IMG/VR virus record: IMGVR_UViG_3300042569_001383
Coordinates: 1 to 24,124 of that record
Source: a virus
Taxonomy: Duplodnaviria; Heunggongvirae; Uroviricota; Caudoviricetes
DNA: 24,124 nucleotides
Strand: one strand, 5' to 3'
Shown here: positions 1 to 24,124 of the stretch, piece by piece
Position numbering within the stretch: position 1 is the first letter of the stretch
Layout: every line of letters starts with the position of its first letter
Notes under the pieces: model-generated
Told to the model about the DNA's origin: nothing
Seen by the model: only the letters and a program-made list of their open reading frames with translations
The model's database searches: none
Made by a program: the position numbers and the translations under genes

Positions 1-327
1 CCAAGCATCGCACGCAACATCATATATTTCTTTTAATGCTGATTTTTTAATTGTGATGTTTTTCATTGTGTCTTGTTTTAAAAGGAGTTTTTTAAATTGT
101 TCAACTATTGTGTCTTGTTTTAAAATGTATTTTTTAAATTGTTCAACGGTTATTTCAGCATATCCGGATTGTACTTCACCATATAAACATGCACCATCAA
201 TTGGAGGATAATGAAATATATTATTAGTGGTACCGGTGTAATGACTTGTACCGTTCTCATTAAAGTACTTGGTAACTTCTGGACTTAATCCGTCTTTAAT
301 ACACCATTTTTCTGTTAAATGTTCCAT
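1..327 (-). CDS. Hypothetical phage protein, 3'-truncated by window edge (MEHLTEKWCIK...KEIYDVACDAW); paralog of 340..1254
   Basis: Hand-translated open frame from ATG at 327 to the window edge, 109 codons, no stop; shares motifs with the C-terminal half of 340..1254. Confidence 0.8.
   Translation of the reverse strand, partial: MEHLTEKWCIKDGLSPEVTKYFNENGTSHYTGTTNNIFHYPPIDGACLYGEVQSGYAEITVEQFKKYILKQDTIVEQFKKLLLKQDTMKNITIKKSALKEIYDVACDAW
65..147. repeat. In-frame tandem duplication, 42-bp period (two 41-bp copies, 37/41 identical)
   Basis: attgtgtcttgttttaaaa[ggag/tgta]ttttttaaattgttcaac at 65-105 and 107-147; encodes VEQFKKxxLKQDT twice. Confidence 0.9.
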
Positions 328-339
328 GACCTTTATTTT

Positions 340-1254
340 TTATTTACGAGTTGGTACCAAACATATTAAGCCTTCACGGTCTTTTGCAATTTCCCAATTG
401 AATTTGCTATTCAAGTAAAATGCTTTGTCGCGATATTCACCTCGGCTTCTCACTGCAATCAATGCGTTGTCTTCATGGCCGTTTCTTCTATACATTCCCA
501 ATCCGTCAACCTCATCATTGCTTAAATCAACTGCGTTCGTTGGTTCTCCGAATACACCAACCAATGTGCGACGTTGTGATTCCGTTGCTGCTGCAAACAT
601 TTCGTCAACTTCTGTTTGAGTTAATTCAATTAATTCTCCAAATGGATTACGCAATGTTAATTCCGCAATTTTGCTTTTCCATGTTGAACAAGCCACGTTG
701 TGGATTTGTTCTAATTCTGATTTTTTTACTGTTTTCTTTACTGTGATGTTTGTCATTGGTTGTGATTTATTAGGCTTTTCTTTTAATACATGTTCTTGGA
801 ATTCGGCAAATGTTATTTGCGTGTAATTGTCGTTATGTATTCTACTCATAAGACAATGGTTGGTTGGTTCATATGCTGGGAAGTGCCAATAATAATCTTG
901 TTCGCAACCTGGTTCGTATTTTCGTTCTCCATTTGCATTGAACCACGTTAATACTGCAGCGCTTTCCGTTTCGTTGGTTGGACGAATCACCCAATGTGTT
1001 GGTAATGTTTTTGGTTCGATGATATCAAAAAATTCATCCAATGTCAGCACCGTAACTGGGTTGGAAAAATTAGCAGGATTCGATTCATACATGGACATGT
1101 AATCGGCAGATCCACCGTAACCATACCATGGATATGTTTGCGAAGTTCCATCTAAACTAACTCCAAAACGGCCATTCAAATAAGCAATGTATTGTTTCCA
1201 TCTAGGATCTTTTTTCTTGCGTTTAATTGCAAAATACTCTGGTAATTTCTTCAT
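340..1254 (-). CDS. Hypothetical modular phage protein (304 aa) with two related internal modules
   Basis: ORF track; LPEYFAIK...LTLDEF and LPTHWVIR...ITFAEF modules; promoter upstream. Confidence 0.8.
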   Translation of the reverse strand: MKKLPEYFAIKRKKKDPRWKQYIAYLNGRFGVSLDGTSQTYPWYGYGGSADYMSMYESNPANFSNPVTVLTLDEFFDIIEPKTLPTHWVIRPTNETESAAVLTWFNANGERKYEPGCEQDYYWHFPAYEPTNHCLMSRIHNDNYTQITFAEFQEHVLKEKPNKSQPMTNITVKKTVKKSELEQIHNVACSTWKSKIAELTLRNPFGELIELTQTEVDEMFAAATESQRRTLVGVFGEPTNAVDLSNDEVDGLGMYRRNGHEDNALIAVRSRGEYRDKAFYLNSKFNWEIAKDREGLICLVPTRK

Positions 1255-1269
1255 CTTATTTTTTTTAAT

Positions 1270-1298
1270 ATTATATGAAATTCACAATTAAAATCCAA
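1270..1298 (-). promoter_or_regulatory. Promoter TTGGAT-N17-TATAAT
   Basis: One of 12 copies with exact 17-nt spacing. Confidence 0.8.
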
Positions 1299-1303
1299 CC
1301 GTT

Positions 1304-1447
1304 TTATCCGATAAGTTCCGATAATTCTTGTTGCAATAAATTTACTTTGCGTTGCGCACTATCTCGGGTACTTTGTGAATATCCGGCATTGTTTGCTATG
1401 TTGGCATACGCCTCAATTAATTCTAAGATTTCTTCTGGTGTCGTCAT
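1304..1447 (-). CDS. Small hypothetical protein (47 aa, MTTPEEILELIEAY...)
   Basis: Hand-translated; fills the gap between co-oriented genes. Confidence 0.6.
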   Translation of the reverse strand: MTTPEEILELIEAYANIANNAGYSQSTRDSAQRKVNLLQQELSELIG

Positions 1448-1462
1448 GGTATCTGTATTATG

Positions 1463-1861
1463 TTATTTACCAAATAAATGTTTTTCAGCATTAGCCAAGT
1501 AGCTTTGTATGTTTCGTTTACCGACTGGGTTTGCTGAATGTACCCAGCAAGTTGGCAAATCAACACCGTTATCCAAACAATAATCTACCAACCATTTTGC
1601 ACAATCCAATCCGGTTTCTTCTACACCTAATTGATCTGCGGTATGAGACTCCCAATCTGCGAAATCAACTTCATAATGTATGTCAGCTAAATCGTGGTCA
1701 AAGCTAACCAGATCCGGTACTCCATTGCGACGGATCCATGAACAAAATTCAACATAGTTTTTCACAATGTGCCAATCTGGTTCCCAATATTCTCTAGGAT
1801 TCAACACAATGTAACATGCATCGCGTGGTTGTCGGATATCGTCTAGGAATAGTTTTTTCAT
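1463..1861 (-). CDS. Cyclic-phosphate processing receiver-domain protein
   Basis: LFLDDIR, SFDHDL, TGLDCAKWL and HSANPVG motifs; start reassigned to MKKLFLDD at 1861. Confidence 0.75.
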   Translation of the reverse strand: MKKLFLDDIRQPRDACYIVLNPREYWEPDWHIVKNYVEFCSWIRRNGVPDLVSFDHDLADIHYEVDFADWESHTADQLGVEETGLDCAKWLVDYCLDNGVDLPTCWVHSANPVGKRNIQSYLANAEKHLFGK

Positions 1862-1862
1862 C

Positions 1863-2546
1863 TTATTTCTTTTTAAATTGTTCAAACCATTCAGTAGGTA
1901 TAGGTCTCCCATTAATATCATCTTCCATTCTTAATACCCATTGAGCTAAATCATATTGATATTTGCTAAATAAATTCTTAACTTCTTCCTCACTATACAT
2001 TTTTTCAGCTTGCCATTTAGCACCTTCAATAAAACACTCTCTTGATGCGTCACATATATCAATACCATTTATAACATAAACTCCTTCGACGTATCTTTTT
2101 TCAGCAGCTTCTTCTAATGTTTCTTGTTTAGGTTCTTCTTGTGGAATGATGATTTCATATCCAACAAATGGGTCTACAGTAAAATCAGAATATCTTTTCT
2201 TAACCTCAACACTCTCACAACTTGGATTTTTAACAAACCATTCAAGGAATTTATCATCAATAGCTTGAACACCATTTGCAATTAAGTCTTGGTCTGTTGT
2301 TAGGATGATTTTTTCCCAATACCTATTTGCATATTCCAATGAATATTCAGGTAAATCTGATGGTTTAAAAATTTCTACACCATTTGTTACCCAACAATTC
2401 CTATTTTTAATTTCTTCATCAGAAGTAATATAAACATTATGATAGCTCTTAGGTTCAATTAGTTGACCTTTTTCCAAATGAAAATTTTCTGCTATGTAAA
2501 ATATTTTACTTGGTTTTTCCGTTTGTATTAAATGTATGTTTCGCAT
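1863..2546 (-). CDS. Hypothetical phage protein (227 aa; QETLEEAAE...EQFKKK type)
   Basis: ORF track; stop-G-ATG coupling at both ends. Confidence 0.8.
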   Translation of the reverse strand: MRNIHLIQTEKPSKIFYIAENFHLEKGQLIEPKSYHNVYITSDEEIKNRNCWVTNGVEIFKPSDLPEYSLEYANRYWEKIILTTDQDLIANGVQAIDDKFLEWFVKNPSCESVEVKKRYSDFTVDPFVGYEIIIPQEEPKQETLEEAAEKRYVEGVYVINGIDICDASRECFIEGAKWQAEKMYSEEEVKNLFSKYQYDLAQWVLRMEDDINGRPIPTEWFEQFKKK

Positions 2547-2547
2547 C

Positions 2548-2622
2548 TTATTTTAATTTGTTTAGTTTATACATGTATACTAAGAAACTTATAAAAACTA
2601 TTGTTATGCATATATCTGGCAT
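2548..2622 (-). CDS. Putative 24-aa membrane peptide (MPDICITIVFISFLVYMYKLNKLK)
   Basis: Hand-translated; TAA-G-ATG coupled on both sides; hydrophobic core. Confidence 0.5.
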   Translation of the reverse strand: MPDICITIVFISFLVYMYKLNKLK

Positions 2623-2665
2623 CTTATTTCTTTTTAAATTGTATATTTTTCATCTCTTTTTTTAT

Positions 2666-2694
2666 ATTATAAGAAAATAAAATCAATAATCCAA
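2666..2694 (-). promoter_or_regulatory. Promoter TTGGAT-N17-TATAAT
   Basis: Repeated promoter motif. Confidence 0.8.
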
Positions 2695-2705
2695 CCGTTT
2701 GCTAA

Positions 2706-3077
2706 CTAGAATTCCGAGTCAAACTCCGCGTCTAAAGCATCATCAAGTTCTTTGTTGAGTTTATCCCATTTAGTCGTTGGATCTGTTTGTTCGATAATCC
2801 AACAATGTTCTAATTCATACGCATTGCCATTTGCCGTTACTAGTTTCCATTCCGTACGTCGTGCTACGTATCGATCCGGACCGACAGTTGGTTGTGGAGC
2901 ATCGGTAGTGCCCTTTTTCTTATCACGCAACCAACATAACAATTCGGTTACATCGTTGTCAAACATGATGGTTTCGGCTGACCTAACATCAACACATGTA
3001 CAACGCAATTTGCCTCCGTACTTGTTGCTTACGTATATAAAATCTTTGCCAATGTAATCTTCTGGGTTAATCATCAT
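2706..3077 (-). CDS. Hypothetical protein (123 aa)
   Basis: ORF track; overlaps stop of upstream gene. Confidence 0.7.
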   Translation of the reverse strand: MMINPEDYIGKDFIYVSNKYGGKLRCTCVDVRSAETIMFDNDVTELLCWLRDKKKGTTDAPQPTVGPDRYVARRTEWKLVTANGNAYELEHCWIIEQTDPTTKWDKLNKELDDALDAEFDSEF

Positions 3078-3412
3078 TTTATAGGTGTTACTGTTACATG
3101 TGCTTTGCCTTGCGAATGTGGAGCAATGTGTCCAAAAGCAGCATAGCTTAAATCTATTCGGTTAGGTGACTTTACACCCATTCGGTCCGTTACACGTACG
3201 GTGCAACACGCTGAGGTCGTGACATTTCGTATCTCTAATCTGGTTCCTAATGCAACATGATTGTAAGCGGCTGTCAATGAATCTCGATGCATCCTTGTAC
3301 CCGAAGCGGTGCGACTGCCGTGCATATCATACCAAGTAGCCACACAAGGCGTAGCAGGTGCAGACAATATGGCAGTCGCAATGTATAATAATAATGCTAT
3401 CATTTTACCCAT
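3074..3412 (-). CDS. rlpA: RlpA-like double-psi beta-barrel protein (septal-ring lytic transglycosylase family) with signal peptide
   Basis: ATWY...RTASG...AAY...LGTRLEIRN...VRVTDR...RIDLSYAAF pattern; hydrophobic N-terminus. Confidence 0.8.
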   Translation of the reverse strand: MGKMIALLLYIATAILSAPATPCVATWYDMHGSRTASGTRMHRDSLTAAYNHVALGTRLEIRNVTTSACCTVRVTDRMGVKSPNRIDLSYAAFGHIAPHSQGKAHVTVTPIK

Positions 3413-3579
3413 GAATTAATTAATAATAATATCGTGCACACTACATACACAAAAGCAGTTTGCTTCAAGATGATTGCCCAAACTTTTCCGGTGCGATCCT
3501 TGGAGGTATCGTTTGCTATGAGTATGAATATGCTACTAGGCAATCCAGCAATCAAAGCTAATATAATCATTGTTGTCAT
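3400..3579 (-). CDS. Small membrane protein (59 aa, two hydrophobic segments)
   Basis: Hand-translated MTTMIILALIAGLPSSIFILIA...FVYVVCTILLLINSWVK. Confidence 0.6.
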   Translation of the reverse strand: MTTMIILALIAGLPSSIFILIANDTSKDRTGKVWAIILKQTAFVYVVCTILLLINSWVK

Positions 3580-3583
3580 GTTG

Positions 3584-3784
3584 TTATTTTTTTGTGAACC
3601 AACGATTCAAAGTGGTCGCTACAGGTTCTGATTGTTTTTTTGTTTTTGTTTTCTTTGTGACAGTTGCAGGCTTTGGTTTCATGAACTGGTCCTCTGCAGT
3701 TACAGTTCCTTCCAATACTTTCCGATATGGAACAATATTGCGTTTTTCGTTGTCGAAATTCAAATTTGGTCTTATTGCTGTCAT
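3584..3784 (-). CDS. Hypothetical basic protein (66 aa)
   Basis: ORF track; in co-oriented gene run. Confidence 0.6.
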   Translation of the reverse strand: MTAIRPNLNFDNEKRNIVPYRKVLEGTVTAEDQFMKPKPATVTKKTKTKKQSEPVATTLNRWFTKK

Positions 3785-4281
3785 ATTCCTAATTCTATTA
3801 ATGTTTTTGGTTTGTATTCAACTCGTTCACAGGAAACACATATGTATCGTTCGTCTGGTATTTCAGTGTCACGATGTGGACGCATTACTTGTTTGTCATG
3901 TATATGGCCATGAATGTTTCGTGGAAATCTGTATTCTAATTCGGATGGATGTATCGGACAATGTGTCAATATGACTCCTTTGTATTGCACCATTCCGGCA
4001 ACACTCGCAACATGTTCAAGTAATTTTGCAACATCTTGTCGGCGGTCATGATTGCCTAACACAACGTGTTTGATTCCGTTGAGTTGATCCAATAACGCAT
4101 ATGGTGCTGACTTCTCCATGGTTACATCACCTAAGATATAAGTCACATCGCGTTTGTCTACAACACTATTCCATTGTGCAATGATGTGTGCATCATGTTC
4201 CGCAATAGTTGCGAAGCCACGTCGGATTGCCATGTTAGCATGCGATAAATGTAAATCGGCTATGAATCTTACTATGCTCAT
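3781..4281 (-). CDS. Calcineurin-like metallophosphoesterase
   Basis: DLHLSH, GD, GNHD, THCP and HGHIH motifs; start reassigned to MSIVRF at 4281, just below the promoter. Confidence 0.9.
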   Translation of the reverse strand: MSIVRFIADLHLSHANMAIRRGFATIAEHDAHIIAQWNSVVDKRDVTYILGDVTMEKSAPYALLDQLNGIKHVVLGNHDRRQDVAKLLEHVASVAGMVQYKGVILTHCPIHPSELEYRFPRNIHGHIHDKQVMRPHRDTEIPDERYICVSCERVEYKPKTLIELGI

Positions 4282-4293
4282 TTTTTTTATTAT

Positions 4294-4322
4294 ATTATAA
4301 GAAAAATACCGTAAGGATCCAA
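4294..4322 (-). promoter_or_regulatory. Promoter TTGGAT-N17-TATAAT
   Basis: Repeated promoter motif. Confidence 0.8.
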
Positions 4323-4387
4323 GCAATCCACAAACTTTTTTTAGTGCAAGAGACGTAGTAGTATCAAGTAATATGTAGGATAGTATG

Positions 4388-4936
4388 CTATGAAGTAATC
4401 TTTCTAAGTATTAAACAACCATCCTCATCAAGTTTTGGGAGTCCAGTATTTGTTGTGTATTCGGGGTCACCAGTATGTAAACAAAGTATCTCAACCTCAA
4501 TTTCTGTTGGTTGTTGGATTAATTTTTCAAACTCTTGCTCATTTTTTTCCAGCATATAAGTGTCAGCTGCCCCATTGTGTCCTAATTCAAAAGCTTTTTG
4601 CATATCCTCCAAAGTAAACAACTTATCTTTATTTAACTCCATTGCTTTGTTGAAACCATTAATAAATGGTTGTTTAAAAATTGTATGAAGAGATGTTGTT
4701 GAATTTAAACCTAAATTAAATGTAGGGTATTCTTTTTCAGCCAACTTCTCAACATCAACTACTCCAAATATCTTATCACAGTTTTCTTTGGATAGTTTAT
4801 ACTGAGGTTTAACTGAAGCCACCCTTCTACACCATTCATAGTCTGTAGACCCAATAGCAAATCCTTCTTCATTATTTAAAAAATAATGACCATTGTGATA
4901 ACTGTCAGAATCAGTTTTAATTAATTTTGCTTTCAT
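4388..4936 (-). CDS. Hypothetical phage protein (182 aa; MKAKLIK...LDEDGCLILR type)
   Basis: ORF track. Confidence 0.75.
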   Translation of the reverse strand: MKAKLIKTDSDSYHNGHYFLNNEEGFAIGSTDYEWCRRVASVKPQYKLSKENCDKIFGVVDVEKLAEKEYPTFNLGLNSTTSLHTIFKQPFINGFNKAMELNKDKLFTLEDMQKAFELGHNGAADTYMLEKNEQEFEKLIQQPTEIEVEILCLHTGDPEYTTNTGLPKLDEDGCLILRKITS

Positions 4937-5547
4937 AATTTCTTTTTTTGTTCTAAACTGTTTGGATAATACAATAGAGTTGGATTTTTCTTTTGGATAT
5001 CAATGTCCGGATATTGTTCACTGAATGTCTTAACATCAAACTTGGCAGTTATTAAGTGATAACCATTTCGAGTTGGTATCACGGCTTCAACTTTTTCACC
5101 CGCGGGTCTAAGCCAGTTTATAAATTGTGATACTTCGGTTACAGCGTGCCAATCGGTGCAATCAATATCAACGATCCAACGTTTTTCTTGTGTCTTGATT
5201 TGACCAACAACGCTATCAAATAGAGATTGCTGTTCCAAGTTGCCGTCCTGGATCCTTTGAGCCAATGCAACCATCATGTTAAGTGATACATCGCGATGAT
5301 TTTGTTTCTGCACATGAATGTAAGCACGTGCTTTGAACATTTCACACATCATCACAATTTCTTCCCAACGTTTGTCTAATTGTTCGGTTGACTTGATGCA
5401 ATAGGTACGAATGGTTCTTACGGATTGATGATTGTCTCGTTCACCAACGGGTTGATCCTTTTTGCGTTTCAATACATACAACATGTAAAAGTCACCTGGC
5501 TCTGAAAAATTCAATAACGATTTGATTTGTTCTTTGTTGTCAATCAT
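4933..5547 (-). CDS. Conserved-looking phage protein with AEP/primase-polymerase-like motifs
   Basis: WIVDID (DxD) and PTRNGYHL (TxxGxH); function is inference only. Confidence 0.45.
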   Translation of the reverse strand: MIDNKEQIKSLLNFSEPGDFYMLYVLKRKKDQPVGERDNHQSVRTIRTYCIKSTEQLDKRWEEIVMMCEMFKARAYIHVQKQNHRDVSLNMMVALAQRIQDGNLEQQSLFDSVVGQIKTQEKRWIVDIDCTDWHAVTEVSQFINWLRPAGEKVEAVIPTRNGYHLITAKFDVKTFSEQYPDIDIQKKNPTLLYYPNSLEQKKKL

Positions 5548-5548
5548 C

Positions 5549-6091
5549 TTAATCTTGAAATAAAGTTTCTAAATAGTTATACATTGGTGCTAATTCATGT
5601 TCAACACCTTCAACAAAACCTAAACTCTTTACAAAATGTGCATTTTCTTTTTGATACATTCTGAACATTCTAGAACCACTCATTTTTGAGTATTGAACAT
5701 TGGCAATACGATCTGCCATCTTAACAAATACAGCACCCGGAGTGTTTCTAATTCCTTCGTAATATTTGTCATTAGCACGTTCCGCACGAGTTTTTCCTTT
5801 CTCGTTGGATACTGCATAAATAATATCTGCAGCTACGATACCCAATACAGCCTTAACATCGTTGTATGAAACTCTTGTATCTTCAATAAGATCATGTCCG
5901 AAAGCTGCAATTCTTATTGCATTGCGAAAATGACAATCATCCTCTGTATTCCAAGGAAAAATATCCATGAACCGGTCCGCAACATTTGCAACCATCCTCA
6001 AATGAAATTCATATGGCAAATACGTATCATACATATGATTTGTATTGCGATGTTGATTAATGATCCACTGTTGTTGGTCAAATACGTTCAT
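5549..6091 (-). CDS. HD-domain hydrolase, stand-alone SpoT/Mesh1-like (small alarmone hydrolase-like)
   Basis: PYEFHL...GHDLIEDT...VKMADRIAN matches the HDxxED and K-x-ADR-x-xN signature. Confidence 0.8.
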   Translation of the reverse strand: MNVFDQQQWIINQHRNTNHMYDTYLPYEFHLRMVANVADRFMDIFPWNTEDDCHFRNAIRIAAFGHDLIEDTRVSYNDVKAVLGIVAADIIYAVSNEKGKTRAERANDKYYEGIRNTPGAVFVKMADRIANVQYSKMSGSRMFRMYQKENAHFVKSLGFVEGVEHELAPMYNYLETLFQD

Positions 6092-6116
6092 GCTTCTTAT
6101 TTTTAATTACATTTAT

Positions 6117-6145
6117 ATTATAAGAAATTTGCATCACGATTCCAA
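6117..6145 (-). promoter_or_regulatory. Promoter TTGGAA-N17-TATAAT
   Basis: Repeated promoter motif. Confidence 0.8.
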
Positions 6146-6148
6146 CCG

Positions 6149-6760
6149 TTAATTCCACCATCTGTCAATATTTTCTGACATTAACTTGAACAGCAATGCA
6201 TGACATCTATTTCGATTTTCATATGCAATCTCCATGGCAATGTAATGTTTGTCTTCCAAATTAACTGATTTGCGTTTAAAACGATTCAATTCGCCTGACA
6301 TGACTTTTTTGTATTGTCTAGGATATTTAGCAAAGTATTCATCATATCGGTCCGATAAGGTTTCAGATTTCCATTCCGAATAATCTGGTTTATCTTCTAC
6401 AGGCTCGAACCAATGTCTTGTAGTTTCATAATCCATGTATTCACAATCATAAAAGTCTTCTTGATGCAAACGAATTAACCTAACTACAAGACGCATTCGT
6501 TCTGCATCTCGCTTTGCTTCTGTGTGCAAATCAGTATCGCCAATATATTTAGCTTGAAATTCCAACTTCTTTGCTAGAATCTCGTAAATATAATATTGAT
6601 CCCAGTCACGGTCTTTCCATATGACAGGAAACCATCGCCAAAGATTTTTTACACCTTTGGCAAAGTGTTTGTGCATATAGCGACCATCTCGGTACCACCA
6701 TGTACTAATTTTGTTAAACATTGTCCGATGCCGTTTTAATCGATTCAACACGTTCCGCAA
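6149..6760 (-). CDS. Hypothetical phage protein (true start may be MFNKIST at 6721)
   Basis: ORF track; WRWFPVIWKDRDWD motif. Confidence 0.75.
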   Translation of the reverse strand: MRNVLNRLKRHRTMFNKISTWWYRDGRYMHKHFAKGVKNLWRWFPVIWKDRDWDQYYIYEILAKKLEFQAKYIGDTDLHTEAKRDAERMRLVVRLIRLHQEDFYDCEYMDYETTRHWFEPVEDKPDYSEWKSETLSDRYDEYFAKYPRQYKKVMSGELNRFKRKSVNLEDKHYIAMEIAYENRNRCHALLFKLMSENIDRWWN

Positions 6761-6977
6761 TCATACGGCGTTGTGCTGCACTTCTTGTGGATTCTTTTGC
6801 TAACACTAATTCATATTCAGCCATTAATTGTTCTTGTGGCATTTGTGCGATTACGCGTTGCGATGGTGGCATAAAATCCGTTGCATCGAATTGATTTGCC
6901 ATTTGTCGAACCAATGCTTCCATTTGTTCGTCGTAGGTGCCAACTTCACCTAATTTGTTGATGATGTCTTCTGTCAT
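6714..6977 (-). CDS. Hypothetical protein (87 aa)
   Basis: ORF track; A-rich start context. Confidence 0.7.
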   Translation of the reverse strand: MTEDIINKLGEVGTYDEQMEALVRQMANQFDATDFMPPSQRVIAQMPQEQLMAEYELVLAKESTRSAAQRRMIAERVESIKTASDNV

Positions 6978-7005
6978 GTTATTTATTTTTGGTTTTGATT
7001 ATTAA

Positions 7006-7233
7006 TTATCTTTCAAGTATTACAAAGGTACCAAATGCCTTGTCGAACACTTCAAGTAAATGTTCATAATCGCCTGACATCATGTCGTTGATTAATTCAT
7101 GGTATTGGTCTTTATCCCACCCCAATTGCTTTGCAAAGCGTTTTGCATAACCCATAAGTGCAAATGCATTGCCATCCGGACCAGTTAAATCAATTACTAC
7201 AGGTCCATTTTCTTGTTGTTTTTCTCTAATCAT
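7006..7233 (-). CDS. Hypothetical phage protein (75 aa; IDLTGPDGNAFALMG motif)
   Basis: Start reassigned to MIREKQQ at 7233 (TAA-G-ATG coupling with upstream gene). Confidence 0.75.
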   Translation of the reverse strand: MIREKQQENGPVVIDLTGPDGNAFALMGYAKRFAKQLGWDKDQYHELINDMMSGDYEHLLEVFDKAFGTFVILER

Positions 7234-7234
7234 C

Positions 7235-7570
7235 TTATTTTGATTTACGTTTAGATTTACTACAACCTGATGATGCAAAATCATCCAAATCAACACCACA
7301 CGGACATGTACTTGACTCGCTATCGAATTGACAATTTTTAAGTGCAGCTTTTTTAGATTCGATCCACACATGTACTTCGGATTTCATAGGAGTTGCATTG
7401 ACGATATCTTTGCTTTGTACTCGTGCTGGCAATATGTCAACGGTACCATCCGGATGCACAGTTTTTGCTACGCGGATTCTTGGAGTAGGTTCTACTGGAG
7501 TTTTGCATAACATTCCGACACGGCGCAATGCTAATAAAAATGATGTGGTGATGTTTCTTTTTCTTTTCAT
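7235..7570 (-). CDS. Hypothetical protein (111 aa, Cys cluster near C-terminus)
   Basis: ORF track; promoter just upstream. Confidence 0.65.
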   Translation of the reverse strand: MKRKRNITTSFLLALRRVGMLCKTPVEPTPRIRVAKTVHPDGTVDILPARVQSKDIVNATPMKSEVHVWIESKKAALKNCQFDSESSTCPCGVDLDDFASSGCSKSKRKSK

Positions 7571-7583
7571 CTCTTTTTTTTAT

Positions 7584-7612
7584 ATTATATGAAATGTTCT
7601 GAATAAAACCAA
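7584..7612 (-). promoter_or_regulatory. Promoter TTGGTT-N17-TATAAT
   Basis: Repeated promoter motif. Confidence 0.75.
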
Positions 7613-7632
7613 CCAATACGGAAGAAACTTTG

Positions 7633-7998
7633 TTATCCTTTAATTAATTTTTTTGTGTTTTGTTCTGCTTCTTTGACTACAAAATATGTGTCAATGAGTT
7701 TATCAATACGAGAATCTATGTATCTTTTAGACACCTTAACTTCTTCGTGTATCTGATTTGCAAGTGTGCGTTCCACCATTGTGATGTCGCGTCCCGTTGC
7801 TTCAAATTGTTGCCAAGTATCAGCATGTTCAGATTGCATATCGCGGATAATCGAATCCGTATTCTGTGTTAGTTGTGTGGATAATTCCTGAACTTGTTTG
7901 TTTAATTTTGATATCATAAGCAAACCTACAACTACCGCAACTATGAATATAATTGCTATAACCGTAAGTACACCTATAACAAATGATGTAATTTCCAT
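7633..7998 (-). CDS. Membrane-anchored coiled-coil hypothetical protein
   Basis: N-terminal TM segment; GGAGG upstream of ATG. Confidence 0.75.
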   Translation of the reverse strand: MEITSFVIGVLTVIAIIFIVAVVVGLLMISKLNKQVQELSTQLTQNTDSIIRDMQSEHADTWQQFEATGRDITMVERTLANQIHEEVKVSKRYIDSRIDKLIDTYFVVKEAEQNTKKLIKG

Positions 7999-8010
7999 GT
8001 TTTTCCTCCG

Positions 8011-8025
8011 TATGTCAAAGAACTC
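8011..8025 (-). promoter_or_regulatory. BoxA-like element GAGTTCTTTGACATA
   Basis: 14/15 identical to 17220-17234; resembles rrn boxA antitermination sequences. Confidence 0.4.
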
Positions 8026-8038
8026 CGTATGAGTTGGT

Positions 8039-8128
8039 TTAGATGATACTTAATAGTAGTAGTATTGCATCCAGTATTATTGCGACATATAATGGCCATG
8101 GCCACATTTTAATCAGCCATCGTTTCAT
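8039..8128 (-). CDS. Putative 29-aa membrane peptide (MKRWLIKMWPWPLYVAIILDAILLLLSII)
   Basis: Hand-translated; ATGA overlap with upstream ORF. Confidence 0.55.
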   Translation of the reverse strand: MKRWLIKMWPWPLYVAIILDAILLLLSII

Positions 8129-8253
8129 CTAGATGCTATGTCATTTTGTGTTGTTTGAGTTGCACCATACGCATCACAATGTTGTGATGATTTACAACTT
8201 AACATTATTAAGCATACAACTAGTATGCAAATTGCGATAATTAATTTTTTCAT
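8125..8253 (-). CDS. Putative small lipoprotein (42 aa; LSC lipobox, CDAYG)
   Basis: MKKLIIAICILVVCLIMLSCKSSQHCDAYG...; ATGA overlap with HAD gene stop. Confidence 0.7.
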   Translation of the reverse strand: MKKLIIAICILVVCLIMLSCKSSQHCDAYGATQTTQNDIASR

Positions 8254-8798
8254 GATAATAAATGTTTGATTATTTTTTCTTTGATACCTACTTGTTTGAT
8301 GCCTTCAAGGCCACGTGGTGTCAATACAAAATTTGTTAAGCCCCATGTCCTCCAAGCTTCGCCATTGGTACTCATATCTAAATCGTCAACTGCGACCCAA
8401 TGAGTAACTTCTGGATGATCCTGCAGGTATTGTTTGATTTCAATTGCCCGGGTTTGTTCCAAGTCCCAATCACGTGACCATATGAAATTATCTCCATGCA
8501 CTGTACAGTCTTTTAAGTTTGGAGTTAAGGCAATAGGCGGTTTGATTCCTCTTGTAACATACATGGCTTGCATCTGTTCCAAGTTGCCTTGACGTTTCCA
8601 ATCTGATGAAATTACTAATTCACAACCAGTTTCATTGATAATTTCCGTTAACACAGCAACAGCTTTTTTGTTGAAATTATCCATACGCGTATCCATTGGA
8701 GTTTCCGGATTGCTGTCAAATCCTGGTTTCTTGAAACGACCACCCCACTCAGATGCTAAACAAATAACACCGTCATGGTCTAAAAATATTACTTTCAT
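8250..8798 (-). CDS. HAD-family phosphatase (RNA-repair-associated Swiss-Army-knife HAD type)
   Basis: KVIFLDHDGV, VISSDW and WVAVDD motifs; start reassigned to 8798. Confidence 0.8.
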   Translation of the reverse strand: MKVIFLDHDGVICLASEWGGRFKKPGFDSNPETPMDTRMDNFNKKAVAVLTEIINETGCELVISSDWKRQGNLEQMQAMYVTRGIKPPIALTPNLKDCTVHGDNFIWSRDWDLEQTRAIEIKQYLQDHPEVTHWVAVDDLDMSTNGEAWRTWGLTNFVLTPRGLEGIKQVGIKEKIIKHLLS

Positions 8799-8799
8799 A

Positions 8800-8931
8800 T
8801 CAATCAAATTCAGGGTTTTTAACAAAGTTGCCTTCAATCATGACGAACCGAACTTTTGCTAAAAATCTACGCCATATTATTTTTCTATGACCATCATGGA
8901 ACATTTGCTCCGGTTTCTTTCTTGTTCTCAT
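8800..8931 (-). CDS. Small hypothetical protein (43 aa, MRTRKKPEQMFHDG...)
   Basis: Hand-translated; ATGA overlap upstream, abuts HAD start. Confidence 0.5.
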   Translation of the reverse strand: MRTRKKPEQMFHDGHRKIIWRRFLAKVRFVMIEGNFVKNPEFD

Positions 8932-9686
8932 CGGTTTGGCCAAGTTATTTCGTTTGTTTCGTCGTTCCATTTTATTGTTATCGGTGCGTTAGTATATTGA
9001 TATTGTTCGTTTAAAATGGACGCATTGAAGAAATGTGTATGTCCATTGTAATGATATCCAGCTCCTCCGTGAATGTGTCCACAAACATGAATCTTAGGAC
9101 GAATCAATTCAATGCGTTCTTTCAATAACTCGCATCCTAACAACGGAGTATTGTATGGCGCGCCGGAAGTATCTAAATATGTCTGTGCTGGTCCATGTGT
9201 TATAAGAATGTCAGTCCAGGTAGGAATTGCATCCCAACGTGCTTTTAATTCTTCGCCACCTCTTGGCAAATTAAATGCCCAATTATAAAATTCTGGTTGC
9301 CATGGTGATCCGTATATGTGAATATTTTCTTCGGGCATGTCTCCGTTAGGTCCATCAAAATACAAAACCAATTCTTCATCTTGAAGATATTCAATAGTTT
9401 TATAACCAGATAATATGCCTTTAGCCCATTCAGGATCCAATTGCATGATGCGGTCATGATTGCCAGCAACTAATATTTTAGTTTCATATCCTGGAATTGA
9501 ATCGAACCAATCAAAGAATTCAATAGCTTCAGCTTTACTGTAACCAGATCCCATGAAATCGCCGGAGTGAATAAGAATGTCGCCGCCTGGCAAATCAACG
9601 CTTTGTTCTGAACTACGGATGCTACGTGAAGATAATACGTGGTGATGCTTGGTATGCGTATCACTAAGAAATGTAATGGTCATCAT
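8928..9686 (-). CDS. Calcineurin-like metallophosphoesterase (MPPED-like)
   Basis: SDTH, HSGDF, AGNHD, ITHGP and CGHIH motifs. Confidence 0.9.
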   Translation of the reverse strand: MMTITFLSDTHTKHHHVLSSRSIRSSEQSVDLPGGDILIHSGDFMGSGYSKAEAIEFFDWFDSIPGYETKILVAGNHDRIMQLDPEWAKGILSGYKTIEYLQDEELVLYFDGPNGDMPEENIHIYGSPWQPEFYNWAFNLPRGGEELKARWDAIPTWTDILITHGPAQTYLDTSGAPYNTPLLGCELLKERIELIRPKIHVCGHIHGGAGYHYNGHTHFFNASILNEQYQYTNAPITIKWNDETNEITWPNR

Positions 9687-9697
9687 CTTTTTTTAAT

Positions 9698-9726
9698 AAT
9701 ATATATAATTTCTGTGAAATATCCAA
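9698..9726 (-). promoter_or_regulatory. Promoter TTGGAT-N17-TATATT
   Basis: Repeated promoter motif. Confidence 0.7.
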
Positions 9727-10011
9727 ATAATTGAGTTGAAAGAGTGATAAAGAATATAGACCAAAACACGGACTAAATCTAAATCAAAGACCCTCTTTAC
9801 CACAAAGGCAAAGACAAAAACTAAGTCTCGGTTGTTAGCCAATTATCCTAACCGGAGAAAGGTAACTTGTCTAACCTGGAGTTCTATCTCAGTTTTGGTG
9901 TATTTTGTAAAGAGGCAGTGTGTAGGCTTCCAAAGGAGCCTAGAATAGTTTCTGTGTAGTATATCAACTTCTAAAGTATATGATCATACGAAAAACCTTA
10001 CCACTCTAACA
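9727..10011 (-). ncRNA. Candidate structured RNA with nested stems and hexamer repeats
   Basis: Complementary pairs 9907-9915/9792-9800, 9888-9896/9817-9825 and 9850-9858/9826-9833; hairpin 9923-9942; no long ORF. Confidence 0.45.
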
Positions 10012-10053
10012 TAAAAGCGGAGAAAGCAACAGCTCCTGCCATGTTCCTCCGCC
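10012..10053 (-). terminator. Terminator-like hairpin after coiled-coil gene
   Basis: GGCGGAG...CTCCGCT stem with inner GGCAG/CTGTT stem, followed by TTTAT. Confidence 0.5.
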
Positions 10054-10063
10054 ACCTCAAATA

Positions 10064-10978
10064 TTAATTCAATTTACTTAGAAATGCATCAATTGTGTCT
10101 TTGAATCTCGCATCAACGTTGATTCTCAAATTTGCAATTGATTGAATTTCTTTTTGACGATTTTCTTCAGACTCCATTGTGTATTGTTTCGCAGCGTCTG
10201 ACCACGCTTGTCTTGCTGAACGATATTCTGCCATGATGGCATCATTTTCCTTGGAAGCAGCTGCTTGCAAATCTGCGTTGGATCTAGCAATTCTAGCATT
10301 TTCTGCCGTAACTAGATTCTTTACTTTGGCTTTGAAATAGTTAACTCGTTGTTCCATGTTACGGTGCAATGCCGCAATTTGTTCATGAATCTCAGTTAAT
10401 TGCTCACTTGTATGGTGAATAACTACTTGTAACGGTGTCTTCTTACCAGCTTCCACTTCAATCCACTCCAACGTTTTAAGCGTTGGTAACTCAGTTCTTA
10501 AACGGTCTAAGGTACCTTTTTTGTGAATGAATTGGCCATAATGTGCTGCATGTGCCTCAGCTTCCATGTATTCATTTAGCTCCGTTGCAGATAATTGTTC
10601 CCAACCCCACGCTTCGCCAACCGCATCAACGGTATCAACTTCGTTCAAATCCGGATACTCAGGAAGTGGTGCATCATATTGGTACACGCGTCTCTTTGCT
10701 GAGTTTAGCAACTCATCTTTTGCTTTGATGTTTTCCATCAAGAATGCTTGAGTTGCATGCAATTTGGCTTTTTTCACTAACAACTCAACAACGTCAGTTG
10801 GCAACGGATTGCCTTGTGTTTCAATATACGATTCTGTACCAATACGCAATGTTTTAGATGCGTTGTTGATATTAGCCAATTTGAAATCAATATCACGGCA
10901 TGCTTGGTTGCATAAGTTTGATACTGATTGTGCTTGTGATAAAGATAAGCCTGTTGCTGATAAAGAGTGATTTTTCAT
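10064..10978 (-). CDS. Helical/coiled-coil hypothetical protein (304 aa; SLSQAQSVSNLCNQ)
   Basis: ORF track. Confidence 0.8.
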   Translation of the reverse strand: MKNHSLSATGLSLSQAQSVSNLCNQACRDIDFKLANINNASKTLRIGTESYIETQGNPLPTDVVELLVKKAKLHATQAFLMENIKAKDELLNSAKRRVYQYDAPLPEYPDLNEVDTVDAVGEAWGWEQLSATELNEYMEAEAHAAHYGQFIHKKGTLDRLRTELPTLKTLEWIEVEAGKKTPLQVVIHHTSEQLTEIHEQIAALHRNMEQRVNYFKAKVKNLVTAENARIARSNADLQAAASKENDAIMAEYRSARQAWSDAAKQYTMESEENRQKEIQSIANLRINVDARFKDTIDAFLSKLN

Positions 10979-11382
10979 GTTCTTATTTATTTTTTAGTTA
11001 ATTAGAATAATTCGTTTTTGTGAAATTTTGTTTCTGTTCCGTTTGGATCTTCGAAGTACATTTTTAAATACTTATACATTTTATCAAATGTTTCAAATAC
11101 AAATGATTGACATCCTAATCTTACAATGAATCCGTTATTAACTTGGTTAATTTCTGGTTGATAATTAGCCTTATTGCTTGCCGGCCGAGAATCCACTATT
11201 GGCATATTAATAGATCCGGCCTCATTTGTTCCGTCATATAATGTCGCTTCTGCGCGTATCATCGATGCTACTGGCTCATTACCAGATTCTAAAATGGAGC
11301 GTACTTCGTTGTTATACGCTGTATTTAATTCATTTAATCTAGCTTCTTGTCGTGGTGTCATGTTCTTATTTATTTTTTAGTT
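10976..11382. repeat. 24-bp perfect direct repeat pair (10976-10999 and 11359-11382)
   Basis: catgttcttatttattttttagtt at both sites; identical translation-initiation regions of two adjacent genes. Confidence 0.9.
11002..11361 (-). CDS. Hypothetical protein (119 aa)
   Basis: ORF track. Confidence 0.75.
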   Translation of the reverse strand: MTPRQEARLNELNTAYNNEVRSILESGNEPVASMIRAEATLYDGTNEAGSINMPIVDSRPASNKANYQPEINQVNNGFIVRLGCQSFVFETFDKMYKYLKMYFEDPNGTETKFHKNELF

Positions 11383-11384
11383 TA

Positions 11385-12455
11385 TTAAAATGCTAAGTCT
11401 CGGTAAGATTTGTGATATGATTTTGTGGATTCATATGTCAATGATTTCTTTTTGCCATTAACATCTTCATACTCAATTACTGGTGCCGACAATAAATTAA
11501 TACGACCCATATACATGCCGTCTACATATAAATCTCGACCTATCAATGCACTCGGTTTGCGTTTGTATGAATCCGGATTAGGTTCGATGTCAACACTGAC
11601 ATACTTTGGCAATGTTAAAGTTGCGGATTCCGTTACGTCGCCGTCATATACATTGAACGATGTGCCTTTTTCTTTGACATTGAACACTGATTTAAACGCT
11701 GCAGGTGCTTCGTTAAATGTATTTACTTCATGCACAATTGCCTTAACGATGTCAACGGTAATCATTTCTAATACTGAAATAAATTCAATGGTAGCTTCTC
11801 GGTGATCCGTATACAACAACATGTCATCTACAATCTCTTCGATAACGTCACGTTCCAAATCATTGAACTCAACTACGTATCTTAATCTACCTGGACATTG
11901 CAACAAGTTTTCATTAATATACATTTTATTCGTAGTGAATACAAACAATCTTCTATGTTCGGTTTTCAAGGCACCATCCATAATGGTAAGAATATTTTTA
12001 CTAGTATCCACCGTATAGTCTTCAACGTTTTGAGAAAACACTTTTTCAAATTCGTCAACAAATACCGTAATATCTTGTTCAATTCCAGCTAATATTTCCG
12101 ATAATCCTTCAAATTCTTCAGTGATTAAAATAACCGGCATATTGCGTTCTTCTGCCATTTTGTTGCAAATCATTTCGGCAGTCACTGACTTACCAGTTCC
12201 TTTCAATCCGTTCAATAGGATACCTAAATTACCTGTACTATTATCATATGCAGTTGCAACACGATTAATCAATGACATATTGTGGCCATAAATTTTATAC
12301 GGGAAGGTAAAATCTGGTTTGATTTTTTGGAAATACATTGGTTGCAATGGAGGAGTTTTAATTACATACACTCCAGGTGTCAATTTGTTTTCAAATGTTG
12401 CCGTAGATATCGGATAAAAATTATCACCATCTTTTGACCATGCTCTGTTATTCAT
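11385..12455 (-). CDS. AAA+ family ATPase
   Basis: Walker A GLKGTGKS, Walker B VFVDE, FTTN sensor-1, PGR. Confidence 0.9.
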   Translation of the reverse strand: MNNRAWSKDGDNFYPISTATFENKLTPGVYVIKTPPLQPMYFQKIKPDFTFPYKIYGHNMSLINRVATAYDNSTGNLGILLNGLKGTGKSVTAEMICNKMAEERNMPVILITEEFEGLSEILAGIEQDITVFVDEFEKVFSQNVEDYTVDTSKNILTIMDGALKTEHRRLFVFTTNKMYINENLLQCPGRLRYVVEFNDLERDVIEEIVDDMLLYTDHREATIEFISVLEMITVDIVKAIVHEVNTFNEAPAAFKSVFNVKEKGTSFNVYDGDVTESATLTLPKYVSVDIEPNPDSYKRKPSALIGRDLYVDGMYMGRINLLSAPVIEYEDVNGKKKSLTYESTKSYHKSYRDLAF

Positions 12456-12470
12456 ATTCTTTTTTTTTAA

Positions 12471-12499
12471 ATTATATAAAATTATTCAATCAATTCAAA
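12471..12499 (-). promoter_or_regulatory. Promoter TTTGAA-N17-TATAAT
   Basis: Variant of repeated motif, retains upstream AACGG. Confidence 0.65.
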
Positions 12500-12502
12500 C
12501 CG

Positions 12503-12790
12503 TTAACAAAACTTTTTAGTAGAATCAGGATTAGAAGGGTCAAATCCAGCACAAATAGGAGTCAATTTAGATGGTTCAATTACAATATTGGGTTCTTGCC
12601 ATTGTGGCATTGTTGGCTGTGACCATGTTGGATTAGCTGGTACTCCAGGTACGGATCGATCCGGTGTCTGTTTGTTGAATACCAATGCTAAATGATCTTT
12701 GATAATAGCTGTTTGTGAAGAGTTTAAATTTAATGGATTTTCTATCTCCATGAATCCTTGTAACCAATAAGCAAATTGTTCTGCTGTCAT
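12503..12790 (-). CDS. Hypothetical phage protein (MTAEQFAYWLQGF type)
   Basis: ORF track. Confidence 0.7.
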   Translation of the reverse strand: MTAEQFAYWLQGFMEIENPLNLNSSQTAIIKDHLALVFNKQTPDRSVPGVPANPTWSQPTMPQWQEPNIVIEPSKLTPICAGFDPSNPDSTKKFC

Positions 12791-12811
12791 AACTTGTTCT
12801 TTCTGTTTAAG

Positions 12812-12885
12812 TGGACCAGCCTGGACTCGAACCAGGGACCGGCGCGTTATGAGCGCGCTACTCTAACCAACTGAGCTACAGGTCC
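12812..12885 (-). tRNA. trnI-CAT: tRNA with CAT anticodon, Ile2 (lysidine)-type body
   Basis: GGACCTGTAGCTCAGTTGGTTAGAG...CT CAT AA...GGTTCGAGTCC; Ile2 versus Met assignment is inference. Confidence 0.8.
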
Positions 12886-13056
12886 AAATTGCTTGTCTTT
12901 CCAAGCTACCAATAAAATAAAAAACACGCTCTTAAGCATTCTACTCCCAGCTCCGAGGAATTGTATATAACTTAGCCCGATACTCACCGCTGTACAGGTA
13001 CTTAGGTTTGCGTGTTTGCGATCCATGTTCTGATTTCGGGATGAATCTTTCCCACG
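12886..13056 (-). ncRNA. Candidate structured RNA in tRNA spacer
   Basis: Stems 13010-13017/12922-12929 and 12999-13004/12933-12938; hairpins 12978-12989, 12891-12906 and 13038-13053. Confidence 0.45.
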
Positions 13057-13151
13057 TAGTCAGGACAGGATTCGAACCTGCAATGTACTTTGCTAACCTC
13101 TTGTAACCGGCTACATTCCCTAGTTAAGCGTTACCATTCCGCCACCTGACT
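13057..13151 (-). ncRNA. tRNA-like RNA with intact acceptor, D and T arms but no canonical anticodon loop
   Basis: AGTCAGG/CCTGACT acceptor, GCGGAATGGTAACGC D arm, GCAGGTTCGAATCCTGT T arm; 23-nt insert replaces the 7-nt loop. Confidence 0.75.
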
Positions 13152-13209
13152 ATTTAAAACTTGTAAAACCCACCCCATGGCAAGGAAACTCCGTTTCGTG
13201 TTTTTTGCG

Positions 13210-13293
13210 TACCCCAGGCGGGACTTGAACCCGCACGAGCATAATGCCCACTGAATTTTAAGTCCAGCGTGTCTACCATTCCACCACCGGGGC
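13210..13293 (-). tRNA. trnL-TAA: tRNA-Leu(TAA)
   Basis: Cloverleaf, CT TAA AA loop, long variable arm. Confidence 0.95.
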
Positions 13294-13451
13294 AAATGGC
13301 AATTTAATTGATTAGATCTCACGAAGCATTGCCAACTCCGAATGAAGAACGATTTACGGCTTTACTTCAATGATTCCCGCCTTTGTCTCACGCCCAAAAG
13401 TATGTCGAAAGGTTTCTGGGATACCTATAACCTCAAGTAATCATCTTGTAG
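13294..13451 (-). ncRNA. Candidate structured RNA in tRNA spacer
   Basis: Stems 13297-13303/13328-13334, 13343-47/13365-69, 13371-75/13439-43 and 13410-14/13429-33. Confidence 0.35.
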
Positions 13452-13524
13452 TAGCGGGGGCGGGACTCGAACCTGCGACCTTCAGGTTATGAGCCTGCTG
13501 AGCTACCAACTGCTCTACCCCGCT
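13452..13524 (-). tRNA. trnM-CAT: tRNA-Met(CAT), initiator-like
   Basis: AGCGGGGTAGAGCAG...CT CAT AA; A11-U24 pair as in fMet. Confidence 0.9.
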
Positions 13525-13530
13525 ATATTG

Positions 13531-13602
13531 TATTCCCACGGAGAATCGAACTCCGATTTTTAGGTTGAAAACCTAATGTCCTAACCGTTAGACGATGGGA
13601 AC
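13531..13602 (-). tRNA. trnE-TTC: tRNA-Glu(TTC)
   Basis: Cloverleaf, TTAGG TT TTC AA CCTAA. Confidence 0.95.
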
Positions 13603-14243
13603 TCATATAATCTTATAAAATCTTTACCATATGTTGAAATGACATACTCAAATTCTTTTTTTAAGTCATCTCGCATCAAAACAACCAAATTTGGTACTGA
13701 TTTTATCTTAGCTAAAGTTTGTTCGTTTACAAAACCTTTTATTTCAATTATCTTGACACCTTGAACGAAATCCGGATAATACTGATATTGTTTTCCATTA
13801 AATGTATACTCGTATGATTGAGTGTTTCTACTAAATGGAATATCATGATCCAGTTGATATATTACCCAAGCTAACTCATAACTGCTATCACACCAAATAC
13901 CTTTATACCAACCATGTTTACCTCTTCCAGCACCTTTTCGATTACCGCCAGAACATTTAATCCAACATTCTGCATGATACTTTTTTATTTTGTATTTAGA
14001 AGTACCAGGTTGATTACAATATTTACATATAAAATTTTGAACCGCAGACCCTTTCCATCCAGGATGTAGTTGTCCAAATTTACCTTTATTAGTAGCACAT
14101 TTTGGATTTCCTTTATTAGCAAGACTTTTTTTTAATCTTACTGCATCATTTTGTACTCTACTATTTCTACATTTCAAAGAACAATATGAAACCAATCCTT
14201 TCGTTGGTTCAAAATCATTGCCACATTTCTTACATGTTTTCAT
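13581..14243 (-). CDS. Putative free-standing PD-(D/E)XK endonuclease with N-terminal Zn-binding motifs (homing-endonuclease-like)
   Basis: CKKC...CSLKC, CKYC, DSSYEL, YYPDF...IEIKG; AAGGAG SD. Confidence 0.75.
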   Translation of the reverse strand: MKTCKKCGNDFEPTKGLVSYCSLKCRNSRVQNDAVRLKKSLANKGNPKCATNKGKFGQLHPGWKGSAVQNFICKYCNQPGTSKYKIKKYHAECWIKCSGGNRKGAGRGKHGWYKGIWCDSSYELAWVIYQLDHDIPFSRNTQSYEYTFNGKQYQYYPDFVQGVKIIEIKGFVNEQTLAKIKSVPNLVVLMRDDLKKEFEYVISTYGKDFIRLYEFPSSNG

Positions 14244-14255
14244 ATAACTCCTTTA

Positions 14256-14266
14256 TTATAAATATA
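14256..14266 (-). promoter_or_regulatory. TATATTTATAA motif (putative second promoter class)
   Basis: Identical 11-mer 12, 9 and 6 nt upstream of ATGs at 14243, 16863 and 17517. Confidence 0.55.
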
Positions 14267-14290
14267 GAGTCGTACCCGTAATTTTTAATT

Positions 14291-14319
14291 ATTATAAGAA
14301 ATATTTTGAAAATATCCAA
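14291..14319 (-). promoter_or_regulatory. Promoter TTGGAT-N17-TATAAT (internal to tRNA array)
   Basis: Repeated promoter motif. Confidence 0.8.
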
Positions 14320-14340
14320 CCGTTGTTGATATTCTCTCTG

Positions 14341-14412
14341 CGGTCCATGCGAGAATCGAACTCGCGGCACCACCGTGACAGGGTGGTATGTTAGCCACTA
14401 CACCAATGGACC
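14341..14412 (-). tRNA. trnD-GTC: tRNA-Asp(GTC)
   Basis: Cloverleaf, CCACC CT GTC AC GGTGG, G73. Confidence 0.95.
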
Positions 14413-14457
14413 ATTAATAAAAGTCCCCTATCGGTTATAGGATCTTTAAGACTTTTG

Positions 14458-14531
14458 TGGAGCCGGTGGGAATCGAACCCACCACAGATTGCTTGCAAAG
14501 CAGTCTCGTCAGCCTTGAGACATACAACCCC
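14458..14531 (-). tRNA. trnA-TGC: tRNA-Ala(TGC)
   Basis: TT TGC AA loop; G3:U70 identity pair; divergent D arm. Confidence 0.9.
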
Positions 14532-14537
14532 ATTATG

Positions 14538-14610
14538 AGCGATAGACAGGGTTCGAACCTGCGACCCCCGACTTGGAAGGACGGTGCTCTACCATCTGAG
14601 CTACTATCGC
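14538..14610 (-). tRNA. trnG-TCC: tRNA-Gly(TCC)
   Basis: Cloverleaf, CT TCC AA, U73. Confidence 0.95.
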
Positions 14611-14754
14611 TTAAAAACCATACGACATAAATTGTCTATACATAATATGTTCTTCCTGGCACGCACATTCCGTTAACGTACCTTGAAATAAAATCGAATT
14701 ATCTGACAACGCAATCAATTGATATGTGTCATTAATTAAATGTCTAATTTCCAT
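14611..14754 (-). CDS. Small hypothetical protein (47 aa, MEIRHLINDTY...)
   Basis: Start reassigned to 14754, downstream of the promoter at 14775-14803. Confidence 0.55.
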   Translation of the reverse strand: MEIRHLINDTYQLIALSDNSILFQGTLTECACQEEHIMYRQFMSYGF

Positions 14755-14774
14755 CTCTTTATTTTTATACTTTA

Positions 14775-14803
14775 AATATATAAAATAAATCAATCGAATC
14801 CAA
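14775..14803 (-). promoter_or_regulatory. Promoter TTGGAT-N17-TATATT (internal to tRNA array)
   Basis: Repeated promoter motif. Confidence 0.75.
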
Positions 14804-14827
14804 CCTTTTTGTTACTTTTTTTTTTTG

Positions 14828-14899
14828 AGCTTAAGGAGGGACTCGAACCCCCATACCGAGATTTTGCAGACCTGGACCTTACCAATCGGACACTTAAGC
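14828..14899 (-). tRNA. trnC-GCA: tRNA-Cys(GCA)
   Basis: CT GCA AA loop, U73. Confidence 0.9.
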
Positions 14900-14904
14900 A
14901 TTTG

Positions 14905-14977
14905 TGGACCGGGAGGGAATCGAACCCCCGACACGAAGATCTTCAATCTCCTGCTCTACCAACTGAGCTACCGGTCC
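14905..14977 (-). tRNA. trnF-GAA: tRNA-Phe(GAA)
   Basis: Cloverleaf, TT GAA GA. Confidence 0.95.
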
Positions 14978-14983
14978 TTGTTG

Positions 14984-15056
14984 CACTCCAGGATGGGTTC
15001 GAACCACCGACACCCGGATTTGGAATCCGGTGCTCTACCAACTGAGCTACTGAAGT
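14984..15056 (-). tRNA. trnW-CCA: tRNA-Trp(CCA)
   Basis: CCGGA TT CCA AA TCCGG, G73. Confidence 0.95.
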
Positions 15057-15123
15057 ATGTAATAAACCTAATTTTGCTTTACTATACCTAGTTGGTATAG
15101 TGTCGCAATTTTTTATTTTATCG

Positions 15124-15196
15124 TACCCTCGCAGAGATTCAAACTCCGATTCCATCATTAGAAGTGATGTGTCCTATTCCGTTGGACGACGAAGGC
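15124..15196 (-). tRNA. trnR-TCT: tRNA-Arg(TCT)
   Basis: CATCA CT TCT AA TGATG; T loop TTTGAAT. Confidence 0.9.
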
Positions 15197-15201
15197 AATT
15201 G

Positions 15202-15273
15202 TACTCCGTAAGTGATTCGAACACCTATCTTCCGGTTCGTAGCCGAACGTTCTATCCATTGAACTAACAGAGC
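15202..15273 (-). tRNA. trnR-ACG: tRNA-Arg(ACG)
   Basis: TTCGG CT ACG AA CCGGA. Confidence 0.95.
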
Positions 15274-15422
15274 AAGTAAAGATGATGAATGACTTTATCA
15301 GGAATCTTGGCTTGGAAGCCTTCACACACCATTAGAGAGCTGAGTATTGCTACTTATCCTTAGTGTGTACCCTTGCGACACGTCTCTCCACGCTTGCCAT
15401 TCTACGCTTCGTAACATCTTTG
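15274..15422 (-). ncRNA. Candidate structured RNA in tRNA spacer
   Basis: Closing stem 15415-21/15278-84, stem 15361-67/15325-31, GCAA tetraloop hairpin 15343-54, possible pseudoknot 15384-89/15334-39. Confidence 0.5.
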
Positions 15423-15503
15423 TACCTCGGGAGGGACTTGAACCCTCACACCTTTCGGCAACGGTTTCTAAGACCGCCGTGACTACCATTCCACCACCAA
15501 GGC
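15423..15503 (-). tRNA. trnL-TAG: tRNA-Leu(TAG)
   Basis: CT TAG AA loop, long variable arm. Confidence 0.95.
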
Positions 15504-15510
15504 ATATTTG

Positions 15511-15584
15511 GGTGTATGACGGGATTTGAACCCGTGACCTCTTGAATCACAATCAAGCACTCTAACCAACTGAGCTACATACAC
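15511..15584 (-). tRNA. trnH-GTG: tRNA-His(GTG)
   Basis: CTTGA TT GTG AT TCAAG, C73; position -1 is T. Confidence 0.95.
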
Positions 15585-15586
15585 AG

Positions 15587-15656
15587 TATCGTATATTGGG
15601 TTCGAACCAATCGAGAGCGGGATATGAGCCTACCCTGTCCACCCAGGACCTACGAT
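15587..15656 (-). tRNA. Degenerate tRNA with CAT anticodon (possible elongator Met or pseudo-tRNA)
   Basis: ATCGTA/TACGAT acceptor, ATTGG TTCGAAC CCAAT T arm, CT CAT AT loop; reduced D arm and mismatched anticodon stem. Confidence 0.55.
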
Positions 15657-15662
15657 ATATTG

Positions 15663-15748
15663 AGGAAAGCATTGGAATCGAACCAAATACCTTTGCAGGT
15701 ACACATTGCTTAGCAGGCAAGCCCTATCGCCATCAAGGTTTACTTTCC
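15663..15748 (-). tRNA. trnS-GCT: tRNA-Ser(GCT)
   Basis: CT GCT AA loop, variable arm TACCT GCAA AGGTA. Confidence 0.9.
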
Positions 15749-15753
15749 AATTG

Positions 15754-15827
15754 TGCGTCTAACTGGACTCGAACCAATAACCTTCCGCGTATCAGGCGGA
15801 TGCTCTAACCAATTGAGCTATAAACGC
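15754..15827 (-). tRNA. trnI-GAT: tRNA-Ile(GAT)
   Basis: TCCGC CT GAT AC GCGGA. Confidence 0.95.
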
Positions 15828-15833
15828 ATTGTG

Positions 15834-15908
15834 CTGACCAGGTAGGACTCGAACCTACTATCCTCGGCTTAACAGGCCGTAGCTATATACCACTTAAGCT
15901 TCTGGCCA
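15834..15908 (-). tRNA. trnN-GTT: tRNA-Asn(GTT)
   Basis: CT GTT AA loop, G73. Confidence 0.95.
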
Positions 15909-15914
15909 ATATTG

Positions 15915-15995
15915 TGGAAGTGGTAGGGTTCGAACCTACACGCCTTTCGGACTTGATTTACAGTCAAGCGAGCCAGCCAATTGCTCAACACTTCC
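15915..15995 (-). tRNA. trnY-GTA: tRNA-Tyr(GTA)
   Basis: CTTGA CT GTA AA TCAAG, long variable arm. Confidence 0.95.
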
Positions 15996-16000
15996 AATTG

Positions 16001-16073
16001 TACACCCTATAGGATTCGAACCTATGACATTTGCCATGTAAGGGCAATGCTCTACCAATTGAGCTAAAGGTGC
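16001..16073 (-). tRNA. trnV-TAC: tRNA-Val(TAC)
   Basis: TTGCC CT TAC AT GGCAA. Confidence 0.95.
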
Positions 16074-16078
16074 ATTTG

Positions 16079-16149
16079 TGATCCTGGACGGTAATGATCC
16101 GTCTTCCCCAAATTAAAAGTTTGGTGCATCACCTTAATGCTTCAGGATC
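16079..16149 (-). tRNA. trnK-TTT: tRNA-Lys(TTT), atypical T loop
   Basis: CCAAA CT TTT AA TTTGG; T arm GACGG ATCATTA CCGTC. Confidence 0.85.
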
Positions 16150-16206
16150 TTTCGTTTTGCGATACTTATCGCTCTTGTCACTTTCCATAATTGATCCTTT
16201 TTAACT

Positions 16207-16863
16207 TTAATACTTCCTACCTTTAATCCAACCTAATAACTGAAATTCATTAAATTCGGTTACTTTAATTTTTTTATTCTCAATTCCATTTGTTATCCAA
16301 CAGGTACCAAATTGTGAATTATTCGATCCCACGCAAGTTCCTTTTTTTGCTTCTGACATTTTCTTTTTTGTTTCACTTGAATGTGTCATATTAGTAAAAT
16401 TTCCTTTATGTAACTTAAAATATTCGGTTAATGATTTACTCATATTTTCTCTATATTTTTTAGTTAATTTAGTTTTAGCTAAGTTAGCTAGCCGTTTCTT
16501 TTTACTGTTAATTAAATTAAGTTTCCCAGCATTTATAAAAGCAGATTTATGTTCGTTTGAACTAAATCCTCCATGTCCGCCTTCTTTTAAATTCAAACAC
16601 TTTGAATCTTTAAGGATTTCTTCATTAACTAATTCACGTTCTCGAACTGCTAACAATTCTCTGTCAGGTAAAAATTCTAAGATTTCGCATTTAAAATTTT
16701 CTTTACCATACTTTCGAACCGAATACCATAATCGTTTACCACTACCAATATATCCGTCATTCAACTCGTTTGTCGAATGCATTCCGATATAATACTTACC
16801 GTTTATTAAACATGTAGTTTTATATATAAAATGAAATTTTTTTTCCTTATTGAAGTTTGCCAT
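16207..16863 (-). CDS. GIY-YIG homing endonuclease (Seg-like) with NUMOD3-type DNA-binding motif
   Basis: FIYKTT...KYYIGMH...YIGSG; HSSETKKKMSEAKKG; free-standing in tRNA array like T4 segB. Confidence 0.9.
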   Translation of the reverse strand: MANFNKEKKFHFIYKTTCLINGKYYIGMHSTNELNDGYIGSGKRLWYSVRKYGKENFKCEILEFLPDRELLAVRERELVNEEILKDSKCLNLKEGGHGGFSSNEHKSAFINAGKLNLINSKKKRLANLAKTKLTKKYRENMSKSLTEYFKLHKGNFTNMTHSSETKKKMSEAKKGTCVGSNNSQFGTCWITNGIENKKIKVTEFNEFQLLGWIKGRKY

Positions 16864-16872
16864 ATTCTTTTA

Positions 16873-16883
16873 TTATAAATATA
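16873..16883 (-). promoter_or_regulatory. TATATTTATAA motif
   Basis: Second of three identical copies, 9 nt upstream of ATG. Confidence 0.55.
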
Positions 16884-16907
16884 TACTACAAATTCCAAAC
16901 AGGAACA

Positions 16908-16983
16908 TGGTCTAAATGGTAGGACTCGAACCTACGATCTCAGCATCCCAAATGCCGCGGATTACCAACTTTCCCACATCTAG
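16908..16983 (-). tRNA. trnP-TGG: tRNA-Pro(TGG), CCA encoded
   Basis: CGGCA TT TGG GA TGCTG; ends ...TAGACCA. Confidence 0.95.
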
Positions 16984-17042
16984 TTGTCAACTGTGTAGCA
17001 ATTGCAAATTACTTTTTGTATAGCGCACAGTTGCTCGCTTTG

Positions 17043-17126
17043 AGGAAGAAGTAGGTGTCGATCCCAATACCTTGCAGTACCACCCGCTTTCAAGGCGGAG
17101 TCACAGGCCGCTGTGATTCATCTTCC
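17043..17126 (-). tRNA. trnS-TGA: tRNA-Ser(TGA)
   Basis: TCCGC CT TGA AA GCGGG, long variable arm. Confidence 0.9.
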
Positions 17127-17133
17127 ATTTTTG

Positions 17134-17207
17134 TTGCCCCGGGAGGAGTCGAACCTCCAAACTCCACAGTCAAAGTGTGGTGACTTTGCCAATTCGTCTA
17201 CAGGGCA
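17134..17207 (-). tRNA. trnQ-TTG: tRNA-Gln(TTG)
   Basis: CCACA CT TTG AC TGTGG. Confidence 0.95.
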
Positions 17208-17219
17208 TTGTATGGCCAA

Positions 17220-17234
17220 TATGTCAATGAACTC
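17220..17234 (-). promoter_or_regulatory. BoxA-like element GAGTTCATTGACATA between first and second tRNA
   Basis: 14/15 identical to 8011-8025. Confidence 0.45.
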
Positions 17235-17245
17235 ATGTTCTTTTG

Positions 17246-17318
17246 AGCTTTGAGAGGGACTCGAACCCACAACCTCATCATTACAAGTGACGTGCACTAC
17301 CAATTGTGCTATCAAAGC
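17246..17318 (-). tRNA. trnT-TGT: tRNA-Thr(TGT), first tRNA of the array
   Basis: CGTCA CT TGT AA TGATG. Confidence 0.95.
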
Positions 17319-17326
17319 ATATATGT

Positions 17327-17358
17327 AAAAATCCCGAGCCTAATTAAAGACCCGGGAC
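17327..17358 (-). terminator. Intrinsic terminator / attenuator hairpin
   Basis: GTCCCGGGTCT-TTAATT-AGGCTCGGGAT (11 bp incl. G-U) followed by TTTT; ends 8 nt before tRNA-Thr. Confidence 0.8.
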
Positions 17359-17397
17359 AATTCATTTATATATAAAAATGTATTAACTTATCCCGGA
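17351..17397 (-). promoter_or_regulatory. Putative antiterminator hairpin
   Basis: TCCGGGATAA (17397-17388) pairs 10/10 incl. G-U with TTGTCCCGGG (17360-17351), the 5' arm of the terminator. Confidence 0.65.
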
Positions 17398-17517
17398 ACT
17401 TCCTGTATATTGCTTTGGATCTTGAATCGGCAGCTCCACACAGAAGCGGCTATGATTCGATACCTGATTGGCACTCGACCAACTTAAGCAATTTGATATG
17501 TTAATACGTGTTTTCAT
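17383..17517 (-). CDS. Putative attenuator leader peptide, 44 aa, contains all 20 amino acids
   Basis: Hand-translated MKTRINISNCLSWSSANQVSNHSRFCVELPIQDPKQYTGSSGIS*; two promoter motifs upstream; terminator downstream. Confidence 0.7.
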   Translation of the reverse strand: MKTRINISNCLSWSSANQVSNHSRFCVELPIQDPKQYTGSSGIS

Positions 17518-17523
17518 TTCTAG

Positions 17524-17534
17524 TTATAAATATA
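17524..17534 (-). promoter_or_regulatory. TATATTTATAA motif upstream of leader ORF
   Basis: Third identical copy, 6 nt upstream of ATG 17517. Confidence 0.55.
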
Positions 17535-17567
17535 GGGTTACTTACTTTTCTTTTTATTTATATATTA

Positions 17568-17596
17568 AATATATGAACTTTTTTTTTAATTTCCAA
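17568..17596 (-). promoter_or_regulatory. Promoter TTGGAA-N17-TATATT driving leader and tRNA array
   Basis: Repeated promoter motif; -35 overlaps the thioesterase 3' end. Confidence 0.75.
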
Positions 17597-17996
17597 CCGT
17601 TTTGCCAAGAATGTTTAAAATTCTTTTACGTGCTTTATCTCCTAATGGAATTGCATGGCCTTCTTCATCTATTTGCACAAATTTCATGTTGGTTTTGAGT
17701 ACTACCGTTTGCTTTCCGGTGTATACATTGTGTGCACGTGCTTCAATGTACAATGTAACTGATGTGGTACCTAACTCTTCGGGACGACTAAATATTTTAA
17801 GCAATTGACCTTCTTTGCTTGGCTTCTCGAATGTACATTTGTCAATCATTACCGTTACCATGCGGGGCGTATCACATAGTTGCATTGCGTATGCCACTGC
17901 GGATGCATCCAGCCAAGATAAAAGTTTGCCGCCAAAAAGGTTTCCATGAAATCCTAAATCAGATTTCTTTATTGGGTGTGTTGTTATTAGTTCCAT
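17586..17996 (-). CDS. Acyl-CoA thioesterase (hotdog fold, YciA-like)
   Basis: DLGFHGNLFGGKLLSWLD...VTVMID...F...G...GTTS...FVQID pattern. Confidence 0.9.
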   Translation of the reverse strand: MELITTHPIKKSDLGFHGNLFGGKLLSWLDASAVAYAMQLCDTPRMVTVMIDKCTFEKPSKEGQLLKIFSRPEELGTTSVTLYIEARAHNVYTGKQTVVLKTNMKFVQIDEEGHAIPLGDKARKRILNILGKTVGN

Positions 17997-18016
17997 TGTT
18001 CTGGATATTTTATAGA

Positions 18017-18580
18017 TTATTTAATGATTGTGATGTGACCGTGTATAGATATGCGTTCATCTGAATTTAAAATGCCAAAGTTTATATACCAGATATATAC
18101 TCCATCCGATACCATTTTGCCATTGTACGTGCCATCCCATGTAGCTGCAGAATCAAAACTTTGCCAAATTACGTTGCCCCATCGATTCACAACAATTAAA
18201 TTGAAATCCATGGCATCGAACGCGCCATTAAACACCGGACCCCATGTTGTATTGAATTCATCGCCATTCGGTGTAAAAGTATTTGGAACCCAATATACCA
18301 AATCATCACACTCTTTCACAGTTACCGTAATGGTTTGTGGAGATCCTGGACAATTGTTTGCCACAGGTGTCGCTGACAATGTATACACGCCTGGAGTGTC
18401 CCATGTAATGTTTACGGAGTTTCCATAATAATACTGCGAATTTAACTCCCATTCAATAGTACTAGCAATGTTTGATTGTGTTGAATATGTGTATGTTGCT
18501 GTATCATCGCATAATTCTACCGTCTGTTGCGAGAATAGCCATAATGGCATCCATATTAATATGTACGTGATGAACCGCAT
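18017..18580 (-). CDS. Secreted protein with T9SS type-B (gliding-motility-associated, CHU_C-like) C-terminal sorting domain
   Basis: VPNTFTPNGDEFN...VNRWG..IW..WDGTY..GVYIW; signal peptide MRFITYILIWMPLWLFS-Q; start reassigned to 18580. Confidence 0.85.
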   Translation of the reverse strand: MRFITYILIWMPLWLFSQQTVELCDDTATYTYSTQSNIASTIEWELNSQYYYGNSVNITWDTPGVYTLSATPVANNCPGSPQTITVTVKECDDLVYWVPNTFTPNGDEFNTTWGPVFNGAFDAMDFNLIVVNRWGNVIWQSFDSAATWDGTYNGKMVSDGVYIWYINFGILNSDERISIHGHITIIK

Positions 18581-19134
18581 TAGTTGTGTTGTATTGGGGT
18601 TAATACTGGTATTGAATTTACTTGAACGTTGCTGGTTGTGGTGAATGTACAACCACTTTGCGTGTATGTATATGTTACGATGCTATTAGATACACCCGGA
18701 CAATATTGTGTACCTGACACTCCAACACCAGACCAAGCACCTCCAATTGGCGTGGCTGTTAATGCAACACATGGATCATTTGCACAAAATGGGCCTATAG
18801 GTACAATTGTGGGAGTGACTTGATATATTAATACATTGAGTGTAACTGGCGCTGATACGCATCCAATGGCATTAGTAAATGATACAGATACTGCATTGTT
18901 AATTAATCCTGCGGGACATGCTGACCAATTAACTGATATGCTAGTTGTTCCTTGACCCGCAACTAATGTTGCACATGTAGGTATTGTCCATGTATACGTT
19001 CCTGCCCCTACCGATGGTATTGTGTATGTGGATAACGTGTTGGTTTGATAGCATACGGTATCCGGATTTGTTGTTAGTTGTGACCAAGCCATGCTTGATA
19101 TTAACATTGCGGCAATAAATAATAAACGTTTCAT
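18580..19134 (-). CDS. Secreted Thr/Cys-rich beta-sandwich (PKD-like) protein
   Basis: Signal peptide ending WS-Q; TYTWTI...GQGTTSISVNW; YTYT..GC repeats typical of Bacteroidota adhesin-like proteins. Confidence 0.75.
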   Translation of the reverse strand: MKRLLFIAAMLISSMAWSQLTTNPDTVCYQTNTLSTYTIPSVGAGTYTWTIPTCATLVAGQGTTSISVNWSACPAGLINNAVSVSFTNAIGCVSAPVTLNVLIYQVTPTIVPIGPFCANDPCVALTATPIGGAWSGVGVSGTQYCPGVSNSIVTYTYTQSGCTFTTTSNVQVNSIPVLTPIQHN

Positions 19135-19143
19135 AGTTCTCCT

Positions 19144-19740
19144 TTAATTGTGACTGATAACTCCTAGTACTGGTGTTGATGCATTAATGGTGCCGTTAAA
19201 CACGGTTAATGCATTTACAGCATCACATGAGTTGCTAGTATAACTTCCCCATAATCCATCTGGACCGGCAGTAACTTGAATCAATAAACTTTGAGGTGTG
19301 CATGCATTTGCTACAGTTAATGTTACACAAAAAGTCCATGTACATGAACCAGAATCGCCAAAATCGTTGCCTGGATTGCCATCTGTAGTTAAATCAAAAA
19401 AGTATCCTGGGCCTACTGTTACAATGGGAGTTGTGGTTGATGTAACGGAAGTACGCCATACCCATTGCCCTCCGGAACCATTTCCTCCACAATTAGCAGG
19501 AGCAGTTTGTGGTGCAACCGATGCCCACCCAGCGCCCAATGTTAAATCGAATCCTTCTATCCAATTGGTTCCTGCCTGCGAATACCCTGTCATGGTATAA
19601 CACATTGTTACTGTTTGTCCTGGTAAATAAGTTCCAGCTGTTGCTTGAGGTGTCAATGTAAATGATTGCGTTCCGGCACATTGCGATACTGCGTAATTGC
19701 ATAACATTAAACATACTATTAATAACCATTTCATATACAT
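19144..19740 (-). CDS. Secreted Cys/Thr/Gly-rich protein
   Basis: Signal peptide ending VS-Q; beta-rich composition. Confidence 0.75.
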   Translation of the reverse strand: MYMKWLLIVCLMLCNYAVSQCAGTQSFTLTPQATAGTYLPGQTVTMCYTMTGYSQAGTNWIEGFDLTLGAGWASVAPQTAPANCGGNGSGGQWVWRTSVTSTTTPIVTVGPGYFFDLTTDGNPGNDFGDSGSCTWTFCVTLTVANACTPQSLLIQVTAGPDGLWGSYTSNSCDAVNALTVFNGTINASTPVLGVISHN

Positions 19741-19745
19741 AAATA

Positions 19746-20075
19746 TTATTCCACAATTTTTTCTACATATGTACAGGTTTCACCAGCATCGAACCCCTTT
19801 TCCAATAACAATGGTAACGATGCAGGCTTGCACCACGCATACACTAAATAGCCCCGGAATTTAGATTGTACGTAGTCCCAACGTGCATCCCACAACATTC
19901 GAAAGATTCCTTTACGGCGATGGTCTTCATGTACCCACGCATCCAGGAATTTGATTTTTTCATTTTCTTCTCGTTCCATGTAGATGTGTCCTACAATGTC
20001 TCCGTTCACCATGGCGATCCATGTCTCGAGACGTTGAGCATTGCTCTTAAGATGTATTATTTTAATGTCTTCCAT
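19746..20075 (-). CDS. GNAT-family N-acetyltransferase
   Basis: AWVHEDHRRKGI (acetyl-CoA R-x-x-G motif), LLEKGF. Confidence 0.8.
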   Translation of the reverse strand: MEDIKIIHLKSNAQRLETWIAMVNGDIVGHIYMEREENEKIKFLDAWVHEDHRRKGIFRMLWDARWDYVQSKFRGYLVYAWCKPASLPLLLEKGFDAGETCTYVEKIVE

Positions 20076-20470
20076 TATTTTAAATTTTCTTTAACAAAAT
20101 CATCATAAGGTTTATTAATCTTGTCCAATGCATCTGCTATCATTCTTAATTCGTATGACGCCCACGATCCGCCTTGTTCATTCATCCAAAAATGATAGTA
20201 ACCATCTACATCCATTGAGAACGCGCCTAAGCATGCCATGTTTGGTTTGAAAAATACTAGATATCTGAATTTTCCTTCTGGTTTCAATATGATGTTGTCA
20301 TCTTCCTCGTAATTGTAGGCACCATCCGGGCCTATTTGAAAATCATCTGGAACAAATGTTTCAAATTTTTTGTTGAATATGTTATGTAACCAAAAATCAT
20401 AGGTTACGTGTTCTGCAGGTAGTTGACTGTCTTTAAGGTAATTTTGGTACTGTGTTTGTAATGTTGCCAT
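20075..20470 (-). CDS. Hypothetical protein (131 aa)
   Basis: ORF track. Confidence 0.7.
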   Translation of the reverse strand: MATLQTQYQNYLKDSQLPAEHVTYDFWLHNIFNKKFETFVPDDFQIGPDGAYNYEEDDNIILKPEGKFRYLVFFKPNMACLGAFSMDVDGYYHFWMNEQGGSWASYELRMIADALDKINKPYDDFVKENLK

Positions 20471-20473
20471 GGC

Positions 20474-21649
20474 TTAATTTGATAAAGGTGCTTTTATGCT
20501 TGGGTGTGATTGATAATTTGCTAATTGTATGTCTTCTTCAAGTAAACATCGACAAAAATTATCATCAGTAAAATTATTAAATACTGCCGATGCATCAATA
20601 GCTCCAATTCCACATTCACCTGATTCTGTTGGCCAAAATTCTGTGTTGATGTTTAAGGTTGGTAACGGATATGGTTCTCTACCAATCTGTTCTTTTGCTT
20701 GTTCAATGTGATTCAAATACAAATGCGTATCACCTAAATTACCAATTAATTCATCTGGAACCATATTCACTGCTTTTGCTATTATTCCCAATAATAATCC
20801 ATAAGATGCAATATTGAATGGTAACCCTAAGAATGTATCTACTGAACGTTGATTCCACATTAAAGAGATTGCTCTGGTTGGGATATTTCTTGGTGAATTT
20901 TTAAGAGCTTCTAATATTTCTTTCTTTTTTTTACCTTGGCAAGACAACTGCCAAATTAAAGCTGCGCTATTCCCATGTGTGTTTTCAATTGACTTAAACG
21001 CTAATTCTAATCTTTCTTCTAAACTCAACTCTCTTGTATAAACTTGAAATCCAAAGTGACAAGGAGGAAGAACCATTTGATCTAATTCACCTACATTCCA
21101 AGCATTAACCATTAATCGTCTTGAGTCTGGGTTTGTTTTAAGGTCGTTGATTAGGTTCGCAATTTGGTCTATTTGATTCCAAGTAATTATCCTCGTTCCA
21201 TTTTCATCCTTCTCACCAATCATTCCATCCTGTCCTCTCCAATTTCTCCACTGCTTACCATAAATTGGTCCTAACTCACCCCACTTTTCAGCAAACTCAT
21301 CATCTGTTTTGATTTTTTCTATAAACTCTTGATAAGTACACCCTTGAATAAGTTTCCGTGATTGTTTTTCACAGTAGTTCTTATAAGCATCACCATCCCA
21401 AATATGACAATCATTATCTACAAGGAATTTGATGTTTGTATCTCCTCGTAGGAACCATAACAATTCTGTTGTGATTGTTTTGAATGGCATCTTCTTTGTT
21501 GTGAGCAAAGGAAACCCTTCTGACATCTTGTGTCTTATCTGTCTTCCAAAAACAGATAGTGTTCCTGTTCCAGTACGATCTTGCTTCTTGACTCCGTTGT
21601 CTAGGATATCTTGGAGCAATGCTGTGTATTGTTTATCTAACGTGTTCAT
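20474..21649 (-). CDS. thyA: Thymidylate synthase (ThyA) with insertions
   Basis: DRTGTGT, FPLLTTKK, ELLWFL, SRRLMVNAWN, LPPCH, QRSVDTFLGLPFNIASY, GDTHLYLNH. Confidence 0.97.
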   Translation of the reverse strand: MNTLDKQYTALLQDILDNGVKKQDRTGTGTLSVFGRQIRHKMSEGFPLLTTKKMPFKTITTELLWFLRGDTNIKFLVDNDCHIWDGDAYKNYCEKQSRKLIQGCTYQEFIEKIKTDDEFAEKWGELGPIYGKQWRNWRGQDGMIGEKDENGTRIITWNQIDQIANLINDLKTNPDSRRLMVNAWNVGELDQMVLPPCHFGFQVYTRELSLEERLELAFKSIENTHGNSAALIWQLSCQGKKKKEILEALKNSPRNIPTRAISLMWNQRSVDTFLGLPFNIASYGLLLGIIAKAVNMVPDELIGNLGDTHLYLNHIEQAKEQIGREPYPLPTLNINTEFWPTESGECGIGAIDASAVFNNFTDDNFCRCLLEEDIQLANYQSHPSIKAPLSN

Positions 21650-21773
21650 CTACTATAATTTTAATTTTACCTAATGAGAACATATCAACTACTAGTGCAC
21701 ATTCTTTCATATTTTTACATCCACTTAAATCTACTCGTACGATGCGTCTCTTCTGTTTACTTTGTTTGCTCAT
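21633..21773 (-). CDS. Small hypothetical protein (46 aa, MSKQSKQKRRIVRVD...)
   Basis: Hand-translated; fills gap between co-oriented genes. Confidence 0.45.
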   Translation of the reverse strand: MSKQSKQKRRIVRVDLSGCKNMKECALVVDMFSLGKIKIIVDEHVR

Positions 21774-21774
21774 A

Positions 21775-22089
21775 TTATTTTGTTCCTAATGTTGGTTTTA
21801 ATGTGAAATCAACCCAAACTCTGCAAACAATTAATTCTAATCCAACCATATATGTGTTTACGGTGTTGTTGGTTGAGAATGTTTCCGAAACGACCATTTT
21901 TCCATCTTTATTTCGTTTACTGGCACCAACAACTTTACTTCGTTTGGCCCATATACCTAACCGGAACGTTGTTCTGAGTTTGTGGGCTTCATAGTTAGAA
22001 CTCAGAACGCCGTCTTTTGCACCTGGTTCCCATCTATGACGTAATACCCATGTTGCTCGGAAAGGGCCAATCTTTGTTCTTGCTATCAT
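21775..22089 (-). CDS. Hypothetical protein (104 aa)
   Basis: ORF track. Confidence 0.7.
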   Translation of the reverse strand: MIARTKIGPFRATWVLRHRWEPGAKDGVLSSNYEAHKLRTTFRLGIWAKRSKVVGASKRNKDGKMVVSETFSTNNTVNTYMVGLELIVCRVWVDFTLKPTLGTK

Positions 22090-22093
22090 AATT

Positions 22094-22420
22094 TTATTTA
22101 ATTAAGTCTAACCAATCTGTATCTGCCGGCATAATATTTACCGGAATATCATTTTCAACCCCACGTGCAATAATAGTATTCAACATGTTTTCTGAATATG
22201 ATGTTGCAATTCCATATGCCGTTTTCCAACATACATATACAGATCCAGAATAACCAATAAAATTATAATATTCTCCGGCATCTTCAACACTTTTAATACC
22301 GCTATTGATTTGCCAAGAATCTCCATCTAAATAACCACCTGCCCAAGACGCAAAGACTTTGTAAATTGGATCTGTGTTTCCAATTCGAATCACAACCCAT
22401 TTATCTGTTTTCGTTTCCAT
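22094..22420 (-). CDS. Hypothetical phage protein (DKWVV...WAGGYLDGDSWQINSGI type)
   Basis: ORF track. Confidence 0.75.
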   Translation of the reverse strand: METKTDKWVVIRIGNTDPIYKVFASWAGGYLDGDSWQINSGIKSVEDAGEYYNFIGYSGSVYVCWKTAYGIATSYSENMLNTIIARGVENDIPVNIMPADTDWLDLIK

Positions 22421-22425
22421 GTTTA

Positions 22426-22680
22426 TTAGTTTAAAAACATTGATTGATATTTTTCGCTTTTTTGCAACACAACATAAAATTCATTAATTGACATTGCTCT
22501 AACGCTAGGTTCATCTGGAACATCAATTACGAATTCTAAATCTGCTTTGTCAATTGTTTTCAGATATTGTATGTAGTTATCATATGCTGATATCGTTTCC
22601 TCATCATGAATTACAATCTTTACTGGTGTCGGTAAAACTTGATTCATACCAACGCCTAAATTAACTTCGAATATTTTCAT
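22426..22680 (-). CDS. Hypothetical protein (84 aa)
   Basis: ORF track; promoter just upstream. Confidence 0.7.
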   Translation of the reverse strand: MKIFEVNLGVGMNQVLPTPVKIVIHDEETISAYDNYIQYLKTIDKADLEFVIDVPDEPSVRAMSINEFYVVLQKSEKYQSMFLN

Positions 22681-22691
22681 TTTTTTATTTT

Positions 22692-22720
22692 ATTATAAGA
22701 AATTTAATTCAAATTACCAA
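22692..22720 (-). promoter_or_regulatory. Promoter TTGGTA-N17-TATAAT
   Basis: Repeated promoter motif. Confidence 0.7.
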
Positions 22721-23058
22721 GTGTCAATCTCAGTTAAATCCAACATAGTATTGGCTAATGAACTATAAACTGTGACTACAACACCAACAGCATTCGGACT
22801 AAATGTATATTCATATTCGCCGTATGATCCATAGATTGCTTTGATATGTTCTTGCCACTCGTTGAATTTTTTTGCTTGAGACATGGATAATCCATATGTT
22901 TTTTCGTAAACAAAGTTACCGTAATCTGAATTTGTTTTCCATGTTTCAAACATACGTTGCGTCCATTCAGGTCCAGCATCATGAGTTAATCCATCTTCAA
23001 ATTCTACGTGAGTGTTAGACAATATGAATGATGTCCAATTTAATAACCAATGTTCCAT
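22714..23058 (-). CDS. Hypothetical protein (114 aa)
   Basis: ORF track. Confidence 0.7.
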   Translation of the reverse strand: MEHWLLNWTSFILSNTHVEFEDGLTHDAGPEWTQRMFETWKTNSDYGNFVYEKTYGLSMSQAKKFNEWQEHIKAIYGSYGEYEYTFSPNAVGVVVTVYSSLANTMLDLTEIDTW

Positions 23059-23060
23059 AA

Positions 23061-23453
23061 TTAGTTTTGTTTTCGTTTTTCATACTCAGCATCACATAAA
23101 GTTGCGTGCCAACCTAAATCAGTACGTAGTTTGCCAGGCGTACCTGTTACTTCGCAAATTTCATAGCTATCGTGTTCTGCTTTGCGAATTCTATCAAATA
23201 CCGCATCGGTTGCGCCATTGATATAAAATCGTAATCCGCCAAACTTTTCTTTTACTTGGCAAGTTTGTCTATCCCAACCCAATGCAATTAGGTCTTCAAT
23301 TAATTCTTTTAAAAGTGGAAACCAACCTGTTTCGCACTCAAAGATACCAGAACTAGTAATTGGTTCTCGGTCTGTATAGTAACCATGTTGCAACCCTCCT
23401 ATAGATTCAAGGAAGTTGTCCATTTCTACTCGTGTCATTGTGAGTTTACTCAT
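23061..23453 (-). CDS. Hypothetical phage protein (QVKEKFGGLRFY motif)
   Basis: ORF track. Confidence 0.75.
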   Translation of the reverse strand: MSKLTMTRVEMDNFLESIGGLQHGYYTDREPITSSGIFECETGWFPLLKELIEDLIALGWDRQTCQVKEKFGGLRFYINGATDAVFDRIRKAEHDSYEICEVTGTPGKLRTDLGWHATLCDAEYEKRKQN

Positions 23454-23904
23454 TTTTTAAACGGTTAATTAAATAGCTTAGTACTGCAAATTCAGATTCA
23501 TGAAACCCAAATTGTTTAACGCCACAATCGCTACTGATAACGACATCATAACCTTCACCATTAGTCCATTCCGTAACCTCGATAAAATCATGTTCTTTAT
23601 GCCATATGGTTTGCAGTGTAGAAAATACGGACTTGCGTTGTTTGATTTCAGTTTTACCAACGTAATATTTTTCAGCATACTCAGCATCACTTAAAGTTTC
23701 ATCTTCAACAACTGCGAGTTGTTCTCGTATATTTTTAATATTGAAAATTCCACCTGGTAACTGGTCTTTTGTAAGTACCGGAGTACTGTCTTCATAAAAC
23801 TCAGCATATGGTTCATTTGTAAACCAAACCTCGGTAGAAGTCCGACGAGCAATTTCTATTAACTTGCCGGACTTGTTGCGTACATAATAAATTGTCTCTT
23901 CCAT
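23446..23904 (-). CDS. Hypothetical protein (152 aa)
   Basis: ORF track; promoter just upstream. Confidence 0.7.
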   Translation of the reverse strand: MEETIYYVRNKSGKLIEIARRTSTEVWFTNEPYAEFYEDSTPVLTKDQLPGGIFNIKNIREQLAVVEDETLSDAEYAEKYYVGKTEIKQRKSVFSTLQTIWHKEHDFIEVTEWTNGEGYDVVISSDCGVKQFGFHESEFAVLSYLINRLKNE

Positions 23905-23918
23905 CTTATTTTTTCATT

Positions 23919-23947
23919 ATAATATGAAATTTAATTGGAGATTCCAA
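23919..23947 (-). promoter_or_regulatory. Promoter TTGGAA-N17-TATTAT
   Basis: Repeated promoter motif. Confidence 0.7.
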
Positions 23948-23949
23948 CC

Positions 23950-24123
23950 TTAATGTGAATCGCCTACATTATTTTTTTCGCCATAAATCAAATAATCTGG
24001 ATTGATTACTTTGGCTACTTGACGACGACTACCACTTAATTCTTTGATTACGATGCCTTCGTGTGGTACTTTGGTGCCTTCAATGAAATTCTTGAAAGTG
24101 AATTGGTCTTGTACTTCTTGTGA
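23950..24123 (-). CDS. C-terminal fragment of a probable RNA ligase (Rnl2-type nucleotidyltransferase)
   Basis: Hand-translated ...PHEGIVIKELSGSRRQVAKVINPDYLIY...*; EGIVIK resembles motif IV and KVINPDYL motif V. Confidence 0.65.
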   Translation of the reverse strand, partial: SQEVQDQFTFKNFIEGTKVPHEGIVIKELSGSRRQVAKVINPDYLIYGEKNNVGDSH

Positions 24124-24124
24124 C

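Follow-up and report, generated by a model that had tools for sequence, protein, structure and literature searches.

A leader that has the makings of a ribosome-mediated, leader-peptide transcription attenuator stands at the head of a phage tRNA array. There are no expression data, and we put the probability that the leader acts as such an attenuator at roughly 0.6. The elements themselves, their energies and non-randomness, covariation in the closing helix (P1) and in an inner hairpin, and conservation of the design in relatives are observed directly. A first-pass annotation of this DNA had proposed a translated leader, a terminator, and an antiterminator that excludes it. The energetics of the window support this proposal, and the frame conservation, covariation, and composition of the family do so more strongly; translation of the leader ORF in vivo is inferred.

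The phage and its tRNA array

The window is the whole stretch analyzed here, 24,124 nucleotides, and forms the first 24 kb of an IMG/VR virus record of 145 kb that is ~86% complete. The phage is uncultured, and the public runs that contain the window are lake-water and freshwater metagenomes. Neighboring genes encode type IX secretion sorting domains, which points to a host in the Bacteroidota as the likely one.

ARAGORN found 23 tRNA genes at its default setting and 25 with relaxed scoring, the additional two being tRNA-Ser genes. This agrees with the 25 tRNA species counted in the first-pass annotation and excludes three relaxed-threshold calls: a 96-nt 'His-atg' on a tRNA-like element and two plus-strand calls that overlap tRNAs. 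Together, the 25 tRNAs cover all 20 amino acids. Both tRNA-Ser(tga) (17042–17126, minus strand) and tRNA-Ser(gct) (15662–15748, minus strand) were missed by the ARAGORN default and by the Rfam gathering score and were found at the relaxed threshold; the Ser tRNAs of relatives occupy the corresponding places in their arrays. Thr-tgt leads most of the related arrays as well as this one.

Other features were seen within the array. A 47-codon ORF (14611–14754, minus strand) lies downstream of a promoter at ~14805, and its TAA is immediately followed by the first base of tRNA-Gly, with no terminator in between. Codon usage gives it a borderline score of 0.02 bit per codon; the ORF may be a small gene or a leader of some other kind. 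An ORF of 220 amino acids (13581–14243, minus strand) has no Pfam match, and its relatives occur within tRNA arrays of quite different phages, as expected of a mobile endonuclease. The inter-tRNA spacers at 12886–13056 and 13294–13450 (minus strand) are enriched in G+C and are without a leader-type ORF, and a weak terminator-like site lies 40 nt upstream of the last tRNA-Met. Reading the stretch from 12880 to 13460 revealed no homologue of the second leader module described below.

Promoter-like elements

The features at the head of the array are listed in Table 1.

Table 1. Elements of the leader region, given as window positions
Feature	Position	Strand	Basis or remark
Promoter, GGTTGGA-N18-TATAAT family (TTGGAA 17596–17591, TATATT 17573–17568, spacing 17)	17563–17600	minus	Consensus scan and family copies
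Second promoter-like box, TATATTTATAA	17524–17534	minus	6 nt ahead of the ATG; like the Bacteroidota -7 element TAnnTTTG
Leader ORF, 44 codons plus TAA (17385–17383)	17383–17517	minus	20 amino acids; 5' end homologous to the 27–37-codon ORFs of 39 related arrays
P1 5' strand (region 1): AUGAAAA, GUAUUAAC, UAUC; holds the start codon	17495–17517	minus	Fold and two adjacent compensatory pairs versus L003
Three-way junction (codons 9–37)	17409–17492	minus	Stem 17492–17486/17415–17409; hairpin 17483–17467; long hairpin ~17458–17424; folds of window and L003 agree
P1 3' strand (part of region 2): GAUA, GUUAAUAC, UUUUUAU; contains the stop codon	17372–17392	minus	Fold
Antiterminator 5' strand (region 2), codons 39–44	17386–17401	minus	Near-copy of the terminator 3' arm; pairs with 17362–17348
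Terminator hairpin (regions 3 and 4); 5' arm 17362–17348, 3' arm 17341–17331	17331–17362	minus	dG -16 to -18 kcal/mol
Terminator U-run (U5)	17326–17330	minus	Sequence and terminator scan
tRNA-Thr(UGU)	17245–17318	minus	First of 25 tRNA genes; starts 8 nt past the terminator

Members of two promoter-like families lie upstream of the leader, so that two promoters appear to feed it. The promoter that had been placed at 17596–17568 proved to be a member of the GGTTGGA-N18-TATAAT family, which has at least nine copies in the genome on the coding strand, most of them 15–40 nt ahead of gene starts, and it is kept in L003, the nearest relative. The second box, TATATTTATAA, has 4 exact and ~10 one-mismatch copies in the genome, all of which are on the coding strand, intergenic, and upstream of gene starts. 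Minus-strand examples of the two families (GGTTGGA-N18-TATAAT and TATATTTATAW, which resembles the Bacteroidota -7 box) in the G000 genome are at 1300, 2696, 6147, 14321, 14805, 23949, 51237, and 56815. In relatives, a TAnnTTTG box occurs ~35 nt upstream of the second promoter-like box.

The start of tRNA-Thr (17318–17245) 8 nt beyond the hairpin and U-tract was as first annotated. The gap between the U-run and this gene has no room for a promoter, and the first tRNAs can therefore be transcribed only through the hairpin. A TATAAAT-like sequence at 17364–17372 had been raised as a possible independent promoter; it matches neither promoter family.

The leader ORF

The leader ORF (17517–17383) was found as first described, with 44 codons, all 20 amino acids, and 34 distinct codons. 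Eight amino acids occur once and Ser occurs nine times. A permutation check, proposed along with that description, found coverage of all 20 amino acids to be rare: it occurs in 0.5% of the 44-residue windows of this proteome and in 0.7–2% of random open frames. Tandem regulatory codons for the amino acid sensed, a mark of such attenuators, are lacking; the leader has no run of any one codon. We therefore file it as a variant, rather than a plain member, of the ribosome-mediated attenuators.

The codon usage of the ORF scored -0.35 bit per codon, which is typical of spurious frames and lies below all 2458 real windows. A low score is expected anyway for a leader that contains all amino acids, but we counted it against the attenuator. 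A protein search with the leader peptide yielded no candidate, and no product of a gene caller resembling it is on record. Among the variants listed, third codon positions account for 5/18 variant sites in the ORF, without any excess, compared with 19/26 in the adjoining thioesterase gene (p = 0.005), which likewise speaks against the attenuator.

Retention of amino-acid diversity in relatives had been put forward as a check. Diversity alone gave a combined p of ~8e-4 over five lineages. The lake-water variants listed alter the only Phe codon and the only Glu codon of the window leader. This leaves strict maintenance of all 20 unproven, and the full content may not be strictly maintained.

Terminator and antiterminator

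The 11-bp terminator hairpin and U-tract of the first-pass annotation are both present. The core of the hairpin (17358–17331) has 11 pairs, 3 of which are G-U. On the minus strand it is the sole terminator-like site within 5.7 kb, and it is among the strongest such sites in the genome, where similar ones are found at several gene ends.

The last codons of the leader can pair with the 5' arm of this terminator, with a dG of -13.3 to -14.9 kcal/mol as a hairpin and -19.1 kcal/mol as a duplex. The ten out of ten pairs previously drawn between 17397–17388 and 17360–17351 are real, two of them being G-U. When the 199 nt upstream were dinucleotide-shuffled, only 0.35% of the shuffles paired with the 5' arm as well as this, and only 0.05% did so when the proximal 70 nt were shuffled; across the tests, the antiterminator has p = 0.0005–0.007 versus shuffles. 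An attenuator needs a terminator between the ORF and the tRNAs and an antiterminator that is exclusive with it and lies where a ribosome stopped at the end of the ORF would cover it. The leader meets both criteria, and the energetics of the window support the mutual exclusion and masking that had been suggested.

The whole leader folds into a three-way junction closed by the 19-pair helix P1, and the minimum-energy fold has z = -3.95. By joining 17517–17495 with 17392–17372, with 2 compensatory pairs versus L003, P1 meets the further criterion of pairing between regions 1 and 2. Its overlap with the antiterminator strand is limited to its GAUA(A) segment. The start codon sits within P1, and this we counted against an attenuator. 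The 'pause hairpin' noted earlier does exist, but it is one arm of the three-way junction closed by P1, which had gone unseen. Acceptor-like and D-like stems at 17492–17409 raised the possibility of a degenerate tRNA, which was rejected because there is no T arm.

The window leader and that of L003 differ at 13 columns. Four of these make up the two compensatory pairs in P1, one changes a G-U pair of the junction to A-U, and the others are at unpaired positions. Among the lake-water variants listed there is also a compensatory change in the junction from U-A to G-C (17445/17435). Taken alone, the window is ambiguous on coding; its codon usage looks non-coding and the changes in L003 follow the RNA helix.

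When the nascent transcript was modeled with a ribosome footprint, the antiterminator had a probability of 0.76–0.97 with the P-site at codons 1–35 (at least 0.92 at all but one position) and a probability of 0 from codon 37 on. It also dominated (0.95) in the same nascent model without a ribosome, and termination of an untranslated leader thus requires that P1 form first, an assumption about kinetics. When the full-length RNA is folded at equilibrium, P1 plus the terminator prevail (P = 0.998), and the antiterminator is favored by stalls at codons 1–10 alone. The first-pass claim that stalling up to about codon 36 frees the antiterminator therefore stands for the nascent transcript only and fails at full-length equilibrium. 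We counted the equilibrium result against the attenuator; like the variants that lose the only Phe and Glu codons, it makes sensing of all amino acids less secure.

The junction-bearing form of the leader

No other copy of the window-type leader was found outside its closest relatives. Covariance model R1, which represents this type, was run on 5 large related records, 38 of the loci anchored on the thioesterase gene, 10 tRNA-array loci that are unrelated, and the rest of the genome, and matched none of them. Exact and degenerate patterns of the leader and tRNA-Thr were found among viral contigs in the L003 contig only, and two metagenome scans with them returned nothing. Neither tblastn nor blastn with the leader as query revealed a paralogue in any of the loci or in the genome, and blastn against GenBank phages gave matches to tRNA-Thr only. 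From the negatives with R1, the junction-bearing form is known only in the window phage, L003, and the lake-water variants. In the Rfam search, tRNAs alone reached gathering scores and no cis-regulatory family, T-box included, did so; relaxing the threshold to E up to 10 gave nothing better in the leader than the L20 leader, with 19 bits against a cut-off of 58.7, which is noise.

Anchoring on the thioesterase gene gave 44 loci, and the array adjoins that gene in L003 only. L003 has an extra gene of ~85 codons (3395–3700) between the thioesterase gene and the leader promoter; it is lipoprotein-like and has its own GGTTGGA promoter. A 297-kb related phage (G003, locus L061, ~670–975) has a 5-tRNA array without such a leader. 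Upstream of that array are an HNH-like ORF, a G+C-rich, structured-looking stretch, and, 5 nt ahead of the first tRNA, a long hairpin with a T-run.

Related leaders and their reading frame

In two related phages, the tRNA array is likewise preceded by a promoter box, a small ORF, and a terminator. Searching with a pattern derived from the box and start that these have in common retrieved 90 stretches, of which 39 (32 distinct) consist of leader ORF, terminator, and tRNA array. The survey of related genomes for an ORF and terminator ahead of tRNA arrays, which had been proposed at the outset, thus gave 39 related contigs with both. Most other matches to the pattern are ordinary genes of 106–181 amino acids that share the box and start. 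In all, TATATTTATAA together with ATGAAAAC precedes the 39 leader ORFs and ~40 such genes in related phages, which indicates that this start is used for real proteins.

Each of the 39 leaders has the box, an ATG, an ORF of 27–37 codons, and a terminator at the head of the array, and the frame is open in 39/39. In the main group of 27 sequences, all indel sites within the frame (6/6) are exactly 3 nt, compared with 1–7 nt for indels in the spacer and terminator loop, and the other two frames contain 2–7 stops. Substitutions in this group are spread about equally among codon positions (34/35/39), and pN/pS is 0.78. These results indicate that the frame is under selection and the peptide hardly so, as a regulatory leader predicts. 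It is these frame-preserving leaders in related phages that moved our reading from a structured non-coding leader to a translated one.

When relatives were analyzed with RNAalifold, the terminator was the sole conserved structure, with 4 covarying pairs. The distance from the stop codon to the T-run is 46–55 nt in every module. The leaders of relatives, which are shorter, lack the three-way junction. For most first leaders of the main group, the antiterminator does not reach significance by itself (p = 0.2–0.7), which we counted against the attenuator. In a subgroup of first leaders, the last-codon antiterminator changes together with the terminator.

A second leader module

In several main-group phages a second leader of 22–24 codons, with its own terminator, precedes the distal block of the array (Leu-taa, Phe, Met, Gly, Glu, Asp). 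Such modules occur in L137 (from ~base 12271, counted with the array on the plus strand), L132, L071, L067, L085, L115, L146, and L147. The last 3–4 codons of the second leader are complementary to the 5' arm of its terminator, and this last-codon antiterminator has the same geometry as that of the window's leader. The two strands co-vary and are found in three states; 2/8 sequences are mismatched. Covariation in both hairpins, looked for on the suggestion of the first-pass annotation, is accordingly seen in the four terminator pairs of the first leaders and between antiterminator and terminator in the second module.

Leader composition and the tRNA block

We compared the amino acids encoded by each leader with those served by the tRNA block that follows it. 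In 5/6 comparisons, no amino acid of the block is missing from its leader. The first leader of the main group lacks Asp, Glu, and Gly, and its block lacks Ala, Asp, Glu, and Gly. The second leader, unlike the first, has Gly, Asp, Ala, and Glu. It lacks Cys, Pro, Gln, Trp, and Tyr, all of which are among the 14 kinds missing from its block of Leu, Phe, Met, Gly, Glu, and Asp. Asp, Glu, and Gly are thus lacking in the first leader as in its block, whereas the second leader has them and so does its block. The L068 leader lacks Ala, Cys, and Arg (its block lacks Ala, Cys, Phe, Leu, Arg, and Ser), and that of L072 lacks Ala, Asp, Gly, Leu, and Tyr (its block lacks these five and others). In the leaders of the window and L003 no amino acid is absent, and none is absent from the tRNA block. 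The lone exception to the rule is the leader of G004, which lacks Asp; its block lacks Ala and has tRNA-Asp. The match in composition has a combined p of ~1e-3, obtained by multiplying hypergeometric values computed by hand under a uniform null.

Discussion

On the attenuator reading, transcription would start at either of the two promoters, and a ribosome would translate the 44-codon leader and so sample all 20 amino acids. A ribosome that quickly arrived at the UAA would cover codons 39–44, the terminator would form, and the transcript would end 8 nt ahead of tRNA-Thr. Were the ribosome held up because any one charged tRNA was not available in usable form, codons 39–44 would be expected to pair with the 5' arm of the terminator, with read-through into the tRNAs. 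If the leader were not translated, P1, which joins the start-codon region with the stop-codon region, would be predicted to hold back the antiterminator. The tRNAs are probably made when ribosomes decode slowly. Both the direction of the switch and its signal are inferred, as is the ability of any codon to trigger it.

Amino-acid operon attenuators are represented in Escherichia coli and Salmonella by trpL, hisL, leuL, thrL, and pheL, and by the multivalent ilv leaders. The phage leader resembles them in having a short leader ORF, which in those systems is translated, an intrinsic terminator ahead of the genes under control, an antiterminator that a ribosome at the stop codon would cover, and a region 1–2 helix that competes with the antiterminator. 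By contrast, the regulated genes here are phage tRNA genes rather than those of biosynthetic enzymes, the leader has one to few codons for each of 20 amino acids (nine for Ser), it is long at 44 codons and contains a three-way junction, and the likely host is one of the Bacteroidota and not an enterobacterium. T-box riboswitches (RF00230) likewise use a competing terminator and antiterminator to couple tRNA status to transcription of translation-related genes. The phage leader differs from these in having no family match, specifier loop, or T-box sequence, and sensing would occur via the ribosome rather than by direct binding of tRNA.

Parts of the data could be accommodated without any sensing, by a translated leader with a partial terminator in which the ORF stays open because translating it shields or opens up the 5' end of the precursor and the hairpin merely fixes the ratio of short transcript to precursor. 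That the frame is conserved and the peptide is not, that most main-group first leaders lack a significant antiterminator, and that RNAalifold finds only the terminator conserved would all be in keeping with this. However, such a leader leaves unexplained the significant last-codon antiterminator of the window, the covariation in the second module together with the constant distance from stop to terminator, and the match between leader and tRNA-block composition, and we consider it unlikely although not to be dismissed. A riboswitch-like or factor-binding leader would have the P1-closed junction bind a ligand, tRNA, or protein, with the stability of P1 deciding between antiterminator and terminator and the window ORF being incidental. 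There is no Rfam match to suggest this, T-box included, the covariance model finds no other copy, and the 19 pairs of P1 are long for a riboswitch. The 39 homologous leaders, moreover, have no junction and still keep the ORF and terminator. This has to be set against the fold with z = -3.95, the 13 differences in L003 that are all compensatory, G-U to A-U, or unpaired, the non-coding look of the ORF's codon usage, and the overlap of P1 with the antiterminator, which is the usual riboswitch layout. On balance we allow this idea a small chance.

The logic of the switch might also be the opposite, such that a ribosome trailing the polymerase closely to the stop codon suppresses the terminator and tRNAs are made when translation is fast. 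In the available part of one report, ribosome proximity is described as suppressing intrinsic terminators sited close behind a gene (PMC4824070), and the constant distance of 46–55 nt from stop codon to T-run would suit such an effect. But the stop codon is 24–33 nt before the hairpin, which is beyond the ribosome footprint, and this logic provides no role for the antiterminator or its covariation; it seems rather improbable to us. Finally, because promoter, structured RNA, and terminator make a complete unit, the region could be a stand-alone small RNA gene of ~200–240 nt with its own promoter and terminator and unrelated to tRNA control. The T4 tRNA cluster, for instance, encodes stable RNAs. 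tRNA-Thr, Gln, Ser, and Pro would then be left with no other promoter, and frame conservation in relatives is unexpected for a non-coding RNA, so that we find this reading very hard to credit.

The purpose of phage tRNA genes has been debated for decades and, to our knowledge, almost nothing is known about their regulation. Our literature search found no description of trp-operon-style attenuation controlling phage tRNA genes. Codon compensation and escape from tRNA-cutting defences are among the reasons proposed for such genes in the parts of two papers accessible to us (PMC10264068, PMC11555353). Returning to the attenuator, a tentative extension, and one we hold as possible rather than probable, is that the leader senses the health of decoding in general, so that slow decoding of any of the 20 classes releases the complete set of 25 tRNAs on demand, and that relatives split this logic into two modules tuned to their blocks. 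What slows decoding could be starvation, a mismatch between phage and host codons, or the cutting of tRNAs by host nucleases in defence against phage.

The family offers natural variants of this design, with 32 distinct first leaders and 8 second leaders whose composition shifts with the tRNA block. If the leader reads decoding speed and gates the array, then the phage would supply tRNAs on demand, and the classic logic of attenuation would extend from amino-acid synthesis to the tRNA pool.
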